Of a DNA stretch of 64,000 nucleotides, positions 1 to 64,000 are shown piece after piece. Below the pieces are notes generated by a model. That model was not told the DNA's origin. It searched no databases and saw only the letters and a list, made by a program, of their open reading frames with translations. Both the position numbers and the translations under genes were made by a program. This stretch comes from an uncultured Gemmatimonas sp. (GTDB taxonomy: Bacteria > Gemmatimonadota > Gemmatimonadetes > Gemmatimonadales > GWC2-71-9). The stretch is taken from assembly GCA_964619465.1 (NCBI GenBank), contig CAZUES010000005.1, positions 12,182-76,181 of the forward strand, read 5' to 3'. The stretch's first letter is position 1; each line of letters starts with the position of its first letter.

Positions 1-510
1 GATCGTCCCACCCGGCGGCGTATAGGAAGCCCAGGTCCGACCGCCATCCGCGGTACGAATCAGAGGAAACGCATCGCCGACCGCATCGCTGAACGCAACG
101 CCGACCTCACCGTGAAAATCGAAACAGTCGAAAAAAGCCTTCGGCTCACGATTGGTAAATGTCAGCAACCAACTCGTACCGCCATTCTCCGTCCGGTAGA
201 CTCGAGAACGATCGCCCGGCCCCGCCGCGAGGACGACGGCCCGATCGGCATCGAAGGCATGGATATCGCGAAACTCGAGCGAGTCCGCACCTGGCACAAC
301 CTGGGCAACCCAGGTCGCACCGCCGTTCGTAGTGCGCATGACGGTACCACCAACACCGCTCGCCCACACGACGCGATCATTCACAACCGACACGGCCTGC
401 AGACGGGCCGTCGTACCGGACACTTGCACTTCGAGCTTGGGGCCACTTTCCTGCCCGACCACGCGGGTTGGAACAGCCAGACTGAGCGCCAGCACGATCA
501 GATGTCGCAT
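1..510 (-). CDS. BNR/Asp-box (Ycf48-like) beta-propeller protein, N-terminal 170 aa; the gene continues past the window start
   Basis: Not in the ORF track because there is no stop in the window. Manual minus-strand translation from ATG (510-508) gives MRHLIVLALSLAVPTRVVGQ..., which looks like a signal peptide. It contains repeated T-x-N/D-G-G-x-S/T-W motifs (TTNGGATW, TENGGTSW, TADGGRTW). The start overlaps the upstream stop (TAATG). Confidence 0.7.
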   Translation of the reverse strand, partial: MRHLIVLALSLAVPTRVVGQESGPKLEVQVSGTTARLQAVSVVNDRVVWASGVGGTVMRTTNGGATWVAQVVPGADSLEFRDIHAFDADRAVVLAAGPGDRSRVYRTENGGTSWLLTFTNREPKAFFDCFDFHGEVGVAFSDAVGDAFPLIRTADGGRTWASYTPPGGTI

Positions 511-1361
511 TATGACCTCACGGTTCGCGAAAGCCAGTCACCCACCACAGCAAGCGTGGACTCCGGATCTGCCTGGGGAAACAGATGCCCCGCACCCGCA
601 ATGACTCTCGACTCCGCCCACGGCACAGCCGCCTCGAACTCGGCGCGAGCCGCCGGAAGAAAGGAGTTCGAGTCGGCGCCCGCGACGACGAGGATCGGCA
701 AGGTCGGATCGAGCCGGGCAACCTCCCGCCAGGTGTCCACCTTGAACGAAAGGTAGTAATACGCCTCCCACGCAGCAGACCAGGCCAGGGTAAAGCCGCC
801 GGACCCGTCTGGCCGCAAGGCACCGTCGACATATTGCGTCAGCGCTGCATCGGACCAGTCAGCAAAGAGACGGCGACTGCGCCAGGTATCGAACGCCTCC
901 TGACGCGAGGGAAAACGGCTGCGGCGGCGCATTGCCTGCTTGGCCAGCAGGTGGCCGTCTGGCAGCCATCCCGCTCGCTTCGCAGCGGCATCGCGCTCCA
1001 TCATTTCGCCAGGCAGGATGACCGGATCGAGCAACACCAGCGCCCGGAACAAGGGCCGCCTGAGATTCGCGGCGACGAGCGACGCCACCGCTCCGAAGGA
1101 ATGCCCCACCGCAACAATATCACGGAGCCCATGGTGCTCGATCCCAGCCACGAGATCGACCGCCAGCTCGCTCCAGTCGCCGTTGGCTGCGGGTGGATCG
1201 CCGGCCTCCGGCCATAAGGCACGAGGCGGGAGGGTCACACAGCGAAAACGAGCCGAAAGGGCATCGAGGATCGGCCGATAGGTCGAGAGCGGAAAACCAT
1301 TGGCGGGAGCCCAATGCAGGATCGGCCCGGCGCCACCATGTTCGATCAGAGGATACGTCAT
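510..1361 (-). CDS. alpha/beta-fold hydrolase
   Basis: This is the C-terminal 283 aa of track ORF 510..2513, starting at MTYPLIEHGG (ATG at 1361). It has the nucleophile elbow GHSFG (AVGHSFGAV). The rest of the track ORF is antisense shadow of the M20 gene. Confidence 0.8.
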   Translation of the reverse strand: MTYPLIEHGGAGPILHWAPANGFPLSTYRPILDALSARFRCVTLPPRALWPEAGDPPAANGDWSELAVDLVAGIEHHGLRDIVAVGHSFGAVASLVAANLRRPLFRALVLLDPVILPGEMMERDAAAKRAGWLPDGHLLAKQAMRRRSRFPSRQEAFDTWRSRRLFADWSDAALTQYVDGALRPDGSGGFTLAWSAAWEAYYYLSFKVDTWREVARLDPTLPILVVAGADSNSFLPAARAEFEAAVPWAESRVIAGAGHLFPQADPESTLAVVGDWLSRTVRS

Positions 1362-1475
1362 CAGCCCTGAAGCATTGCAGCAGGACCGGTGCGGAGCAAG
1401 ATCCGAACGGGTATCTTGCGAAATTGTCGCGCCCGCCGCGGGCCTTCCGATTCCCTCGTCTCCGCCGATACGACC

Positions 1476-2846
1476 ATGATGCTTCTCCCCCAGAGCCACC
1501 GTGATGCGGTCGGACTTTGCTCCCCCCATCGCTTTGCCATCTGCCTTGCCGCCATTTGCACGGTAGCCGCCTTCGCACCGTTGTCCGCACAGAGCGGCCT
1601 CACACCCGAGGAGCGGCGAATCCGCCAGGCGGTCGACACCCACTTCGATGGGGCCGTGGCCCTGCTCGAAGAGACGATCAACATCCCGAGCGGCACGCTC
1701 AACGTGGCCGGGGTGCGCGAGGTGGGTCGCGTCTATCGTCGCGAACTCGATGCAATCGGATTCACCACCAGTTGGGTCGAGCTCCCGCCCGCACTGCGCC
1801 GAGCCGGCCATCTCGTGGCGGAATGGCAGGGACCGCGCTTTCGGCCCGGCGGGAAGCGGCTCCTCCTGATCGGACATCTCGATACGGTGTTCGAGGGCGA
1901 CTCCGAACGGTTCGTGCGCAGCGACAGCGTGGTACGCGGCGCCGGCGCGGTCGACATGAAAGGCGGCAACGTCGCGGTAATCCTCGCGCTCAAGGCGCTC
2001 AAAACGTCCGGCGCGCTCGACGCGACATCGATCGTGGTCATCTTCACCGGCGACGAGGAGTCCGCCGGCCGGCCACTCGAAGTTTCCCGCAAGGCGCTGA
2101 TCGATGCGGCCCGCCGAAGCGATCTGGCACTCGCCTTCGAAGGCGGCGACGCGCGCACCGCGACGATTGCCCGTCGTGGCGCGTCGAGCTGGGTGCTGAC
2201 GACGACCGGTAAGCAGGCGCACTCGTCGGGCATCTTCCGCGAAGGTACCGGCTTCGGAGCCATCTACGAGAGCGCCAGGATCCTGAACGAGTTCCGGGAA
2301 CGCCTCTGGAAACAGCCGTACCTGACCTTCAGCCCGGGCACCATCGTCGGCGGCACCGAGGTGGAGTACGACACGGCCACGGTAAGCGGCAAAACCTCGG
2401 GCAAGACCAACATCGTACCGCAACGCGTCGTGGTGCAGGGCGATCTGCGCACCCTGACCAAGGGACAGGAAGATTCGGTTCGCGCTATCATGCGCGAGAT
2501 CGTCTCGAACCATCTGCCGGGGACCGGTGCTCGAATCGACTTCGAAGACGGCTATCCCGGCATGCCCCCGACCGACGGCGGCCGGCAGGCGCTCCGCATC
2601 TTCGATCAGGTGAGCCAGGATCTGGGCTACCCGGCCATCGAGGCGCTGCCGCCGGAGCGGCGCGGCGCCGGCGACATCGGATTCATTGCCGAGATCATTC
2701 CCGGCCTGGACGGATTGGGCGTGGACGGCTTCGGCTCACATGCGCCGAGCGAGGGGATGTATCTGCCGTCCCTTCGGATGGCGGCGCTGCGCGGCGCGGT
2801 CTTGATCAACCGTCTCTCGCGCCCCGCGCAGCCCGCCACCGACTGA
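1476..2846 (+). CDS. M20 family metallopeptidase (carboxypeptidase G2-like), secreted
   Basis: Motifs GHLDTV, VDMKGG and FTGDEESAG are present, with a signal-peptide-like N-terminus after MMLLPQ. The start is uncertain (track ORF begins at 1389). Confidence 0.85.
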   Translation: MMLLPQSHRDAVGLCSPHRFAICLAAICTVAAFAPLSAQSGLTPEERRIRQAVDTHFDGAVALLEETINIPSGTLNVAGVREVGRVYRRELDAIGFTTSWVELPPALRRAGHLVAEWQGPRFRPGGKRLLLIGHLDTVFEGDSERFVRSDSVVRGAGAVDMKGGNVAVILALKALKTSGALDATSIVVIFTGDEESAGRPLEVSRKALIDAARRSDLALAFEGGDARTATIARRGASSWVLTTTGKQAHSSGIFREGTGFGAIYESARILNEFRERLWKQPYLTFSPGTIVGGTEVEYDTATVSGKTSGKTNIVPQRVVVQGDLRTLTKGQEDSVRAIMREIVSNHLPGTGARIDFEDGYPGMPPTDGGRQALRIFDQVSQDLGYPAIEALPPERRGAGDIGFIAEIIPGLDGLGVDGFGSHAPSEGMYLPSLRMAALRGAVLINRLSRPAQPATD

Positions 2847-2850
2847 AGGA

Positions 2851-4005
2851 TCAGTACCGGTTGAGGCTGGGATCCACGTCGGTCCGCCAGGCGAGGATCC
2901 CGCCCGACAGATTGGTGACCTGCGTGAAGCCAGCGTCGACCAGCTGCTCGGCTGCCTGCAAGCTCCGCACGCCGCCCTTACAGTAGACCACGACCTCCCG
3001 GTCGCGGGGAATCTGCTCGAACGACCGCCCGACCTCGCCGAGCGGGATCAGCTCCGCCCCTTCGATCCGCGCGATGGCCCACTCGTGCGGCTCGCGCACA
3101 TCGAGCAGGAAGAAATCGTCGCCCCGCTTCCGCTTGGCATCGAGGTCGGTGGCCGAGATCTCCCGCACGCCGGACTTGGCGGGCGGTACCTCGCATGCGA
3201 CATCGAGATCGACCAGTTCCTTGATCTCGCGAGTGCCGCAGGCCGGGCAGTTCGGATCCTTGCGCACCTTGAGCCGCCGGAACTGCATGTCGAGCGCGTC
3301 GACCAGCAGCAGCTCACCGATCAGCGGCCGGCCGATGCCCAGCACCAGCTTGATGGCCTCGGTTGCCTGGATGGTTCCCACCAACCCGGGAAGCACACCC
3401 AACACGCCGCCTTCGGCGCAGTTAGGCACCGCGCCGGCCGGCGGCGGAACCCGGAAGAGGCAGCGATAGCAGGGACCATCCTTGGTCGCAAAGACCGAGG
3501 CCTGGCCCTCGAAACGGAAGATGCTGCCATACGCATTGGGTACGCCGGTGAGCACGCAAGCATCGTTGACCAGGTAGCGGGTGCCGAAGTTGTCGGTCCC
3601 GTCCACCACCACGTCATACCCTTCGATGATCTCGAGCGCGTTCTCGGCCGAGAGGCGCGTGTCGTAGCGTTCAAGCTTGGTGTACGGGTTCAGGTTGAGC
3701 AGCCGCGCTTCGGCGGAGTCGAGCTTCGACTGGCCGACCGTACTGGTGCTGTGCAGGATCTGCCGCTGCAGATTCGAGGCATCGACGGTATCGAAATCGA
3801 CGAGACCCAGGTGACCGACACCGGCCGCCGCCAGGTAGAGCGCCACCGGCGAGCCAAGTCCGCCGGCGCCGACGATAAGGATACGTGACCTCTTGAGCTG
3901 TTCCTGCCCGGCAAGCCCGACTTCCGGGAGAATGATGTGACGGCTGTAGCGAACCAGTTCATCCTGGCTCAGCGTACCAGCCGCGCGGGGAGCGACCGAG
4001 GCCAT
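2851..4005 (-). CDS. moeZ: MoeB/ThiF-type adenylyltransferase fused to a C-terminal rhodanese domain (MoeZ-like sulfur-carrier activating enzyme)
   Basis: Contains the RYSRHI...VGAGGLGSP nucleotide loop, CYRC...CPAC zinc motifs, and a C-terminal rhodanese loop VVYCKGGVRS. Start taken at MASVAPR (ATG 4005); the alternative is 4053. Confidence 0.85.
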   Translation of the reverse strand: MASVAPRAAGTLSQDELVRYSRHIILPEVGLAGQEQLKRSRILIVGAGGLGSPVALYLAAAGVGHLGLVDFDTVDASNLQRQILHSTSTVGQSKLDSAEARLLNLNPYTKLERYDTRLSAENALEIIEGYDVVVDGTDNFGTRYLVNDACVLTGVPNAYGSIFRFEGQASVFATKDGPCYRCLFRVPPPAGAVPNCAEGGVLGVLPGLVGTIQATEAIKLVLGIGRPLIGELLLVDALDMQFRRLKVRKDPNCPACGTREIKELVDLDVACEVPPAKSGVREISATDLDAKRKRGDDFFLLDVREPHEWAIARIEGAELIPLGEVGRSFEQIPRDREVVVYCKGGVRSLQAAEQLVDAGFTQVTNLSGGILAWRTDVDPSLNRY

Positions 4006-4009
4006 GGCG

Positions 4010-4285
4010 TCAACCTCCCGCGATGGCCGACACGACACTGATGTCGTCGCCATCCTTGACCGGAGTGTCGAGGCCGCTCAGGAAGCGGGCATCTTCGTCG
4101 TTGACGTAGATCGTGACAAAAGCGTTGGCCGGGTCGGTCGCCTGCTCGAGCCGGCGACCGAGTTCGGGGTAGTCGCGGGTAACGTGATTCAACGCCTCAC
4201 CCAGCGTGGCGCCGGAAACGGTGTGGGCCTTGAGACCGCCGGCGTGACGCGCGAGAACGGTGGGAAGCGTGATGGTGACAGCCAT
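4010..4285 (-). CDS. ubiquitin-like sulfur-carrier protein (MoaD/ThiS/CysO family)
   Basis: 91 aa, ending ...VVSAIAGG directly before the stop. It lies between the ThrC-like and MoeZ-like genes, with gaps of 15 and 4 nt. Confidence 0.8.
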   Translation of the reverse strand: MAVTITLPTVLARHAGGLKAHTVSGATLGEALNHVTRDYPELGRRLEQATDPANAFVTIYVNDEDARFLSGLDTPVKDGDDISVVSAIAGG

Positions 4286-4300
4286 GGTAGTACTCCGCTC

Positions 4301-5554
4301 TCAGTGTTGGTACGCGTCGACGACTTTCGCGACGTCGCCGAGCTTGCTCGAAACGACCGGAATGTCGAAGAAATCGGGAGACACGGCATCGGGCGTCTTG
4401 AGCCCGTGCGCCGTGATGCAGATGACGACTTCGTCATCCTTGGTAAAGTGGCCCTTGGCAGCCAGCGCCTGCGCCGCCGCCGTGGTAACGCCGCCCGCCG
4501 TCTCCGTGAAGACGCCGGTGGTCTCGGCCAGAATCCGGATGGCCTGGATCAGCTCTTGATCGGAAACCGCCGCCGCCCAGCCGCCGCTCTCGCGGATGCA
4601 GTGCGCCGCCCGGGCGCCGTCGGCCGGCGCACCGATGGCCAGCGACTTGGCGATGGTATTCGGGATCACCGGGGTGATGGTGGTGGCGCCGCTCTCGACC
4701 GCGTTGACGATGGGCGAGCAGCCGGTGGCCTGCGCACCATAGAGCCGGGGCGCCGAGTCCGTCGCGAGGCCCGCCGCACGAATCTCCCCGAAACCCTTAT
4801 GCAGTTTGGACAGGAGCGACCCGCCGGCAAGCGGCGCCACCACCGCCGTCGGAAGCCGCCAGCCGAGCTGTTCGGCAATTTCAAAGGCCACCGTCTTGGA
4901 ACCTTCGCCGTAGTAGGGGCGGAGGTTGACGTTGACGATACCCCAGGCGTAGCGATCAGCCAGCTGGGCACAGAGGCGGTTCACGTCGTCGTAGTTGCCC
5001 TTGACCTTGAGCACCCGGGCGCCGGCCACCGCCGAGGCGAGGATCTTGGCGGGCTCGAGCGTTTCCGGCACCAGCACCCAGGCCGGGATCCCGGCGCGCG
5101 CCGCATGCGCCGCAACGGCGATCGCGAGATTGCCGGTCGAGGCGCAGCCGATCGTGGTCAGGCCGAGCCCGGCCGCCGCATTGATGGCGCTGGCCACCAC
5201 GCGGTCCTTGAACGAAAGGGTCGGATGGACCACTGTGTCGTTCTTAACCCAGGCCCGTGCCACGCCGAGCAGCTTGGCGAGCCGCGGGGCTTCGACCAGC
5301 GGGGTAAAGCCGGTATCGAGGGAGTAGATCGGCTCGCCCAGGAACGGGAGCCATTCACGGTAACGCCAGAGCGAGGGGGCCCGATCCGCGATCTCTTCGC
5401 GGCTCGGCAGACGTCGAGCAGGATCGTAGTAGGGCTCGAGCGGTCCGAGACACTCCGGACAGATGGCCTGAGCAATCGGTTCGTGCGAGATACCGCAGTG
5501 GCCGCAAACGAGCGGAACGGGCTGAGTGGAAGCTTCGAGCGATACGACGGTCAA
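4301..5554 (-). CDS. threonine synthase-family PLP enzyme with an N-terminal zinc ribbon (ThrC or ThrC-like homocysteine synthase)
   Basis: Contains the PLP-lysine motif HPTLSFKDR, the N-terminal CGHCG...CPEC, and glycine-rich loops. Start is uncertain: I prefer TTG 5554, preceded by GGAGAGAGAG; the track start at 5632 is a GTG that gives an implausible N-terminus. Confidence 0.8.
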   Translation of the reverse strand: MTVVSLEASTQPVPLVCGHCGISHEPIAQAICPECLGPLEPYYDPARRLPSREEIADRAPSLWRYREWLPFLGEPIYSLDTGFTPLVEAPRLAKLLGVARAWVKNDTVVHPTLSFKDRVVASAINAAAGLGLTTIGCASTGNLAIAVAAHAARAGIPAWVLVPETLEPAKILASAVAGARVLKVKGNYDDVNRLCAQLADRYAWGIVNVNLRPYYGEGSKTVAFEIAEQLGWRLPTAVVAPLAGGSLLSKLHKGFGEIRAAGLATDSAPRLYGAQATGCSPIVNAVESGATTITPVIPNTIAKSLAIGAPADGARAAHCIRESGGWAAAVSDQELIQAIRILAETTGVFTETAGGVTTAAAQALAAKGHFTKDDEVVICITAHGLKTPDAVSPDFFDIPVVSSKLGDVAKVVDAYQH

Positions 5555-5788
5555 GGGACTCTCTCTCCATCCCCACACGTCCCGGGTCTCGAGGCCCCGG
5601 AAAAGAAAAATCGCCCGGGTGCCAAAAGACACGCGAGCGCGTGGCTTTTTAGCGTTTGTTTAGCGTGGCCGCAATATGCCGCAAATTGCCACGAGCCAAC
5701 AATTGTCCCCAAACGCTAACACTCGGCCCCGAATCGCGCAAGGGGTGGGCTCTTGCGGCCGGAAGGGCCGCTCACTAGCTTGTCGGCC

Positions 5789-5887
5789 ATGTTCGCAACG
5801 AAGCGCACCGGCACGACGTCCACGACCTTCATGACGAAGGGCGGCATGACCATGTGCAGCCGGCGCGGCGCGAACGACACAGACTGA
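5789..5887 (+). CDS. candidate 32-aa leader peptide MFATKRTGTTSTTFMTKGGMTMCSRRGANDTD
   Basis: Found by manual reading; it is under 60 aa and so absent from the track. It has 9 Thr, 4 Met and 2 Lys codons, G/C at nearly all wobble positions, and is followed by a terminator and then asd. The SD is weak; an alternative TTG start at 5780 follows GGAAGGG. Confidence 0.35.
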   Translation: MFATKRTGTTSTTFMTKGGMTMCSRRGANDTD

Positions 5888-5915
5888 CGCAAGTAACCAG
5901 ACTGGATTGTCCAAC

Positions 5916-5952
5916 GCCCCGCGCCTCGAACGAGCGCGGGGCTTTTCATTTT
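5916..5952 (+). terminator. intrinsic terminator/attenuator hairpin immediately upstream of the asd ribosome-binding site
   Basis: A 9-bp stem GCCCCGCGC (5916-5924) pairs with GCGCGGGGC (5934-5942) around a 9-nt loop, followed by TTTTCATTTT. The GAGGAG SD is at 5954-5959 and the asd GTG at 5967. No plus-strand gene lies upstream for it to terminate. Confidence 0.6.
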
Positions 5953-5966
5953 CGAGGAGCGTTCTC

Positions 5967-7022
5967 GTGACGTCCCGTATCCCCGTAGCGATTCTCGGTG
6001 CCACCGGCACCGTCGGTCAGAAGCTGATCCGCCTGCTGGACAACCATCCCTGGTTCGAAGTGGCCGTGCTCACGGCCTCCGAAACAAGCGCGGGGCGTCC
6101 CTACGCCGAGGTGGTGCGCTGGCGCGAACCCACGCCGCTGCCTGAGCAGGTCGGCAAGCTGGTGATCCAATCGAGCACCACGGCCGTCTCGGTCCCGCTG
6201 GCTTTCTCGGCGCTCGATACCCAGGCCGCGGTGACGATCGAACCGATCTGGGCCCAGGCAGGCGTCGTGATCGTCACCAATGCGAGTCCGACCCGGATGA
6301 ACCCGGACGTACCGCTGATCGTGGCCGAGATCAATGCCGATCACATCGGGCTGCTGCCGCATCAACGGGCCGTGCGCGGCTGGCCAGGGGCCATCGTCGC
6401 CAACCCGAACTGTACCACCACGGGACTGGTACTGGCCCTGGCGCCGCTCCATGCCCGCTTCGGGATCGACCGGCTGGTCGTCTCGACCATGCAGGCCATT
6501 TCCGGCGCCGGGTGGCCGGGCGTGGCGTCGCTCGACATCACGGGCAACGTGGTGCCCTACATCGGCGGCGAGGAGGAGAAGGTCGAGAGCGAAACACGGA
6601 AGATCCTGGGCAGCCTGAGCGGCAACGGCATCAGCGAAGCGCCCGTCATCGTCAGCGCGCACACCAACCGGGTACCGGTCATCGACGGGCACACCGAAAC
6701 CGTGTCGATCGGGTTCACCCGGCGCGTGTCGCCCGAGGAAGTTCGCGACGCGCTGAGCAGCTGGCGCCCCGATCCGCGGATCCTGGCCCTGCCGTCGAGC
6801 CCCGAGCAGCCCGTCGTGGTCGATGACCGTCCGGATCGTCCGCAACCTCGGCTCGATCTCGAGCGCGGCCGCGGCATGACGGCCACGGTCGGGCGAATCC
6901 GCCCCTGCCCCGTCTTCGACATCCGCTTCGTCGTCCTGAGCCACAACACAGTGCGCGGCGCGGCCGGCGCCACTATCCAGAACGCCGAGTTGCTGGTCAG
7001 CGAAGGGATCGTCCCCAGATGA
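5967..7022 (+). CDS. asd: aspartate-semialdehyde dehydrogenase
   Basis: Contains ILGATGTVGQ (Rossmann fold), the active-site region NPNCTTTG, and SGAG. The GTG start follows a GAGGAG SD. The stop overlaps the ask start (ATGA). Confidence 0.9.
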   Translation: MTSRIPVAILGATGTVGQKLIRLLDNHPWFEVAVLTASETSAGRPYAEVVRWREPTPLPEQVGKLVIQSSTTAVSVPLAFSALDTQAAVTIEPIWAQAGVVIVTNASPTRMNPDVPLIVAEINADHIGLLPHQRAVRGWPGAIVANPNCTTTGLVLALAPLHARFGIDRLVVSTMQAISGAGWPGVASLDITGNVVPYIGGEEEKVESETRKILGSLSGNGISEAPVIVSAHTNRVPVIDGHTETVSIGFTRRVSPEEVRDALSSWRPDPRILALPSSPEQPVVVDDRPDRPQPRLDLERGRGMTATVGRIRPCPVFDIRFVVLSHNTVRGAAGATIQNAELLVSEGIVPR

Positions 7023-8356
7023 TCGTCGCAAAATTCGGCGGAACCTCCGTGGCCGACGCCGACGCCATCAAGCGATTGGTGGGCATCGTAGCGGAGCGCC
7101 AGACAGAGCGACCTGTGGTGGTCGTATCCGCCCTGGCCCGTATTACGGATGCGCTGCTCGACCTGGAACATGCCGGCGCCACGCTCGAAGCCAGGCTCTC
7201 GGCCATCCTGGAACGCCATCGCACCGTAGCAAGTAACCTGGGCCTTCCGCCTGCTGCGTTTGCCCGGATCGAGGAGGACGCCCAGGCGCTCCGGCAGTGG
7301 CTCGCCCTGCGGGCCGGGAGCCCCTGGCGGCCGTTCGAATCGGACCATGTGGTGAGTCACGGAGAACTCTGGAGTTCGCGCCTGGTCGCGGCGGCGCTCG
7401 AGTCCTCGGGTGTGGCAAGCAGCTGGGTCGATGCGCGACAAGTGGTCGTGACCGATGCCCGGTTCACCAAGGCCATCCCGCAGTTCGATGAGATCAAGAG
7501 GTGTGCCGAGTGCCTGATCAGGCCGCTGACCGAAGGGAGTATCGTTCCGGTCACCCAGGGCTTCATCGGTGGCACCTCCGACGGCCAGACCACCACGCTC
7601 GGCCGCGGCGGCTCGGACTATACCGCCTCACTGCTCGGCGCTGCGCTCGGGGCGGCGCGGGTCGAGATCTGGACCGACGTCGACGGCATTCTCTCGGCCG
7701 ACCCGCGTATCGTCCCCGATGCGCACCTGCTGGCTGAGGCCAGCTATCACGAGGCTGCCGAGCTGGCGGCGTTCGGGGCCAAGGTACTGCACCCGGCTAC
7801 GCAGTCGCCGCTGGTCGACGCCGGGATTCCCTGCTGGGTGCTCAACTCGTTTGCCCCCGAACGGCCGGGAACCCGCATCGTGGCCGGCGCCAGGCCGACC
7901 TTCGTGGGCAACTCCCCGGTGCGCTCGATCGCCTGGAAAGGCGGCATCACCATCATCAACGTCCGCGCGCCTCGACGGCTTGGCGCGGTGGAGTTTCTCC
8001 AGCAGCTCTTCGGCGTCTTTGCCACTCACGGCGTCGCGGTCGACGTGCTGGCCTCGAGCGAGGTCAACGTCTCGGTCACCATCGACGGCACCACCGAGCG
8101 GACCGGCCTGCTGCGGGATCTCCAGACCCTCGGCACGGTCACTGTACTCGACGGGCGGGCCATCGTGGCGGTCATCGGGGTCGACCTCCGCGGCACCCGG
8201 GGCCTGTCGGCCCGCTTGTTCCATGCGGTGCGCGACGTCAACATTGAGGTGATCTCGCAGGGCGCCTCGGAGATCAACGTCACCTTCGTGGTCCGCGAAG
8301 AGGACGGGCCGCACGCGGTCAAGGCACTCCACCGGGAGTTCTTCACCGCAGCCTGA
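7019..8356 (+). CDS. ask: aspartate kinase
   Basis: The N-terminus MIVAKFGGTSVAD is typical. GRGGSDYTA is present, along with C-terminal ACT-like repeats. Confidence 0.9.
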   Translation: MIVAKFGGTSVADADAIKRLVGIVAERQTERPVVVVSALARITDALLDLEHAGATLEARLSAILERHRTVASNLGLPPAAFARIEEDAQALRQWLALRAGSPWRPFESDHVVSHGELWSSRLVAAALESSGVASSWVDARQVVVTDARFTKAIPQFDEIKRCAECLIRPLTEGSIVPVTQGFIGGTSDGQTTTLGRGGSDYTASLLGAALGAARVEIWTDVDGILSADPRIVPDAHLLAEASYHEAAELAAFGAKVLHPATQSPLVDAGIPCWVLNSFAPERPGTRIVAGARPTFVGNSPVRSIAWKGGITIINVRAPRRLGAVEFLQQLFGVFATHGVAVDVLASSEVNVSVTIDGTTERTGLLRDLQTLGTVTVLDGRAIVAVIGVDLRGTRGLSARLFHAVRDVNIEVISQGASEINVTFVVREEDGPHAVKALHREFFTAA

Positions 8357-8387
8357 CGGCCGATCGATCGCCAATGGGAGCACGCGC

Positions 8388-9272
8388 GTGCCGGAACTGC
8401 CGGACGTCGTCACCTACGTCGAAGCGGTCGAGGAGCGGGTACGTGGCCATGTCCTCCAGGACGTGCGACTGCGGACCCCGTTCCTGCTGCGCTCGGTTGC
8501 CCCCCCGCTCGGTGCGGTGATCGGAAAGCGGGTCGACGGCGTCGAGCGACTCGGCAAGCGAATCGTCCTGGCATTGGAGGACGAGATCTTTCTCGTGATC
8601 CACCTGATGATTGCCGGTCGGTTTCACTGGAGACCGGCGGGCGCCAAGATCGGCGGCAAGATTTCGCTGGCCGCCTTCGACTTCGACTCGGGCACGCTGA
8701 CGCTGACGGAGGCCGGCAGCAAACGCCGGGCTTCATTGCATGTGGTCCGCGGCCGAACGGGACTCGCCGAGTTCGACCGGGGCGGCCTCGACCTGTTCAA
8801 AGCAAGCGAAGACGACTTCCGCGCCCGGCTGCTCGCCGGCAACCATACGCTGAAACGCGCCTTGACCGATCCGCGGGCGTTCGACGGGATCGGCAATGCC
8901 TTCTCCGACGAGATTCTCCACGCGGCCCGCCTGTCGCCCCTCAAGCTGACCCGGCGGCTCGCGGACGACGAAATCGGCAGGCTCTACCTGGCCTGCCGGA
9001 CCGTGCTGTCAGACTGGATCGATCGTTTCCGAGCGGATCGGCAGGGCGGATTTCCCGAGAAAGTCACCGCATTCCGGCCCGAGATGGCCGTCCACGGCAA
9101 GTTCAGGCAGCCCTGCCCGGACTGCGGCACGCCGGTCCAGCGGATCCGGTACGCCGAGAACGAGACCAACTACTGTGCCCGGTGCCAGACCGAGGGACGC
9201 CTCCTGGCCGACCGGGCCATGTCCCGCCTGCTCAAGCAGGATTGGCCCCGCTCGATCGACGAGTTGGACTGA
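8388..9272 (+). CDS. Fpg/Nei family DNA glycosylase/AP lyase
   Basis: The N-terminus MPELPDV carries the catalytic Pro2/Glu3. The H2TH region is present, and there is a C-terminal zinc finger CPDCG...CARCQ. Confidence 0.85.
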   Translation: MPELPDVVTYVEAVEERVRGHVLQDVRLRTPFLLRSVAPPLGAVIGKRVDGVERLGKRIVLALEDEIFLVIHLMIAGRFHWRPAGAKIGGKISLAAFDFDSGTLTLTEAGSKRRASLHVVRGRTGLAEFDRGGLDLFKASEDDFRARLLAGNHTLKRALTDPRAFDGIGNAFSDEILHAARLSPLKLTRRLADDEIGRLYLACRTVLSDWIDRFRADRQGGFPEKVTAFRPEMAVHGKFRQPCPDCGTPVQRIRYAENETNYCARCQTEGRLLADRAMSRLLKQDWPRSIDELD

Positions 9273-9373
9273 GCCGCCCCAGACCTGTTCCAGTTCGAAA
9301 CCTTCCGCAATGGGTTGGCGTAGATAGGGGGCCTACGACTTCGAATTCCGTATCCACCCGAGCACGCCTGGCC

Positions 9374-11812
9374 ATGTCGACTTTCCTGCGCGACCTGAAG
9401 CACGCCTTTCGGATGCTGGCCCGCCGGCCGGTTTTCACCCTGGTCATCATCGGCACGCTCGCACTCGGCATCGGGCTCAACACCGCGGTCTTCTCGGCGG
9501 TCGATGCTCTGATCCTGCGGCCGCTCCCCGGCGTAAACAAGCCGAACGAGTTGCTCCAGCTGTATCGGAAATGGCCTGGTTCCGAGTACAGCTCCAGTTC
9601 CCCGGCGCACTACATCGACGTCCGCGACCGAACCCGCGACGTCTTTTCCGGGGTGGCGGCGTGGTCGATCGAGGTGCTCAACCTTACCGTCGACGGCAAG
9701 CCGCAGCGGATCTACGGCATGACCGCTTCGGCCAACTACTTCTCGACTCTCGGGGTCCGGCCGGCCCAAGGGCGGTTCTTCACGAGCGAGGAGGACATCG
9801 GCGAAGGGGCGCATCACGTCACCGTCCTGAGCCACAAAGGGTGGGCTTCCCTGTTCGGGCGTGATCCGAACGTGGTCGGACAGTCGGTGCTGCTCAACGG
9901 CATTGCATACACCGTCGTCGGCGTGGCCCCCGAAGAATTTCGGGGAACCATGCCGATCCTGACGCCATCCTTGTGGATGCCCCTTACCCAGCTGGCGGAG
10001 GCCCGCCCCGGCAGCAACAACTCGTTCCAGACCCGGGGCAACAACTTCCTGAACATCATCGCGCGACCTGCTCCCGGTGTAACGCAAGGCACCATCGAGG
10101 GACGCCTGGATGCCGTCGTCCAGCAGCTGCGCGAGGAGTATCCCGACAACTACCGTGAGAGCAGTATCAACATCGTGCCGCAGCAGGAGGCGGGGTTCCA
10201 CCCCGAGGTCCGCGCGGCGCAGTTCGGCCTCACCTCGATCGTGATGGCGGTGGTCGTCTTGCTGCTGTTGATTGCCTGTGTCAACGTGGCCAACCTGCTG
10301 CTGGCCCAGGCGCGCGAGCGCTCCCGCGAAATGGCCATCCGCCTGGGGCTGGGCGCTCGGCGCTCCGTCATCATCCGTCAGCTGCTCACCGAGAGCGTGC
10401 TGCTGTCCGTGATCTCCGGCGGCATCGGCGTGGCGCTGGCCTGGTGGGCCATCGGGCTCGCCAATCAGGTGCGTCTCCCGGTTGCGATCGACGTGACGCC
10501 GGGCCTCGAGGTCAATCCGACGGTGCTGCTGTTCACGCTGGGCGTATCGCTGCTCACCGGGATCATCTTCGGCCTCGCGCCGGCACTCCAGGCTACCCGG
10601 CCGGACCTGATCCCGGCGCTCAAAGGCGAATCGCCCTCGGGCGGACACCGCTCTCGACTGACCCGCGGGCTCGTAGTCACTCAGATCGCGCTCTCGATCG
10701 TCCTGCTGATATCGGCGGGGCTCTTCCTGCGCAATCTCGAGCGTGCCACGCAGGTGGACAAAGGATTCGACAGCGGGCATCTCCTGATTGCCGACTTCGA
10801 TCCGGCCCTCCAGGGATATTCGCAGGCGCGAAGCGATCAGTTCTATCAGCAGCTGGTCGAGCGAATCCGGGCCAACCCAGCCGTGAAATCGGTGGCTCTG
10901 GTCAACGACGTGCAGCTGGGCATCGGCAGCAGCGACTGGGGTGTGACGATTCCGGGATATACGCCGCAGCCCACCGAGCGGATGTCGATCGACGTCGCTA
11001 TCGTGTCGCCCGGGTACTTCGCCACCCTGGGCACCCGGATCACCAGCGGCCGCGAGTTCGCCGCGACCGATGATAGCGCAGCGGTGCGGGTCATCGTCGT
11101 CAACCAGCGCTTCGTCGACCGGTTCTGGCCGGGACAAGATGGTGTGGGCCGGACGGTGCGCACGGGCGGACGGGACCATACCGTGATCGGCGTGGTACCG
11201 ACCGGCAAGTACCGCCGGCTCGGTGAAGCGCCGCTCGCCTTCATGTGGCTTCCCCACCTGCAGTCGTGGCGTTCGGGTATGTCACTTCAGATCCGTACCA
11301 ACGGCGACCCGCTGGCCCTCTCGTCCCTGGTGCGCAACGAAGTGGCCGCGCTCGATCCCAACCTGCCGGTCAGTAACATCCGGTCGATGGAGCAGCATCT
11401 CGGCATTGCCCTGTTGCCGGCGCGCATTGCCGGCAGCGTGCTGGGCCTCTTCGGCGTGCTGGGTCTCTTCCTGGCGTCGATCGGGATCTACGGCGTGATG
11501 TCCGGGGCGGTAGTACAGCGCACCAGAGAAATCGGGATCCGGATTGCCATCGGGGCCGCGGGAGGAGCGATCGTCAGGCTGCTGGTACGCGAAGGCCTGG
11601 TACTGGTGGGTATCGGTACCGCGATCGGCATGGCGGGCGCCTTCGCGGCGGCGCAGCTGATCCGCGGCATGCTCTACGGAGGAAGCGGCCTCGACCCCGT
11701 CACCTTTACGGCAGTGCCGCTGATTCTGGGTGCGGTGGCGCTCCTGGCCATCTGGATCCCGTCGCGCCGGGCCTCGACCGTGGATCCGATCGAGGCCCTG
11801 CGCAGGGAGTGA
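9374..11812 (+). CDS. ADOP-type (MacB-like, duplicated FtsX) permease; no adjacent ATPase or PadR
   Basis: Begins MSTFLRDLKHAFRMLARRPVFTLVIIGTLALGIG. It has two periplasmic-domain plus FtsX 4-TM blocks and a C-terminal ...ASTVDPIEALRRE. Start taken at ATG 9374; the upstream part of the track ORF is non-coding. Confidence 0.85.
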   Translation: MSTFLRDLKHAFRMLARRPVFTLVIIGTLALGIGLNTAVFSAVDALILRPLPGVNKPNELLQLYRKWPGSEYSSSSPAHYIDVRDRTRDVFSGVAAWSIEVLNLTVDGKPQRIYGMTASANYFSTLGVRPAQGRFFTSEEDIGEGAHHVTVLSHKGWASLFGRDPNVVGQSVLLNGIAYTVVGVAPEEFRGTMPILTPSLWMPLTQLAEARPGSNNSFQTRGNNFLNIIARPAPGVTQGTIEGRLDAVVQQLREEYPDNYRESSINIVPQQEAGFHPEVRAAQFGLTSIVMAVVVLLLLIACVNVANLLLAQARERSREMAIRLGLGARRSVIIRQLLTESVLLSVISGGIGVALAWWAIGLANQVRLPVAIDVTPGLEVNPTVLLFTLGVSLLTGIIFGLAPALQATRPDLIPALKGESPSGGHRSRLTRGLVVTQIALSIVLLISAGLFLRNLERATQVDKGFDSGHLLIADFDPALQGYSQARSDQFYQQLVERIRANPAVKSVALVNDVQLGIGSSDWGVTIPGYTPQPTERMSIDVAIVSPGYFATLGTRITSGREFAATDDSAAVRVIVVNQRFVDRFWPGQDGVGRTVRTGGRDHTVIGVVPTGKYRRLGEAPLAFMWLPHLQSWRSGMSLQIRTNGDPLALSSLVRNEVAALDPNLPVSNIRSMEQHLGIALLPARIAGSVLGLFGVLGLFLASIGIYGVMSGAVVQRTREIGIRIAIGAAGGAIVRLLVREGLVLVGIGTAIGMAGAFAAAQLIRGMLYGGSGLDPVTFTAVPLILGAVALLAIWIPSRRASTVDPIEALRRE

Positions 11813-12064
11813 TCAGGAGGTGGAGGGCGACTGCTTCTTGAACCAGCGATAGACGACGAGGATTACCACGGCGCCGATCACGGAACCGACGAAGCCGACG
11901 TTCGGGTTCATGCCGAGCACGCCGAAGAGCCATCCACCCACCACGGATCCGCCGATGCCGAGCAACGTCGTGATGATGAAGCCGCTCGGCTCCTTCCCCG
12001 CCACCAGGAACTTCGCCACCATACCCACCACGAAACCGATCAAGATCGTCCAGATGATTCCCAC
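11813..12064 (-). CDS. GlsB/YeaQ/YmgE family small membrane stress protein
   Basis: 83 aa, Gly-rich with three TM segments (MGIIWTILIGFVVGMVAKF...). A GGAGGG SD precedes the GTG start. Confidence 0.8.
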   Translation of the reverse strand: MGIIWTILIGFVVGMVAKFLVAGKEPSGFIITTLLGIGGSVVGGWLFGVLGMNPNVGFVGSVIGAVVILVVYRWFKKQSPSTS

Positions 12065-12437
12065 ATACCCTCCGGGAGTTAAAGACGCACGCCGATCCGA
12101 AGCTTTGCCCGCGTCCGGAACAGCTTCCTACGCGGACGAGGAGGAGATTGTGTCAAACGCCCCTTCATGAAGATATCAACATCTTGCCTCGTCGCTGGAT
12201 TGCCGCACGATGTCTACAATCATGCGGGTGCCGTCGACGATTGCTTCGGGTTCCCGAGCAGAGACTAGGGCCATTCGGCCCTGCGCACTGGTACGACACC
12301 CGGCCGCATACAGCGCACCGGCACGCGCTATCTCAGCAAATCCCAAGGAGTTGTCGTCACCATTGCCATTCCGTCTCTCCGGTCCGGCACGAGACCTGCT
12401 TTCCGCAGTGTCAACTCTCGAAGAAACGGTCTGCTTC

Positions 12438-12881
12438 ATGAAGCCGAACAATGTCGTAGCACGTTTTCGTGACGGTCGCGTGCTCAAAGGATCGAGTCTC
12501 AACATCGATCCGAACCGGCCGACCTGTCACTTGCGCACCGACGATCACGACGTTCAGGTCCTGCGACTCAAGGAGTTGAAGGCGCTCTTCGTGGTGAAGT
12601 GTCCGGACGGAAACGCCACGTTCGAGGAATCGTTTGACTGTACCCCAGGCGACATCCGCTTGCTCGGCGCAGCAAAGATCGCAGTGCATTTCGAGGATGG
12701 GGAGACGATCGTGGGCATGAGCACGCACTACCCGCCGAGCGACTCTTCCCTCTTCTTCATGGTGCCGATCGACCCCAAGAGCAACAACATCCGGATCCTC
12801 GTCAACCTCGATGCGGTGACAAGCGTCGAGCGCGTCGAGGCCGGCGCGCCCTCGATCGCCCCCGTCGTCGGCAGTCGGTAG
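12438..12881 (+). CDS. hypothetical protein with an internal duplication
   Basis: High wobble G/C begins only at ATG 12438; the 228 nt of the track ORF upstream have poor codon bias. The protein has two similar halves (VARFRDGRVLKGSS... and IAVHFEDGETIVGMS...). I recognised no family confidently. Confidence 0.55.
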   Translation: MKPNNVVARFRDGRVLKGSSLNIDPNRPTCHLRTDDHDVQVLRLKELKALFVVKCPDGNATFEESFDCTPGDIRLLGAAKIAVHFEDGETIVGMSTHYPPSDSSLFFMVPIDPKSNNIRILVNLDAVTSVERVEAGAPSIAPVVGSR

Positions 12882-12911
12882 CCACGCACCTAGTCGGCGC
12901 GCGCCGGCCCC

Positions 12912-14615
12912 TTACGGTGCCGCCGGTGCGCCCCCGCGCTGCGCATCGCGCGCCGCTTTGAACTCGTTGCCCGGCCGCCATTCGGGAAACCGGTCGCTCT
13001 GGGCCAGCCAGTAGCCGACCATCAGCACCAGCCGCAAGTCGTCCACCGCGCCGTCCATTCGCCAGAACGGTTTCACTTGGTCCGTCGGCTTGTGGTAATC
13101 CTCGGCGATGTAGCGTTCGCGGGCTTTGGTGCCGTAGTCGGGCGATTCACCCACGAAATCGACCCCTCCGTCGGTATAGAGCGCGGGCACCCCGACCTTG
13201 GCAAAATTGAAATGGTCCGAGCGATAGTAGTACCCCTTTTCCGGCTCGGCATCCGGGCGGACCACCCGCTTCTGGATCGCGGCCGCCGCCTGCACTTCGT
13301 CGTCGAGTTCCGATGCGCCCAGACCGATGACCGTCACGTCGCTGGTCCGTCCGTCGACATTGACGCCGTCGACATTGATGTTCGCCACCGTCTGCGCCAG
13401 CGGGTAGAGCGGTCGCTCCGCATAATATTGTGAACCGAGCAAGCCCTGTTCTTCCGCTGTCACCGCGAGCATGAGGATAGAGCGCCGCGGCGCCGCGGGC
13501 AGTGCTTTGAACGCTCGGGCAAACGCCAGCAACGCCGCCGTGCCGGTCGCGTTGTCGAGGGCGCCATTGTAGATCGAATCACCGTCGACCGCGGCACCGA
13601 TCCCGAAGTGGTCCCAATGCGCGGTATAGACGACGTACTCGTCGCGACCCACCGGGTCACTGCCGGTCAGCTTGGCAATTACGTTCTGTGATTCGACCGT
13701 GCGCCGAGTGGTCTTGAGGTTCATCGACGCGGTCAGGCCGAGCGGCACGGGAGTGAACTCACGAGTCGCCGCCTGTGCCTTGACCTGGTCGAAGTCCTGC
13801 CCGGCAAGCGTGAAGAGCGACTTGGCCTGCTCCAGGGTAATCCACGCTTCGATCTTGGAGCGACTGGCGTTGTTGTCGGGTGCGATGATATTGAAACGCT
13901 CGCCGCCCATGCCCTGCACCACGACGAATGGATAGCCGGCCGGCTCGGTCTCGTGGACCAGGATCACGGCATCGGCGCCGTGCCGCATGCCCTGTTCGTA
14001 CTTATAGGTCCAGCGGCCATAGTAGGTCATCGCTTTGCCGCCGAACACGGTGGAGTCGAGACCACTCGGATTGCCGGGGTCCGGCACCGGCGGATCGTTC
14101 ACCAGCATCACCAGCGTCTTACCCTTGGCGTCGATCCCTTTGAAGTCGTCCCAGTCGTACTCGGGCGCCTGCACCCCGTAGCCGACGAAGACCATCTCCG
14201 AGTTGCTGATCGAAACTCCGTTGGTGACGTGGCGCGTCCAGGCCACCACATCGTCGCGGAAGCGGAGCGTTCGCGACTCGGCGCCGCGCCGGACCACCAG
14301 GGTGGAGGTCGGATCCGGGGTGATGCTGACCAGCGGAACCTTTTGGATAAAGGTGCCGTCCGGATTACCCGGCTCGAAGCCGATGGCGCGGAACTCCCGC
14401 TCCAGGAACTCGACCGTCCGATCCTCGCCAAGCGTGCCGGGGCTGCGGCCGAGAAAAGAGTCGGACGACAGAATCCTGATGTCGGCGAGCAGCTGGTCGC
14501 CGTCGATCGCGTTGAGCGCAACTTCCGGCACGTCCGGGCGAGTGCTTGCTCCGGAGCTGCATCCGAGACCGAGAACCACCGACAAGACAGACAGAATCCG
14601 AGATTGCATTGCCAC
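12912..14615 (-). CDS. M28 family aminopeptidase with a PA domain, lipoprotein
   Basis: Has the lipobox LGLGC and the motifs HWDH, DNATG and EEQGLLGS. Confidence 0.85.
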   Translation of the reverse strand: MAMQSRILSVLSVVLGLGCSSGASTRPDVPEVALNAIDGDQLLADIRILSSDSFLGRSPGTLGEDRTVEFLEREFRAIGFEPGNPDGTFIQKVPLVSITPDPTSTLVVRRGAESRTLRFRDDVVAWTRHVTNGVSISNSEMVFVGYGVQAPEYDWDDFKGIDAKGKTLVMLVNDPPVPDPGNPSGLDSTVFGGKAMTYYGRWTYKYEQGMRHGADAVILVHETEPAGYPFVVVQGMGGERFNIIAPDNNASRSKIEAWITLEQAKSLFTLAGQDFDQVKAQAATREFTPVPLGLTASMNLKTTRRTVESQNVIAKLTGSDPVGRDEYVVYTAHWDHFGIGAAVDGDSIYNGALDNATGTAALLAFARAFKALPAAPRRSILMLAVTAEEQGLLGSQYYAERPLYPLAQTVANINVDGVNVDGRTSDVTVIGLGASELDDEVQAAAAIQKRVVRPDAEPEKGYYYRSDHFNFAKVGVPALYTDGGVDFVGESPDYGTKARERYIAEDYHKPTDQVKPFWRMDGAVDDLRLVLMVGYWLAQSDRFPEWRPGNEFKAARDAQRGGAPAAP

Positions 14616-14911
14616 TCCCTGGATCGACTCGACTAGAGATTGCAGTAAACCGCGCGTTCGCCCTGACGTTATCCCCCAACCATCTGCAGCGCAACCACTT
14701 ACCTCAACGCGCCAAGCTGACGAGCTTTCGGGCGCCGATTAAGTGGTGTATTGTTTGGGAGGTGGTACTGGGGCTCATACGCCAGATTCCGCCTCTCAGG
14801 CGCCTGGCGCTCATACAATACCGTGACGTACGATTACACGCCGGGCGGGTCGATTGATGCGAATCAAGTCCGAAAACTTTGGAAGAACAGTTTTTACGGG
14901 ATTCCCTGAGT

Positions 14912-15394
14912 ATGGACTTCGAACAGAATAGTCGCGTTCTGGGATTTCTGTGTTTGTTAGCCGCCGGTTGCGGTGGCACAACGCCGGACCCTGATCCGAT
15001 CCAGGAGAACCGGTGTTCCGTTCCGCAGGGTGAGTTTGCCACCGGGTATCAATGCGCTATCGTCGAGGGCATTGCGCGAGATGCGCAGGGCGCACCGCTT
15101 TCCCGGCGAGCGATTCGGGTCGACTCGGTCATCCCGGGTATGGGCTTCCTGTACACGAGTCGGAATGAGATTACAACCACCGAGGGAAAGTTTCGGATCG
15201 AAGTCCGCCGTTTGGTGCCCCTCCCGCGCCATGATCCGGATACTGCTACGATCGACCTGAGAACGTTCAAGGTCATCGACCCGCAGGCGCTGGCAGATCC
15301 GATCGCCGTTGCCCCAGTTCAGATGACGTTCGCCGACAAAGGACAGTTAGTGAAGTTGACCATAGTGGACGTTCGGTTCCAGCCGGTACCGTAA
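14912..15394 (+). CDS. hypothetical lipoprotein
   Basis: MDFEQNSRVLGFLCLLAAGCGG contains a lipobox, and coding bias is good. There is no recognisable catalytic motif. Confidence 0.55.
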   Translation: MDFEQNSRVLGFLCLLAAGCGGTTPDPDPIQENRCSVPQGEFATGYQCAIVEGIARDAQGAPLSRRAIRVDSVIPGMGFLYTSRNEITTTEGKFRIEVRRLVPLPRHDPDTATIDLRTFKVIDPQALADPIAVAPVQMTFADKGQLVKLTIVDVRFQPVP

Positions 15395-15439
15395 TGCTGC
15401 TGCCGTCGGACTTCATGGGGCTGCGACGGGCGCTTCGCT

Positions 15440-15907
15440 GTGACTATCCTTTATCTCGTGCCAAGTCGACCTCATCAACCGCGTGCGGCTGTTCCGGGTG
15501 GGCGCCGGAAGGCGCCGCCCGAGGATTCCCCTCCAGGCGCTGCATCCCGGCCCCGGGCACCGAGCGCTACCTACGCAGCAATTTACGCGGCGGTCCGCCG
15601 GATTCCGTGCGGCAGGGTGATGAACTACGGCGCAGTTGCCGCGCTTGCCGGACTTCCAGGCCGAGCCCGCCAGGTCGGCTACGCCATGCATGCCCTGCCG
15701 GCCGGCACGACGGTGCCCTGGCACCGTGTCGTCAATGCGCAGGGAGCAATCAGCCGCCGGGCCCATCCGGGCGGGGAGCTGACCCAGCGAATGCTCCTCG
15801 AGGCCGAGGGGGTGCGGTTCAACAGTGCAGGTCGGATCGACCTCGATACCTACGGATATCAGCCGGGACGACGCGCGCCACGGAAGGGACGTCGCTCAGC
15901 CACCTAG
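15440..15907 (+). CDS. MGMT-family (alkyltransferase-like DNA-binding domain) protein
   Basis: The core runs YAAIYAAVRRIPCGRVMNYGAVAALAG...VPWHRVVNAQGAIS. The N-terminal ~40 aa and the GTG start are uncertain. Confidence 0.7.
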   Translation: MTILYLVPSRPHQPRAAVPGGRRKAPPEDSPPGAASRPRAPSATYAAIYAAVRRIPCGRVMNYGAVAALAGLPGRARQVGYAMHALPAGTTVPWHRVVNAQGAISRRAHPGGELTQRMLLEAEGVRFNSAGRIDLDTYGYQPGRRAPRKGRRSAT

Positions 15908-16396
15908 CAGGCCGATGACCCCTCGGAACACTGCAACGGCCGCCCAGATCACACCGGCTACCGTCCCCAACAATCCCGCCGTTACCGCACCAAGCAGCAA
16001 GGCGCTCCGCCTTCGGGTCCGGTGCGGCGCCAGATACCACGCTTCGAGCAGGTTCAGATTACGCCGGTTGGCCTTCCAGCCGATGTCGAACAGATCGCCC
16101 AGCAGCGGGACCAGCCCGACCAGTGCGTCGATCCCGACATTGAGCAGCATCCGGGCGGCAATCGGTACCCCGACGCCCAGTCGGATCGAGGCCAGTACCA
16201 GGTAAGCGCTGACAATGGCCCCGGCAGCATCCCCGATACCCGGGATCAGCCCGATCAGGCCGTCGAGCCCGATCCGGATGCCTGTCCCCGGAATCGCGAT
16301 GGCCTCGTCCATGAGGCGGACGAGGGAACGGAGCCGCTCCACCACTCGCTCCTCTGCGGGTTCCACCGACGTCTGCCTCACCTCATCGATCGCCAT
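15896..16396 (-). CDS. DUF4112-like small membrane protein
   Basis: Contains IPGTGIRIGLDGLIGLIPGIGDAAGA and LVPLLGDLFDIGWKANRRN. Start taken at MAIDEV (ATG 16396). It overlaps the MGMT-like gene convergently by 12 nt. Confidence 0.7.
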   Translation of the reverse strand: MAIDEVRQTSVEPAEERVVERLRSLVRLMDEAIAIPGTGIRIGLDGLIGLIPGIGDAAGAIVSAYLVLASIRLGVGVPIAARMLLNVGIDALVGLVPLLGDLFDIGWKANRRNLNLLEAWYLAPHRTRRRSALLLGAVTAGLLGTVAGVIWAAVAVFRGVIGLLGG

Positions 16397-16468
16397 GGGC
16401 TGTCTCCGAGCCGGCCGAATGGTAGCGACCACTCCGGACCTTGCGTCACCCCTCCGATTCGAACCTCG

Positions 16469-16497
16469 TTGACGGGTCTGACTAGTCTAGTCATATT
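16469..16497 (+). promoter_or_regulatory. candidate sigma70-type promoter with an embedded palindromic operator for the antitoxin/toxin operon; probably a leaderless mRNA
   Basis: TTGACG (16469-16474), a 17-nt spacer, then CATATT (16492-16497). The ATG at 16504 lies 7 nt after the -10, with no SD. The palindrome GACTAG-T-CTAGTC (16480-16492) sits in the spacer. Confidence 0.45.
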
Positions 16498-16503
16498 TAT
16501 AGA

Positions 16504-16776
16504 ATGAAACGGAGCTACTCTCTCTATGAGGCCAAGGCCCGGCTCTCGTCCATCGTTCGCATGGTACGAGAGGGCCAGCACGTCATCATCACCGTCCACG
16601 GCAAGCCCGCGGTCGAACTCCGGCCTGTGGAACCGCCGCCGCCGGACCTCGCGACCCGACTGACACAACTCGAGGAACGCGGCCTGCTCACGAGACAACC
16701 CGTCGCCACCGGAGCGTTCGAGCCTGTCGTCCGGCGGCCCGGGGCGCTGACCCGCTTCCTCGACGACCGCGACTGA
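16504..16776 (+). CDS. Phd/YefM-family type II antitoxin
   Basis: 90 aa with a typical N-terminal fold signature: YSLYEAKARLSSIVRMVREGQHVIITVHGKPAVELRP. Its stop overlaps the downstream ATG (TGATG). Confidence 0.8.
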   Translation: MKRSYSLYEAKARLSSIVRMVREGQHVIITVHGKPAVELRPVEPPPPDLATRLTQLEERGLLTRQPVATGAFEPVVRRPGALTRFLDDRD

Positions 16777-17156
16777 TGGCATTTGCGTATGTCGATACGT
16801 CGTGCCTCGTCGCCGTTGCGTTCGGCGAACGCGGCAGCATCACGCTGCGGCGAAAGCTGGCACAATTCGACGCCCTGCTTTCCTCTCCCCTTCTCGAAGC
16901 CGAGTTGCGCGCCACCTTCCGGCGAGAGGGCATTGCGGGAGAGCCCGCCGCGCTCGCGGCCATCTCGTGGATCGTGCCCGACCGGCCCTTGAGCCCGGAG
17001 ATCACCCGCGTGCTGGAAACCGGCTACCTCCGCGGCGCCGATTGCTGGCATTTGGCCACGGCCCTCTATCTCGTCGACGATCCCGCCAGTCTGACCTTTC
17101 TCACCCTGGACGAGCGCCAGCGCGCCGTCGCCCGGAGCCTCGGCTTCGCGGTCTGA
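16776..17156 (+). CDS. vapC: PIN-domain VapC-family toxin
   Basis: 126 aa. MAFAYVDTSCLVA carries the first acidic residue, EAEL the second, and ADCWHLATAL the third. It pairs with the antitoxin. Confidence 0.8.
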   Translation: MAFAYVDTSCLVAVAFGERGSITLRRKLAQFDALLSSPLLEAELRATFRREGIAGEPAALAAISWIVPDRPLSPEITRVLETGYLRGADCWHLATALYLVDDPASLTFLTLDERQRAVARSLGFAV

Positions 17157-17263
17157 TCCGGGCTGGTGCCGCAACCCCGGCCAGCCCCGGAAGCCATACC
17201 GCCCCCCGATTGAACCAAATTACGGGCCCGGGTGTCCAATCCGTTAACGAGCTCGGAGCGTCC

Positions 17264-17827
17264 ATGGAGCACAATCCGGAAGCGGGCCTGATAACCCGGG
17301 TCCTCGGCGGCGATCGTCTGGCCGCGAGGGAGCTCTATGACACCCATGCCCGGCGAGTATACCGAGTGATTTACCGACTGGTGGGAGACGACGTGCTGGC
17401 AGAAGAGTTCACCCAGGACACCTTCGTGAAGGTCTTCCGCGGACTGGCAGGGTTCCGGGGGCATTCCCAGCTGGGCACCTGGATCCACAGCGTCGCCGTG
17501 ACCACCACCATGAACGGGCTCCGGACCCTGCGCCGCCGTTCCACCCGCGAGTTCGCGCTGGAAACGGCGGCCGAGATGCCGGCCCCGATGCGGACGGCCG
17601 AGCCCGATCTCAAGGACCGACTGACCGCGGCAATCGATGCCCTGCCGGAAAAGTTCCGGGTTCCCGTGGTGCTGCACGACATCGAAGGTTTTACCCACGC
17701 CGAGATCTCCCGCATGCTCGGCGTACCCGAAGGAACCTGCAAGACTCGGCTGATGCACGGCCGAGCCAAGCTCAGACAGGTTCTGGCGCCATTTCGGGGC
17801 GTTGGCGGGGCGGAGGCAGTCACATGA
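17264..17827 (+). CDS. ECF-type RNA polymerase sigma factor
   Basis: Region 2 is YRLVGDDVLAEEFTQDTFVKVF. Region 4 is HDIEGFTHAEISRMLGVPEGTCKTRLMHGRAKLR. Start taken at MEHNPEAG. Confidence 0.85.
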   Translation: MEHNPEAGLITRVLGGDRLAARELYDTHARRVYRVIYRLVGDDVLAEEFTQDTFVKVFRGLAGFRGHSQLGTWIHSVAVTTTMNGLRTLRRRSTREFALETAAEMPAPMRTAEPDLKDRLTAAIDALPEKFRVPVVLHDIEGFTHAEISRMLGVPEGTCKTRLMHGRAKLRQVLAPFRGVGGAEAVT

Positions 17828-18435
17828 ACGAGCAGGAACTCGAACGCTTGCTGCGCGAAAGCGGGGATCGCTACCGGATTCCCCCCGAGCCGCGACTCGA
17901 CGCCATCTGGCGGCGGGTGGAGCACGCCACGTTCGATGCACCTCAGCCGGTTGCACCGCGGCGCTGGCTCGGCCCCCTGGCCCTGGCGGCGACCCTGGTG
18001 ATCGGGGTCGGCCTGGGCTTCGGAGCCTCACAGCTTGGCTTCGGCGCACGTGAGGCCGAGATGGCAGAGCCCATCACCATGACTGCGGCGCCGGTACCCA
18101 GCCCGTTCGTCGGTGTGGCCGGCGACTACCTGCAACAGACCAGTGCCCTGCTCGCCGCCGTGACGTACGATCCGTCCGGCGATGCCTTCATCCCGGGTGC
18201 CATCGACCGGGCGCGCGAACTGCTGTCGACCACGCGGCTCGTCCTCGATGCCGGGGTAACCGACCCGGCGCTCCGCGATCTGCTCGAAGATCTGGAACTC
18301 GTGCTGGTTCAGATCGTTCGCCTGCCGCAGAATCGCCCGGCGACCGATGCGCAACTGATCAACGAAACCCTGGACCAGCGCGACGTGATGCCGCGGCTCT
18401 CGCTGTTCCTGACCAATGCCAGTCTTGCTCCGTGA
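17824..18435 (+). CDS. putative single-pass anti-sigma factor
   Basis: An ATGA overlap links it to the sigma gene. It has one TM helix (LGPLALAATLVIGVGLGFGA). The call rests on position and topology only. Confidence 0.55.
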   Translation: MNEQELERLLRESGDRYRIPPEPRLDAIWRRVEHATFDAPQPVAPRRWLGPLALAATLVIGVGLGFGASQLGFGAREAEMAEPITMTAAPVPSPFVGVAGDYLQQTSALLAAVTYDPSGDAFIPGAIDRARELLSTTRLVLDAGVTDPALRDLLEDLELVLVQIVRLPQNRPATDAQLINETLDQRDVMPRLSLFLTNASLAP

Positions 18436-18446
18436 AGGAACCCGTC

Positions 18447-20159
18447 ATGTCTTCGATTCGAATCACCGTTCTGCTGCTCAGCCTGATGCCGCTGGGCCTG
18501 ATTGCGCAGCGACCGGCCCCCAGGCCGGCCGCGCCGCGGGCGCCAGCTGCGACACCGGCTCCGTGGCCGATTCCCGCGCCGCATGCCCCGGAGGCCTGGA
18601 AAGTTCCGGTCATCTGGGACCATGACTATGACATCTCGGTCGACTTCGACCTGGAGTTCAAGCTCAACCACGACCTGGCGCTACTCGAGTTCCATCGGGA
18701 TGAGCTGATGTCTATGGTTCCGCTCCCGCCGATGACTCCCTTGGCTCCGCTCGCGCCGATGATGCCTTTGACGAAGGAAGCGTGGGAGACGTGGACGCCA
18801 CGGTCCATGGGCTCCATCCCCATGCTTGGCAAGCAGAGCGGACCGGACGACTCCCTCTATCGCCGCGCTCGCGAAACGCTCAACCGGGGCGAGTACCGCC
18901 AGGCCGCGGAATTGCTGCGCTCGCTGACGCAGCGATATCCCAACTCGCGCCATGCCTCATCGGCGCTCTATTGGCAGGCCTTTGCGCTCTATCGTGCAGG
19001 TACCGACGCCGAGTTGCGTCGGGCCCTGGAGATCCTCGAGGAACAGCAGAAGCGGTTCACCACCCGGAAGGACGACGATGACGTCACGGCCCTGGTCACC
19101 CGGCTCGTGGCAACCCTCGCCGCCCGGGGCGACTCCCGCGCCGCCACTCGGGTGCGCGAGCGGGCAGCCCAGGGCGGACCGGCCTGCGACCAGGAGGATC
19201 TGTCGGTCCGCGCCGAAGCGCTCGCTGCGCTGGTTCAGTCCGACCCCAGCTCGGCCACCACGCTGCTGCAGCGCGTGCTGGCGCGCCGCGACGAATGTTC
19301 GGCGCCGCTCCGTCGCCGGGCCGTCTACCTGATCGGGCGCGACGGTGTCGGCGGCGGCGTCAGCCAGCTGACCGAAGTGGCCAAGAACGACCCGGACGTT
19401 TCGGTCCGGCGGGATGCCATTGCCCGCCTGGCGCAGCTGCCGGGTGGCAACCCGGTTCCCCTCCTGGAACAGCTCCTGACCAGCACCGACGAGGCGGGGC
19501 AACGCGCCATCGTTCAGTCGCTGCGCAACATCGAGGGAACCGAAACCAACCGCGCCTTGCGGCGGGTGATCGAGCGAGAAGACCTCGCAACGGCGGTCCG
19601 GGTCGAGGCCATTCGCAGTCTGGGACGTTGCTGCGGCCAGGCCCAGATCCAGGCCGCCCGCCAGGCCGGCGTGGCCGTCGCTGGTCGAGGGACGGCGGTC
19701 ACGGTCAGCACCAACCGATCGGGGTCGACGCTGACCGACGCGGACGTCACTTTTCTGCGCACCGTCTATGACCGAAGCAGCGCACGCGAGATCAAGACGG
19801 CGATACTCGAATCGGTTGCCGGATCGAGCAGCGGAGCGGCGGATCAGTGGGTCATGGGCATCGTTCGGAACAGCAACGAGGACATCCGGTACCGCCGCTC
19901 GGCGCTGCTCCGTCTTCGTCGGTCCGATGTTCCGGTAGAAGAACTGGGCAAGCTGTACGACAGCCTCGACGAGCGTGAGCTGCGCTCGACCATGGTCAGC
20001 ATTCTCGGCGCACGGGAGGAACCTGCGGCGACCGATAAGCTGATCGAGATCGCCAAGAGCGGCACCGACCCGAGCATCCGGCGGGCGGCGATCAACGTCC
20101 TGGCCAAGAAGAACGATCCCCGCACCACCCGACTCCTGCTCGAACTGGTGGAACGATGA
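18447..20159 (+). CDS. secreted TPR/HEAT-repeat protein
   Basis: Has a signal peptide (MSSIRITVLLLSLMPLGLIAQ), a Pro-rich linker, a TPR-like region (YRRARETLNRGEYRQAAELL), and repeated HEAT-like DP..VR..A...L units. The AAGGAA SD favours ATG 18447; the track start is 18432. Confidence 0.7.
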   Translation: MSSIRITVLLLSLMPLGLIAQRPAPRPAAPRAPAATPAPWPIPAPHAPEAWKVPVIWDHDYDISVDFDLEFKLNHDLALLEFHRDELMSMVPLPPMTPLAPLAPMMPLTKEAWETWTPRSMGSIPMLGKQSGPDDSLYRRARETLNRGEYRQAAELLRSLTQRYPNSRHASSALYWQAFALYRAGTDAELRRALEILEEQQKRFTTRKDDDDVTALVTRLVATLAARGDSRAATRVRERAAQGGPACDQEDLSVRAEALAALVQSDPSSATTLLQRVLARRDECSAPLRRRAVYLIGRDGVGGGVSQLTEVAKNDPDVSVRRDAIARLAQLPGGNPVPLLEQLLTSTDEAGQRAIVQSLRNIEGTETNRALRRVIEREDLATAVRVEAIRSLGRCCGQAQIQAARQAGVAVAGRGTAVTVSTNRSGSTLTDADVTFLRTVYDRSSAREIKTAILESVAGSSSGAADQWVMGIVRNSNEDIRYRRSALLRLRRSDVPVEELGKLYDSLDERELRSTMVSILGAREEPAATDKLIEIAKSGTDPSIRRAAINVLAKKNDPRTTRLLLELVER

Positions 20160-21436
20160 ACGCCTATCTCATCTCCGCATCCGCGTTGCTGCTCCTCACC
20201 GCAGCAAGCACTGTCGAGGCACAAGATCTTCGCCGCCGAGTCGAATCCGGACCGGACGGCATCGTTACCCTGAGCTACCCGGCACGTCCCGACGCCTGCG
20301 GCTACGGCCTCTCGGTCTTGAGGATCGGCAGCGCTAGCGGCGGCTGGGTCTACTCCAACGTCGAAGGGGGCGACGGCAACCGGTGCGAGGCCGGGCCGGC
20401 CATTGCGGTCATCAACCGGGCCGGCGGCGCGGTCTTCTCGATCCGGGTCGGCATCGGACCGGTTCCGACCCAGGTGCGTGGCACCGATCTGGGCACCGTG
20501 ACAGCCGCGCAGGCAGCCGAATACTTCCTGAGCCTGGCCGAACGGAGCGACGGACGCGTGGGACGGGACGCTCTGCTCGCCGGCGTCCTGGCCGACAGCC
20601 GCGATAACAGCGCGGGCCTGCTGCGGATTGCCCGCGCCACGGCACTCTCCCGCAGTCTGCGTGAGAGCGCCCTGTCGTGGCTCGGCCGCGAGCTGGCGCT
20701 CGACGGTGCCGGCGCCGATCGGGCCGTCATCGGTGCGCTAGTTGCGCTGGCCCGTAATGAGAACGAAGCATCTTCGGTGCGCACGCGAGCGGTCACCGCT
20801 CTGGGCCGAGCGGAGGGCGCTGCCACGTCGGAGCTCACCGCATTGGCCCGTGACGAATCCCGCGAAGTGGCGCGGGCGGCACTGTCCGCCCTGAGCCGCA
20901 GCCCCGACCCGAAGGCGCGCGAAACGCTCCGTCAGGCGGCGCGCGATCGGGCCCTGCCCGAAGCGGTGCGCATCGAGGCGATTCGCGGGCTGGGCGGTCG
21001 GGATGGCACTCCTGCTGAGCTGGCGTTCGTCCGGGGGCTCTGGACCGAGGAATCGCTGGGCGCGAACACTCGGCAGCGGATACTGCAATTGGCCGGAGAA
21101 GCGGGCGGCACCGAGAATACCCGCTGGCTGATGAGCGTGGTGCGCGACGAGCGTCAGACCGCCAATGTTCGGGGCCGGGCGATCCGTGCCGCGGAACAGG
21201 CAGGGGTCGGGTCGGATGAACTGGTCAAACTTTATGATCAGAGCGCCGATCGGACCATCCGGCGTGCCGTGCTCGACGCCTTGGGCCGGATCGGCGACAA
21301 GCGCGCCGTCGAACGGATCAAGACCATCGCGACCAACGACACCGACCCGCAACTCCGTCGCGCAGCAATCAATTGGATTGCCCGAAGCGGCGACACCGAC
21401 GCCCGAGCGGCGCTGGCGGATCTGGTCGAGCGCTAG
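20156..21436 (+). CDS. secreted HEAT-repeat protein
   Basis: An ATGA overlap links it to the upstream gene. It has a signal peptide (ALLLLTAASTVEAQ) and repeated HEAT-like units (SVRTRAVTALG, DPQLRRAAINWIA). Confidence 0.7.
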   Translation: MNAYLISASALLLLTAASTVEAQDLRRRVESGPDGIVTLSYPARPDACGYGLSVLRIGSASGGWVYSNVEGGDGNRCEAGPAIAVINRAGGAVFSIRVGIGPVPTQVRGTDLGTVTAAQAAEYFLSLAERSDGRVGRDALLAGVLADSRDNSAGLLRIARATALSRSLRESALSWLGRELALDGAGADRAVIGALVALARNENEASSVRTRAVTALGRAEGAATSELTALARDESREVARAALSALSRSPDPKARETLRQAARDRALPEAVRIEAIRGLGGRDGTPAELAFVRGLWTEESLGANTRQRILQLAGEAGGTENTRWLMSVVRDERQTANVRGRAIRAAEQAGVGSDELVKLYDQSADRTIRRAVLDALGRIGDKRAVERIKTIATNDTDPQLRRAAINWIARSGDTDARAALADLVER

Positions 21437-21500
21437 ACGAAAGCCGTCGGGGTATCCCGCCCTCGGAGAAGGGGCGCACTAGCGGGAAACGTCGTTGCGA

Positions 21501-24149
21501 TCAGTCGGAGCGGAGTGCGCTGAGCGGATCGATCGACGCGGCGCGCCAGGCGGGATACCAGGTCGCCAGCAGCGCGGCTACCAGCAGCACAGTGGCCGCG
21601 CCAAGAAACGCAGCCGGATCGAGGGGCGTCACCCGATAGAGCATACTACCGAGCACCCGGGTGAGGGCGGCGGCACCTGCGGCGCCGAGCAGGATCCCGG
21701 CCAGCGCAAGGCCGCCGCCCCGCCGCAGGACCAGTCCGACTACGGCATGCCGGCTTGCGCCGAACGCCATCCGCACCCCGATCTCACGAGTCCGCTCCTG
21801 TGTGGTGAAGCTCATCAAGCCGAAGAGTCCCGTCGCAGCGAGGCCCAGGGCCAGACCGGCGAAGCCCAGCAGGATCACCATCAGGAAGCGCCGTTCCCTG
21901 ACTGAGGCGCCGACGAGTTCCACCATCGTAACCTCCCGATGGAGCGGCATGCTCGGATTGATTTCTGCCATCACCTGCTTTGCTGCCAGAACCAGATCGC
22001 CGGCTCGGCCGGACCCGCGCACCAGAAAGCCATTGGCACCGTTGGGCGATTGCTGATGCGGGAGATAGACCGCAGGCCGCGCCGGCTCTGTCAGCCCAAA
22101 CCGGCGAACGTCGCCAACCACACCCACAATCTCGTGTGCCGGCTCGGCAGAGTTGGTGCCTTCGGGCACCCGGAACCTGATCCGTTTTCCAAGCGGCACT
22201 TCATCCGGGATATACCGGCGGACGAATGCCTGATTTACGATTGCCACCTGGGCCGATCCGGGCTGGTCACGCGTATCGAAATCGCGACCCCGGACGACTG
22301 GGATATCGAGCACGTCGAAGAAGCCGGGCGACACGACGGAGAAATGGACCCTGGGCGCTTGTTCGCCGGCTGAAGGCGGCGGCGCGCCGTCGACGAATAT
22401 CGTCGAATGTTCCGGACCGATCGACTCCATCAGTGGCACCGAGGACGTCATCGCCGCCGCCTGAATCGCAGGGTGATACTCGAGCCGCTCGATCACCTCC
22501 CGAACAAAGTTGATCCGCTCAGCAGGGCTGGGGTAATAGCTCCAGCTCTGCGCCACGACGACGGCAACACCGTTCGCTCGAAAGCCTCGGTCCTCCGTGA
22601 GGACTGAAGTAAAGCTACGGAGCAGGAGCCCCGCACCAACCAGAAGCATGAGCGACAGCGCAACCTGGATTACGACCAGGCCACTCTGCAATCTGCCAAG
22701 CCGCCGGCTGTGCGTGGTGCTCCGACCGCCTTCAAGCATATGGGCTTGCAACCGATGCTTGGCCACGGCAGCTGGGGCAATCGCAGTCGACATCGCTGCG
22801 ATCAGGGAAGCCGCAATCGCAAACACCAGCACCCGCCCGTCTGCTACGAGAGTGTCCGGACGCGGCATGGTAATCGGCGCCAGGCTTTTGATTGCACCAA
22901 GGATGAGATGGGCGATCCCAAAGCCAAGGCCGGCGCCGGCGACGGCAATCATCGAGCTCTCGGTAACCAGTTGCCTCGTGATGCGGCTCCGCGCGGCTCC
23001 CAACGCTTCTCGCACGACGAACTCGCGCTGCCGGCCAACCGCCCGCGCCAGCTCGAGACTCACCGCGTTGGCTACCACGATCGCGAAGACAAGTCCGACC
23101 GCGCCGAGCAAGAGCCAAAGCGCGTTTCGGGTCGGGCCTACGAGTTGCTCATGGATCGGCACCACGTTCACAGTCGAACGGGCATTGGTGGCAGGATGCT
23201 CGCGGGCCAGCGCAGCACCCAGCTCCGTCATCTCCCGCCGCGCTTGCTCCAGTGTCACACCGGGCGTCAGGCGGCCAAAGACTCGATAGAACCCGCCGGT
23301 CCGCGATCGAGTTTCCCAGCCCTGCAGAATCTTCGGAGCCCACACGACGGCATCGCTGGGGGTGGCAAATCCCGCCGGCATGACGCCAATGATGGTGTAA
23401 GGACGTTGGTCGAGAGACACCACTCGGCCCACCACATCGTGAGCGCCTCCGAATCGTTCCACCCAGACCTGGTGGCCGAGCACGACGACATCACCGCGGC
23501 CGGCGACATGTTCATCGGGCCGGGGTGCCCGACCCAGCAGGAGACGTGTGCCGAAAGTCTCGAAGAAACCCTCGTAGACGAGCCAGGCAGACAAGTGGAC
23601 CGGTCCGTCGGCGCTGGCCCAGTCGAGGCCATACGGCTCCATAGCCGTCAGGTGCTCGAAGGACCGGTTTCGTTCTCGCCAATCAAGGAAGTTGGCTGGC
23701 GCGACGTCCGCGTCGGTTCCGCTCGGGCCGCGCTGCCATACCGTCATGACCCGATCCTGGTCGGGATACGGAAGCGGTGTGAACAGGATACCATTGACCG
23801 CGCCAAAGATCGCGGCTGCCCCGCCCACGCCCAGACTCAGCGTGGAAAGCAGGACGATGGTGAAAAGCGGCCGGCGTCGGAAGCTTCGGAAACCGTGCTT
23901 TAGATCACGAACCAGATCATCGAGGGTTCCGATGCCCCGCGCATCCCGGGCCTCCTCGCGAAAACGCTGGAAGGCGCCGAAAGCCAGGCGCGCACGCCGC
24001 TGAACCTGATCCGCAGGCGTACCCTGCCGCGCCAGGTGGTCGACCTCCATCTCGAGATGAAAAGCCATCTCATCATCGAGCTCGGCATCGAGCCGGCGAC
24101 GCAACACCACTGCCCGGATACGGCGCCAAAGCTTCCGAAGCAATCTCAT
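21501..24149 (-). CDS. ADOP-type (MacB-like, duplicated FtsX) permease with an N-terminal cytoplasmic prefix domain
   Basis: 882 aa. The prefix is RRRLDAELDDEMAFHLEMEVDHL..., followed by two FtsX blocks and a C-terminal ...AASIDPLSALRSD. It starts 9 nt downstream of the PadR gene. Confidence 0.85.
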   Translation of the reverse strand: MRLLRKLWRRIRAVVLRRRLDAELDDEMAFHLEMEVDHLARQGTPADQVQRRARLAFGAFQRFREEARDARGIGTLDDLVRDLKHGFRSFRRRPLFTIVLLSTLSLGVGGAAAIFGAVNGILFTPLPYPDQDRVMTVWQRGPSGTDADVAPANFLDWRERNRSFEHLTAMEPYGLDWASADGPVHLSAWLVYEGFFETFGTRLLLGRAPRPDEHVAGRGDVVVLGHQVWVERFGGAHDVVGRVVSLDQRPYTIIGVMPAGFATPSDAVVWAPKILQGWETRSRTGGFYRVFGRLTPGVTLEQARREMTELGAALAREHPATNARSTVNVVPIHEQLVGPTRNALWLLLGAVGLVFAIVVANAVSLELARAVGRQREFVVREALGAARSRITRQLVTESSMIAVAGAGLGFGIAHLILGAIKSLAPITMPRPDTLVADGRVLVFAIAASLIAAMSTAIAPAAVAKHRLQAHMLEGGRSTTHSRRLGRLQSGLVVIQVALSLMLLVGAGLLLRSFTSVLTEDRGFRANGVAVVVAQSWSYYPSPAERINFVREVIERLEYHPAIQAAAMTSSVPLMESIGPEHSTIFVDGAPPPSAGEQAPRVHFSVVSPGFFDVLDIPVVRGRDFDTRDQPGSAQVAIVNQAFVRRYIPDEVPLGKRIRFRVPEGTNSAEPAHEIVGVVGDVRRFGLTEPARPAVYLPHQQSPNGANGFLVRGSGRAGDLVLAAKQVMAEINPSMPLHREVTMVELVGASVRERRFLMVILLGFAGLALGLAATGLFGLMSFTTQERTREIGVRMAFGASRHAVVGLVLRRGGGLALAGILLGAAGAAALTRVLGSMLYRVTPLDPAAFLGAATVLLVAALLATWYPAWRAASIDPLSALRSD

Positions 24150-24158
24150 GGCGCCAGT

Positions 24159-24485
24159 TCAAGCCAGTTGGAGAACTCGGCCGACAGCTGCCACAAACTG
24201 GTCCCAACTGGCGCGCTCGCGCTCCAATTGGCGTCGACCCGCCGGCGTGATTCGATAGAATCGCGCCCGACGGCCGGCCTCGGAAACGCCCCATTCTGAT
24301 GCCACCCACCCCTCGTCCTCGAGGCGGTGCAGCGCCGGGTAGAGCGAGCCTTGTCCGACCTGGAAGACCTCGTGCGAGACTTCCTGGAGCCGATGAGCAA
24401 CCGCCCATCCATGCATCGGCTCGGCCAGAAGCACACGAAGGATCAGAAGATCGAGCGTTCCCTGCAGTCGATCGGTAGCACCCAT
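24159..24485 (-). CDS. PadR family transcriptional regulator
   Basis: 108 aa: LDLLILRVLLAEPMHGWAVAHRL...GSLYPALHRLEDEGWV...RFYRITPAGRRQL. Confidence 0.9.
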   Translation of the reverse strand: MGATDRLQGTLDLLILRVLLAEPMHGWAVAHRLQEVSHEVFQVGQGSLYPALHRLEDEGWVASEWGVSEAGRRARFYRITPAGRRQLERERASWDQFVAAVGRVLQLA

Positions 24486-24496
24486 CGGACGGCCTT

Positions 24497-24542
24497 GTTG
24501 ACGACTGTCGACAATATGATATTCTTGTTGTCGACAGTCAAC
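24497..24542. promoter_or_regulatory. long inverted repeat (putative PadR operator and promoter; may also act as a transcript-end hairpin for the aminoacylase gene)
   Basis: GTTGACGACTGTCGACAA (24497-24514) and TTGTTGTCGACAGTCAAC (24525-24542) are near-perfect inverted copies, and each contains the palindrome TGTCGACA. On the minus strand, TTGACT plus 17 nt plus CATATT reads as a promoter about 25 nt upstream of the PadR ATG. Confidence 0.5.
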
Positions 24543-24543
24543 A

Positions 24544-26154
24544 CTACCGTCGCGTCATCGAGAGCACCTCGCCGAACTTCCCATCGGTCCACGTACCCGC
24601 ATCCAGGGCCAGCTTCCCGGCCACCAGGATCGTCTCCATACCCTCGGCCATCTGGTGCGGATCGAGATAGGTGGCACGGTCGTGCACCCGTTCGAAATCG
24701 AAGACCACGATATCCGCGATGGCGCCGGGGCGAATCACACCGCGATCGGTCAGATGCATGACCGTAGCCGGCAACGACGTCATGCTCCGAATGGCCGTGG
24801 CGAGATCGATCACCCGGCGTTCCTTGACGTAGCGATGGATCTTCCGGGGAAAGGTTCCGTTCCCGCGCGGGTGGGGCCGACCCTCCCCTGGAGCGGACAA
24901 GCCGCCGTCCGATGATGTCATGACCCACGATTGCCGCATGAAATTGGCGATGTCCGCCTCGTCCATCACGAAGTACACCAGCTGCGGACTACCGCGCTCG
25001 AGCAGGTCGGTCACCACCACCTCTGCCGGCCTCCCATACTTGGTTGCGGCATCGGCCAGCGTGAGCCCTTCGAGGCTCTGATCGAAGGTGACCCGGCTGA
25101 ACTGCATCTTGTCGGCACCGCCAAGTCGCGCGATGCCCGCGACAGCCGCTGCACGGATGCTGGCCAGCGTATCGGGGTTCCGAAGCCTTCCAAGCATTCG
25201 CTCCCGGCCGCCCTCGACCACCCAGCGCGGCAGCACATTGGCGGCAAGACTGGTGCTGGTTGCTTCGTATGGATACTGATCCGCGAAGACCTGCACACCT
25301 CGTTCGCGCGCCCGTTCGATCCGCCGGATGGCCGGCTCGGAGAGCCCGTAGGCCGCCTGCACTGCGGACTTGATATGAGTCACGATCCCGATCACGTTGG
25401 CCTCCTCGGCCACCTGGATCAGCTCGTCGATCCCTTCGAACAGCCGTTCACTTTCGTCGCGAATGTGGCTCGTATAAACCCCGCCATACTCGGCGACGAC
25501 TTTGGAGAGTTCCACGAACTCTTCCGTCTTGGCAAAGCTCGACGGCGCATAATAGGGTCCACTCGACAGCCCGAACGACCCCGCCTCCATGCCGGCTCGG
25601 ACGATGGCCCTCATCCGATCCATCTCCGCAGGCGTGGCATCGCGGGCGTCCTGCCCCACCACCTCGCTGCGCAGCGAATTGTGCGGCACCAGCAGCGCGA
25701 CATTGACGCCGAGCCCGTTGCGGGACAGCTCGGCCCGCTGAGCTACCAGGTCCGTCGGGCCGCCGCCGTCGGGATTGACCACCACGGTGGTAACCCCCTG
25801 GGCAAGCAGCTGCCGGGCGCCGCTCAGTTCGGGTCGAGCCAGACCGCCGGCGGCATGAGAATGGACATCGATGAAACCGGGCGAGACATACCGACTCGTG
25901 GCATCGATCACCCGCGCTGCCGTCGCATTGCGCAACGCCCCGACGGCAACGATCCGACCATCGCGGATCCCGACATCGGCGAGGTACCATGGATTGCCGC
26001 TACCGTCGAGCAATCGGCCGTTGCGAATCAGAACGTCGAATCGCTCGGGAGACTGCGCGTTACTTGGCGCGACTGCCAACAGCGGCAGCACGAGGAGCGC
26101 GACAACCCGAAGACCGGCAGACCGGAAGAACGAAGAACAGATAGACCCGAGCAT
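24544..26154 (-). CDS. D-aminoacylase-like amidohydrolase (N-acyl-D-amino-acid deacylase family), secreted
   Basis: Has a signal peptide after MLGSICSS, the metal-binding motif GFIDVHSHA, and DVLIRNGRLLDGSG. Start at ATG 26154. Confidence 0.8.
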   Translation of the reverse strand: MLGSICSSFFRSAGLRVVALLVLPLLAVAPSNAQSPERFDVLIRNGRLLDGSGNPWYLADVGIRDGRIVAVGALRNATAARVIDATSRYVSPGFIDVHSHAAGGLARPELSGARQLLAQGVTTVVVNPDGGGPTDLVAQRAELSRNGLGVNVALLVPHNSLRSEVVGQDARDATPAEMDRMRAIVRAGMEAGSFGLSSGPYYAPSSFAKTEEFVELSKVVAEYGGVYTSHIRDESERLFEGIDELIQVAEEANVIGIVTHIKSAVQAAYGLSEPAIRRIERARERGVQVFADQYPYEATSTSLAANVLPRWVVEGGRERMLGRLRNPDTLASIRAAAVAGIARLGGADKMQFSRVTFDQSLEGLTLADAATKYGRPAEVVVTDLLERGSPQLVYFVMDEADIANFMRQSWVMTSSDGGLSAPGEGRPHPRGNGTFPRKIHRYVKERRVIDLATAIRSMTSLPATVMHLTDRGVIRPGAIADIVVFDFERVHDRATYLDPHQMAEGMETILVAGKLALDAGTWTDGKFGEVLSMTRR

Positions 26155-26345
26155 CGAAACCCCTTGGAGCCAGTGGAAAACGCGACGCCATCGTGCCGGC
26201 ACAGCCAACCGGAAGCTGAGGGGGAATGTTCGATACGACGCCGCTCGGGCGCAATCCCGGTCAGGACCGGAATTGAGACAGTAGCCCGTGCGCAACTGAT
26301 ACAGCAAGCGCTACATTGAGATAGTCACGCAGACGGAGGTCGACC

Positions 26346-26780
26346 TTGCTTGCCGACCGAAGCATCGACAATCAACGCACAGTAGGCGCCTGGCGAAGTT
26401 CCGGCCTGATTCTCGTCGTCGACGATGAGGCCGGTATCGTTCGTCTGGCATCCCGCCTGTTGGCTGCGTCCGGTTTCGAAGTCCGAACCGCTACGGACGG
26501 TGCCGCCGGCCTGCAGCTGTTCAAAGACAGCGGTCGTCACGCACGACTGGCCATCCTGGATCGGACCATGCCCGGCCTTTCCGGTGACCAGCTGATGGCC
26601 GAGATCCATCGGACCCGTCCGGAGCTACCGGTTATCATTTCGAGCGGCTATCTCACGCCGGGAGAGGTCGAGCGCCTGCAGCGCGCCGGCGCGGCGGGAT
26701 TCGTGGCCAAGCCATATCGTCAGACCGAGTTGATTGCCGTCGTTCAAAGCGCTCTGGGCGAGAATAGCAGCTGTCGGTGA
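26346..26780 (+). CDS. stand-alone response regulator receiver domain (CheY-like)
   Basis: Contains LILVVDDE, the phospho-acceptor context LAILDRTMPGLSG, VIISSGY and FVAKPY. The TTG start follows a GGAGG SD. There is no output domain. Confidence 0.8.
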   Translation: MLADRSIDNQRTVGAWRSSGLILVVDDEAGIVRLASRLLAASGFEVRTATDGAAGLQLFKDSGRHARLAILDRTMPGLSGDQLMAEIHRTRPELPVIISSGYLTPGEVERLQRAGAAGFVAKPYRQTELIAVVQSALGENSSCR

Positions 26781-27955
26781 CATTGCGCCTCGGCCGGCTG
26801 ATTCAGTTCTCGATCTGCGCAGCTGCAGGGGCCGGATGCATCCCGACGTCCAGGCCGACCGGCACACCTGCCGAGACCCGCTGGGCCGGGGCGGACAGCG
26901 TACACAGCGACACGCTCGCGGCGGGACTCGTCCTTCATACCGTCCGGATTCCCCGCGGCCCCTGGGCGGTGTACCTGCTCGAAGCCGACCGCGCTGCGTG
27001 CTGGTTTCCGGTGGCGGTCAAAGCAGGCGGTCGAGCGGTTGGCCGAGAACCGACGTCGGACCTGCTTCGCAGCCTCGCAGACACCTTGCGGGACCCGGTC
27101 GGTGGCGGGGTCAACGCCGATTTCTTCAGTTTCGAACCACCGGGCATCCCGGTCGGTCCCCACATCAATGACGGTCGAGTCATTACCGGGCCTGCCATCA
27201 ACCGGCCGGCACTGGCCTTCGATCGCGACGGCAGGAGCTGGATGGGCCTGCTCGGTACGACGGGATTCCTTCGGTCGGCAGGTGACTCGCTTCCGATTAC
27301 CGGATGGAATCAGCGTCGCGCTCCCGGCATCCGTTTCTTCGACAACCGGTGGGGCGACGCAACCGATTCCGCCTCCAGCGCGGTAGAGGTGGCCATCGAT
27401 TCTTCCGGGCGCGTCATCGAAGTCGATACCATGAGTGCGGGGATCCGAATCCCGGCGGGCGGGAGCGTCGTCGTCATCGACGGAGTCGATACGTCACGCA
27501 CTGCGCAACGAGCGCGCGCGCTCCGCGTAGGCGACACGGTGACTTGGCGTCTTGGCTTGACCCCGTTCGCACCGGCCGTTGCGGTCGGCGGGCTTCCGAT
27601 CCTGCTGGCCGACAGCGTGGTGACGCCGAAGCTCGACAGTGTCGGGGGCGCTAACTTCGGTCCGGTCCGCCACCCGCGCACCGCGGTGGCCGTCCGACAC
27701 GATCGCCGGCGCCTCCTCCTCGTGGTCGTGGATGGGCGACAGCCCGCCTACAGCGAGGGGATGACGCTGGCTGAGTTGGCCAGTTTCCTCCGCGACATCG
27801 GCGCCACAGACGCGATCAATCTCGATGGCGGCGGCTCGACCACCATGGCGGTCCGCCGCGAGGACGGGATTGCTGTCGTCAACCGCCCCTCCGACCGCAC
27901 CGGCGAGCGTCCGGTTGCCAACGCATTGGCGTTAGTCAGGCGCTGCCGTCCGTAG
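26777..27955 (+). CDS. phosphodiester glycosidase family (DUF2233-like) lipoprotein
   Basis: Has the lipobox AAGAGC, the GVNADFF motif, and a C-terminal AINLDGGGSTTM. A GTGA overlap links it to the response regulator gene. Confidence 0.7.
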   Translation: MTLRLGRLIQFSICAAAGAGCIPTSRPTGTPAETRWAGADSVHSDTLAAGLVLHTVRIPRGPWAVYLLEADRAACWFPVAVKAGGRAVGREPTSDLLRSLADTLRDPVGGGVNADFFSFEPPGIPVGPHINDGRVITGPAINRPALAFDRDGRSWMGLLGTTGFLRSAGDSLPITGWNQRRAPGIRFFDNRWGDATDSASSAVEVAIDSSGRVIEVDTMSAGIRIPAGGSVVVIDGVDTSRTAQRARALRVGDTVTWRLGLTPFAPAVAVGGLPILLADSVVTPKLDSVGGANFGPVRHPRTAVAVRHDRRRLLLVVVDGRQPAYSEGMTLAELASFLRDIGATDAINLDGGGSTTMAVRREDGIAVVNRPSDRTGERPVANALALVRRCRP

Positions 27956-27961
27956 CAAGCT

Positions 27962-28549
27962 TTACGTCGGGTCGATCCCCAGCTGACTCGCGGCCTGATC
28001 GAGACGCTCGAGCCGATGGCGTGCGCGGCGATCGATCCAGATGGCCCAGACGACCACTCCGATCACAACCACCGCGGACGGAACCCACCAGAGCGCGAAT
28101 TGCGGCGGGCGACGAAGCGCCGGATCGCGCACCAGTATCCAGACGGCCAGCAGCACCCCCTCCACCGCAAGGAGCCAGAGGACGAATCGGGCTGCGCTCC
28201 GCTCACGCCGGCACCGCTCACTGGCCAGCGCCAGATAGTCCCGCATCGTCTGCCCAAGCGGCGACCAGATCCCGGCCCGATTCCTGACGGTAAAGCCCCA
28301 GACGACGACCGAATGAAGCACGGCTACGCCGAGCACCGTTGCGGCGGTAAGCGGGGGGAGACCGCGCACCGCCCACGCCGTGGCAACGAGCATGACAACC
28401 GTAACGACGACCTCGAGCGCCACGACCCAGCGCAGCAAGCGACTCTGCCGTTCAACCATCCGGCGAACCCATCGGGCGGGCGCATCCTCACCAACCGTGC
28501 CCCAGGTTCGCTCCCACCGCTGCCACTCGAGATCTCCCAGCGACGTCAT
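27962..28549 (-). CDS. multi-pass membrane protein, putative anti-sigma partner
   Basis: Overlaps the ECF sigma stop by 4 nt and has four predicted TM helices. No known motif was found, so the call is positional. Confidence 0.5.
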   Translation of the reverse strand: MTSLGDLEWQRWERTWGTVGEDAPARWVRRMVERQSRLLRWVVALEVVVTVVMLVATAWAVRGLPPLTAATVLGVAVLHSVVVWGFTVRNRAGIWSPLGQTMRDYLALASERCRRERSAARFVLWLLAVEGVLLAVWILVRDPALRRPPQFALWWVPSAVVVIGVVVWAIWIDRRARHRLERLDQAASQLGIDPT

Positions 28550-29043
28550 CCTTCACCTCCCAGAGCGCCGAGCCGCACGCGCAACTCCTTACGGGCACGC
28601 GAGAGCCGGACGGCAACGTTGTTCTCCGAGATACCTAGCACTTCTCCGATCTCGCCGTGGCTCAAGCCCTCCAGGCTGAGCAGGACGACCTGCCGATGTC
28701 CGTCGCCGAGTTGCCGAATCGCGTCGAGCAGCCGATCCCGTTCGGCGGCGGCAACCGCCATCGCGTCCGGACCCGGTCGCTCATCGCGCGCTGAATCATC
28801 GAGCTCGACCGGCTCGGGACGGCGTCGGCTCCGGTGGGTCAACCCGCGGTTGTGGCCGATTCGAAAGGCGAAGGTCCGCTCGCTGCATTCCCCACGGAAG
28901 GTCGGCAGCGATCGCCAGATGGCAAAGCAGATTTCCTGGAACAGATCGTCCGCGTCGGCCGTCGTCCGCCCGTAAGCAAGGGCCAGACGGCGCAAGGCCG
29001 GGCCGTGGAGTTGGACGATCCGTTCGAATTGCTGCTCGACCAT
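28546..29043 (-). CDS. ECF-type RNA polymerase sigma factor
   Basis: Region 2 is DADDLFQEICFAIWRSL. Region 4 is LEGLSHGEIGEVLGISENNVAVRLSRARKELR. Confidence 0.85.
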   Translation of the reverse strand: MVEQQFERIVQLHGPALRRLALAYGRTTADADDLFQEICFAIWRSLPTFRGECSERTFAFRIGHNRGLTHRSRRRPEPVELDDSARDERPGPDAMAVAAAERDRLLDAIRQLGDGHRQVVLLSLEGLSHGEIGEVLGISENNVAVRLSRARKELRVRLGALGGEG

Positions 29044-29178
29044 TTGAGAGGTAGTCCCCGCCGGCCGGAAAAGCTGTCAGAAGGGCCGTCTGTTGCACCG
29101 GCGGCGGACGACCGAGATCTTTGATAGGCCCCGAACGGCACCCGGTTCCCACTTCAGTCAACATCGGAGCAACTGTCG

Positions 29179-29568
29179 ATGTCTACCGTCGATCTGCAAA
29201 CAGCAACGCTTGGCCAGGTGGCCATTCGGGTCCACGATGTCGGCCGCGCTACGGCCTTTTATCGGGATCAGCTTGGCCTGCCGCTCTTGTTCGAGTTTAC
29301 CGGGCTCGCCTTTTTCCGCTGCGGCGACGTCCGACTGATGCTTTCACGCGCCGAGAAACCGGAATTCGACCATCCCGGATCGATCCTCTACTATCGCGTT
29401 TCCGACGTCGAGGCCACGTTCACCGAACTAACCAGCCGCGGCGTCGAATTCGTCGACACGCCGCATGTGGTCCATCGCACACCCGCGTCCGAACTCTGGA
29501 TGGCCTTTTTCCACGACTCCGAAGGCAACCACGCCGCGCTGATGGCGGAAAAGCCGGTTTCCAGCTGA
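29179..29568 (+). CDS. VOC (glyoxalase/bleomycin-resistance/dioxygenase) family protein
   Basis: 129 aa: LGQVAIRVHDVGRATAFYRDQLGL...FHDSEGNHAALM. Confidence 0.75.
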   Translation: MSTVDLQTATLGQVAIRVHDVGRATAFYRDQLGLPLLFEFTGLAFFRCGDVRLMLSRAEKPEFDHPGSILYYRVSDVEATFTELTSRGVEFVDTPHVVHRTPASELWMAFFHDSEGNHAALMAEKPVSS

Positions 29569-29592
29569 CCGATGTGGGCCAACCGCTTCGAG

Positions 29593-30171
29593 TCAGTCGA
29601 CTGGCGGCGGGAAGTGCGACAGCCGATCCCGGGTCGAGTAGAGGTATTCGATCGCGTCGGCGACGTGTTCATCACCGATATGATGGTCACCCCGCTCGAC
29701 CCGGAGTTGATGCGCCTTCATCAGCACGTCGGCGGCCCGAAAGCCGTCGGGCACTTCGAACTTGTAGCAGGCGAGTTCGACCTTGAGACCGTTGGGATCC
29801 CGCAGATAGATCGAGTTCATGAACCCGCGATCGCGCTCGATGAAGCTGATGCCACGGGCGCGAAGTCGGTCCGGAGCCAGCGAGAAAGTAGAGCGAGACA
29901 CATTGAAAGCCAGATGGTCGACGCATCCGATTTCACGCGGAGCATCGCGTCCGGCGTCGGTCCGCGACTCGTTGGTAAACACGGTCAGCAGGCGCCCATC
30001 CCCCGGATCGAAGTAGAGATGGCTCTCGTCCGCCTTGCCCAGGTTGGGCTGCTCGAGAACGAAGGGCATCCCGAGCACCCCCTCCCAGAAGTCGATGGCG
30101 CTCTGGCGGGTCGAACCGATGATCGTGATGTGATGAACGCCCTGCACCTGAACCTTCTTCATTGCACCCAA
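29593..30171 (-). CDS. VOC family protein (two-module glyoxalase/ring-cleavage dioxygenase-like)
   Basis: GVHHITIIGSTRQSAIDFWEGVLGM, HLAFNV and YLRDPNGLKVEL are typical VOC modules. Confidence 0.7.
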   Translation of the reverse strand: MGAMKKVQVQGVHHITIIGSTRQSAIDFWEGVLGMPFVLEQPNLGKADESHLYFDPGDGRLLTVFTNESRTDAGRDAPREIGCVDHLAFNVSRSTFSLAPDRLRARGISFIERDRGFMNSIYLRDPNGLKVELACYKFEVPDGFRAADVLMKAHQLRVERGDHHIGDEHVADAIEYLYSTRDRLSHFPPPVD

Positions 30172-30190
30172 CCGGATTCAGTTCCCAATC

Positions 30191-31741
30191 CTAACGCTGC
30201 CCGGAGACGCTCTTTCGCGTAAAGACGACGCCTTCCTGATACGGCGTCGCAAACGGCGGCCCGCGCATCTCGAGCGCACTGATGGTTCCATTCGGATCGA
30301 CCCGGAAGATGGCAAAGGTGTTGACCCCGGGCGTACGGGAGATGTTCCAGGTCACCCCATAGGTATCGAGATGCCAATGGTCGAGCTTGCCCCACTGTTC
30401 GGCGCTCCGCTTGAGGCTCAAGCTGCCACCCTCCTGCTCGATCCGAAGATCGCCGTAAAACGAGTTCTCATAGACGCCGACATACCGATCCATCGCAAGC
30501 GAGGGACGGGTTCCGGCCACCCGCTGCGCAGTCAGCGTCGCGCGCACCGAATCGGCTCGGCGCTGCTGCTCGCGCGCCTGGGTCAGGTACAGTGTGCTCC
30601 AGTCGCGCTCCGGCGCCCCGATGAAACGGTCCAGCACGGCAAACGGCAGAGCGTTCTGCAGATTCTGCCCGTCCGTGTTGGTCAGCACGACCACTCCGAC
30701 ATCGGCCTCGGGCAGCCAGGCCATCTGCGAGAGCATGCCATCGATCCCGCCACCATGTGAAACCAGCAGCTTGCCGTAGTAGTCGCGAAGCCAGAAGCCG
30801 AGTCCGTAGGTATCGAAGTGCACCATCGGCAGTAACGGGTCGCGACCCGTGCCGGCAACCGTCTGAGCGGTTTCCATCTCGTCCTGGAACTGCTTGCTCA
30901 GCAATTGGGTGCCTCGATAGCGGCCATCCCGGAGATGGAACCGGATATACTGCGCCATGTCGAGCACATTGGCGTTGATCGACCCGGCCGGGCCGACGTT
31001 GTCGATGTTCCGATAGTTGATCGGGACCGGCTTGCCGTCCACCAGGGCATGCGGCCGCGCGACATCGGGGCCGGTCTGATCGTTGGCGCTCGTATTGCTG
31101 GTCGTCATACCGAGCGGCGTGAAGATCCGCTGCTTGACGAAATCATCCCAGGAAATGCCGGCCGCCTTGCCGATGATCTGCCCCGCGGCAAGAAACATGA
31201 TGTTGTTGTATCCGAAGGTCGATCGGAAGCTGGTGGCAGCCGGCTGATGCAGGGTTCGCTGAAGAATCTCGTCCTTCGAGAAACCGCTGCCCATCCAGAC
31301 CGCGTCGCCGCGGAAGAAACCGCTGCGATGAGTCACCAGATCCCGCACCGTGAGTTCCCGCGTGATATACGGGTCGGACATCGCGAACTCGGGCAGATGC
31401 TGCATCATCCGATCGTCGAGCTTGAGCTTCCCCTCGTCCTGCAGCATGCCGAGAGCCACGACAGTGAACGACTTCGAATTGGAACCGATGGCAAACCGGG
31501 TCCGTTCGTCGACCTTGTCCGGCTTGCTCGCGTCCTTGAAGCCGAATCCCTTGGCATAGATGACCGAATCACCCTTGACGATGGCGACGGCGAGACCGGC
31601 AACGTTCCAGTCCTGCCGCGCCTTCTCGATGTAGGCGTCGAGACCGCGCAGGGGGTCGGCCTGGCGTTGAGCGGCAAGGGGCGCAGCAACGGTCGCGAGT
31701 ACGAACGTGGCTGCCGCTGTGAATCGGGACAGACGCATCAT
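30191..31741 (-). CDS. serine hydrolase (beta-lactamase/PBP4* class C-like family), secreted
   Basis: Has a signal peptide (MMRLSRFTAAATFVLATVAAPLAAQ) and the SxxK motif GSNSKSF. Start at ATG 31741. Confidence 0.8.
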   Translation of the reverse strand: MMRLSRFTAAATFVLATVAAPLAAQRQADPLRGLDAYIEKARQDWNVAGLAVAIVKGDSVIYAKGFGFKDASKPDKVDERTRFAIGSNSKSFTVVALGMLQDEGKLKLDDRMMQHLPEFAMSDPYITRELTVRDLVTHRSGFFRGDAVWMGSGFSKDEILQRTLHQPAATSFRSTFGYNNIMFLAAGQIIGKAAGISWDDFVKQRIFTPLGMTTSNTSANDQTGPDVARPHALVDGKPVPINYRNIDNVGPAGSINANVLDMAQYIRFHLRDGRYRGTQLLSKQFQDEMETAQTVAGTGRDPLLPMVHFDTYGLGFWLRDYYGKLLVSHGGGIDGMLSQMAWLPEADVGVVVLTNTDGQNLQNALPFAVLDRFIGAPERDWSTLYLTQAREQQRRADSVRATLTAQRVAGTRPSLAMDRYVGVYENSFYGDLRIEQEGGSLSLKRSAEQWGKLDHWHLDTYGVTWNISRTPGVNTFAIFRVDPNGTISALEMRGPPFATPYQEGVVFTRKSVSGQR

Positions 31742-31884
31742 AGTGACCTCAACGGAATTACGAAGGATAGACGCATCAAAGATCGTTGCCGGTGGAAGTG
31801 CCGCAAGGGGAATCGGCCAATACATCAGGCACGATCACAGCGGTCGGCGTAGCTTTGAGGAGAAATCAAACACGGTGAGCCGCC

Positions 31885-32559
31885 ATGAGTGTTCCGACAT
31901 CAGCACCCAGGAATGCACCGGCAACCCGAGCGCTTGGCATGACGGTCGCGCTGCTGGCATGGACCGCCGTCCTGCTGCAACTCGGCCTCTCGATCAGGCT
32001 TGCCCAGGCCAACGGCGGCTCGATCGCTTCGGGTGTGGTGACCTACCTCGGATACTTCACGATTCTGACCAATCTGCTGGTGGCGGCGACGGTAACACTG
32101 TCTCTGCTGCTCCCCGATTCCCGGGCGGGACGCTTCTTCCGGCGACCCGGAGTCGGCACCGCCGTTGCCGCGGCGATCATGCTGGTCAGTCTCACGTATC
32201 ACCTGCTGCTTCGGAACATCTGGGATCCCCAAGGCCTGTACCTGGTGGCCGACGTCATGCTCCACTATGTCGTCCCGATCCTGTATCTGACCTACTGGCT
32301 GCTGGCGATCCCGGTGCATGGCATCCGATGGTCGGATCTTTCGCGCTGGACCCTCTACCCGATCGGCTATTTCGCCTACGCCCTCCTCCGAGGAGCCCTG
32401 CTACAGACCTACCCGTACCCGTTCATCGACGTGACCACGCTCGGGTACGGCGGCGTATTCCTGAATGCACTGGCCATCCTGGCAGCCTATCTCCTCGTCG
32501 CGACTCTACTCGTGCTGGTCGGTCGGATACGGGACCGCCGCCTGGCCGCCTCGACCTGA
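31885..32559 (+). CDS. Pr6Pr/FAR-17a-AIG1-like integral membrane protein
   Basis: Six TM segments, with YFTILTNLLVA, HYVVPILY and YPYPFID motifs. Confidence 0.65.
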   Translation: MSVPTSAPRNAPATRALGMTVALLAWTAVLLQLGLSIRLAQANGGSIASGVVTYLGYFTILTNLLVAATVTLSLLLPDSRAGRFFRRPGVGTAVAAAIMLVSLTYHLLLRNIWDPQGLYLVADVMLHYVVPILYLTYWLLAIPVHGIRWSDLSRWTLYPIGYFAYALLRGALLQTYPYPFIDVTTLGYGGVFLNALAILAAYLLVATLLVLVGRIRDRRLAAST

Positions 32560-32568
32560 CCGACTCGA

Positions 32569-35283
32569 TCACTCCGAGCGCAGGGCGACGATCGGATCGA
32601 TCGCGGCCGCGCGCAGCGCGGGACGCAGACTCGCGACGACCGCGACCGCGAGCAACACCGCGACCACTACGATCAGCGTGATCGGATCCGCCGGCGCGAC
32701 ACCCACCAGGAAGCCCGCCAGCAGACGTCCCATCGCAAGCGCACCAAGCAAGCCGACCCCGACTCCGGCGGCGACCACCACCAGCGACTGTCTGACGACG
32801 GCCCGCCCTACCGATGCGGCAGGGGCACCGACGGCAATGCGCACCCCGATTTCCCGGGTCCGGCGCGCCACCGTATAAGAAACCACACCGTACAGCCCGA
32901 TGACGCTCAGGAACAGCGCGGCTACCGCCGAAATACCGAGCAGCAGCATTAGAACGCTGACACGCCGCAGCGAGGCGCTCACGATGTCGTCCATGGTCCG
33001 CGGGTTTTCGACGGCCGCATCGGTGTCGATGTCCCGGACGATCTGCCGCACCTCGGGCATCAGGGCCAGCGGATTTCCCCCGGCGACTTTGACGACGAGA
33101 CGCATCCGGGCGGGTGGCCTCCACAGCCAGGTGCCGGGTATCGCCTCGAGCGGGAAGTACGCCACTTCCGCCGGCGGCCGATCGAGCCCCTGCCAGCGAA
33201 GCGCCCGTGTCATACCGACGACCCGAAATGACGGCCCCGTTCTGGGCGAGGGGCCGTTGACCGCTCGATCGAGCACTCGGCCATCAGGAAAGATCCGCCG
33301 GGCCAGCACGTCGGAAACGGCTGTTCCGCCGGTTTGGCCGTCGATATCTGCCCAGGTCAGGTCGCGGCCCTCGATGGCGACACCGAGCGCGGTGAAGTAG
33401 CCCGGGCCGATCACCGTGTTGAGAATACAGGAAACGTTGAGGCCCGGATCGCGATCCGGATAGTCGAAGACCGAGCAGCCGTCGTCGACCTCGAGCGGCA
33501 CCGCGCTTCCTACGGTGGCCACCCGAACCGACGGCAGCTCCTCGAGCCGCTGGCTCAGCTGGCGATAGAACCCGGTCGTCCGTTCGTACGTCTGATACTC
33601 GCTGAACGGCAACGCCAGATCCGCAACGAGCACCCCGGACGGATCGAACCCGGACTCCACGGTGCGAAGCGACTGAAAGCTCCGAATCAGCAGGCCCGCC
33701 GCGGCCAGCAGCACCATGGCAACCGCTACCTGCGCTACGACGAGCAGATGGCGGGCCGCATTCTCCCGTCGGGATGCCGTGAGCCCCTGGGCCGCCCGCA
33801 CCGCCTCCCCGCCCTCGGGATCGGAAGCGAACTGGACTGCCACGAAGCCAAGGCCGGCCAGAAGAGCAATCCCCGATGCAAAGACGACTCCCCGCGCGTC
33901 CAGCGCCACCTCGGCGAGCCGCGGCAAGGTCACGCCGCTCCGGCCGGCTTCGTCAGGCATGGCAGCCAGCAGCAACTCGAGGCCGACCGAGGCCAATCCC
34001 AGGCCGAGCAGCAGGCCGGCACCGACCACCAGCACTGCTTCGGCCAGGTGGTGCCAGGCGAGCTGGCTGCGATTCGCTCCCAAGAGCGACCGCACCGCCA
34101 CCTCGCGCCGCAGAGTCTGACTCCGCACCAGAAACAGGTTGCCGACATTGGCCGCCGCGATCAGCAGCACCAGAGCGGAGGCCGCGAAGAGCACCCAGAG
34201 CGTGCGCGGCGCATCACCGATGGTGGCGTCCTTCCACAGGACCGTGCGGGTGGTGAACCCGGTATTCTCCATGAAGCGCGGCGAATACGCCGTCGGAAAG
34301 CGATCGACGTACGTCGTCGCCAGAGCGGCCAGCTCCCGCGATGCCGCATCCGGCGTAACGCCAGGCGCTAGACGGGCAACGGCCCAATAGACGTGGTTGT
34401 TGGCCGGCGGGGCGCCGGGGGTGTACCTCTGGGGCACCCACAGGTCGACCGTCCAGTCCGGAAGACCGATGCGTCCGGCCACTACGCCCACGATTTCCGC
34501 AGCAGCCCCTTCGATCCTGAGCGTCGCACCGATGACCTCGGGCGAAGCGCCAAACCGGGTGCGCCAATACCGCTCGCTGAGCAAAACGACCGCGGGCGAG
34601 GCAACGTCGTTGTCGCCTTCGGTGAGGAGACGGCCCGCCAGCGGCGATGCGCCGAGCAGCGGGAGCGCCCCGGCACTCACCATGCCGGCATTGACGCGGC
34701 TGGCCTGGTCGTCGAACGCCACGGTCAGACGCTGATTGCCGTAGATCGCGACCGCGTCGAAGGTTCGGCGTTCCCGCCCGAACAGTTCGAACTCGGCAAT
34801 CGAGATGTTCCATTCCTGATTCGGACCGATTTTCGGCACCGGGTGAAAGATGCGGACCAGCCGATCGGCGTCCGGATAGGGCAGCGGTCGCAGCACCACG
34901 GCGTCGAGCACCGTGAACACCGCCACACTCGCGGCAATGCCTACCGCGAGCGTCAGCACGGCAACCAGGCTGAAGCTGGGCGTCCGTCGCAGAGCCCGCC
35001 AGGCCCGGCGCATTTCCTGCCTGGCTACCGTAAACCGTTCCCGGCGATGATCGCCGCGCCGCTGTCGAACCTCCTCACGGCTCGCTTCGCTTCGATACCG
35101 GGTCGGGTCGCCGAACCGCCGCCGAGCCTCGGCCTCCGCCTGCTCGGCAGACATGCCCGCGGCGAGATTGGCCTCGACCTGCGCTTCGATATGATGGGCC
35201 ATCTCGTCGCGCAGATCCGCATCGACGTCGCCCCGACGAAAAATGTCCCGCAACGGCTGATACTTGTCCGGAAGCCACCGCAT
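32569..35283 (-). CDS. ADOP-type (MacB-like, duplicated FtsX) permease with an N-terminal prefix domain
   Basis: 904 aa. The prefix is DVDADLRDEMAHHIEAQVEANL..., followed by two FtsX blocks and a C-terminal ...AAAIDPIVALRSE. It starts 15 nt downstream of a PadR gene. Confidence 0.85.
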   Translation of the reverse strand: MRWLPDKYQPLRDIFRRGDVDADLRDEMAHHIEAQVEANLAAGMSAEQAEAEARRRFGDPTRYRSEASREEVRQRRGDHRRERFTVARQEMRRAWRALRRTPSFSLVAVLTLAVGIAASVAVFTVLDAVVLRPLPYPDADRLVRIFHPVPKIGPNQEWNISIAEFELFGRERRTFDAVAIYGNQRLTVAFDDQASRVNAGMVSAGALPLLGASPLAGRLLTEGDNDVASPAVVLLSERYWRTRFGASPEVIGATLRIEGAAAEIVGVVAGRIGLPDWTVDLWVPQRYTPGAPPANNHVYWAVARLAPGVTPDAASRELAALATTYVDRFPTAYSPRFMENTGFTTRTVLWKDATIGDAPRTLWVLFAASALVLLIAAANVGNLFLVRSQTLRREVAVRSLLGANRSQLAWHHLAEAVLVVGAGLLLGLGLASVGLELLLAAMPDEAGRSGVTLPRLAEVALDARGVVFASGIALLAGLGFVAVQFASDPEGGEAVRAAQGLTASRRENAARHLLVVAQVAVAMVLLAAAGLLIRSFQSLRTVESGFDPSGVLVADLALPFSEYQTYERTTGFYRQLSQRLEELPSVRVATVGSAVPLEVDDGCSVFDYPDRDPGLNVSCILNTVIGPGYFTALGVAIEGRDLTWADIDGQTGGTAVSDVLARRIFPDGRVLDRAVNGPSPRTGPSFRVVGMTRALRWQGLDRPPAEVAYFPLEAIPGTWLWRPPARMRLVVKVAGGNPLALMPEVRQIVRDIDTDAAVENPRTMDDIVSASLRRVSVLMLLLGISAVAALFLSVIGLYGVVSYTVARRTREIGVRIAVGAPAASVGRAVVRQSLVVVAAGVGVGLLGALAMGRLLAGFLVGVAPADPITLIVVVAVLLAVAVVASLRPALRAAAIDPIVALRSE

Positions 35284-35298
35284 GCGAACACTCCTGGT

Positions 35299-35637
35299 TT
35301 ACGACGACCGGCCGGGTTCACCCGCCATGACCAGGCCGACGACCCGGGTGAATCGGCTCCAATTCCGGCTCTCGGCGGCCAAATGCTCCCGGCCCGCCGG
35401 CGTCAATTCGTAGTAACGAGCCCGGCGCTTGTTGGCGGTGATGCCCCACTGGGCCAGAAGCCACCCTTTTCGGGTCATCCGATGGAGCGCGGGATAGAGC
35501 GACCCCTCTTCGACCACCAGCGCATCACCGGTACGGGCCTCGATCCAGCGGGCCACCCCAAACCCGTGGTTGGGACCCCAGGACAGGGCCTTCAGAATCA
35601 GCATGTCGAGGGTGCCCTGCAGCAGGTCCAGGCTCAT
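35299..35637 (-). CDS. PadR family transcriptional regulator
   Basis: 112 aa: LDMLILKALSWGPNHGFGVARWIE...GSLYPALHRMTRKGWL...RYYELTPAGREHL. Confidence 0.9.
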   Translation of the reverse strand: MSLDLLQGTLDMLILKALSWGPNHGFGVARWIEARTGDALVVEEGSLYPALHRMTRKGWLLAQWGITANKRRARYYELTPAGREHLAAESRNWSRFTRVVGLVMAGEPGRSS

Positions 35638-35652
35638 CGTCAGGTCTCCTTA

Positions 35653-35675
35653 TTACCATAGACACTCTATGGTAA
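35653..35675. promoter_or_regulatory. perfect palindrome, putative operator of the second PadR
   Basis: TTACCATAG-acact-CTATGGTAA lies 16-38 nt upstream of the PadR ATG, just upstream of its GGAGA SD. A further related half-site pair, TACCATGCGTGGGTACC, is at 35766-35782. Confidence 0.5.
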
Positions 35676-35932
35676 CGAAACGTTGCCATGGTTGGTTTCA
35701 CCCGGGCCTCCGCGCCGGCCCTGAAAGCATCTCCCGAGTTTAGGCCGAACTCGCGCGTGAACGAATACCATGCGTGGGTACCGCAAGCATTACCTCGCGC
35801 CGCTGGAGTCAGGGCCGGAAAACATCGCGCGGATTCGGCCCGTCTTGCGTCATTCGGGTTACCACGGCGGGGCATCGCGCAGCGAAGGTGGTGGATGCCG
35901 AGTTGCCCACCACCCCTCGAGGGCCGCACATT

Positions 35933-36484
35933 ATGGTCATGGCCGTCACGCTCCGTCGCTTCACGGTCGACGAAATCGACCGATTCCCGCCGGATGGCAA
36001 CCGCTACGAGTTGCTGGACGGGGTCTTGTTCGTGACCCCCGCGCCCCTACCCGGTCATGAGGCGGTGGTGTCGCGCATCAATCACCTGCTGTTAGACCAT
36101 CTCAAGCCCTGGTCCGAGATCTGGATCGCGACCAAGAGCGAAGTGGTGCTACGCCCGCACCAGAAGCTCGAGCCGGATCTCCAGGTGTACCGTGCGGCAC
36201 GGATCCCATCCGCCTGGTCTCAGGTCGACGACCGCTGGCTGGCCGTCGAGGTGGCGAGCCCGTCCACTCGAGTGTACGACCGCGAGTACAAGCTCAACGC
36301 CTACCTCTCGCTTGGCGTGCGAGAAGTGTGGCTCGTCGACCCGGCGGACCGATCGATCGTCGTGGGCCGGCGCCAACGACCGGCCGTCACCGTGCGGGAC
36401 GAGCTGGTCTGGCGGCCGCCAGATCCCGCTGGTAGCCTGCGCCTCGAGGTTCCCGGGTTGTTCCGCGGACTTCCACCGGAGTGA
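35933..36484 (+). CDS. Uma2 (DUF820) family restriction-endonuclease-like protein
   Basis: Contains YELLDGVLFVTPAP, EPDLQVY, VEVASPST and GVREVWLVDP motifs. Start at MVMAVTL (ATG 35933). Confidence 0.8.
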   Translation: MVMAVTLRRFTVDEIDRFPPDGNRYELLDGVLFVTPAPLPGHEAVVSRINHLLLDHLKPWSEIWIATKSEVVLRPHQKLEPDLQVYRAARIPSAWSQVDDRWLAVEVASPSTRVYDREYKLNAYLSLGVREVWLVDPADRSIVVGRRQRPAVTVRDELVWRPPDPAGSLRLEVPGLFRGLPPE

Positions 36485-36529
36485 CAAGAGCTCTACTCGA
36501 GGCTGGTATCTGTCTACCAACCCGGGCCC

Positions 36530-36558
36530 TTGACAAACCCGAATAAAAACCGAAGATT
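36530..36558 (+). promoter_or_regulatory. candidate sigma70-type promoter for the micro-ORF/radical SAM pair
   Basis: A perfect -35 TTGACA (36530-36535), a 17-nt spacer, then AAGATT (36553-36558). The -10 is weak. Confidence 0.3.
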
Positions 36559-36589
36559 GGGCGAAGTTCCTGGCCACGGAAGCCCGATC

Positions 36590-36706
36590 ATGCCCGTCGA
36601 ATCTGCCAAACCGTCGGTTCGCGTCTGCCCCGAGTGTGCCGGTCCGATCATCCACGGCTCGGCCTGCGTGTCGTGCCTCCAGTGCGGCTGGGCCCGATGC
36701 GGTTAG
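36590..36706 (+). CDS. 38-aa zinc-ribbon micro-protein (six Cys)
   Basis: Found by manual reading; it is absent from the track. The sequence is MPVESAKPSVRVCPECAGPIIHGSACVSCLQCGWARCG. GGAAG lies 8 nt upstream of the ATG, and about 30 of 38 wobble positions are G/C. The 3' end overlaps the downstream ATG by 10 nt. Confidence 0.45.
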   Translation: MPVESAKPSVRVCPECAGPIIHGSACVSCLQCGWARCG

Positions 36707-37728
36707 CCACCGACCAGATCGGGCTCGAGCTTCCGTCCGGTCGGGCGCCGCTACCCACCCTGGACCGGCGCCAGCGCGGCACCGACTTCATCGGGATGCA
36801 GGTCACCCGGGTCGCCAATGCGCCGGAGTCGACCGGGATGCCGTTCTGGTCGATCAATCCCTATATCGGGTGCGAGTTCGGTTGCAGCTACTGCTACGCG
36901 CGCGACACCCACCGGTGGACTTCGGAACGAAACGACATGGCGCAGGAGCGCTTGCCGACCGAGGAGTTCGAGCGCCGCATCTTCATCAAACAGAACGCCG
37001 CGCTGATGCTGCAGCAGACCCTGGACCCCGCCAAAGTCGGGCAAAGCCCCATTGCAATCGGGACGGCCACCGATCCGTATCAGCCCGCCGAGCGGCGCTT
37101 CGGCGTGACCCGGTCGATCCTGGACGCCTTCCGCGGCTACCGAGGGCTCTCGATCCATATCACGACCAAGTCGCCCCTGGTGGCGCGCGACATCGATCTG
37201 CTGCTCGAACTCAAGCAGCGTCATCGGATTTCCGTGAACATCTCGCTCATCTCGCTCGATGCCGATCTGATCCGCCGGCTCGAGCCCAAGACCCCGCTGC
37301 CGCACGCCCGGATGCGCGCCTTGCGTGCGCTGGCCGAAGCCGGAGTCGATGCGGGGCTGCTGATTGCCCCGATCATCCCCGGCCTGACGGACAGCTGGGG
37401 AGCGCTTGGTGGACTGATGGCCGCGGCGAAGGAGGCCGGGGCGCGTTATGCCGACGGGTCTGCGCTCAGACTCGGACCGGTGGCGCGTTCCGGTTTTCTT
37501 CCCGCCTTAGAGCGTGAGTTTCCCAAACTGCTCGATCGCTACCGGCGCCGCTATGCACGCCGGCACGACGCCGGACGAGACTATCTCGAGGCCCTGGCCA
37601 AGCGACTCCGCACGCTCCAGCGGATCCATGGATTTCCGGAGAACTTCACCTACCGCTCGACTCGAGCGCGGCCATCCGCCGGACCACGCGGCTCGACCGT
37701 CCAGCCCTATCTCACCTTGATGCCGTAA
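36697..37728 (+). CDS. radical SAM protein (SplB/PA0069/Rv2578c-like; function unknown)
   Basis: The CxxxCxxC cluster motif sits in MPFWSINPYIGCEFGCSYCYARDTH. There is no C-terminal Cys-rich (SPASM-like) region. Start is uncertain (36697, 36634 or 36796). Confidence 0.8.
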   Translation: MRLATDQIGLELPSGRAPLPTLDRRQRGTDFIGMQVTRVANAPESTGMPFWSINPYIGCEFGCSYCYARDTHRWTSERNDMAQERLPTEEFERRIFIKQNAALMLQQTLDPAKVGQSPIAIGTATDPYQPAERRFGVTRSILDAFRGYRGLSIHITTKSPLVARDIDLLLELKQRHRISVNISLISLDADLIRRLEPKTPLPHARMRALRALAEAGVDAGLLIAPIIPGLTDSWGALGGLMAAAKEAGARYADGSALRLGPVARSGFLPALEREFPKLLDRYRRRYARRHDAGRDYLEALAKRLRTLQRIHGFPENFTYRSTRARPSAGPRGSTVQPYLTLMP

Positions 37729-37799
37729 CTGCCCGGCGTCGGACCCGAGGACGGAACATCATCGGCACCCGGCCTGCGCACCGAGAGCGGGCAGAGCCG

Positions 37800-38768
37800 C
37801 TACCACGCCAGCACGATCTTCCCGAACACCTCGTTCGCTTCCATTGCCGCATGTGCCTCGGCAATGGCCGTCATCGGATACACCGCACCGACAATCGGCC
37901 GCAGTCGGCCGGCGGCAATTTCAGGCAGCACCCTTGCCACGAATCCATCCACCAGCGGAATCCTTTCCTCTTGCGGCCGAGACCGCATCACCGTCCCGAT
38001 GACTTCGAGCCGGCCGCGCAGGATCCGGCCCACATCGACTTGCGGTGCCTCGGCGCCCTGCATGGTACCGAGCAGCACGAGCCGGCCGCGGGGCGCCAGG
38101 GACGCCAGGTTATCGGCCAACGCCCCGCCGCCGAAGAAGTCGAGGATGACGTCGACCGGAGCAGTCAGCTGTTCACGGAAGCTCCCGGTCGAAGTATCGA
38201 TGCCGTGGTCGAGTCCCAGTTCCCGGGCCCGGATCAGCTTGTCCGCCGTCCGCGAGGTGCCGAGCACGGTCGCCCCCAGCCATCGGGCAAGTTGCACCGC
38301 CACCGTGCCGACGCCGCTCCCGACCGCGTGAATCAGAACCCGCTGGCCTGGCTCGAGGCGTCCCCGCACTACCAGTGCGTCATACGCAGTAAGAAAGGCC
38401 TCCGGCACAGCGGCAGCCTCCACCTCACCAAGCACCGCAGGCGCCACGATGGCCTCCCGCTCGTGAACCACGACGTACTCCGCGTGCGCCCCGCCTCCGA
38501 CCAGCCCCATGACCCGAGCACCGGGCTGCAGCAAGGTGACGCCAGGTCCGCACGCTTCCACCACCCCGGCGTACTCGAGCCCCGGGATGTCCGCCGGCCA
38601 CCCCGGAGGAGCGGGATAGTGCCCGCGCCGCTGGCTTATGTCCGCACGATTGAGCCCCGCAGCAGCGACCTTGACCAGAACCTGGCCCGTACCCGGTTCC
38701 GGCCGCGCCACCTCGTCGATGGCGAGCACCTCGCGACCACCCACGCCGCGGTAGCGAACCGTGCGCAT
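37800..38768 (-). CDS. NAD(P)H:quinone oxidoreductase (MDR/zeta-crystallin, PIG3-like)
   Basis: Contains VKVAAAGLNRADISQRRGHYPAPPG, the Rossmann motif HAVGSGVGTVAVQLA, and a C-terminal FGKIVL. Start at MRTVRY (38768) or 38792. Confidence 0.8.
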   Translation of the reverse strand: MRTVRYRGVGGREVLAIDEVARPEPGTGQVLVKVAAAGLNRADISQRRGHYPAPPGWPADIPGLEYAGVVEACGPGVTLLQPGARVMGLVGGGAHAEYVVVHEREAIVAPAVLGEVEAAAVPEAFLTAYDALVVRGRLEPGQRVLIHAVGSGVGTVAVQLARWLGATVLGTSRTADKLIRARELGLDHGIDTSTGSFREQLTAPVDVILDFFGGGALADNLASLAPRGRLVLLGTMQGAEAPQVDVGRILRGRLEVIGTVMRSRPQEERIPLVDGFVARVLPEIAAGRLRPIVGAVYPMTAIAEAHAAMEANEVFGKIVLAW

Positions 38769-38812
38769 CACCCCAGGTGTCAAACCAGTCATTCCGCTCG
38801 TCTCCCTATGAT

Positions 38813-39970
38813 ATGAGACTACGTGACATCGTCTTCGTCGGCCTGTTCGTCGTCAACCTGACGGCATGCTCCGACAGCAGCGGCCCTGACGACCCGCCCG
38901 ATCCGGCAACCGGCCTGAGCCTCGAAGATGTGGGAACCTTCAGTTTCCCCATCCTGCTGACTGCGCCGCCGGGAGATGCTCGCCTCTTCGTGGTGCAAAA
39001 AGGCGGCGCCATTCGCGTGGTCAAGAGCGGCGCGACGCTGCCCACGCCATTCCTCAACCTGGCCGGTCGGATCTCCACAGGTGGGGAGCAGGGCCTGCTC
39101 GGCCTGGCCTTCCACCCCGGCTACGCCACCAACGGTCTCTTCGTCGTCAACTATACCGACACCGGCGGCGATACCAAGATCTCGCTCTTCCGGGTCAGTT
39201 CGGATCCCGATGTCGCCGATCCGAACAGCGAACAGGTGCTCCTCGAGGTGACGCAGCCGTTCGGGAACCACAACGGCGGCATGATCGCGTTTGGTCCGCA
39301 GGACGGGATGCTCTACATCGGGATGGGCGACGGCGGCTCGGCCGGTGATCCGCAGAATCATGCGCAGCGTCACAACAGTCTGCTGGGCAAGATGCTGCGG
39401 CTCGGGGTCAGCGCGAGCGGCCAGGTGTCGGTGCCGGCCGACAATCCGTTCGTCGGTGAAAGCGGGACGCGTCCTGAAATCTGGAGCCTGGGCCTGCGGA
39501 ACCCCTGGCGCTTCAGCTTCGATCGGCAAACCGGCGATCTCTACATCGCCGACGTGGGACAGGATGCGCGGGAAGAAGTCAATGTCACCGGCGGCACCGC
39601 CAGCCGGGCAGCCAACTTTGGCTGGAAGGTGATGGAAGGCTTGGCCTGCTACCAGTCATCCAGCTGCAATCAGCAAGGGCTCACCCTTCCCGTGCTCGAG
39701 TACCCGCGCGCCGAGGGGTGCTCGATCACCGGCGGCTTCGTTTATCGGGGCAGCGCAATCGCGGATCTGGCCGGAACCTACTTCTATGGCGACTACTGCC
39801 GAGGCTGGGTGCGCAGCTTCCGTTGGAGCGGTGGAACGACGACGGAGCCGCAGGAGTGGGCCGAGTTAGCGCCGGGCGGTGCGCTGGTCAGCTTCGGAGA
39901 GGATGCGGCAGGGGAGCTCTATGTGCTCGGACAGAACGGCCGGGTAGCGCGGATCGTCGCCGCGCCGTAG
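38813..39970 (+). CDS. PQQ-dependent sugar (glucose/sorbosone) dehydrogenase-like beta-propeller, lipoprotein
   Basis: Has the lipobox NLTAC and the motifs EQGLLGLAFHP, HNGGMIAFGPDG-like, GDGGSAGDP and GLRNPWRFSFD. Confidence 0.8.
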   Translation: MRLRDIVFVGLFVVNLTACSDSSGPDDPPDPATGLSLEDVGTFSFPILLTAPPGDARLFVVQKGGAIRVVKSGATLPTPFLNLAGRISTGGEQGLLGLAFHPGYATNGLFVVNYTDTGGDTKISLFRVSSDPDVADPNSEQVLLEVTQPFGNHNGGMIAFGPQDGMLYIGMGDGGSAGDPQNHAQRHNSLLGKMLRLGVSASGQVSVPADNPFVGESGTRPEIWSLGLRNPWRFSFDRQTGDLYIADVGQDAREEVNVTGGTASRAANFGWKVMEGLACYQSSSCNQQGLTLPVLEYPRAEGCSITGGFVYRGSAIADLAGTYFYGDYCRGWVRSFRWSGGTTTEPQEWAELAPGGALVSFGEDAAGELYVLGQNGRVARIVAAP

Positions 39971-40023
39971 CGAATCCGGTCAGCACACCGACCGAGTGTG
40001 ACGCCGGCGGGGCTCAGCGGTGG

Positions 40024-40407
40024 TCAGGATACCGGCCGAGTGCGGCGTCGACGGGGCACCGAGCCGGAGCGGCGGCTGAACGACCGAACGGCCTGATGCG
40101 CTGCCAGGGCGAGTTCGGGCAGTTCCGTCGCCTGGGTCGATGACAGGTCGACGGCCACCCAACCCAGCGCCGCCGGAATCACCGCTCCGATTGCCGCATG
40201 CCCCCGCTCCACCTCGGCGCGCGCAACCGGGACCGGCAGTCGGAGCCAGACGGTCGCCTCGCCCAGGAGGGCGAACATCCGCCCGGCGGTAAAGAAGCCA
40301 TCCCGGGTACCCATCCGCCGGACCACCACATGCGGCAGCCCCTTCAACTGGTCTCGAACCGAACCGGACATCGGGAGATTGTACCGTCCGGTTCCCAACC
40401 CCGCCAT
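40024..40407 (-). CDS. hypothetical protein (possibly a YjbR/TfoX-N-like fold)
   Basis: Coding bias is good. The motif GFFTAGRMFALLGEATVWLRLP only resembles small DNA-binding/unknown-function families. The start may be MSGSVRD (40371). Confidence 0.45.
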   Translation of the reverse strand: MAGLGTGRYNLPMSGSVRDQLKGLPHVVVRRMGTRDGFFTAGRMFALLGEATVWLRLPVPVARAEVERGHAAIGAVIPAALGWVAVDLSSTQATELPELALAAHQAVRSFSRRSGSVPRRRRTRPVS

Positions 40408-40453
40408 ACGGCCGAACGGAATCGTTACACCTGGGCCGCAATGGCGTCAGGTG

Positions 40454-40711
40454 TCACGCCCCGGCGCGGCGTGCCTTCTTCCATGCGGCGAAGTCCTCGA
40501 AGCTGTCGAACCCGATGATCTGGGCACGCTTTGGTCGTTTGCGTACCTTGCGTGCCATCGTCACTAAGGCTTCAGCCCTGCGAAGGCGTTCCGCCGGTGT
40601 GAGCGAAAGATCGTGACGCAGGTGGCGGAGACGTGCCTCCGCCATCGCTTCCGCCGCGGCCCCGCTGCCACCTGTAGGGTGGGAACCCGCGCCATCGCCC
40701 GGATCCGTCAC
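40454..40711 (-). CDS. hypothetical 85-aa protein, translationally coupled to the upstream serine hydrolase gene
   Basis: Its GTG start overlaps the hydrolase stop (GTGA). It has a basic helical C-terminus (LTPAERLRRAEALVTMARKVRKRPKR). I recognised no family. Confidence 0.45.
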   Translation of the reverse strand: MTDPGDGAGSHPTGGSGAAAEAMAEARLRHLRHDLSLTPAERLRRAEALVTMARKVRKRPKRAQIIGFDSFEDFAAWKKARRAGA

Positions 40712-42174
40712 CCCGTCCGCCGCATGGCGAAGACGCCGTTGAGGTAGTGGGTGGCCCGCCCGCCGTCGCTGCCCCAGAATGCGACATCCCAGCCGCGATT
40801 TCCGCCCATGGCGGGATCGACCGGAAGGAAGCGATCGTCGCCCATCGGGACGATCTCGGATACCAGGTTCGGCTGCTCGTTCCGCCCGCTGAAGGTGCGT
40901 GCGACGAGCTTGCCGCCTTCATCGGTGAACGTGACCCGGTTGCCCCACGACTCGAAGCGGCCCACGTAGCGCCGCAGATCGGCGGGGGCCCGCTTGACCG
41001 TGGCGGCCGTCGGCAGCTTCGGCTTGGCGATGCCGAACATTTCGCCCAGCACCGCGTCGAAAATCCGGTCGGCCAGCGGATATCCCTGGTTGGGCACGTT
41101 GGCGATGGTGGCAATTGCCATCCGTTTCGACGGCGACCAGAGCAGCATCGATGAGCCGCTGGTGGCGGTGCCGCTGTGGCCGAACAGTTCCACCCCGCCC
41201 CACTCCTTCCAATACGGCCCGCAACACCAGCGCTGCGCAATCAGCTTGGCGTGCAGTGTCGCCACCGGCGTGTGCATGGTGCGCACCGCCGCGGGCGACA
41301 GCACCTGCTTCCCATCGGCGGATTTCCCGTCACTCATGAACATGCGCGCGAACCGGACCATGTCGCCGGCGCTGCAGCAGAGCGTGGAGCCGGCCGGCGC
41401 GATGGACCGGGGCAGGCTCCAGTTCCGTCCCCGCACCGGGCCCTCGGGACTGGCGCGATAGCCGAGTGACACCGGATGGAACAGCAGGTCCTCCGCGAAC
41501 ATGGCCGACTGCGAGAGCCCGAGCGGCCGCAGCACCCGCTCGGTCAGCAGGTTCTCCCAGGTGCGACCCCCGACCCGCTGCGCAGCCAGGCCGGCCACGG
41601 TGCTGCCGGCGTTGGAATAGCCGTATGCGGTGCCAGGTTCGTAGACCAGGGGCACGTTCGCGAGCGCGGCCACATAACGCTCCACGGCGTCGTCGCCACG
41701 CCCGTAGTCCTGGTACGACCCGTTGTCGAGGCCTGAACTCATCGATAGGAGCTGGCGCAGCGTGATCTTCGAAGCACCGCCAGGATCGGCAACCTTGAAA
41801 TCGGGAATCCAGGTCGTGATCGGCTCGTCGAGATCGAGCTTGCCTTCGTCCACCAGGGTCATGACCAGCGCGGCGTTGAACACCTTGGTGGTCGAGCCGA
41901 TCTGGAACAGCGTATCGGTGGTGACCGCGAGATTCCGCTCCCGGTTCGCCTGACCGGTGGCGAACTCGTGCACCGTCTCACCATCGAACAGCGCAAGCTG
42001 TGCACCGACTATGCCGAGCGAGCGAGCGGTGTCGTCGAGCAGCCCCTGCAGCCGTCCGGGATTCAGCGAACGGCCGGTCGACGTCACGATCGGTCGTGCG
42101 ACACCGGGAGTCGGCGCGCCGACGATGCCGGCCACGGCTGTCGCCGAGGTCATCATGAAATGACGTCTGTCCAT
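40708..42174 (-). CDS. serine hydrolase (beta-lactamase-related family) with a Tat-like signal
   Basis: MDRRHFMMTSATAVAGIVGAP is a twin-Arg-like signal. The SxxK motif is GSTTKVF, and YSNAG is present. Start at ATG 42174. Confidence 0.8.
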   Translation of the reverse strand: MDRRHFMMTSATAVAGIVGAPTPGVARPIVTSTGRSLNPGRLQGLLDDTARSLGIVGAQLALFDGETVHEFATGQANRERNLAVTTDTLFQIGSTTKVFNAALVMTLVDEGKLDLDEPITTWIPDFKVADPGGASKITLRQLLSMSSGLDNGSYQDYGRGDDAVERYVAALANVPLVYEPGTAYGYSNAGSTVAGLAAQRVGGRTWENLLTERVLRPLGLSQSAMFAEDLLFHPVSLGYRASPEGPVRGRNWSLPRSIAPAGSTLCCSAGDMVRFARMFMSDGKSADGKQVLSPAAVRTMHTPVATLHAKLIAQRWCCGPYWKEWGGVELFGHSGTATSGSSMLLWSPSKRMAIATIANVPNQGYPLADRIFDAVLGEMFGIAKPKLPTAATVKRAPADLRRYVGRFESWGNRVTFTDEGGKLVARTFSGRNEQPNLVSEIVPMGDDRFLPVDPAMGGNRGWDVAFWGSDGGRATHYLNGVFAMRRTG

Positions 42175-42196
42175 TGGAACCTCGGGGGTCTGGTGG

Positions 42197-43405
42197 TTAT
42201 CGAACCAGGGCGACCGGGTCGAATCCTGCGGTGGCAGCAATCCGGGCCACGGTATCGCCGATCTTGTTATTGGGAGTCGAGGCGCCGGCGGTGAGCCCGA
42301 TCCGACGGGCCTGGCCCAGCCAGCCGGCGTCGGTTATCTCTGCCTTACGCCCGACGGGCTGGTGCCGAATCGTGCCGGCATCCGGATCGATGCAGTCGGC
42401 GTCTTCGATATGGTAGGTCCGCACGCCGCGCCGATGGCAGAGCGCGGCCAGATGGCAGGTGTTGCTCGAATTGTACCCGCCGACGACGACCATCAGGTCG
42501 AGCGGTTCCTCGAGCAGCTGCACCACCGCATCCTGGCGTTCCTGGGTTGCCGAGCAGATGGTGTCGAAGGTGCGGACGTGGTCGGCCTCGTGCTCGGCGC
42601 CATAGCGGCGGATCATGGCCTGCCGGAAGCGCTCGGCAATGGCCAGCGATTCTTTCGACAGCATGGTGGTCTGGTTGGCGATGCCGACTCGCACCAGATC
42701 GCGCGAGAAATCGAATCCGTCGGAGACGCGCGATGCGTAGCGAGCGCGCACCGGCTCCACCTCGCCGCCTTCCTCGATGAACCGGCAGACCTCATCGGCC
42801 TCGGCCATATCGAAGACGACCAGATACCGCCCCTCGATGAACTTGGTCACCTGGCTGGCGGTCGCCTTGGTTTCTTCGTGCCAGTGCTTGCCGTGAATCA
42901 CCGCGGTGTAGCCGTCGCGGGCGTACTTCTCGACCCGCTTCCAGACGTTGAGCACCGAGCCGCAGGTGGTGTCGACCAGCACGCAACCGATGCCCCGCAG
43001 TGTGGTGAAGTCCTGCACCGTCACACCGAAGGCCGGCAGAATCACCACGTCATCGGGCGACACCGCCGAGAAATCGAAAGCGCCCGAGTCGTTCCGCAGG
43101 ATGAACCGGATGCCCATGTCCTCGAGCTTCCGATTGACGTGCGGATTGTGGATGATCTCGCCGACCAGGATCAACTGGCGATCGGGAAATTTGGCCCGGG
43201 TCTCGTAGGCGTATTCGACGGCCCGATCGACGCCGTAGCAGAATCCGAACTCGCGGGCCAGCCTGAACTCCAGATCACCCAGCCGAATGCGGTAGTCGTT
43301 GGCCTTGAACGACTCGATCAGCGCACTGTGGTAATCGGCCGTGAGCACATGTTCGATGGCGCCCTTGAGGCCGAACCCTTTGCGATAATAGGTCGGGTCA
43401 GTCAT
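42197..43405 (-). CDS. ispH: 4-hydroxy-3-methylbut-2-enyl diphosphate reductase, long (cyanobacterial/plant-like) form
   Basis: Contains GFCYGVDRAV, HNPHVN, DTTCGSV and ATQERQDA motifs. At 402 aa it has an N-terminal extension. Confidence 0.9.
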   Translation of the reverse strand: MTDPTYYRKGFGLKGAIEHVLTADYHSALIESFKANDYRIRLGDLEFRLAREFGFCYGVDRAVEYAYETRAKFPDRQLILVGEIIHNPHVNRKLEDMGIRFILRNDSGAFDFSAVSPDDVVILPAFGVTVQDFTTLRGIGCVLVDTTCGSVLNVWKRVEKYARDGYTAVIHGKHWHEETKATASQVTKFIEGRYLVVFDMAEADEVCRFIEEGGEVEPVRARYASRVSDGFDFSRDLVRVGIANQTTMLSKESLAIAERFRQAMIRRYGAEHEADHVRTFDTICSATQERQDAVVQLLEEPLDLMVVVGGYNSSNTCHLAALCHRRGVRTYHIEDADCIDPDAGTIRHQPVGRKAEITDAGWLGQARRIGLTAGASTPNNKIGDTVARIAATAGFDPVALVR

Positions 43406-43928
43406 CCGAACTCGCTTTCGGACGGAACACGCGACCGCACCCCTCGGGCGCAGGCAGGACCGGAACGTCCGTGAAGGTGCCGGACAGGCGCAGGGTGTCG
43501 AATCCGTCGCTGTGCTTGAGGCGGAAGTCGACCGTTCCCGAGATACCGGCTGGCGTCACCGTCGTCACGTTGACCGTGCCTCCGGTGGCTTCGTAGCCCT
43601 TGAGCGCGGTATCGGAAACCCAGCGCAGCGCACCGTACGCCAGCGGCCGCCAGCCGACCGCAATCGAGCCGGACACGATCGGATGCTGGGCTGGGGCCAG
43701 GGTGTCCACCGGCAGGATGGTGAAACCAAACCCGAAATCATTCTTGATGGCCAGCACCTCGAGCAGTGAATCTGCGGCGCACCACAGTCCTTCGGCGCGG
43801 GCCGTATTGTCTCCCTGGGTCACTCCATCCCATTCGACGGACACGAGCCCCGTGCCCCGCTCGATCGTAGGGGCCGGTTTGACGCACGCCCCGGCCATGG
43901 CAGCCAGGCCCAAAAACCAGTAACGCAT
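43398..43928 (-). CDS. hypothetical lipoprotein
   Basis: MRYWFLGLAAMAGAC contains a lipobox. Its 3' end overlaps the ispH start by 8 nt. Confidence 0.55.
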   Translation of the reverse strand: MRYWFLGLAAMAGACVKPAPTIERGTGLVSVEWDGVTQGDNTARAEGLWCAADSLLEVLAIKNDFGFGFTILPVDTLAPAQHPIVSGSIAVGWRPLAYGALRWVSDTALKGYEATGGTVNVTTVTPAGISGTVDFRLKHSDGFDTLRLSGTFTDVPVLPAPEGCGRVFRPKASSDD

Positions 43929-43966
43929 ATGGAACGGAAGCTAGGCCAATCGGACGCTAAAGGCGA

Positions 43967-43995
43967 CCGCCCGGATCGGGTCTCGATCCGGGCGG
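43967..43995 (-). terminator. G/C-rich hairpin downstream of the PAS/Fis-HTH regulator gene
   Basis: CCGCCCGGATC - 7-nt loop - GATCCGGGCGG, an 11-bp perfect stem. The U tract on the minus strand is weak (TCGCCTTTA). Confidence 0.4.
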
Positions 43996-44027
43996 AATGA
44001 ACGTCGGTAATGAGTGCCTCTGGCGGA

Positions 44028-44477
44028 CTATGAGGCCTGGGCCCACTTGCTCCGGCCGTCGCGGTGGAGCCCATACGCACGAAGCCGGCGCCACAGGGTG
44101 GTCCGGCTGATGCCGAGGCTTTTGGCGGTTTCGGCCAGGCGCCACCCGTTGGCGTCGAGTGAGCGGACGATAGCCTCTTTCTCTCGTTCGGCCAGTGTCT
44201 TGGGACCGACGGTGCCAGGCAGAAACATCGCCTCGCCCAGATCGATCGAGCCGACTTTGAGGGGTTTGAGCCTGCCGCCCAGTTCGGCCAGTTGCGGCAT
44301 CAACTCGCGTGATGTCTGGCTGAAATCGAGGCCTAAATCTCGGGCGTGCTCGTTGGCGTAGAGCACCTTACCCTGAGTATCGAACACCACCACACCCTCT
44401 GCAAAAGCGTCGAGCAATGTCTTCGCGAGGGGCGAGAACACCGAAGGCATTGGCGTAGAAGACGGGTTCGTCGTCAT
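44028..44477 (-). CDS. small PAS-like sensor plus Fis-type HTH transcriptional regulator
   Basis: Start taken at MTTNPSS (ATG 44477). The N-terminus is PAS-like (LLDAFAEGVVVFDTQGKVLYANEHA). The C-terminal Fis HTH is ETAKSLGISRTTLWRRLRAYGL. Confidence 0.75.
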   Translation of the reverse strand: MTTNPSSTPMPSVFSPLAKTLLDAFAEGVVVFDTQGKVLYANEHARDLGLDFSQTSRELMPQLAELGGRLKPLKVGSIDLGEAMFLPGTVGPKTLAEREKEAIVRSLDANGWRLAETAKSLGISRTTLWRRLRAYGLHRDGRSKWAQAS

Positions 44478-44598
44478 GGTTGAGATAACGTCGGTACGTT
44501 GCAAAAGGTTTCGAAGGGTAGATGGCTCGGCGCGAAATACCAAGCACGACCTGATCTGACAAAAAAACAAATCTAACCGGAATCCTTGGATCTCGCCC

Positions 44599-44627
44599 TT
44601 GACCGTCCGGTCAGTCCGGATCAGATT
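44599..44627 (+). promoter_or_regulatory. candidate promoter with an embedded inverted repeat (possible TetR operator)
   Basis: TTGACC (44599-44604), 17 nt, then CAGATT (44622-44627). The inverted repeat TCCGG-N5-CCGGA (44607-44621) lies in the spacer, 26 nt upstream of the TetR ATG. Confidence 0.35.
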
Positions 44628-44652
44628 CATCTTTCTTAAACCACTCAACTCT

Positions 44653-45156
44653 ATGCGCGACAACATCCTGGATGCATCGGTCCAAATCCTGACAGCCGCA
44701 GGACTCGAGGGCTGGTCACTCCAGCGGGTCGCCACTCGGGCCGAATGCGCTAAGGGTCTGGTCATCCATTACTTCGGAACCAAGGCCTCACTCCTGATCG
44801 CATCGGGTGACCGGCTTGCAACCCTCCGGGCCCAGCGCCGACTGCAGGCGGTCGGGACTCGGGGAACTGCCGGCATCGATCGACTCTGGCAGGTCATTGC
44901 AGATGACGCGGCCCTGGGCACCTCCGCTGCCGCTCTGGCATTGGCGAGCCACGGAATCCCGAGCCGCCGGCCCGGCGACGGAGGCGAGTTGCATGGGGCG
45001 CTGGCGCGCTGCCTGGGAATCCCGGCAGATTCGCTGGCCGAACCGCTCGCCCTGACCGCCATGCTGGAAGGCATCGAATTGCAGCTGGTTCAGGGCACGC
45101 CGGCCGGAGCGGTCCGAGCTGCTTTCGACCGTCTCTGGCTCACCCTGATCGAGTAA
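44653..45156 (+). CDS. TetR/AcrR family transcriptional regulator
   Basis: MRDNILDASVQILTAAGLEGWSLQRVATRAECAKGLVIHYFGTK is an N-terminal TetR HTH. Confidence 0.85.
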   Translation: MRDNILDASVQILTAAGLEGWSLQRVATRAECAKGLVIHYFGTKASLLIASGDRLATLRAQRRLQAVGTRGTAGIDRLWQVIADDAALGTSAAALALASHGIPSRRPGDGGELHGALARCLGIPADSLAEPLALTAMLEGIELQLVQGTPAGAVRAAFDRLWLTLIE

Positions 45157-45160
45157 GAGG

Positions 45161-45300
45161 CATGTCATGTCGATTTTATGCTATTTTATCGACAGATCCA
45201 TGAGACCTGTCGTCGCGATCGACACGTTCTCTTGACATGTCGATTTTCTTTATAAAATTCGACACACCTAGAATATCTGTCGATTCAGTCGACATCTCGA
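45161..45300. repeat. AT-rich tandem duplication of a ~70-bp module carrying eight TGTCGA/TCGACA half-sites (four inverted-repeat pairs) and a promoter-like element
   Basis: Forward half-sites lie at 45168, 45208 (TGTCGT), 45238 and 45278. Reverse half-sites lie at 45189, 45219, 45259 and 45289. ATGTCGATTTT occurs twice, 70 bp apart. TTGACA (45232-45237) plus 15 nt plus TAAAAT faces the Fic gene. G+C is visibly far below that of the surroundings. Confidence 0.7.
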
Positions 45301-45328
45301 AACTTCGGAACCCTCACTCCGAGTTCCT

Positions 45329-46456
45329 GTGCCAACATTCGACCCCGCAAGGGCTTACAACGAACTGCCTCCCCTCCCACCGGGGATCGACCTGGAGAGT
45401 CGATCCATCCTCAAGGCGTGTATCGAGGCACGGGCAGCCCTCGCTGAGCTCAAGCAGGCAGGACGACTGCTCCCGAATCCAACCATTCTGATCAATACGA
45501 TCCCGCTGCTCGAGGCACGAGCCAGCTCGGAGATCGAGAACATCGTCACCACGACCGATCGGCTCTTCCGATTCGCGCAGCCCGATCGTGAAGAGTTCGC
45601 CGATCCGGCCACCAAGGAAGCCCTTCGATACCGGACCGCACTCCGACGGGGCATGGAATCGCTGAACAGGAGGCCCCTCGCCACGACCACCGCCGTCGAA
45701 GTCTGCCGCACACTCCTCGCCCTGGACCTCGATGTGCGCCGTCTTCCCGGCACCGCGCTGGCAAACGAAGCAACCGGCGAGGTCGTCTACACCCCACCCG
45801 AAGGCGAGTCGCTCCTCCGCCAGCTCCTGAGTAACTGGGAACGGTTCCTCCACGAAGAGAAGAGCGTGGATCCCCTGATCCGTATGGCGGTTGCCCACTA
45901 CCAGTTCGAAGCCATCCACCCCTTCACCGACGGCAACGGGCGCACCGGCAGAATCCTCAACCTGCTCTTTCTCGTCGACCAGGGACTGCTGGATCTCCCG
46001 GTGCTGTATCTGAGCCGTGCCATCATCCGGCGCAAGGCCGATTACTACCGGCTGCTGCTGGAGGTGACGGCGCAAGGCGCCTGGGAGGAGTGGATCCTGT
46101 ATCTGCTCCGCGCGGTCGACGAAACCGCCCGCTGGACTACCGGACGGATCGAGGCCATTCGCACCCTGATGCAGGCCACGGTCGAGCACGTCCGGGAGCG
46201 GGCGGAAAGCATCTATCGCCGAGAGTTGGTGGAACTCCTCTTTACCCAACCCTACTGTCGCATCAAGAACGTGGTCGACGCCGGAATCGCCCGGAGACAG
46301 ACCGCCGCAAGCTATCTCAAGCGGCTGACCGATATCGGCGTGGTCGAGGAGATCAAGGTCGGGCGTGACAAGCTGTTCATCAACTCACGCTTGATGCGGA
46401 TTCTGATGGACGACGCACCCGGCGATCTTTCCTTCCCGACCGCCTCGCCCCGATAG
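45329..46456 (+). CDS. Fic family protein (class II, intramolecular inhibitory helix) with a C-terminal winged-helix-like domain
   Basis: Has the catalytic motif [12 protein letters not shown] and an N-terminal inhibitory motif matching [ST]xxxE[GN] (SSEIEN). GTG start. Confidence 0.85.
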
Positions 46457-46457
46457 C

Positions 46458-46488
46458 GTAAGGGCGGGCCAACCTGGCCCGCCCTTAC
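46458..46488. terminator. perfect 13-bp G/C-rich hairpin between convergent genes (candidate bidirectional terminator)
   Basis: GTAAGGGCGGGCC-aacct-GGCCCGCCCTTAC lies between the Fic stop (46456) and the amidohydrolase stop (46498). There is no clear U tract. Confidence 0.5.
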
Positions 46489-46497
46489 CGTAGCAAC

Positions 46498-49400
46498 TCA
46501 GCGAACACCTGCGGCCGCAACCGGCGGACCGCCATCCCACCAGGTTCCGGCCCGAGGCCGGACCCGCGGATAGGTTTCCCGCAGCGTGTCGCCGTCGTAG
46601 AGCCGCCCGTTCTTCATGACGTACCGGATCGTGTTGGTGTTCCGGATGTTCTCGAGCGGGTTGGCATCGAGCACCAGGATGTCCGCCATCTTGCCCGGCT
46701 CCAGGCTCCCGACATCCTCACCCACACCGATCGCTTCGGCGCCATAGATCGTGGCCGCGCGAAGGGCGTCGTGGTTCGACATCCCGCCCGACGCCATGGC
46801 CCAGAGTTCCCAATGATTGCCGATGCCCTGGATCTGACCATGCGCACCTATCGCAGTGCGGGCCCCGCCCTCGATCAGCTTCTTCGAGAACTCGGCGTGC
46901 CGCGAGAAGACGTGTTCATCGGGGTGGAACCAGCCACCCTGCTGATAGTTGGTGCCACCGCGCCGGAGCGCGCGGCGCTGGATCTGTCCCTTCGGCGTGA
47001 AGGTCGCCAGCTTCTTGTCGCCCATCACATCTTCCGTGGTGTAGAAGTATTCCTCACCGAACGGCCCGCCGTATGAGACGAGCAGGGTCGGCGCGTTGGT
47101 CGTTTGGCTCGCTTTGAAGAGTTCGACCACGTCCTCGTAAATGGGCAGGATCGGCAGGGCGTGTTCGATGCCCGGATACCCGTCCATCGCGTGAGTGATG
47201 TCGAGCTTGTAGTCGAGCCCGCCCTCGGTCGTCGGCATGATGCCCAGTTCCTTGGCAGCCATGATGACCCACTGGCGCTGCTGCCGGTTGCCGGACATGT
47301 ACATCTTGAGGGTGTGGGTGCCCCAATAGTCGCTGTACCGCTTGAGCACGCGCTTGGCGTCCTCCAGGCTGTTCATCGGCTCGTTGTTGGGCAGCCCGAC
47401 GCCGGGACCCGTCGAATAAATCCGCGGGCCCAGCATTTCCCCCGCTTCGACCCGGTCCTGATAGCTCAGAACATCGGTCGAGCCCGTTTGCGGGTCGCGG
47501 GTCGTGGTCACCCCGTATGCCAGGGTGGTGAGATACTGCCAGACCTGGCTCGGATGAATTTCGGGAATCAGCCACTGGGCATGGTAGTGGACATCAACCA
47601 TGCCCGGCATCACCGTCTTGCCCGAGACATCGATGATCCGCGCGCCCGACGGAATCGGCACGGAGCCGCGCGGACCGACTGCGACGATGCGGTTGTTGCG
47701 CACCACCACGTCGGCGTTCTCGATGATCTCTTTACCCTTCATGGTGATGGCGCGGCCGCCGCGCAGCACCGCGGAACCGGTCGGCAGGTCGCGCCGGACC
47801 TCGACCTTGACGCGCAGTTCATCCGGACGGTAGCCGGGCTTGACGGGCGGCGTCTTGGCCTTGGTGGTGTCCCCGGCCGCCGATGAATCCCGCGTCGCGG
47901 CGGAGTCCTGCGCGGGCGGCTTGGGCTTGGTGGTATCGGCCGCGGCCTTCCTGATACTGTCAGCCTTGGCGCGCTCGACCAGCTTGAGGCTGTCGGCTAC
48001 CACTTTGGCCCGATCCAGGTTGTAGCTGAAGAGGGCGTTGCCGAGCGCGAAATACACGGTCCGGCCGTCGGCGGACCACGACGGAAACTCACCGCCGATA
48101 TCGGACAGTTTTTTGGTCGGCACCGATCCGGCCATGGCCACATTGACGGTCGGTACGGCACCGCCGACCACGGGAACGATGGCGTGATAGATGTCGGTGT
48201 TGATCTGCGCGACGGCCTCACCGCCCGTGGGCGACATCAGCACCACACCCGCAGGGGTCGGCGTCGGGATCGGCTCCATGGGACCATCGAGATGGGTCGG
48301 CCCCTTATTCGCCACGGTCAGCACATCCGCAGCGAGCGGAGCGACCCGCCGCGGCAGGAAGACCGGGGCTTCATGCCCGGCATCGAAGGCGCCGGCAAAG
48401 AACGGCATCGGTCCGACGATGCGGACGTGCTGTTTGACGTCGGTACCATCCCAGCGGAACGACACCAGCCCCTCGAACGGGTTTGAGGCATAGATCCGGT
48501 CGGGCTGGTTGCGCACGAAGTGAGGTACGTCACGACCGGCGGTCGGCGCGATGACGGAAACGTCACCGCCCGCAGTGGGCACCCAAACAAAGTCGCCGCC
48601 GAGCACCCTGCCGCCGTCTCCGGTCGCTTCGATCAGATCGCGGGCGGCCTGACGGGTGGCTACGATCCGGCTCCCATCGGGCGAGAAGACCGGGTTGCTG
48701 TACAGCGCCGACACCCGGGTCGCCGCCACGGGCCGCGCATTCCGGGCGCCCGGCGCAAGGGTCATGATCTGCCCACCTGCCGCATCGCCCCAGGTGATCC
48801 AGGCCAGCGTCTTGCCGTCGTCGGACCAGGTCGGCTGGAACTCGCCCACGTCGGCCGAGGTGATCCGGCGAGGCGTGCCGTTGGGCAGATCCATCAGATA
48901 GAGGCGGTCGAGCGCCACGAAGGCGAGCTGCTTCCCGTCGGGCGACACGGCGGGGTTGCGGATCTGTCGCGCCGTGAAGGTCGCCGTGGTATCCATCCGA
49001 TAGACGAACTTCACTTCCGGCCCGACGTCCAGCTTTACGTCGGCGCTGAAGGGGACCTTGACCGGCCCGCTCTTGTCGACCGGAACTCGCCAGATCTCAC
49101 CACCGTAAGAAATGACCACCGCGCGCGAGTCCGGCGTGAAAGCGTAGCCGGGCAGCGCATCGAGGGTCGCCCGCGCTTCCATGTCGTCGCGCTGGATCGG
49201 GTAGACCAGCCAGTCCTCGTCGCCGGTGGCCAGATTGCGGAGCCGGAGCCCGGTCTGGGTCTCGTGACGCGAGGCAAAGGTGAGCCACTTGCCGTCGGGC
49301 GATACCTGCGGACGTACCGCGGACCCATAACGGCCGCTCATCGGCGTCATGGCGCCGGTTTCCCGGTCGTAGTAGCCGATCTGGTACTGGGGGAAGATGG

Positions 49401-50043
49401 CGTTGTAGTGCCAATCGCCGCTGCGTGCCGCGAACCAGATCCGGCGACCGTCAGGCGCGAACGAGGCGCCGACGGTCTTGAGCTGCGCATTCTGCGGCGT
49501 GGCCGGAATCAGCGGCAGGCCGGCGCCACCATCGACGTGAAAGAGGTGCAGCTTTGCTGTGGGAAACGGGCCACCGCCACGACTGACCGCAACATACTTC
49601 CCGTCAGGTGAGAAGGTCGGCGAGATGTACTGAAAATTGTTGCCCTGCGTGAGCTGGGTCGTGTCTTTCTTGTCGAGGGAGAGGATCCAGACGTTATCCC
49701 CACCGCTCCGGTCAGACGTAAAGACGACTTTCTTCCCATCGGGACTGAAGCGGGGCTGCGCATCATAGGCCAGCCCGGTGGTGAGCGGCGTCGCCTTGCC
49801 GCCGGCGATCGGCATGGTGTAAAGATCGCCCAGCAGATCGAAGACGATGGTCTGTCCGTCCGGACTCACATCGAGCGAAATCCAGGTTCCCCGTGTCGCG
49901 GTGAACTCGGCCTTGCGCGATGCTTCGAGCGGCAGCGGCTTGGCCGGCGGAGCGCCGGGGGCGCCGGGAGCCTGCGCCGAGAGGACCGGGGCTGCGCCGA
50001 GAAGCGCGGCAAGCGCGGCTGAGAAAGCGGTAGTTTTCGTCAT
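46498..50043 (-). CDS. giant secreted fusion: TolB-like (PD40/WD40-like) beta-propellers plus a C-terminal metal-dependent amidohydrolase domain
   Basis: Has a signal peptide after MTKTTAFS, repeated PD40-like units (SPDG...FxS.R.G..NVW), and the amidohydrolase HxH motif (GMVDVHYHAQW). Start at ATG 50043. Confidence 0.8.
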   Translation of the reverse strand: MTKTTAFSAALAALLGAAPVLSAQAPGAPGAPPAKPLPLEASRKAEFTATRGTWISLDVSPDGQTIVFDLLGDLYTMPIAGGKATPLTTGLAYDAQPRFSPDGKKVVFTSDRSGGDNVWILSLDKKDTTQLTQGNNFQYISPTFSPDGKYVAVSRGGGPFPTAKLHLFHVDGGAGLPLIPATPQNAQLKTVGASFAPDGRRIWFAARSGDWHYNAIFPQYQIGYYDRETGAMTPMSGRYGSAVRPQVSPDGKWLTFASRHETQTGLRLRNLATGDEDWLVYPIQRDDMEARATLDALPGYAFTPDSRAVVISYGGEIWRVPVDKSGPVKVPFSADVKLDVGPEVKFVYRMDTTATFTARQIRNPAVSPDGKQLAFVALDRLYLMDLPNGTPRRITSADVGEFQPTWSDDGKTLAWITWGDAAGGQIMTLAPGARNARPVAATRVSALYSNPVFSPDGSRIVATRQAARDLIEATGDGGRVLGGDFVWVPTAGGDVSVIAPTAGRDVPHFVRNQPDRIYASNPFEGLVSFRWDGTDVKQHVRIVGPMPFFAGAFDAGHEAPVFLPRRVAPLAADVLTVANKGPTHLDGPMEPIPTPTPAGVVLMSPTGGEAVAQINTDIYHAIVPVVGGAVPTVNVAMAGSVPTKKLSDIGGEFPSWSADGRTVYFALGNALFSYNLDRAKVVADSLKLVERAKADSIRKAAADTTKPKPPAQDSAATRDSSAAGDTTKAKTPPVKPGYRPDELRVKVEVRRDLPTGSAVLRGGRAITMKGKEIIENADVVVRNNRIVAVGPRGSVPIPSGARIIDVSGKTVMPGMVDVHYHAQWLIPEIHPSQVWQYLTTLAYGVTTTRDPQTGSTDVLSYQDRVEAGEMLGPRIYSTGPGVGLPNNEPMNSLEDAKRVLKRYSDYWGTHTLKMYMSGNRQQRQWVIMAAKELGIMPTTEGGLDYKLDITHAMDGYPGIEHALPILPIYEDVVELFKASQTTNAPTLLVSYGGPFGEEYFYTTEDVMGDKKLATFTPKGQIQRRALRRGGTNYQQGGWFHPDEHVFSRHAEFSKKLIEGGARTAIGAHGQIQGIGNHWELWAMASGGMSNHDALRAATIYGAEAIGVGEDVGSLEPGKMADILVLDANPLENIRNTNTIRYVMKNGRLYDGDTLRETYPRVRPRAGTWWDGGPPVAAAGVR

Positions 50044-50051
50044 GGCGGGCC

Positions 50052-53000
50052 TCACCGGATCCCCGACGTCACGGCCGGAGCCGTCCGTCGCCACGGTTCG
50101 TCCGCCGCGGCGCGCGCGCGGGGCCAGATCTCGTTCATCGTGTCGCCCTCGTAGAGCCGTCCGTTCTTCATCACATAACGGACAGAGTTGGTGTTGCGGA
50201 TGTCGTCGAGCGGGTTCCGGTCGAGTACCACGAGGTCGGCCAGTTTGCCGGCCTCGATCGAGCCGAGATCACGCCCCAACCCGAGCGCGCGGGCACCACA
50301 GATGGTGGCAATCCGGAGCGCGTCGTGATTCTTCATGCCGCCACTCTGCATGGCCCAGACCTCCCAGTGATAGCCGAGCCCCTGCAGCTGTCCGTGACTG
50401 CCTACGCCACTGCATCCGCCTGCCTCGATCAGCCGCTTGCCGAACTCGGCGTGCTTCCGGAACATGTACTCCGACTCGTGGGCCCAGCCGCTCGGACCGG
50501 GACCGGCGGTGCGGCGGCGGACCTTAGCGTCGAACTCCTCGGGAGGCGTGAAGAAGCGCAGCTTCCGGTCGCCCACCACGTTCTCGCGGGTGTAGAAGTA
50601 ATTCTCGGCCCAGGGCCCGCCGTAGGTCACCAGCAGGGTCGGGCTGTTGACGGTCCCCGAAGCTTTGAACAGCTGGATCACGTCATCGTAGATCGGATAG
50701 ATCGGCAGGGTGTGCTCGATACCCGGATACCCGTCGATGGCGTGGGTCATGTTGAGCCCGAACTGCAGGCCGCCCTCGGTGGTCGGCATCAGCTTGAGTT
50801 CCTGCGACGCCATGATCAGGTGCTGGCGCGCCTGCCGGTTGCCTGCGATGTACATCTTGAAGGTCTTGGTGTCCCAGTACTCGCTGTACCGCTTGAGCAC
50901 GTCGCGAGCGCGCTGCAGCGACGTGATCCGGGATCCGCCGAAGACGCCGGGACCGGTCGAGTAGACTCGCGGCCCGTTCATCAGCCCGGCATCGACTCGA
51001 TCCTGGTAGCTCAGCACGTCCGTGGTACTGGTCTGCGGATCGCGTGTCGTGGTCACCCCGTACGCCAGGTTCACCTCATACTGCCAGTTGCGCTGCCAGT
51101 GGATGCCCCAGGCGGGCCACATGTGGGCGTGGGTATCGACGAAGCCGGGCACGATCGTCTTGCCGCTGACGTCGACGATCCGGGCATCGGCGGGCGCGGT
51201 TCCGGCCGGCCCGACGCTGACGACCCGGTTGTTGCGAACCACCACGTCGGCTCCTTCGATCACTTCGTCGCCGCGCATGGTCACCACCCGCCCGCCACGC
51301 AGGACCACGGTACCCTGTGGCACGTCACGTTCGACGGTGACGCGAATCCGCCGTTCGACCGGGCGGTACTGGTGCTGGAACCGGACGGTCGTATCCGCTC
51401 CGGTGGCGACCAGGCTGTCGTCGACGGCAAATCCGCGCTGCACATCATAGGAGACGAATGCATTGCCGATCGACCAGTGCACCGTGCGCCCGTCGGCGCT
51501 CCAGGTAGGGAACTCGCCCCCGATATCGGTCAGGCGGAGAATCCGCACCGCCGCGCTGTCGGGCTTGGCGATCGATACGGTCGGGACGGCGCCGCCGATC
51601 TGCGGCACTCGGATGAGATAGATGTCCTGGCCGAAGGCGGCCAGGGCCAGGTCGCCCTGCGGCGCCATTCGGATGGCATCGGCACGCGGCCCCACGACGG
51701 TCGGTTCCCGCGCATCGGCAAAATTGGGCGGCAGGATATGACTGGGCTCATCCCGCGGAGCAAATGGCGCATGGTACGCCGGCCCGCCGCCGGGCGATAC
51801 GAACCCGACCGGTAGCGGCCCGGTGGCCTGGAGGTGTTGCCGCAGGTCGGTGCCGTCCCAACGCATCGACGAGAGCGCTGCGGTAAACGACGTCGGCGGC
51901 TGCCCGGGCGCGGGAGGGAAGAAGCCGTAGAGATAGATGCGACCGGTGTCGGCCGCGAAGTGGGGCAGCCGCAGGTTACCTTCGGTCGACCGAATCACGG
52001 TGGCTTCACCGCCCGACGCCGGCACCCAGACGAACTCGGCGCCCAACCCATCGCCGATGAACGGGCCGACTTGTTCCTCGAGATTCCGTCGCTCGGCGCG
52101 GATCGCCACGATCCGCCGGCCGTCGGGCGAGAAGGCCGGCGTCTGCCAGAACGCGCTCGCGGTGCTGAGCCGAGTCGTCTGTCCGCTAGCCGGGTCGACC
52201 CGCATCAGCGCACCATCGCGACCGTCCCAGGTCACGTAGGCGAGCGAACTGCCATCCGGCGACCAGGCCGGGTAGTACTCGCCCACGTCACTACCGGTGA
52301 CCCGACGTGGCGTACCGTCGGGCAGATCGGCCACGTAGAGCCGATCGAGCGCGGTGAACGCCACTCGGCGACCATCGGGCGAGGGGGCCGGATTGCGAAT
52401 CTGGCGCACCGTGAAGGTCGGGGTATCCTCGATCGGATACTCGAACGCCACCTGCGGACCTACTGCAACTTCGGCGTCGACGCTGAACGGGATCCTGGCC
52501 GGGGCGGTCCCGTCGACCGGAACGCGCCAGATCTCACCGCCGTACGAGATCACCACGGCACGTGAGTCCGGAGTGAACGAGTAGCCGGGGAGGGCGTCGT
52601 GGTCGGGAATCGCTTCCATGTTGTCGCGCTGAATCGGGAAGGCCAGCCATCGCTCGACACCGGTGGCCAGCTCCCGGATCCGGAGGCCCGTCTCCTGACC
52701 GTCGCGGCTTCCATAGGTCAGCCACTTGCCATCGGGCGACACGGCGGGACGAACGGCCGAGCCGAGCCGGCCTGACAGGGTCGTGGTGGTGCCCGCCTGG
52801 CGGTCGTAGACGCCGACCTGGAACTGGGGCATCGTCGCGTTGTACTGCCAGATGCCCTGGCGGCTGGCGTAATAGATGTAGCGGCCATCCGGAGACGGCG
52901 CCGCACCGAAGTACGCCAGAGGGCCCGGCGCGCGGGTCAGCTGGATACCGCTGCCGCCGGACACGTCATAGAGCGTCAGCTTGGGCGTTCCGAAATTCGT

Positions 53001-53447
53001 GCCGGAGGAAGACGCCACGATATACTGACCGCCGGGCAACCAGACGGGCGAGAGATGCCAGCCGTGATTGCCGTGGGTCAGGCGTCGAATTCCGGACCCG
53101 TCGGCGTTGGCGATGTAGACGTTGTCGCCACCGCTCCGATCCGAGACGAAGACGAGTCTGGATCCGTCGGGGCTCCAGCGCGGCTGTGCGTCATAGGCGA
53201 GCCCGCTGGTCAGTCGCGTGGCTTTACCGCCGGTGATCGGGATGGTGTACAAGTCACCCAGCAGATCGAAGACGATCCGGCGGCCATCCGGACTCACGTC
53301 GAGTGAGATCCAGCTTCCCTGGGTCGTGGTGAATCGGGCGACACGCGCCGCTTTGAGCGGCAAGCTGTCCGACCGATCCTGGGCCGTCGCCACCTGGCTC
53401 GACGCGAGACCGCCAAGCACGAGCAACGCCATGCGCAGACGTTTCAT
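50052..53447 (-). CDS. paralogous giant TolB-like beta-propeller plus amidohydrolase fusion protein
   Basis: Has a signal peptide (MKRLRMALLVLGGLASSQVATAQ), PD40-like repeats, and the HxH motif (GFVDTHAHMWP). By eye it is about 60-65% identical to the downstream paralog, and its stop lies 8 nt before that gene's start. Confidence 0.8.
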   Translation of the reverse strand: MKRLRMALLVLGGLASSQVATAQDRSDSLPLKAARVARFTTTQGSWISLDVSPDGRRIVFDLLGDLYTIPITGGKATRLTSGLAYDAQPRWSPDGSRLVFVSDRSGGDNVYIANADGSGIRRLTHGNHGWHLSPVWLPGGQYIVASSSGTNFGTPKLTLYDVSGGSGIQLTRAPGPLAYFGAAPSPDGRYIYYASRQGIWQYNATMPQFQVGVYDRQAGTTTTLSGRLGSAVRPAVSPDGKWLTYGSRDGQETGLRIRELATGVERWLAFPIQRDNMEAIPDHDALPGYSFTPDSRAVVISYGGEIWRVPVDGTAPARIPFSVDAEVAVGPQVAFEYPIEDTPTFTVRQIRNPAPSPDGRRVAFTALDRLYVADLPDGTPRRVTGSDVGEYYPAWSPDGSSLAYVTWDGRDGALMRVDPASGQTTRLSTASAFWQTPAFSPDGRRIVAIRAERRNLEEQVGPFIGDGLGAEFVWVPASGGEATVIRSTEGNLRLPHFAADTGRIYLYGFFPPAPGQPPTSFTAALSSMRWDGTDLRQHLQATGPLPVGFVSPGGGPAYHAPFAPRDEPSHILPPNFADAREPTVVGPRADAIRMAPQGDLALAAFGQDIYLIRVPQIGGAVPTVSIAKPDSAAVRILRLTDIGGEFPTWSADGRTVHWSIGNAFVSYDVQRGFAVDDSLVATGADTTVRFQHQYRPVERRIRVTVERDVPQGTVVLRGGRVVTMRGDEVIEGADVVVRNNRVVSVGPAGTAPADARIVDVSGKTIVPGFVDTHAHMWPAWGIHWQRNWQYEVNLAYGVTTTRDPQTSTTDVLSYQDRVDAGLMNGPRVYSTGPGVFGGSRITSLQRARDVLKRYSEYWDTKTFKMYIAGNRQARQHLIMASQELKLMPTTEGGLQFGLNMTHAIDGYPGIEHTLPIYPIYDDVIQLFKASGTVNSPTLLVTYGGPWAENYFYTRENVVGDRKLRFFTPPEEFDAKVRRRTAGPGPSGWAHESEYMFRKHAEFGKRLIEAGGCSGVGSHGQLQGLGYHWEVWAMQSGGMKNHDALRIATICGARALGLGRDLGSIEAGKLADLVVLDRNPLDDIRNTNSVRYVMKNGRLYEGDTMNEIWPRARAAADEPWRRTAPAVTSGIR

Positions 53448-53685
53448 CCAAGCAACTCCCTATCCGAGTGTCGAGCGAATCGAAGACTCTGAGGAATCTA
53501 CGAGCCGAACGGCCTCCGTGTTCCAGGAAGCCGGCAACGGTTGAAAGGTAACTCCCGGTCGGCAAACGGCACCGGAATCGGCGCCACGGGTACCGTTCTT
53601 GTGCGGATCAGGGCAGATTTTCCGTCACCAACCTATGGTTGGCCATCGGGCCTACGCAGTTAGACCGGTACCCCAAGGAGTCACC

Positions 53686-54006
53686 ATGGCGAGATCCACA
53701 CTCGGCAGCGCCGCTCGGAACGCGATCAAGAAGATCAAGAAGGCGGCCTCGAAGGTCGAGACCAAAGTGAAGGGCGAGATTCGAAAGCGGAAGATCAAGC
53801 GTGGTCTCAAGACGGCGGCCAAGGGCGCGGCGGCTGTCGGTGCGGGTGCGCTGGCTGCCGTAGCGGCCACCAAAGGCGTCCGCACGCTGCGCGCGCGTGC
53901 AGCCGCGAAGGCCAAGACTGCCAAGGCCAAGGCGGCGAGCGGGACCAAGCGTGCCAAGAAGGCCGTGAAGCGTACGGTGCGGAAGGCCAAGCGCGCCGCT
54001 CGCTAG
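53686..54006 (+). CDS. Lys/Ala-rich histone H1-like basic protein
   Basis: An AAGGAG SD lies 6 nt upstream of ATG 53686. The 106-aa protein has KKIKKAASK and AKAKTAKAKAASGTKRAKKAVKRTVRKAKRAAR tracts and a central uncharged stretch, GAAAVGAGALAAVAA. Confidence 0.65.
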   Translation: MARSTLGSAARNAIKKIKKAASKVETKVKGEIRKRKIKRGLKTAAKGAAAVGAGALAAVAATKGVRTLRARAAAKAKTAKAKAASGTKRAKKAVKRTVRKAKRAAR

Positions 54007-54099
54007 CAGATCAGGTTGGTTCCGAGCGCCCCTCCGGCCGGCACCCGCAAGGTGCGCCGAGCCTGTGGGGCGCTCGCCGTCTCAAAGGTTGAGGAGCAG

Positions 54100-55071
54100 A
54101 TGATGCGTTCCGCCTTACTGTGTGCCGCGGTGGCCGTGGCCGGCCTGGTTCCGGCCTCGCTCAGCGCGCAGGCAACCGAGCCGCCGGTCGAAGCGATGTC
54201 GCTGCTCGGAAAGCCGCTGCGGCGCCCTGCGCTCCCACCCAACGTCGAAGCGGTCTACGAGAAGAATCTGGCGTCCGCGCGGGCCGCCTGGGAGCGCACA
54301 CCTGAGAACGCCGACTCGATCATCTGGCTCGGCCGCCGCTTGGCATACCTGGGTCGTCACGCCGAAGCGATTGAGATCTTTTCACGGGGGATTGCGCGGC
54401 ATCCGAAGGATGCTCGTCTCTATCGGCATCGCGGGCATCGCTTCATTACGATCCGGCGGTTCGATGCCGCCATCAAGGACCTGGAACAGGCCTATGTCCT
54501 GGTGCGCGGCCGGCCGGATGAGATCGAGCCCGACGGCATTCCCAACGCGCGCGGGGTCCCGATCGGTACGCTCAACACCAACATCCGCTACCATCTGGGG
54601 CTAGCCCACTACCTCAAGGGCGACTTTGCCAAGGCGCTGCCGTACTATCAGGAGGATGTTGCCGCGGCCGTCAACGCCGACATGGTCGTTGCCACCAGCC
54701 ACTGGCTCTATATGACGCTGCGCCGGCTCGACCGGGCGGCGGAGGCTGCCAAGGTACTCGAGCCGATCCGGGCGGACATGGACATCATCGAGAATGGGGC
54801 ATATCATCGCCTGTTGCTGCTGTACAAAGGCCAGCTATCGGTCGACTCGCTCCAGAGTCCGCCTGGTGCGCGCGATGCGATTCAGGATGCCGGGATCGGC
54901 TACGGCATTGGCAACTGGCATCTCTACAACGGGCGTCGGGCCGAGGCACGCCGGACGTTCGAGCAGGTGATCGCGACGCCCCAGTGGGGCGCATTCGGGT
55001 ATATCGCAGCCGAAGCGGAGCTGGCCCGCTCCGCCGGTCGACGCGGGAGGGCAGGCGACCGGAGCAACTAA
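54100..55071 (+). CDS. secreted TPR-repeat protein
   Basis: A GAGGAG SD precedes the start. It has a signal peptide (MMRSALLCAAVAVAGLVPASLSAQA) and TPR-like helices (AEAIEIFSRGIARHPKDARLYRHRGHRF, YHLGLAHYLKGDFAKALPYY). Confidence 0.7.
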   Translation: MMRSALLCAAVAVAGLVPASLSAQATEPPVEAMSLLGKPLRRPALPPNVEAVYEKNLASARAAWERTPENADSIIWLGRRLAYLGRHAEAIEIFSRGIARHPKDARLYRHRGHRFITIRRFDAAIKDLEQAYVLVRGRPDEIEPDGIPNARGVPIGTLNTNIRYHLGLAHYLKGDFAKALPYYQEDVAAAVNADMVVATSHWLYMTLRRLDRAAEAAKVLEPIRADMDIIENGAYHRLLLLYKGQLSVDSLQSPPGARDAIQDAGIGYGIGNWHLYNGRRAEARRTFEQVIATPQWGAFGYIAAEAELARSAGRRGRAGDRSN

Positions 55072-55118
55072 CCTCTTGCGGACTCGCCAGCCTGACGGGT
55101 CCGCTGTCGGAGATCTCG

Positions 55119-56324
55119 ATGCGGTCCTCCTGGATCGGTTCGCAGGCAGCCGCTCTTGCGGCTTCACTCTGGATGGCCGGTTGCCAGTCGCAACTCGACA
55201 ACCGCACGGCGATCATCGACACCTTGCCGTCCGGCATCGTGCGGATCGTCAACACCGAGCCCGCCTGGCGTCATGCGGAGGCCGCATGGACGCTGTCGCC
55301 CCCGACGCGTTTTGGTGATGGCGACGGCAGCCCGGGTGAGCTGATTCAACCGATCATGGTTCGGACGGATTCTTGGGGGCGAGTTTATATCGTCGATCGG
55401 CAGCCGATCGCAATTAAAGTGTTCGACGCCCAAGGGAGGATGATACGAACCATCGGACGCACTGGAGGCGGTCCCGGCGAGTACCGGGTTGCCTTCCCGG
55501 CCATCGCCAACGGGCGTCTGATCGTGCACGATCCACAACAGCAGCGCACCTCCGTCTTCGATACCAGCAGCACGTTCCTGCACAGCTGGGCTTCGTCCTG
55601 CTGTAACTGGAATCACATATCCGTGGACAGCGCCGATCGTATCTATGTGCCGATCAATGTGATTGCAGACAGACCGAAAACGGCACCGGACGTATCGTTC
55701 GCACGGTTCCGATTCGATGGCGCCCTGATAGACACCGTTGGTTTCGCAGGAAAGTTGATCGCCCGCTGGGAGTTCCACTGGACTCGTGGCGGACGAAGCG
55801 GACAAACGGCAGGAGTCGTGCCCTTTGCTGCACAGCAGTTCCATGCACCGTACCCCACCGGCGGATTCGTGATCGGCTGGAGCGGCGACGGCCGGCTGGT
55901 GCGAACCCGATCGAGCTCCGATACCCTGTGGGTAACCGACTGGCCGGCGCCGACACGGCCCCTGCCCGACTCGCTGCGGCGATCCGAAACCGAGCGGTTC
56001 CTGGCAACGGTCACGCCCCTATTCGGCGCGGCGCGGGCCAACTCGGTTGTCTCAATCGACGATGTCCCGACCGTTGCGCCTGTCTTTTCGGCCATCACCG
56101 TCGACCCCCTTGGCTATATCTGGATTCAGGGACATCTCCTGCCGGGAGATACCACGACAGTATTTGACACCTTCGACCCCGATGGAATCTGGTTGGGCGT
56201 CATCACCCTGCCAGTCGCGATGGCCGACTGGGCGCAGGCACACATCAGCGAGGACGCGATCTATGCCATCGTCGAAGACGAAGATGGTCAGCCCGCCGTA
56301 CTTCGCTATCGCATCACCCGATGA
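55119..56324 (+). CDS. six-bladed beta-propeller (NHL-like) lipoprotein, paralog 1
   Basis: Has the lipobox LWMAGC, GRTGGGPGEY and repeated strand patterns, and a C-terminal ...VLRYRITR. Start at ATG 55119. Confidence 0.65.
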   Translation: MRSSWIGSQAAALAASLWMAGCQSQLDNRTAIIDTLPSGIVRIVNTEPAWRHAEAAWTLSPPTRFGDGDGSPGELIQPIMVRTDSWGRVYIVDRQPIAIKVFDAQGRMIRTIGRTGGGPGEYRVAFPAIANGRLIVHDPQQQRTSVFDTSSTFLHSWASSCCNWNHISVDSADRIYVPINVIADRPKTAPDVSFARFRFDGALIDTVGFAGKLIARWEFHWTRGGRSGQTAGVVPFAAQQFHAPYPTGGFVIGWSGDGRLVRTRSSSDTLWVTDWPAPTRPLPDSLRRSETERFLATVTPLFGAARANSVVSIDDVPTVAPVFSAITVDPLGYIWIQGHLLPGDTTTVFDTFDPDGIWLGVITLPVAMADWAQAHISEDAIYAIVEDEDGQPAVLRYRITR

Positions 56325-56344
56325 CTCGAGAACCGGGCAGAAAA

Positions 56345-56989
56345 ATGGACACGAATTTCTGGCAGAAAAAATGGATCGACAATGAAATCGCATTCCACGA
56401 AGGGAAGCCTAACGCGCTACTCGTGCGGCACGTCCATCGTCTTGCGCTACCGCCGGGAGCGCGACTGTTCCTGCCGCTCTGCGGCAAATCGCAGGACATT
56501 CCCTGGATCGTCAGCCAAGGCTTCCGGGTCGTTGGTGCGGAGCTTAGTCCAATTGCCGTCGCACAATTTTTTGCCGAGCTCGGAGTACAACCAGACGTTA
56601 CGCCGATCGGCAAACTGACGCGCTATCGAGCTACCGGCATCGAGATCTTCTGCGGCGACATCTTCGAGCTGACACCGGCAGCATTGGGTTCAGTCGACGC
56701 CATCTACGACCGAGCGGCGCTCGTCGCATTGCCGGTCGAGATGCGCACGCGCTATGCGAAGCATCTCGTCGAGATTGGGGGCATCGCTCCGCAGCTTCTG
56801 ATCAGCTTTGACTACGACCAGTCGGCTATGGAGGGACCACCGTTCGCAGTCAACGGGCGGGAGATTGGCCATCTGTACCGCGACACGCATCAGCCCCACT
56901 TGCTGGAAGAGAGGAATATCGCCGGCGGCCTCAAGGGTCAATGCGAGGCGACCGAACAGGCATGGCTGCTCGAACCGTTGGCTTCGTGA
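56345..56989 (+). CDS. tpm: thiopurine S-methyltransferase family SAM-dependent methyltransferase
   Basis: MDTNFWQKKWIDNEIAFHEGKPN is the typical TPMT N-terminus, followed by LFLPLCGKSQD (SAM motif I) and DRAALVALP. An alternative ATG at 56321 would overlap the upstream stop. Many codons end in A/T. Confidence 0.8.
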   Translation: MDTNFWQKKWIDNEIAFHEGKPNALLVRHVHRLALPPGARLFLPLCGKSQDIPWIVSQGFRVVGAELSPIAVAQFFAELGVQPDVTPIGKLTRYRATGIEIFCGDIFELTPAALGSVDAIYDRAALVALPVEMRTRYAKHLVEIGGIAPQLLISFDYDQSAMEGPPFAVNGREIGHLYRDTHQPHLLEERNIAGGLKGQCEATEQAWLLEPLAS

Positions 56990-58125
56990 TGAGCGCACTA
57001 TCCAGCCGCCTTCATCACGTGATTGGCTCCCTCCTCGTGGCCATGGCGGGCTGTGGTGATTCGGGCTACCGATTGGATCCGGCCACAAGGGGACCGACAA
57101 TAGCGCTGATCGACTCGATAGCGCTGCGCATCCCGATGGACTTCGAGATCGGCCCCCTGCTGGTCCCATCGCGCGTCGGAGATGGATATCTCATCACCGA
57201 TCAGGTCCAGTTCCGGACTTATCGCTTCGACGGTACGGGCACGGCAACCGGAGGATTTCCGGTCCGTCCCTCCCCCGAACCGGCCGTCACTGCCTCACCC
57301 GCCATTGTCCTGGCGGGAGATTCGCTGATCGCAGTCCACGACTGGCGCGACGAAGTCCTGCGGGTCTTCCATTTGAAGACGGGAACGCTCCGCTATCAGG
57401 TGCGCGCGCCGTTTCGCATGGGCAGCGCCGGCTGGACAGCGAATGGAAGCGAGATCCTGATCGGTACGGGGTTTATCGAAACATCGATTGCCCGCTGGCT
57501 AGGAACACGAGAGGATCCTGCGCTGCTGGGGTCGATACCTCAGCGCCTGTTGGATACAAGGCCGGTTTATATCCGCTATGGCAGCTCCGCCGTTGCAGCC
57601 ACCGACACGTCGATCCTCCTCGCCCTGCCGACGGAGCCTGGCATCCGGATCCTAGCCTTGGACGGCCAATTGAAGCACGGAATTCTCATTCCGGCTGTGC
57701 GGCGAAAGGGAGCTCCAGCCGGACTGCTCGAGCGAGAGAGGGTGCGGAAGACAGAACGATGGCATCACACAACCGGGTCGACCATTGGTGGACTGCATCG
57801 CCGTTTGGATGGCGGGTTTCTGGTCCACTACCTCGACTGGGATCAAGTCGGTCACGATTCGCTGCCCCGACCGTCGGAGTTACTGCGTGGCAACTACCAC
57901 TCCTACCTGACCCTGGTATCTCCCGACGGTCGCCGGCTTTGTATCGATGGCCACATCCCGGCACCCAGCGATCATCGCCACAACATGATGACTCGCGGTG
58001 ATACGTTAGAGCTGCTCGCCCGGCGAGATACGGTGCCGGGCCACACTCGGGTCACCATCTACCGGTACCTCGTGTCCACCGAGGGATGCGACTGGGTCGA
58101 CGCCCCCAGCTGGCAACCCGATTGA
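56989..58125 (+). CDS. beta-propeller-like lipoprotein, paralog 2
   Basis: Has the lipobox VAMAGC. The ATG overlaps the tpm stop (TGATG). The C-terminus is ...IYRYLVSTEGCDW. Confidence 0.6.
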   Translation: MSALSSRLHHVIGSLLVAMAGCGDSGYRLDPATRGPTIALIDSIALRIPMDFEIGPLLVPSRVGDGYLITDQVQFRTYRFDGTGTATGGFPVRPSPEPAVTASPAIVLAGDSLIAVHDWRDEVLRVFHLKTGTLRYQVRAPFRMGSAGWTANGSEILIGTGFIETSIARWLGTREDPALLGSIPQRLLDTRPVYIRYGSSAVAATDTSILLALPTEPGIRILALDGQLKHGILIPAVRRKGAPAGLLERERVRKTERWHHTTGSTIGGLHRRLDGGFLVHYLDWDQVGHDSLPRPSELLRGNYHSYLTLVSPDGRRLCIDGHIPAPSDHRHNMMTRGDTLELLARRDTVPGHTRVTIYRYLVSTEGCDWVDAPSWQPD

Positions 58126-58243
58126 GGCTACCAGGCAGGCACCCCTTTACGGCTCCCCGCTTGGCAGGTAACGTCCGGATGCTCGCGCACAGCTACCCTG
58201 CCCCCCGGAATCGTGCGCAGATCCTGATTGACGCGAGGACCAA

Positions 58244-59350
58244 ATGGCAGTTTCGATCGCCTCTCGTGGGCTAGCCGCGCTGTGCTTCGCCTTTGTTACC
58301 GCCTGTTCCGCTGCGGACTCAGGCCCCGGGGCCGACTCTCCACTCGTACTGATCGATTCGACCAGCATTGCCGAAACCGACTCGACCATGATCGGGGCCT
58401 ATTCCTATCTGAACCCTGGGCCGGACGGCAGCATTCTGATTGCCGACCACGCCGGTGGCCGCCTGCTGCACTACGCCAGGTCCGGAGCCCTGCTCCGAAT
58501 CATCGGCCGAAGAGGCATGGGGCCCGGCGAAATCCAGAGCGTCATGACGGCACTCCCGCTGCCCGGCGACTCACTGCTGGCCGCCCTCGATGTGCGCCAA
58601 AGGGCGTTTTCCATTTTCGATCTGGCAACCGGTACCTTTCGACGCCGTGTACGAGCCCCGCTCAACGCTCCCGGAACCAGCTGGACCTGGCGCGGCGATA
58701 CGGTCGTCTTTGCCGTCAATGCTACTCCGGCGATCTATGCACGCTGGGACACCCGAAGCGACAGCATTGCTGTCTTCGGAAAGCCCCCAATCGTCGCATC
58801 GACCCACCCGCATTTGTATATGGTGTACGGTTTCCAGAACGTGGCCATGCTGGGAAACCGCCTCGTCGCGCAGCTGCCGATGATACCGGGGATCGTTTTC
58901 CTCGATGCGGATGGAAGCCCGACCGGCAGCATGACCTATCCTCCCAATGGAAGCCGGGGTGTCCCGACCGATCTCGCTGATCGACACGGTCCGGTTCCAG
59001 ATCCGACTGCTTCGATGCATGGCTCGTCTGCCATTGGTTTGCGGGTACTGTCGTCCGGTCATGTTGCCGTGCTGACCACAGACTATGACGGCCCCGCTAA
59101 ACCGGAGAGTGTCCGCTTCTTCCTGACACTCGTCGATGTCGACCGGAAGCAGGCCTGTGTCGACCTCCCACTGCCAGTTGCCTCCGAGTCCTTACTGCCG
59201 TTCCCGGTATTTCAGAACGACCAGATCCTCTTTCTTGCAATGCATTCGGACACCGACGACGGAGTGCGGTCGGTCCTGTATCGATTCCGAATCGACCCGA
59301 ATGCCTGTCGATGGACCGCGGCAACCGAAACCGGCGCGCCACCTGTTTGA
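58244..59350 (+). CDS. six-bladed beta-propeller (NHL-like) lipoprotein, paralog 3
   Basis: Has the lipobox FVTAC and GRRGMGPGEI. The C-terminus is ...LYRFRIDPNACRW. Confidence 0.65.
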   Translation: MAVSIASRGLAALCFAFVTACSAADSGPGADSPLVLIDSTSIAETDSTMIGAYSYLNPGPDGSILIADHAGGRLLHYARSGALLRIIGRRGMGPGEIQSVMTALPLPGDSLLAALDVRQRAFSIFDLATGTFRRRVRAPLNAPGTSWTWRGDTVVFAVNATPAIYARWDTRSDSIAVFGKPPIVASTHPHLYMVYGFQNVAMLGNRLVAQLPMIPGIVFLDADGSPTGSMTYPPNGSRGVPTDLADRHGPVPDPTASMHGSSAIGLRVLSSGHVAVLTTDYDGPAKPESVRFFLTLVDVDRKQACVDLPLPVASESLLPFPVFQNDQILFLAMHSDTDDGVRSVLYRFRIDPNACRWTAATETGAPPV

Positions 59351-59366
59351 GGCCGTCGGGTAGCGA

Positions 59367-59392
59367 AACCAAGCCTCAATTGAGGTTTGGTT
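59367..59392 (+). terminator. 11-bp hairpin downstream of the third propeller gene
   Basis: AACCAAGCCTC-AATT-GAGGTTTGGTT (one G-U pair) lies 17 nt after the stop. The U-rich tail is only partial. Confidence 0.4.
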
Positions 59393-59629
59393 GACTCTGC
59401 ATCACGACCATTCGGAATGGCTGCCTGCGCCGGCCGGAACGTCGAGTACGGCCTGACTGGCAGGCTGCCGCCTCCCTGACGTGCTCGAGCGCGTTGGCGG
59501 CTGGTGCGTCCTTTTGCCGATCCGGCGCATCTACCCCGAAGTCCATACAATCGAGTGTAAGGTTTCGGCGGTCGAGACGGACTGCCATAATTCCTTACTC
59601 ACCCTCGTGACCCGTGGTACTATTGGCTC

Positions 59630-60934
59630 ATGGCCCCACGACAACTCTTGCTTGCCGGCGTCCTCGTCAGCGCACTGACCGGCACCGCCGCCGCGCAGCA
59701 GCGGTCCCTTACGCTCCGAGAGGCCCTGGACCGCGCCGAACGGGTCGACCCGCAGGTCGTCCAGGCGCTTGGCGCCTATCGCAACAGCTCGGCCGCCGTC
59801 CGCACGGCGTACGGTCAGTTTCTTCCGGACCTGAGAGCCACAGCTACCTGGGGAACCAGCTTTTCCGACGGCCCGTCTCGCTTGGACCCGACAACCAATG
59901 AGATCCTGCCCGGCGGCACCACCAACTCGAGCCTGAACCTGGGCGCCAGCGCTTCGTACGACCTGTTTACCGGTTTTCGTCGCGGGCGCGATCTCACCGC
60001 CGCCAGGGCATCACGCGCCCAGGCCGACGCCACCGTCGACTACCAGCGCGCGCAGAACCGCCTCCGCACCACCCGGGCGTTCATCGAGGCGGCCCAAACC
60101 ACCCAGCTCGTTGCCGTGCGCCGCGAAGCAATCCGCCGCGCCGAAGAGCAGTTTCAGATCGCCATTGCCCGGCTGGCGACACGCGCAGCCAACGTAGCCG
60201 ATTCCCTGACTGCGACCGTCACCCTGAACGAAGCCCGCCTCCGGCTGGCATCCGAAGAACGTCAACTCGCCGCGAGCGAAGCGGGGCTGGCTCGGCTGAT
60301 CGGGGAAGATGGCCGGGTCACTGCCGTGATCGACTCGTCGCTCTTCGGCGTGGCCGATGTAGCCGACACCAACGCTCTGCGCGCCGAGGCGGTCCGCCAG
60401 GCGCCGCATGTGCTGCGGACCGAAGCTGCCGAGGACGCGGCCGAGGCCAACCTGAGCGCGGCCCGGTCACTGTATTATCCGAGTCTCAACCTGACCGCCA
60501 ATACCTCGTTTGCCGGCAGCCGGTTCAACGAATACCAGCTCTACAACAGCCGCTCGCTCGGTCTGGGGCTGAGCTATCCGCTCTTCAATCGATTTCAGCG
60601 CGAGCAGCAGATCGCCACCAGGCGAAGCGACTACGAGACCGCCATGGCGCAGGCCGCCGATGCCCGGCGGGAAGTCGGCGCGACCCTGACCACGCAGCTG
60701 GCGGCACTTCGCGCAGCCGAGATTCGGGTCACCACGGCGCTCGCCAATCTCGACGCGGCCCGGGCGCTGGTTCGAGTCCAGATGGAACGCTATCGGATCG
60801 GTTCACTCACCATAGACGTCCTGAGTCGGGCCCAGGAACAGCTCGATGCGGCGGAAGCCGAAGCCGTTCGGGCGCGATTCGAGTACGTACTGGCCAAAGC
60901 AGAGATCGAAGCCCTGATCGGGAGGACGTTGTGA
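59630..60934 (+). CDS. TolC family outer-membrane efflux protein
   Basis: Has a signal peptide, the N-terminal LTLREALDRAE motif, and two repeat halves rich in coiled-coil Ala/Arg/Gln. Confidence 0.8.
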   Translation: MAPRQLLLAGVLVSALTGTAAAQQRSLTLREALDRAERVDPQVVQALGAYRNSSAAVRTAYGQFLPDLRATATWGTSFSDGPSRLDPTTNEILPGGTTNSSLNLGASASYDLFTGFRRGRDLTAARASRAQADATVDYQRAQNRLRTTRAFIEAAQTTQLVAVRREAIRRAEEQFQIAIARLATRAANVADSLTATVTLNEARLRLASEERQLAASEAGLARLIGEDGRVTAVIDSSLFGVADVADTNALRAEAVRQAPHVLRTEAAEDAAEANLSAARSLYYPSLNLTANTSFAGSRFNEYQLYNSRSLGLGLSYPLFNRFQREQQIATRRSDYETAMAQAADARREVGATLTTQLAALRAAEIRVTTALANLDAARALVRVQMERYRIGSLTIDVLSRAQEQLDAAEAEAVRARFEYVLAKAEIEALIGRTL

Positions 60935-62070
60935 CGCGAACCGTACCGGTCGCAGCCTTGCTGCGCACCCTGGTTTATACCGCACTGCCCCTGCTGGTCC
61001 TGGCGGGCTGCAAGAAGGCCGAACCGGCAGATGGCGACTCGGCAGGCGAGGACGGCGCCGAGTCGAGCAGCGGGAATGTCACGCTCCCGGTAATCGGTCA
61101 GTCGGTCCGCAAGGGCGATCTGGTGCTTTCGATCGTGACCACGGGACAAGTACGCTCCGACGGCATCGCAATGCTCAAGAGCGAAACCACCGGACCGATC
61201 ACCGCGGTCAAAGTCCGCCCCGGCGATCGGGTGACTCAGGGCCAGGTGCTGGTCGAAGTCGACCCCAGAGAGCTCGACCTGGCGGTAGAGCAGGCCCAAG
61301 CCACGCTCGACGACGCCAAACTCAAAGTCCTCGACAACATCATCGGCGACTCGATCGTGACCGGCCGCGCCGTAACCGGCGAGCGGCTCCGCAGCGCCGA
61401 GATCCGTGCCGGGCTCGATCGAAGCAAGTCAGAGCTCGAGCGAGCCAAGCTGCAGCGGGAGCGGGCCGCCATCGTCGCACCGTTCTCCGGGGTGGTCGAT
61501 GAGATCAAGGTCGCCGTCGGCGAACGCCTGAGCCAGGGTCAGGACATTGCCCGGATCGTGGACCTCTCGAACCTCCGGGTCGAAGCGTCGGTGCTGGAGC
61601 ACGACCTGCCGCTGATTCGGATCGGCGGAGACGCCACCATCACCGCAGCGGCCGTTGCCGACCGACCGATCAGCGGACGGATCGCCGCGATCCTGCCTCT
61701 GGTCGACAGTACCACCCGCGCGGGGCGGGCCGTGGTGCGCATCAGCGGCAACAGTGTGCTCCGCCCCGGGATGTACGCCGATGTCCGCCTGGAGGCGACC
61801 CGCCTGCCCGGCCGCGTCATCGTGCCGGCGTCGGCTGTGATCGAGCGCGATGGCCGCCCGCTCGTCTTCGTAGCCAGGGACGGACGGGCGCAGTGGGTCT
61901 ACATCTTCCCGGGCCGGAGCAACGGATTGGAAACCGAAGTCCTGCCCGACAGCGCAACCGGACAGATCCCGGTGTCGGCCGGAGATACCGTACTGATCGA
62001 AGGCCACCTGACGCTGACACACGATGCGCCGGTGCGCATGGTGGCTCGCCAGGAACGCGGCACGCCGTAA
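60931..62070 (+). CDS. efflux RND transporter periplasmic adaptor (MFP/HlyD family), lipoprotein
   Basis: A GTGA overlap links it to the TolC gene. It has the lipobox LVLAGC, a lipoyl-like region (GQVLVEVDP...IVAPFSGVV), and a beta-barrel region. Confidence 0.8.
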   Translation: MTRTVPVAALLRTLVYTALPLLVLAGCKKAEPADGDSAGEDGAESSSGNVTLPVIGQSVRKGDLVLSIVTTGQVRSDGIAMLKSETTGPITAVKVRPGDRVTQGQVLVEVDPRELDLAVEQAQATLDDAKLKVLDNIIGDSIVTGRAVTGERLRSAEIRAGLDRSKSELERAKLQRERAAIVAPFSGVVDEIKVAVGERLSQGQDIARIVDLSNLRVEASVLEHDLPLIRIGGDATITAAAVADRPISGRIAAILPLVDSTTRAGRAVVRISGNSVLRPGMYADVRLEATRLPGRVIVPASAVIERDGRPLVFVARDGRAQWVYIFPGRSNGLETEVLPDSATGQIPVSAGDTVLIEGHLTLTHDAPVRMVARQERGTP

Positions 62071-62085
62071 AGGGGCAACGTCCGA

Positions 62086-64000
62086 ATGTCGATTGCCGCC
62101 ACGGCCCTCAGACGGCCCGTCACGACCATTGCCGCCGTCCTGGCGCTGGTACTGCTCGGCGCCGTATCGCTGGGTAAACTTCCGGTCTCGCTGCTGCCGG
62201 ACGTGCAGCTGCCCGTCCTCACCATCCGCACCAGCTATCCCGGCGCCGCCCCGGAAGAGGTGTCGCGCTTCATCGCCGAAGAGATCGAAGAGGCGGTGGC
62301 AGCGACGCCGGGACTGGTCGAACTCAAATCGGTGAGCCGCACCGGCGAAGCGACGACGATCCTGCGCTTCGGCTGGGGCACCGACATGGCCACGACGGTG
62401 CTGCAGGTGCGCGAACGGCTCGACAATGCCCGGACCAACCTGCCCGAGCGCGCCGAGCGACCGACCCTGCTGACCAGCGACCCCGGCGAGCGCCCGATTG
62501 CCGTGCTGGGCCTGACCGGCAGCGGTGACCTGCGCAGCATCGCACGCACCGCCCGCGACGTCCACGCCCGCCGGCTCGAACAGCTGGCCGGAATCGCGAG
62601 CGTGGCGGTGGTCGGCGAGCCCGAGGATGAGATCCGGGTCGAGATCGACCCCGAACGCACCCGTGCGCTGGGCATCACGCCCGATGACGTTGCCGCCGCC
62701 GTGCGCGCAGCGAACCCGCAGGCCCCCGGCGGCACCGTGCGTCGCGGCCAGTTCCGCTTCTCACTCCGGGCGCTGACCGAGTTCCAGACCGTTCAGGAGA
62801 TTGCCAGCACTCCGGTCGGGCCGGCCCGAAGCGGGATCACTCTGCGCGACGTCGGCAGCGTGTCACTCGGCGTGGCCGACCCGACTACGATCACGACGCT
62901 CGATTCCAAGGCCGCCGTCGGGCTAGTGGTATACAAGGACGCGGGGGCCAACACGGTGGCGGTCACCCGCGACATCTACCGCGCCATCGACCTGCTCCGC
63001 GAGGAGTTTCCCGATCTTCAGATCAAGGTGGTGGCCGCGCAGGCGGAGTTCGTCAACGACGCGCTGTCGAACCTGATCCAGGAAATCGTCTTCGGCGGCG
63101 CGCTGTCGCTGATGGTGATCCTGCTGTTCCTGCGTGACTGGCGCAGTTCGCTTACCATCGGCCTGATGGTGCCGCTGTCGGTGATGGTGGCACTGACGCT
63201 GCTCCAGCTGATGGGCGTCACCATCAATATCCTTTCGCTTGGCGGGCTTGCCCTGGGCGTCGGGCTCCTGGTCGATAATGCGATCGTGGTGGCCGAGGTG
63301 ACCAATCGGCACATGGAAAACGGGATGGACCGGACCGAGGCGGCACGGATCGGGACCGAAGAAGTGACCGGTCCGCTGATCGCGGGCACCCTCACCACGC
63401 TGCTCGTCTTCGGCCCGATCGTATTCGTCGAGGGGCTGGCAGCTGCGCTGTTCCGCGACCTGTCGCTCAGTGTGGTCATGTCGGTCGGTGCGTCGCTGGT
63501 GCTGGCGCTGACCCTGATGCCGGTGCTGATGACCCGCGGCAAAGCACGCCCTCGAAAGCCGCCGCGCCCGTCGACCGGTTTCCTCGGCGCGGCCGATCGA
63601 CTGGGGCACCGTTTCGAACATTGGTACGAGGCCGGCATGCGCTGGTCGCTGCAGCATCCGCTGCCCGTCATTGCCATCTCGGCGGCGGTGACGCTGTTCA
63701 CGGTGGCCATCGCGAGCCGGCTGCCGCGGGAAATCCTGCCCCGCGTGGATGAGGGCATCGCGGTGGCGTATCTCCGGCTTCCCGAGGGCACGGCCATCGA
63801 GGAAACGGCCAACCAGGCGCGCCGACTCGAGACGGCCGCCATCACGCTGGGATCCTCGGGCATCTACAGCCGGATCGGTGTCGCAACGGACGAAGAGGTT
63901 CTGGCCGGCGCCGATCCCGGCACGTCCTCATCAGCGCAGCTGCTGATGCCGGTCCCCGACGGCATGAACGCGGCCGTCTTTGCCGAGCGACTGCGGCGGG
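62086..64000 (+). CDS. RND (AcrB/HAE1-like) efflux permease, N-terminal ~638 aa; the gene continues past the window end
   Basis: Not in the track because there is no stop in the window. Manual translation from ATG 62086 gives MSIAATALRRPVTTIAAVLALVLLGAVSLGKLPVSLLPDVQLPVLTIRTSYPGAAPEEV... The frame stays open to position 64000. Confidence 0.8.
   Translation, partial: MSIAATALRRPVTTIAAVLALVLLGAVSLGKLPVSLLPDVQLPVLTIRTSYPGAAPEEVSRFIAEEIEEAVAATPGLVELKSVSRTGEATTILRFGWGTDMATTVLQVRERLDNARTNLPERAERPTLLTSDPGERPIAVLGLTGSGDLRSIARTARDVHARRLEQLAGIASVAVVGEPEDEIRVEIDPERTRALGITPDDVAAAVRAANPQAPGGTVRRGQFRFSLRALTEFQTVQEIASTPVGPARSGITLRDVGSVSLGVADPTTITTLDSKAAVGLVVYKDAGANTVAVTRDIYRAIDLLREEFPDLQIKVVAAQAEFVNDALSNLIQEIVFGGALSLMVILLFLRDWRSSLTIGLMVPLSVMVALTLLQLMGVTINILSLGGLALGVGLLVDNAIVVAEVTNRHMENGMDRTEAARIGTEEVTGPLIAGTLTTLLVFGPIVFVEGLAAALFRDLSLSVVMSVGASLVLALTLMPVLMTRGKARPRKPPRPSTGFLGAADRLGHRFEHWYEAGMRWSLQHPLPVIAISAAVTLFTVAIASRLPREILPRVDEGIAVAYLRLPEGTAIEETANQARRLETAAITLGSSGIYSRIGVATDEEVLAGADPGTSSSAQLLMPVPDGMNAAVFAERLRR

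Follow-up and report, generated by a model that had tools for sequence, protein, structure and literature searches.

We consider it likely that the asd-ask operon is preceded by a multivalent attenuator of transcription that works through the translating ribosome, of the leader-peptide kind. Aspartate kinase and aspartate-semialdehyde dehydrogenase form the common entry to the synthesis of lysine, threonine, methionine and isoleucine. In the stretch of DNA that was analysed (64,000 nt, hereafter the window), the sequence in front of asd holds three elements typical of attenuators of the trpL/thrL type, namely a codon-enriched ORF, an intrinsic terminator and an antiterminator that is mutually exclusive with it (Table 1); translation of the ORF, stalling of the ribosome and the regulatory outcome are what we infer from this sequence. 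The first-pass annotation was not aware of a description of such an arrangement for asd-ask, and literature searches on leader-peptide attenuation of asd or ask gave nothing relevant.

Table 1. Features of the asd-ask leader and operon, with positions counted in the window
Feature	Position	Strand	Remarks
-35-like hexamer TTGCGG	5753..5758	+	TTG(C/T)(G/C)N kept in 12 of 12 related loci
-10-like hexamer TAGCTT	5776..5781	+	TAnnTT kept in 12 of 12 related loci
Leader ORF, 32 codons plus TGA, MFATKRTGTTSTTFMTKGGMTMCSRRGANDTD	5789..5887	+	Without Shine-Dalgarno; homologous ORFs in relatives
Region 1 (putative anti-antiterminator), codons 2-8	5793..5812	+	Paired with region 2 in upstream-only and full-length folds
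P1 hairpin	5826..5840	+	RNAalifold consensus helix; one double-sided change only
Region 2 (putative antiterminator 5′ strand), codons 25-29	5861..5873	+	Separated from the stop codon by 11 nt
Spacer hairpin inside the antiterminator helix	5876..5911	+	Seen in folds; a sequence-different hairpin here in each homologue
Intrinsic terminator	5916..5952	+	Stem nearly invariant among relatives; hairpin -21.5 kcal/mol
Terminator left arm (region 3), GCCCCGCGC	5916-5924		
Terminator loop	5925-5933		
Terminator right arm (region 4), GCGCGGGGC	5934-5942		
Terminator T-tract, TTTTCATTTT	5943-5952	+	Direct reading
Shine-Dalgarno of asd, GAGGAG	5954..5959	+	7 nt 5′ of GTG 5967
asd, aspartate-semialdehyde dehydrogenase, asd_EA type	5967..7022	+	GTG start; Pfam, NCBIfam
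ask, monofunctional aspartate kinase, LysC-like	7019..8356	+	4-nt overlap with asd; Pfam, NCBIfam

We suggest that transcription would proceed from the TTGCGG-17-TAGCTT promoter, beginning with the ATG at 5789 or with the nucleotide ahead of it, and that translation of the ORF would be leaderless. The first ~23 codons, rich in Thr codons and containing Lys and Met codons as well, would then serve as a sensor zone. If charged tRNA-Thr, tRNA-Lys or tRNA-Met were scarce, the ribosome would stall in this zone and hide region 1, leaving region 2 (5861–5873) free to capture the left arm of the terminator (5915–5925) once it had been made. With the left arm captured no terminator could form, and RNA polymerase would read through into asd-ask. 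If Thr, Lys and Met were plentiful, the ribosome would proceed to the stop codon, unwinding and covering region 2, whereupon the 5916–5942 hairpin and the U-tract would form and transcription would end before asd.

Direct reading gives the 32-codon ORF just as it had been annotated, from the ATG at 5789 to the TGA at 5885–5887, and its product, MFATKRTGTTSTTFMTKGGMTMCSRRGANDTD, contains 9 Thr, 4 Met (the initiator counted) and 2 Lys. That this richness in Thr, Met and Lys exceeds chance is borne out by comparison with the 201 ATG-started ORFs of 20–50 codons in the six frames of the window, among which the leader has the highest Thr+Lys+Met fraction (0.45 vs a mean of 0.105, sd 0.067). Openness of the ORF alone is not significant, the DNA being 65% G+C and other frames being open too; the other two frames of the leader DNA contain 0–2 Thr/Lys/Met codons. 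Pooled statistics overstate independence here, the leaders being related by descent, and with that proviso nine homologous leaders taken together contain 23.9% Thr (background 6.0%, ~4-fold), 8.3% Lys (background 2.1%, ~4-fold) and 8.3% Met (background 0.9%, ~9-fold), with no enrichment of Ile, and Thr/Lys/Met make up 52% of the codons 5′ of region 2 vs 7% of those from region 2 onward (Fisher p = 7e-12), the background in proteins being ~9%. Two antisense ORFs (77 and 116 aa) were rejected as a real gene, since every frame here has open stretches and the starts and frames of the two are not conserved; the shorter of them had been raised as an alternative to the leader ORF.

It had been asked whether asd in related genomes is likewise preceded by a short Thr/Met/Lys-rich ORF and a terminator. 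This is so in nine distinct leaders, homologous to that of the window, from relatives within the Gemmatimonadales whose Asd is 69–91% identical. These close relatives were gathered singly via a protein cluster search with Asd, and the loci with homologous ORFs are L161, L162, L164, L166, L169–L172, L175 and L176. In all nine the ORF is present with its start in place, Thr/Lys/Met are enriched, and both the terminator and the complementarity that would give the antiterminator are retained. The ORF is 25–38 codons long and its body is poorly conserved in sequence while the enrichment persists; 24–31 nt separate the stop codon from the terminator arm, and region 2 ends 0–14 nt before the stop. 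Between the window and L161, the sole difference in the ORF is Met20 to Thr. A run of Thr codons, as had been pointed out, is not in itself a conserved feature; what is kept is a zone upstream of region 2 that is enriched in these residues (Thr > Lys ~ Met). As was also noted, there is no plus-strand gene 5′ of the leader that the terminator could serve, the neighbours there being on the minus strand (next to the leader, a PALP gene), and the module persists where the upstream gene differs: in L164 this is an M20 peptidase of the same orientation, in L166 a metallo-beta-lactamase. The matches listed in Asd-seeded scans of genome and metagenome contigs were all relatives of 60% identity or less; these have no leader directly upstream and show a different operon layout in which an M20 peptidase overlaps asd. 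Gene callers have annotated the leader ORF in some contigs.

The sequence 5′ of the ORF is conserved in a manner that points to a promoter. The two hexamers are 17–18 nt apart in 12/12 related loci, with a spacer of unconserved sequence, and TAnnTT ends 7–8 nt 5′ of the leader ATG in all 12. The composite TTGC-N-TAnnTT-N6-9-ATG occurs once in 64 kb, vs 0.01 expected. Against the E. coli consensus the hexamers score 3/6 and 3/6, and a generic sigma-70 scan called no promoter at the leader. No purine-rich Shine-Dalgarno is present in the sequence 5′ of the leader ATG, the ATG of each of the nine homologous leaders likewise lacks one, and an ATG 7–8 nt past a -10 element without Shine-Dalgarno implies a leaderless mRNA. 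The 5′ end of the transcript would thus lie no more than 1 nt from the ATG at 5789, and leaderless translation of the ORF is the most likely case. We also considered a start at TTG 5753, for a 44-aa ORF preceded by AAGGGG; this was rejected, as the TTG is the conserved -35 element and four homologues have an in-frame TAG, within the -10 element, before the ATG.

A C-terminal motif, K-G-G-x-x-M-C-G-x-R-G, is common to 7 of 10 leaders, and its Cys codon alternates synonymously between UGC and UGU. This, together with the occasional annotation of the ORF, could suggest that its product is a functional small protein or nascent peptide, the motif serving as an arrest sequence, a sensor or a trans-acting peptide, and the abundance of Thr, Lys and Met belonging to that peptide instead of reporting on tRNA charging; an action in trans is known for some leader peptides, among them peTrpL (PMC7298713). 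We nevertheless find such a function for the product improbable. The motif largely overlaps RNA elements whose conservation is required in any case (the GGCGG of P1 and the GGCGCGG of region 2), L170, L175 and L176 are entirely without M-C, and the N-terminal two thirds of the leader peptides are not alignable. Neither does the peptide have detectable homologues beyond itself: a protein database search with the extended 55-aa ORF of L169 returned only P0121, the identical peptide of 38 aa on one other contig. Moreover, a functional peptide would leave the terminator/antiterminator geometry unexplained.

The 9-bp G/C hairpin of the terminator is evident in the DNA, where GCCCCGCGC and GCGCGGGGC pair around a 9-nt loop and TTTTCATTTT comes next. 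A terminator scan reports only a 6-pair register (5923–5942), the full stem coming from direct reading, and the hairpin pattern has this single occurrence in the window vs 0.15 expected. The alternative pairings proposed in the first-pass annotation are likewise present: GGCGCGG (5862–5868) is complementary to CCGCGCC (5919–5925), and CGCACCGGC (5804–5812) pairs with GCCGGCGCG (5859–5867) at 8/9 positions. Folding gives all three pairings of the 1:2, 2:3, 3:4 layout that was claimed, and the homologues repeat them. The duplex of region 2 with the left arm has an energy of -20.8 kcal/mol in the window, equalled by 1.0% of random same-locus 33-mers. Across the nine leaders it ranges from -18 to -25 kcal/mol and in each beats 97.5–100% of such 33-mers, the register differing among homologues.

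The energies of the two conformers, a comparison that had been proposed, are -27.6 to -37.8 kcal/mol for the antiterminator stem-loop and -20 to -25 kcal/mol for the terminator. In upstream-only folds of the nine homologues, region 2 is 67–92% paired with N-terminal codons. In transcripts lacking region 4 the left arm is ~0.9 paired until a simulated ribosome reaches the last 8–10 codons, when its pairing falls to 0.4–0.7, and in full-length RNA masking of region 1 lowers the terminator probability in 7/9 homologues. For the window and L170 the terminator has P ~0.9–1.0 at equilibrium whatever the position of the simulated ribosome. As the equilibrium fold of the window never switches, the switch there must be kinetic. 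Truncated transcripts that are free of ribosomes likewise fold into the antiterminator at equilibrium, and, given the gap of 11 nt, a ribosome at the stop codon of the window's ORF would cover region 2 in part only.

A terminator/antiterminator pair alone suits any attenuation mechanism, and open frames are abundant in high-G+C DNA, so that the sensor could be a ligand or a protein (in a riboswitch, T-box or protein-dependent attenuator) and the ORF incidental. Other RNA sensors do occur on this pathway, as T-box leaders lie before ask or asd-containing regions in the Anaerolineales loci L036 and L047. We hold a ligand or protein sensor to be very unlikely here. On the leader strand of window positions 5300–6300, no Rfam family, be it of riboswitches, T-boxes or known leaders, was matched at E up to 10, none was found in ten homologous loci at E up to 0.01, and Lysine (RF00168) and T-box (RF00230) gave no match in the leader. 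The ~70 nt 5′ of region 2 are variable both in length and in sequence, unlike an aptamer, and beyond a 5-bp hairpin there is no conserved fold. RNAalifold recovered P1 and the terminator and nothing else, with almost no covariation because the terminator stem is invariant, and the whole leader is not more stable than shuffled sequence (z = -0.56). What is conserved is specific to the frame, namely the position of the ATG and the 52% of Thr/Lys/Met codons in one frame only. The P1 arms are CCTTC and GAAGG in the window and ACCGCC and GGCGG in most homologues; that P1 might serve for pausing or timing is speculative. When the 3′ half of the leader was made into a covariance model (R1), its convincing matches were in the window and L174 only, its weak matches being T-box terminators (L047, L036) and analogous leaders (L152, L127, L002).

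Analogous arrangements recur in other lineages. A Thr/Met-rich ORF and a terminator lie before ask-asd or asd in L029, L011, L127 and L152, with the same region 2 logic and a spacing of 28–32 nt; L029 and L011 are Chloroflexota records, and the Asd of L127 and L152 is closest to a Dehalococcoidaceae record. That there is no regulation at all, the hairpin being a constitutive partial terminator or a 5′-UTR stability element and the ORF and complementarities by-products of G+C content, could draw on L163, in which promoter and terminator are present and the ORF body and region 2 are lost, on the ease with which G/C-rich segments pair and on the window's constant terminator at equilibrium, but is very improbable when region 2 complementarity is in the top 0–2.5% of same-locus controls in 9/9 leaders, the extreme Thr/Lys/Met enrichment is limited to the zone 5′ of region 2, and the design recurs with unrelated sequence before genes of the same pathway in Chloroflexota-type loci. 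A bolder version of the attenuator reading would be a leaderless device of three valences (Thr + Lys + Met) by which the three branches of the aspartate pathway are integrated at the entry enzymes that they share, with the C-terminal motif (KGGxxMCGxRG, or RHGAA) as an added nascent-chain arrest or timing element, and with this design forming a widespread, unrecognised class of asd/ask control across Gemmatimonadota and Chloroflexota; taken as a whole, we find this version unlikely.

The balancing of several end products at one shared step is a classic regulatory problem, for which isoenzymes, concerted feedback inhibition, thrL attenuation, lysine riboswitches and T-boxes are known solutions. 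Here, one leader peptide apparently reads three charged-tRNA pools together, on an mRNA that is probably leaderless and in a poorly studied phylum with few cultured models. The element is small, sharply bounded and readily testable. It could aid the regulatory annotation of metagenome-assembled genomes of Gemmatimonadota and Chloroflexota, and it may offer a natural case for studying the synchrony between RNA polymerase and the translation of a leaderless ORF that is initiated by 70S ribosomes.

The nearest known counterpart is thrL of E. coli, located before thrA (aspartokinase I-homoserine dehydrogenase I), with which the asd-ask leader shares a short ORF rich in end-product codons, a layout of alternative 2:3 and 3:4 hairpins with a putative 1:2 pairing, a terminator before the first gene, and a multivalent sensor by which aspartate kinase would be regulated. 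The codons of thrL are those for Thr and Ile, whereas here the sensed set appears to be Thr, Lys and Met and Ile is depleted. The asd-ask leader further differs in preceding a monofunctional kinase in an asd-ask operon instead of thrABC, in its phylum (Gemmatimonadota), in its apparently leaderless start without Shine-Dalgarno and in its longer ORF (25–38 codons), and the Thr_leader covariance model (RF00506) had no match at window positions 5300–6300 (E up to 10) or in the ten homologues (E up to 0.01). Premature termination at the RNA level is also known for aspartate kinase from the lysine riboswitch (L-box) before lysC and the T-box before ask, but these sensors are RNAs that bind a ligand or a tRNA, whereas the sensor here would be a translated ORF.

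Leaderless leader peptides have precedents. In Deinococcus deserti, 14 of them were predicted with starts mapped by dRNA-seq; they are rich in the cognate amino acid, lie before genes for amino-acid biosynthesis or tRNA synthetases, and transcription attenuation has been proposed for them (PMC4007540). The leader described here would resemble these in having the AUG at the 5′-end directly after the -10 element, but belongs to another phylum, has no sequence relationship to them, and its start is deduced from promoter geometry. In mycobacteria, polycysteine leaderless short ORFs control the downstream operon through stalling at Cys codons (bioRxiv 10.1101/834739). The leader here would likewise be a leaderless sensory short ORF, but the mycobacterial system is translational and senses Cys only, the stalled ribosome exposing a ribosome-binding site, whereas the competing structure here is a terminator and leaves the Shine-Dalgarno of asd outside. 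Outside Proteobacteria, leader-peptide attenuators of Actinobacteria, Corynebacterium and Staphylococcus have been described for ilvB, leuA and trpE (PMC1262725; PMC3890552; PMC5794164); the pathways are different ones, and the ilv leaders (Ile/Val/Leu) are likewise multivalent. For the operons of threonine, lysine and methionine, the actinobacterial survey states explicitly that no regulatory RNA structure was found.

On the strand opposite to the leader, Rfam reports SAM_alpha and, coinciding with it, a weak SAM-II match (within window positions 5300–6300); these are the only riboswitch hits and are part of the divergent operon. The leader has as its divergent neighbour a SAM-II riboswitch, which controls an operon of the methionine branch.

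We find that the asd-ask operon of the window is probably preceded by a ribosome-mediated attenuator, a reading built on sequence comparison and modelled folding. A short Thr/Lys/Met-rich ORF ends just upstream of an intrinsic terminator, behind which asd begins. The first-pass annotation had proposed this layout; its positions for the ORF, the stem, the GAGGAG and the GTG all proved correct on re-reading the sequence, and its attenuator interpretation gains support from the comparative and folding evidence described here. A terminator scan recovered the hairpin and T-tract in a shorter 6-pair register only (5923-5942). As the three genes upstream, encoding a ThrC-like PLP enzyme, a ThiS/MoaD-like protein and a MoeZ-like ThiF-rhodanese protein, lie on the minus strand, the terminator is not attributable to any plus-strand gene.

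Features of the leader region in the window and of related elements in other contigs (L-numbers denote loci compared with the window)
Locus	Feature	Position	Strand	Remark
Window	Leader ORF, product MFATKRTGTTSTTFMTKGGMTMCSRRGANDTD	ATG 5789 to TGA 5885-5887	+	read from sequence
Window	Terminator stem, 9 bp, 9-nt loop, then TTTTCATTTT	5916-5924 / 5934-5942	+	read from sequence
Window	asd Shine-Dalgarno GAGGAG	5954-5959	+	
Window	asd, asd_EA type	5967-7022	+	GTG start 5967
Window	ask, monofunctional, LysC-like	7019-8356	+	4-nt overlap with asd
Window	-35-like TTGCGG	5753-5758	+	conserved hexamer form
Window	-10-like TAGCTT	5776-5781	+	conserved hexamer form
Window	Divergent promoter, TTGCGC and TAGCGT	5741..5736 and 5718..5713	-	17-nt spacer
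Window	SAM-II-class riboswitch (Rfam SAM_alpha)	5629-5702	-	
Window	Divergent operon: ThrC-like PLP enzyme (Cys-rich N-terminal stretch), ThiS/MoaD-like, MoeZ-like ThiF+rhodanese	2851-5566	-	behind the SAM riboswitch
L029	Leader MTTTMRTTTTPHGAAAASHCR	1320-1440 (ORF plus terminator)		before ask-asd; Anaerolineales/Anaerolinea record (Chloroflexota)
L011	Leader MFCMSMSTTTMMTMTLFQEPLLRAKW	1426-1560 (ORF plus terminator)		before ask-asd; Anaerolineales/Anaerolinea record (Chloroflexota)
L127	Thr/Met/Cys-rich ORF	1753-1910 (ORF plus terminator)		directly 5' of asd
L152	Thr/Met/Cys-rich ORF	102-262 (ORF plus terminator)		directly 5' of asd

The 32-codon open frame carries little weight in itself, since open stretches run through other frames and along the antisense strand as well in this DNA (65% G+C across the window). 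It is the composition that is exceptional: Thr, Lys and Met make up a fraction of 0.45 of the leader ORF, the highest among the 201 ORFs with an ATG start and 20-50 codons that the six frames of the window contain (mean 0.105, sd 0.067). The hairpin pattern occurs once in the window against 0.15 expected, and the composite TTGC...TAnnTT...ATG once against 0.01 expected.

Broad protein-seeded scans gave Asd identities of at most 60% among the matches listed; closer relatives came from a protein cluster search and contig look-ups. Among all these matches the nearest named relatives of the window were Gemmatimonadales metagenome-assembled genomes. The comparison yielded nine distinct homologous leaders including that of the window, the relatives' Asd being 69-91% identical. 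L161 and L162 carry leaders nearly identical to that of the window, while the leader of L163 has suffered a deletion. The module stays with asd despite differing upstream genes: most loci have a minus-strand PALP gene there, but L164 has a co-directional gene for an M20 peptidase/lactonase and L166 one for a metallo-beta-lactamase. In this natural variant (L163 480-580) about 105 nt, comprising the ORF body and the 5' strand of the antiterminator (region 2), are gone. The promoter and the ATG remain, the terminator is slightly weakened, and an ORF of 17 codons runs through the hairpin; this leader may be a decayed or deregulated attenuator.

Leader peptides of the window and its relatives
Locus	Peptide
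Window	MFATKRTGTTSTTFMTKGGMTMCSRRGANDTD
L161	window peptide with M20T
L164	MNAATRKTMMTAAPMTGGKSKCVSRGAAGLS
L166	MSIMTGAKKSTMKTAPTKGGKTMCGLRGAVETS
L169	MLTLTVKTPKSTTTKTATAKSKGGKTMCGRRGVAEQTS
L170	MTAMTAPTTRMTAMTGGTTRHGAAA
L171	MIPVSTPKRTATTAPSKGGTKMCGMRGSPEIS
L172	MIGYSPSTTTKTMRATMCGGRGGGRT
L175	MKFHRTPTVAAAMTTMTGGMTTLHRGAPVE
L176	MTTATMRKTTTTTAMHGGDSRHGAAR

Pooled over the nine leaders without the initiator, and set against 2,878 residues of window proteins, Thr accounts for 23.9% versus 6.0%, Lys for 8.3% versus 2.1%, Met for 8.3% versus 0.9% and Ile for 1.5% versus 5.9%. Only 0-2 Thr/Lys/Met codons occur in the remaining two frames of the leader DNA. These codons are concentrated upstream of region 2 (102/196, 52%) as compared with region 2 to the stop (5/68, 7%; Fisher p = 7e-12, p-values here overstating independence because the homologues are akin). 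As the N-terminal parts are scarcely alignable and of unequal length, the enrichment appears to be maintained and not merely inherited. Thr is enriched in every leader and internal Met numbers 1-3 in each, while Lys is high in L164, L166, L169 and L171 and close to absent from L170, L172, L175 and L176.

The terminator hairpin has a predicted energy of -20 to -25 kcal/mol (window -21.5), and the antiterminator stem-loop, formed by region 2 and the left terminator arm around a spacer hairpin, ranges from -27.6 (window) to -37.8 kcal/mol. The duplex of region 2 with the left arm reaches -18 to -25 kcal/mol in 9/9 leaders, a value equalled by just 0-2.5% of random 33-mers from the same locus, and its register varies among homologues. 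Geometry is constant, with 24-31 nt from the stop codon to the left arm and region 2 ending 0-14 nt before the stop. When RNA preceding the left arm is folded, region 2 is 67-92% paired with the N-terminal codons; in the fold of the window its partners are 5793-5796 and 5804-5812, the second of which the first-pass annotation had proposed. With a simulated ribosome on transcripts ending before the right arm, pairing of the left arm holds at about 0.9 up to the point where the A-site enters the last 8-10 codons, and then drops to 0.4-0.7. Masking the N-terminal codons in full-length RNA lowers the terminator probability in 7/9 homologues; in the window and L170 it is unchanged at 0.9-1.0, so that here the decision would have to be kinetic, the antiterminator forming first.

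A TAnnTT hexamer ends 7-8 nt upstream of the leader ATG in 12/12 loci, and TTG(C/T)(G/C)N precedes it by 17-18 nt in all 12, with an unconserved spacer whose lengths were read off the locus sequences. A purine-rich Shine-Dalgarno was sought before the leader ATG and none was found; asd, in contrast, has its GAGGAG. The divergent promoter is of like form, which supports a housekeeping-promoter look in this organism, and its 3' end falls a few nt short of the SAM-II aptamer. The leader hexamers match the E. coli consensus at only 3/6 + 3/6 and were not detected by a generic promoter scan, so it is from the geometry that we infer a leaderless start, which we consider somewhat favored. Such leaderless leader peptides are not without precedent: 14 were predicted from mapped 5' ends in Deinococcus deserti (PMC4007540), and the polycysteine short ORFs of mycobacteria are leaderless too (bioRxiv 10.1101/834739). 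The mycobacterial ORFs act on a ribosome-binding site, whereas the window leader would act on a terminator.

A role of the nascent peptide in addition to attenuation could be considered, as the motif K-G-G-[KT]-[TK]-M-C-G-x-R-G (window 5837-5872) occurs in 7/10 leaders with synonymous UGC/UGU change at its Cys codon and is only partly explained by RNA pairing constraints; it is absent from three leaders, which carry (T/S)RHGAA or LHRGA instead, and we regard this role as improbable. The peptide of the Chloroflexota locus L029 likewise ends in PHGAAA. An aptamer-like fold is disfavored by a whole-leader stability no greater than that of shuffles (z = -0.56), which is neutral for an attenuator, and Rfam models including Thr_leader, Lysine and T-box matched neither the leader of the window, searched at E up to 10, nor those of ten homologues, searched at E up to 0.01. 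With an invariant terminator stem, the alignment shows almost no covariation. Coding on the opposite strand was rejected, since neither start nor frame of the antisense ORFs is conserved. In the closest relatives (L161 1128-1361, L162 2250-2483) automatic gene callers place an antisense ORF of 77 aa over the leader, calls that are probably annotation artefacts; on the L166-L168 and L169 contigs they annotate the true leader ORF, as 33 aa or a 5'-extended 55 aa.

The favored attenuator shares its working principle with thrL and trpL but lies outside Rfam Thr_leader, and it differs from thrL, which senses Thr and Ile, in its putative set of Thr, Lys and Met, in its operon, asd-ask, and in its probably leaderless start. 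The lysine cluster of Thermus thermophilus is controlled by a Lys-codon leader peptide, and E. coli asd was reportedly found, in an early paper, to lack a typical attenuator. A search of the literature consulted found no description of a leader-peptide attenuator of asd or ask, and an actinobacterial survey reported no RNA-level control of the threonine, lysine or methionine operons (PMC1262725).

Weaker homologous leaders stand before M20-peptidase-asd-ask(-dapB-dapA) operons in two further Gemmatimonadales loci, L174 and L002, where asd overlaps the M20 gene and the leader precedes the latter; dapB and dapA are also present in L174. The L174 leader (1280-1500) gives a covariance-model match of 68 bits (1316-1429), with TAGATT 7 nt upstream of the ATG and about 19% Thr/Lys/Met, while L002 (1780-2000) matches weakly (13.5 bits) and its ORF is led by an AGAGG Shine-Dalgarno, not a leaderless start. 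Leaders of like design and unrelated sequence occur in L029, L011, L127 and L152, the Asd of the latter two being nearest to a Dehalococcoidaceae record (68%). In all four the terminator begins 28-32 nt past the stop codon and the ORF 3'-end is complementary to its left arm (in L127 and L152 at -21.6 kcal/mol, control fraction 0.003 or less). T-box leaders, both scoring under the Rfam gathering score, precede the asd-containing region in Anaerolineales L036 (166-419, E = 5e-15) and L047 (164-427, E = 2e-9), and in L047 the next gene starts VQVLKFGGTS, aspartate-kinase-like. Given these Thr/Met-rich leaders and T-boxes, the pathway entry seems to be recurrently under tRNA-charging control, with the Gemmatimonadales element as one family of that theme.

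The SAM_alpha match in the divergent operon's leader scores 34.8 bits (E = 6e-6), slightly under the gathering score of 36, and the element is kept in six relatives (L162, L163, L169, L172, L175, L176), 2/6 above that score. The intergenic region would thus hold two promoters that face away from each other, and behind each would lie a sensor of the aspartate/methionine pathway at the RNA level. As Rfam describes SAM_alpha as an alpha-proteobacterial riboswitch, a Gemmatimonadales host is unexpected. The NCBIfam name for the first gene of the operon would be threonine synthase; the operon looks like the MetM/MetO/MoeZ thiocarboxylate route, which leads from O-phosphohomoserine to homocysteine (GapMind 2026 preprint), and not like threonine synthesis.

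Follow-up and report, generated by a model that had tools for sequence, protein, structure and literature searches.

A six-cysteine mini-protein homologous to the class II ribonucleotide reductase tail precedes a spore photoproduct lyase-like radical SAM gene in a predicted LexA-controlled operon of Gemmatimonadota

Within the window (the whole 64,000-nucleotide stretch of DNA analysed, numbered from its first letter), the forward strand carries a 38-codon micro-ORF that runs into a radical SAM gene, and the two together are probably a two-gene operon under predicted LexA repression. The features of the locus are as follows.

36530..36535, + strand: −35 hexamer TTGACA, read directly.
36539..36554, + strand: CCGAATAAAAACCGAA, a direct repeat (CCGAA-N6-CCGAA) flanked by the −35 and −10 hexamers and predicted, from its conservation and its sharing with lexA and recA, to be a LexA operator.
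36553..36558, + strand: −10-like hexamer AAGATT, 17 nt after the −35, read directly.
36578..36582, + strand: GGAAG, Shine-Dalgarno-like, 7 nt before the ATG, read directly.
36590..36706, + strand: micro-ORF, gene for a 38-aa, six-cysteine predicted zinc ribbon, a free-standing NrdJ-tail-like module, assigned from translation, conservation, the match to the NrdJ C-terminus and AlphaFold2.
36697..37728, + strand: spore photoproduct lyase (SPL)-like (COG1533/SplB-type) radical SAM gene, 343 aa, assigned from Pfam, NCBIfam, AlphaFold2 and Foldseek.
36871..36894, + strand: CEFGCSYC, the CxxxCxxC [4Fe-4S] motif, containing the sole cysteines of the radical SAM protein, with Cys59/63/66 invariant.

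Translation of 36590–36706 (+) yields MPVESAKPSVRVCPECAGPIIHGSACVSCLQCGWARCG*, in exact agreement with the six-cysteine peptide of the original prediction, which runs from ATG 36590 to TAG 36706. The GGAAG Shine-Dalgarno sequence, the 10-nt overlap with a radical SAM start at ATG 36697 (which shares the frame of the ORF ending at 37728) and the CEFGCSYC cluster described there are present as well. The cysteines of the micro-ORF occupy positions 13, 16, 26, 29, 32 and 37, the last followed only by a glycine and the stop codon. The perfect −35 that had been noted is indeed TTGACA, but a simple consensus sigma-70 scan called no promoter at the operon, nor was a terminator called; the scan misses the promoter because its −10 (AAGATT) is weak. 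Among relatives within the genus, TTGAC[AG] or CTTGAC is kept at an equal distance from the operator repeat. At the −10 position, relatives carry GATATT or TATATT with the spacing unchanged.

Judged by comparison among genomes, the micro-ORF is a real gene under protein-level selection. Searching by tblastn upstream of radical SAM orthologues, as had been suggested, we found the peptide core C-P-[ED]-C-x9-C-x2-C-x2-C-G-W-x2-C-G-stop directly upstream of the orthologue in 29 of the 30 relatives' loci, the sole exception (L019) being a locus cut by a contig end, and in further Gemmatimonadota loci with the micro-ORF the radical SAM gene lies downstream on the same strand in 78/80. Across the 29 sequences compared, the micro-ORF frame alone of the six is open in every one (29/29), at a mean amino-acid identity of 63% (35–50% in the other frames), and 11 of its columns are invariant. 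Codon position 3 varies in 27/28 columns and positions 1 and 2 in 16–17/28, and pN/pS is ~0.46 overall; neither a disrupted frame nor equally frequent synonymous and nonsynonymous changes, which had been named as signs of a spurious ORF, are seen. Ten residues (six Cys, P, G, W and G) are invariant across two families, and more than one synonymous codon is used at every one of them except the single-codon Trp. The stop codon of the micro-ORF is overlapped by a start codon of the radical SAM frame in about 65 of 84 non-redundant loci, which implies that translation of the radical SAM gene depends on translation of the micro-ORF, and on this ground the micro-ORF could be taken for a regulatory upstream ORF, acting solely through translational coupling or attenuation, with an irrelevant product. 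However, a pure upstream ORF would not be so constrained as to retain ten residues through synonymous codon turnover, and the peptide is part of a wider family of stand-alone proteins, so that we consider this explanation highly improbable. These locus counts and overlapping starts bear out the pairing, put forward in the original prediction, of a conserved, translated-looking zinc-ribbon gene with the radical SAM gene.

In all cases, the micro-ORF heads the genes that follow the operator. The operator repeat, CCGAA-N6-CCGAA, is kept ahead of the micro-ORF in every relative's locus for which upstream sequence exists and, in the form TTCGG-N6-TTCG, precedes lexA in 29/29 Gemmatimonadales genomes. 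Since, in the source genome, the repeat also precedes lexA, recA, an imuA-like gene, uvrB and two DinB-family genes, it is probably a LexA box, and the operon, whose promoter it overlaps, is probably SOS-regulated. The predicted operator under the '−35' region was absent from the original prediction. The repeat resembles the Alphaproteobacteria-type LexA box GTTC-N7-GTTC (PMC8565304) in being a direct repeat with 11-bp periodicity, and TTCGG-N6-TTCGG includes TTC-N8-TTC, many sites reading GTTCGG; however, the conserved core here is TTCGG, not GTTC. Our literature search returned no report of a TTCGG-type LexA box for Gemmatimonadota, for which the repeat provides a candidate. SOS control is already on record for splB-like genes: splB/COG1533 and Rv2578c are LexA targets elsewhere (PMC8565304, PMC3323433, PMC3381160), the splB-like COG1533 SOS genes from work of the Erill group (PMC3323433, PMC8565304) and Rv2578c from LexA ChIP-seq in M. 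tuberculosis (PMC3381160).

The peptide matches positions 726–759 of the 759 in NCBIfam model NF006417 (E 3.7e-5), and a search of the whole genome with this model matches the micro-ORF as well as NrdJ, the gene for which lies on a different contig. The C-terminus of the genome's own NrdJ, ...CPDCSSQLEYAEGCAKCHVCGFSECG*, has a cysteine spacing identical to that of the micro-ORF, and the sole PHROG match of the window's peptide is to an RNR-tail PHROG. By these matches, the micro-ORF peptide is a homologue of the C-terminal ~30 residues of NrdJ, the class II (B12-dependent) ribonucleotide reductase (RNR). Both carry C-x2-C-x9-C-x2-C-x2-C-x4/5-C at the extreme C-terminus and have the CP[DE]C and CG[WFY]xxCG motifs in common, and the micro-ORF spacing equals that of C920...C945 in NrdJd. 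The homology to the NrdJ tail did not figure in the original prediction. In NrdJ, the six-cysteine array holds zinc and ferries electrons into the active site; in NrdJd, all six cysteines are required for tail-mediated turnover, four of them being predicted zinc ligands and two a redox pair (PMC5704485). By analogy, Cys13/16/29/32 of the mini-protein are predicted zinc ligands and Cys26/37 a predicted redox pair. The cysteine-rich domain (CRD) of NrdJ is in some cases encoded by a gene of its own, nrdJb (Loderer et al. 2017, PMC5704485), a precedent for a module encoded away from its enzyme. The micro-ORF has the terminal six-cysteine array of an NrdJ CRD but comprises only ~30 of its residues, the other ~150–220 aa, including the TSCPD domain, being missing (Pfam gives no TSCPD match in the 38-aa protein); it also adjoins the gene of a radical SAM enzyme instead of that of an RNR catalytic subunit, and stands under a LexA-type operator.

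A protein that copies the NrdJ tail so closely, and is encoded first after the operator in genomes that all have a tailed NrdJ, might instead be an independent SOS effector that merely sits in the same operon, for example an NrdJ-tail mimic that modulates or supplements RNR, and hence dNTP supply, during damage, or a small SOS checkpoint protein. Electron transfer by the NrdJ tail is possible in trans between subunits (PMC5704485), and at one locus (L066) the micro-ORF occurs with DinB_2 genes and with no radical SAM gene within 2.5 kb. However, the linkage to the radical SAM gene is very tight, with overlapping stop and start codons, and a LexA-type repeat was looked for upstream of nrdJ and not found. 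Moreover, a separately expressed CRD failed to reconstitute truncated NrdJd (PMC5704485), and the mini-protein lacks a membrane segment such as typical SOS division inhibitors have. We consider an independent effector improbable.

AlphaFold2 models residues 11–38 of the mini-protein at a pLDDT of about 90 (89–91) as a zinc-ribbon-like fold, with two CxxC knuckles and a sheet of three short strands (19–23, 26–29 and 35–37). The PDB structures that Foldseek places nearest are zinc ribbons (TFS4/TFIIS-type, ribosomal L37Ae/L43-type and the PARP-1 zinc finger), with an rmsd of 1.5–1.9 Å over 28–30 residues and E about 1, at which the matches are not significant; a PDB sequence search with the peptide gave chance CPEC matches only. 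These nearest folds are nucleic-acid-associated, as would suit a zinc-ribbon subunit that binds nucleic acid and recruits or positions the radical SAM enzyme, and in some lineages DinB_2 enzymes too, on damaged DNA, the six cysteines then being structural (e.g., one zinc plus a disulfide or a second metal). Phage copies of the module in DNA-metabolism modules beside a ParB/MT-A70 methylase would fit such lesion targeting, as would the precedent of small non-catalytic SOS recruiters such as ImuB-C, which act with SplB-like enzymes (PMC3765255). However, beyond the insignificant Foldseek scores, the folded core is poor in basic residues (one to three K/R), and the closest sequence relatives are the RNR tails, which have been shown to act in electron transfer, not DNA binding (PMC5704485). 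On balance, we regard a lesion-targeting role as unlikely.

The radical SAM protein scores 50.6 bits against the Pfam Radical_SAM model (PF04055; gathering cut-off 29.5), contains CxxxCxxC and is a member of that family. Its best NCBIfam matches are PA0069 (NF033668; 208.5 bits, cut-off 360) and Rv2578c (NF038135; 207.5 bits, cut-off 430). The PA0069-type label of the original prediction therefore stands in that PA0069 is among the best matches, but the score falls under the curated cut-off; by these scores, the enzyme is a branch related to but distinct from the PA0069 and Rv2578c families. With these SOS splB-like COG1533 genes it has in common the broad radical SAM group and a predicted LexA site upstream. 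The SPL model TIGR04070 gives 25.4 bits (cut-off 400), the Pfam SPL match is weak, and a PDB sequence search with the enzyme gave no match. The predicted structure (AlphaFold2, pLDDT 86) has an SPL-like fold, with SPL 4FHF/4FHC as the top Foldseek matches (TM 0.59 over about 300 columns, E 1.5e-7), at 16% sequence identity. The region just after 36697, i.e., the N-terminus, is conserved among the orthologues. Cys59/63/66 are the only cysteines of the window's protein, and thus the catalytic cysteine of SPL, the hydrogen-atom donor C140/C141 outside the cluster (C140 in the SPL of known structure, of which the matched PDB entries are mutants), is absent. Most orthologues that have the partner likewise contain no conserved extra cysteine. 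Spore formation is not known for the host.

A small cysteine-rich ORF directly upstream of a radical SAM gene is the classic sactipeptide/ranthipeptide layout, and the RiPP maturases SuiB and SkfB are among the weaker fold matches of the enzyme, as expected if the micro-ORF encoded a cysteine-rich RiPP-type precursor peptide modified by its neighbour. However, the best fold match is SPL, the three cysteines of the enzyme include none of the SPASM/twitch type, and Pfam finds neither a SPASM nor an RRE domain. The peptide itself has a predicted zinc-ribbon fold (pLDDT about 90) and homology to a structural zinc site of NrdJ, and it lacks a leader/core architecture; no protease or transporter gene accompanies it, and its operon is of predicted SOS type. 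The original prediction had already judged a peptide-substrate role less likely, and we agree, finding it very improbable.

Among the roles that had been proposed, that of a redox partner is the best supported. In our best reading, to which we give a probability of roughly 0.45, the mini-protein would partner the radical SAM enzyme as a cysteine or redox subunit, encoded in a predicted LexA-controlled operon in which the second gene is translationally coupled to the first. DNA damage would lift LexA repression at the CCGAA-N6-CCGAA operator, and the mini-protein and the enzyme would then be produced in coupled amounts. Cys 13, 16, 29 and 32 would hold zinc, while Cys26 and Cys37 would form a redox-active pair that docks at the radical SAM active site, supplying the thiol chemistry absent from the enzyme by hydrogen-atom donation to the substrate radical and/or delivery of reducing equivalents, much as the tail of RNR does for its own active site. 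The canonical chemistry of SPL is redox-neutral. A thiol/disulfide couple is unable by itself to reduce the radical SAM [4Fe-4S]2+ cluster, so any redox role would have to lie at the level of the substrate or product radical. Within this scheme, we infer zinc binding, the physical interaction, the redox or hydrogen-donor role and the DNA lesion repaired. That a radical SAM DNA-repair enzyme has handed its catalytic or redox cysteines over to a distinct zinc-ribbon subunit of 38 residues, derived from the RNR tail, is conceivable, if rather doubtful.

SplB-like COG1533 genes recur in bacterial SOS regulons, including Rv2578c of M. tuberculosis; the mini-protein is a first candidate partner for an uncharacterised radical SAM repair enzyme, and its homology to an electron-shuttling cysteine array suggests that the chemistry of this enzyme may need an external thiol. 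The small partner and its RNR-tail ancestry appear to be undescribed so far: in the literature on SOS splB-like genes we found no small zinc-ribbon partner, the partners reported being ImuB-C, DUF4130 and UDG. If the enzyme has indeed handed its cysteines over to the mini-protein, this cysteine shuttle would be a portable module for unrelated radical enzymes (B12-dependent RNR and SPL-like radical SAM), and a reductive or hydrogen-atom-dependent repair reaction would be suggested for the SOS SplB-like enzymes.

The micro-ORF partner is found in only two (f1 and f3) of the twelve Gemmatimonadota families sampled. In the sister family f2, a radical SAM orthologue is present in 4/8 sampled genomes, and 4/4 of these keep the operator and have no micro-ORF, indicating that the partner is lineage-specific and dispensable for the enzyme family. 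The proposal of a conserved partner for the family thus holds in f1 and f3 but not for these four f2 orthologues. All four share one extra cysteine (alignment column 381) and three share two more, a weak hint of compensation for the absent partner, and only a hint because it is a single clade contrast representing one evolutionary event. A DinB_2/mycothiol-S-transferase-like gene, suggestive of thiol chemistry, lies between the micro-ORF and the radical SAM gene in about 7/80 loci. The upstream neighbour in the window is a Uma2 gene (Pfam E 3.9e-24), from which a DNA-related role had originally been suspected. We rejected Uma2 as a functional neighbour because upstream regions differ among relatives and the gene is not conserved beside the pair; the link to DNA rests instead on the predicted SOS regulation.

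A profile search recovered 1116 representatives of the six-cysteine module at E <= 1e-3, and among the best 150 of these most are stand-alone proteins of 30–100 aa and a few are NrdJ, so that the six-cysteine tail is no longer an appendage peculiar to RNR but also forms a family of free-standing mini-proteins. Some of the stand-alone proteins are on phage-like contigs. In a metagenome scan for low-GC relatives, the stand-alone copies were phage-like and the others ordinary NrdJ tails; neither RNR nor this radical SAM gene lay near the six-cysteine mini-proteins on phage-like contigs, so the module is not tied to radical enzymes, and the scan gave no support for a general link between mini-protein and radical SAM enzyme outside Gemmatimonadota. 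Should the radical SAM enzyme have handed its cysteines over to the mini-protein, the phage copies may act likewise. One sequence, P0147, was considered as a Rosetta-stone fusion and rejected, since it is partial and garbled in the region of the fourth cysteine and is probably a frameshift artefact. A protein homology search with a 49-aa reading of the micro-ORF returned two unnamed proteins only, and among the micro-ORF orthologues one had been called an RNR alpha chain by IMG automatic naming.

The original prediction described, in the window, a micro-ORF for a 38-residue, six-cysteine zinc-ribbon mini-protein overlapping the start of a radical SAM gene (rSAM; 36697-37728, 343 residues). Its coordinates, peptide, GGAAG and TTGACA elements, 10-nt overlap and CEFGCSYC motif all agree with the sequence and translations.

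36530-35, + strand: TTGACA -35 element, read from the sequence
36539-36554: window copy of the direct repeat CCGAAYAAAnACCGAA
7 nt 5' of the micro-ORF ATG, + strand: GGAAG Shine-Dalgarno-like motif, read from the sequence
ATG 36590 to TAG 36706, + strand: micro-ORF; product by translation, MPVESAKPSVRVCPECAGPIIHGSACVSCLQCGWARCG
ATG 36697, + strand: rSAM start, in the rSAM frame, with a 10-nt overlap with the micro-ORF; the CEFGCSYC cluster motif lies further on

The gene 5' of the micro-ORF belongs, by family search, to the Uma2 family, as the original prediction had it. The gene 3' of rSAM lies on the opposite strand, so that micro-ORF and rSAM form a two-gene unit.

rSAM was found in 37 of 41 related genomes. 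Of the 30 loci fetched, 29 have a counterpart of the micro-ORF upstream of the orthologous rSAM gene, which tblastn had been proposed to reveal, with the peptide match directly 5' of rSAM (E 1e-8 to 1e-26); at L019, the one locus without a match, the contig breaks off. The peptide core, C-P-[ED]-C-x9-C-x2-C-x2-C-G-W-x2-C-G-stop, is constant in length across loci and has ten invariant columns (six Cys, Pro, Gly, Trp, Gly), whose residues, except Trp, are each encoded by two to four synonymous codons. When all six frames of the stretch were compared in 29 sequences, only the micro-ORF frame was open in all 29, and amino-acid identity was highest in it (0.63 vs 0.35-0.50 in the others). Of the 28 codons, 27 vary at the third position, vs 16-17 at the first and second, and pN/pS is ~0.46 overall; relatives thus display neither the frame disruption nor the lack of synonymous excess that would have spoken against a gene. 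Since the constraint is residue-specific, it is highly improbable that the micro-ORF is a purely regulatory uORF.

A scan of GTDB species genomes yielded 337 confirmed matches, the best 80 of which come almost all from Gemmatimonadota MAGs and have rSAM downstream on the same strand in 78 loci. In ~65 of 84 non-redundant loci, a start codon in frame with rSAM lies 1-25 nt into the end of the micro-ORF, overlapping its stop, an arrangement of the sequence typical of translational coupling. In a phylum-wide draw, the peptide matched 124/125 genomes of the window's family and 3/3 of a second micro-ORF-carrying family, most matching genomes having two matches, the strong one within a short ORF and the weaker at the end of a ~850-aa open frame, which is NrdJ, the class II (B12-dependent) ribonucleotide reductase (RNR). 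Four of the genomes counted (G089, G128, G183 and G208) are flagged as unpublished; without them, the picture is the same. Public records that call the micro-ORF name it 'hypothetical protein' (e.g., MBK8003491.1), and one IMG record of an orthologue reads 'ribonucleoside-diphosphate reductase alpha chain'. In the literature, we found no earlier description of a conserved mini-protein partner of rSAM.

Several genus relatives (L006, L007, L009-L011) lack an ATG for the micro-ORF; in frame, they offer only a GTG or TTG start, ~6-10 nt past the -10 box, and the N-terminal part of the reading frame contains a second operator copy. Initiation there may be leaderless or alternative. An apparent fusion, P0147 (194 aa), joins a micro-ORF-like N-terminus, disrupted around the fourth Cys, to an rSAM N-terminus; a frameshift or an assembly error is a more probable origin for it than a natural fusion.

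Among family models, the peptide has one informative match, to the final 34 positions of the NCBIfam B12-dependent RNR model (E 3.7e-5), and a genome search with this model picked up the micro-ORF alongside NrdJ and a second RNR-like gene. In this genome, NrdJ terminates in ...SCPDCSSQLEYAEGCAKCHVCGFSECG and a stop, with Cys spacing and terminal CG identical to those of the micro-ORF. No earlier description of the mini-protein's descent from, or kinship with, this six-Cys tail was found in the literature. Loderer et al. studied the array in NrdJd, where it binds zinc and tail-driven turnover needs all six cysteines; in their model, cysteines 1, 2, 4 and 5 are Zn ligands and 3 and 6 the redox pair (PMC5704485). 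By analogy, Cys13, Cys16, Cys29 and Cys32 of the mini-protein would be the Zn ligands and Cys26 and Cys37 the active pair. In the AlphaFold2 model, residues 11-38 reach pLDDT ~90 and include three short strands; among solved structures, zinc ribbons come closest, at E-values that are non-significant, as expected for 28 residues. That the zinc-ribbon mini-protein serves to target DNA or lesions seems doubtful.

Among 1.84 billion representatives, a profile search gave 1116 matches at E <=1e-3. The best 150 are mostly stand-alone proteins, 30-100 aa long, that end in the six-Cys array; other matches are NrdJ proteins carrying TSCPD and RNR barrel domains, and one low-GC stand-alone group sits in phage-like contigs, beside ParB/MT-A70 methylase and terminase genes, with no RNR or rSAM nearby. 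The six-Cys module is therefore a portable mini-domain; the pairing with this rSAM is particular to Gemmatimonadota. The low-GC proteins (L158-L206, from digester metagenomes; e.g., L163:3953-4135) end in ...YVYCPECGxxVIHESGCVxCPSCGWGxCG-stop; their genes lie between the ParB/MT-A70 methylase and terminase/portal genes, in two copies on some contigs.

Alignment of upstream regions revealed the conserved direct repeat 5' of the micro-ORF; in genus relatives, it sits between -35 and -10, and a further copy often follows downstream. In the window's genome (G000), the same repeat, in either orientation, precedes lexA and the following genes, the uvrB copy being slightly degenerate.

C23:~31093: repeat at recA
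C1:233533: repeat at an imuA-like RecA-fold gene
C23:64181: repeat at uvrB
C16:79533 and C83:3036: repeats at two DinB-family genes
L031 and L129-L156: lexA promoters compared

TTCGG-N6-TTCG occurs in the lexA promoter of 29/29 Gemmatimonadales genomes, often in two tandem copies and usually between CTTGCG and a TACTTT-like -10, which, as a sequence pattern, is that of an autoregulated LexA operator. We propose the TTCGG-N6-TTCGG direct repeat as a candidate LexA box of Gemmatimonadales, resembling the GTTC-N7-GTTC direct repeat of Alphaproteobacteria (quoted in PMC8565304); no paper on a Gemmatimonadota LexA motif was found. The predicted small SOS regulon comprises lexA, recA, the imuA-like gene, uvrB, DinB-family proteins and the micro-ORF/rSAM operon. 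SOS control of splB-like COG1533 genes is documented (PMC3323433, PMC8565304; for Rv2578c, PMC3381160), so that SOS regulation of this enzyme group agrees with prior knowledge and is not new. An independent SOS effector, acting for example on NrdJ, is an improbable role for the mini-protein. An Rce1-like CAAX protease gene (G000 C1:233599-234402 = L033:2026-2829) is divergent from the imuA-like gene and shares its intergenic LexA-type repeat.

rSAM exceeds the Pfam Radical_SAM threshold and scores ~208 bits on each of the PA0069 and Rv2578c NCBIfam models, well below both cut-offs; with the model for spore photoproduct lyase (SPL), it reaches 25 bits. The structures closest to its AlphaFold2 model (pLDDT 86) are SPL 4FHF/4FHC (E ~1e-7, TM 0.59). 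Its only three cysteines all lie within the cluster motif, and the H-atom-donor cysteine of SPL therefore cannot be present; most partner-carrying orthologues likewise lack a conserved extra cysteine. The original interpretation of the mini-protein is supported in part. We tentatively favor, at a probability of roughly 0.45, a Zn-ribbon subunit whose free cysteine pair gives thiol chemistry to an SPL-like enzyme lacking its own. The pair would donate an H atom to the product radical and/or deliver reducing equivalents, paralleling the service of the homologous tail to RNR. Because the SAM cluster itself cannot be reduced by a thiol pair, any such role would concern the substrate. That the peptide is instead a RiPP substrate of rSAM is very hard to credit, because SPASM and RRE are absent from rSAM, the peptide is a folded Zn-site homologue and the operon has an SOS context.

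Four rSAM orthologues of the sister family f2 (L117-L120) have the TTCGG repeat directly upstream, and the micro-ORF is absent at all four loci; the partner is thus a lineage-specific addition. One extra Cys in the C-terminal helical region (alignment column 381) is common to all four, and two more are common to three of them; none of these occurs in partner-carrying orthologues. In ~7 of the best 80 loci, a DinB_2/mycothiol-S-transferase-like gene, sometimes with others, lies between micro-ORF and rSAM. The operator is invariably followed first by the micro-ORF. Such thiol-transferase-like insertions fit thiol chemistry, by association only. The insertion is seen in one Gemmatimonadota subclade (L068, L069, L071, L072, L078, L079; e.g., L069:3595-4110), L069 also carrying a PEP-mutase-like gene; at L066 (L066:2856-3293), rSAM is absent within 2.5 kb of the micro-ORF and there are two DinB_2 genes.
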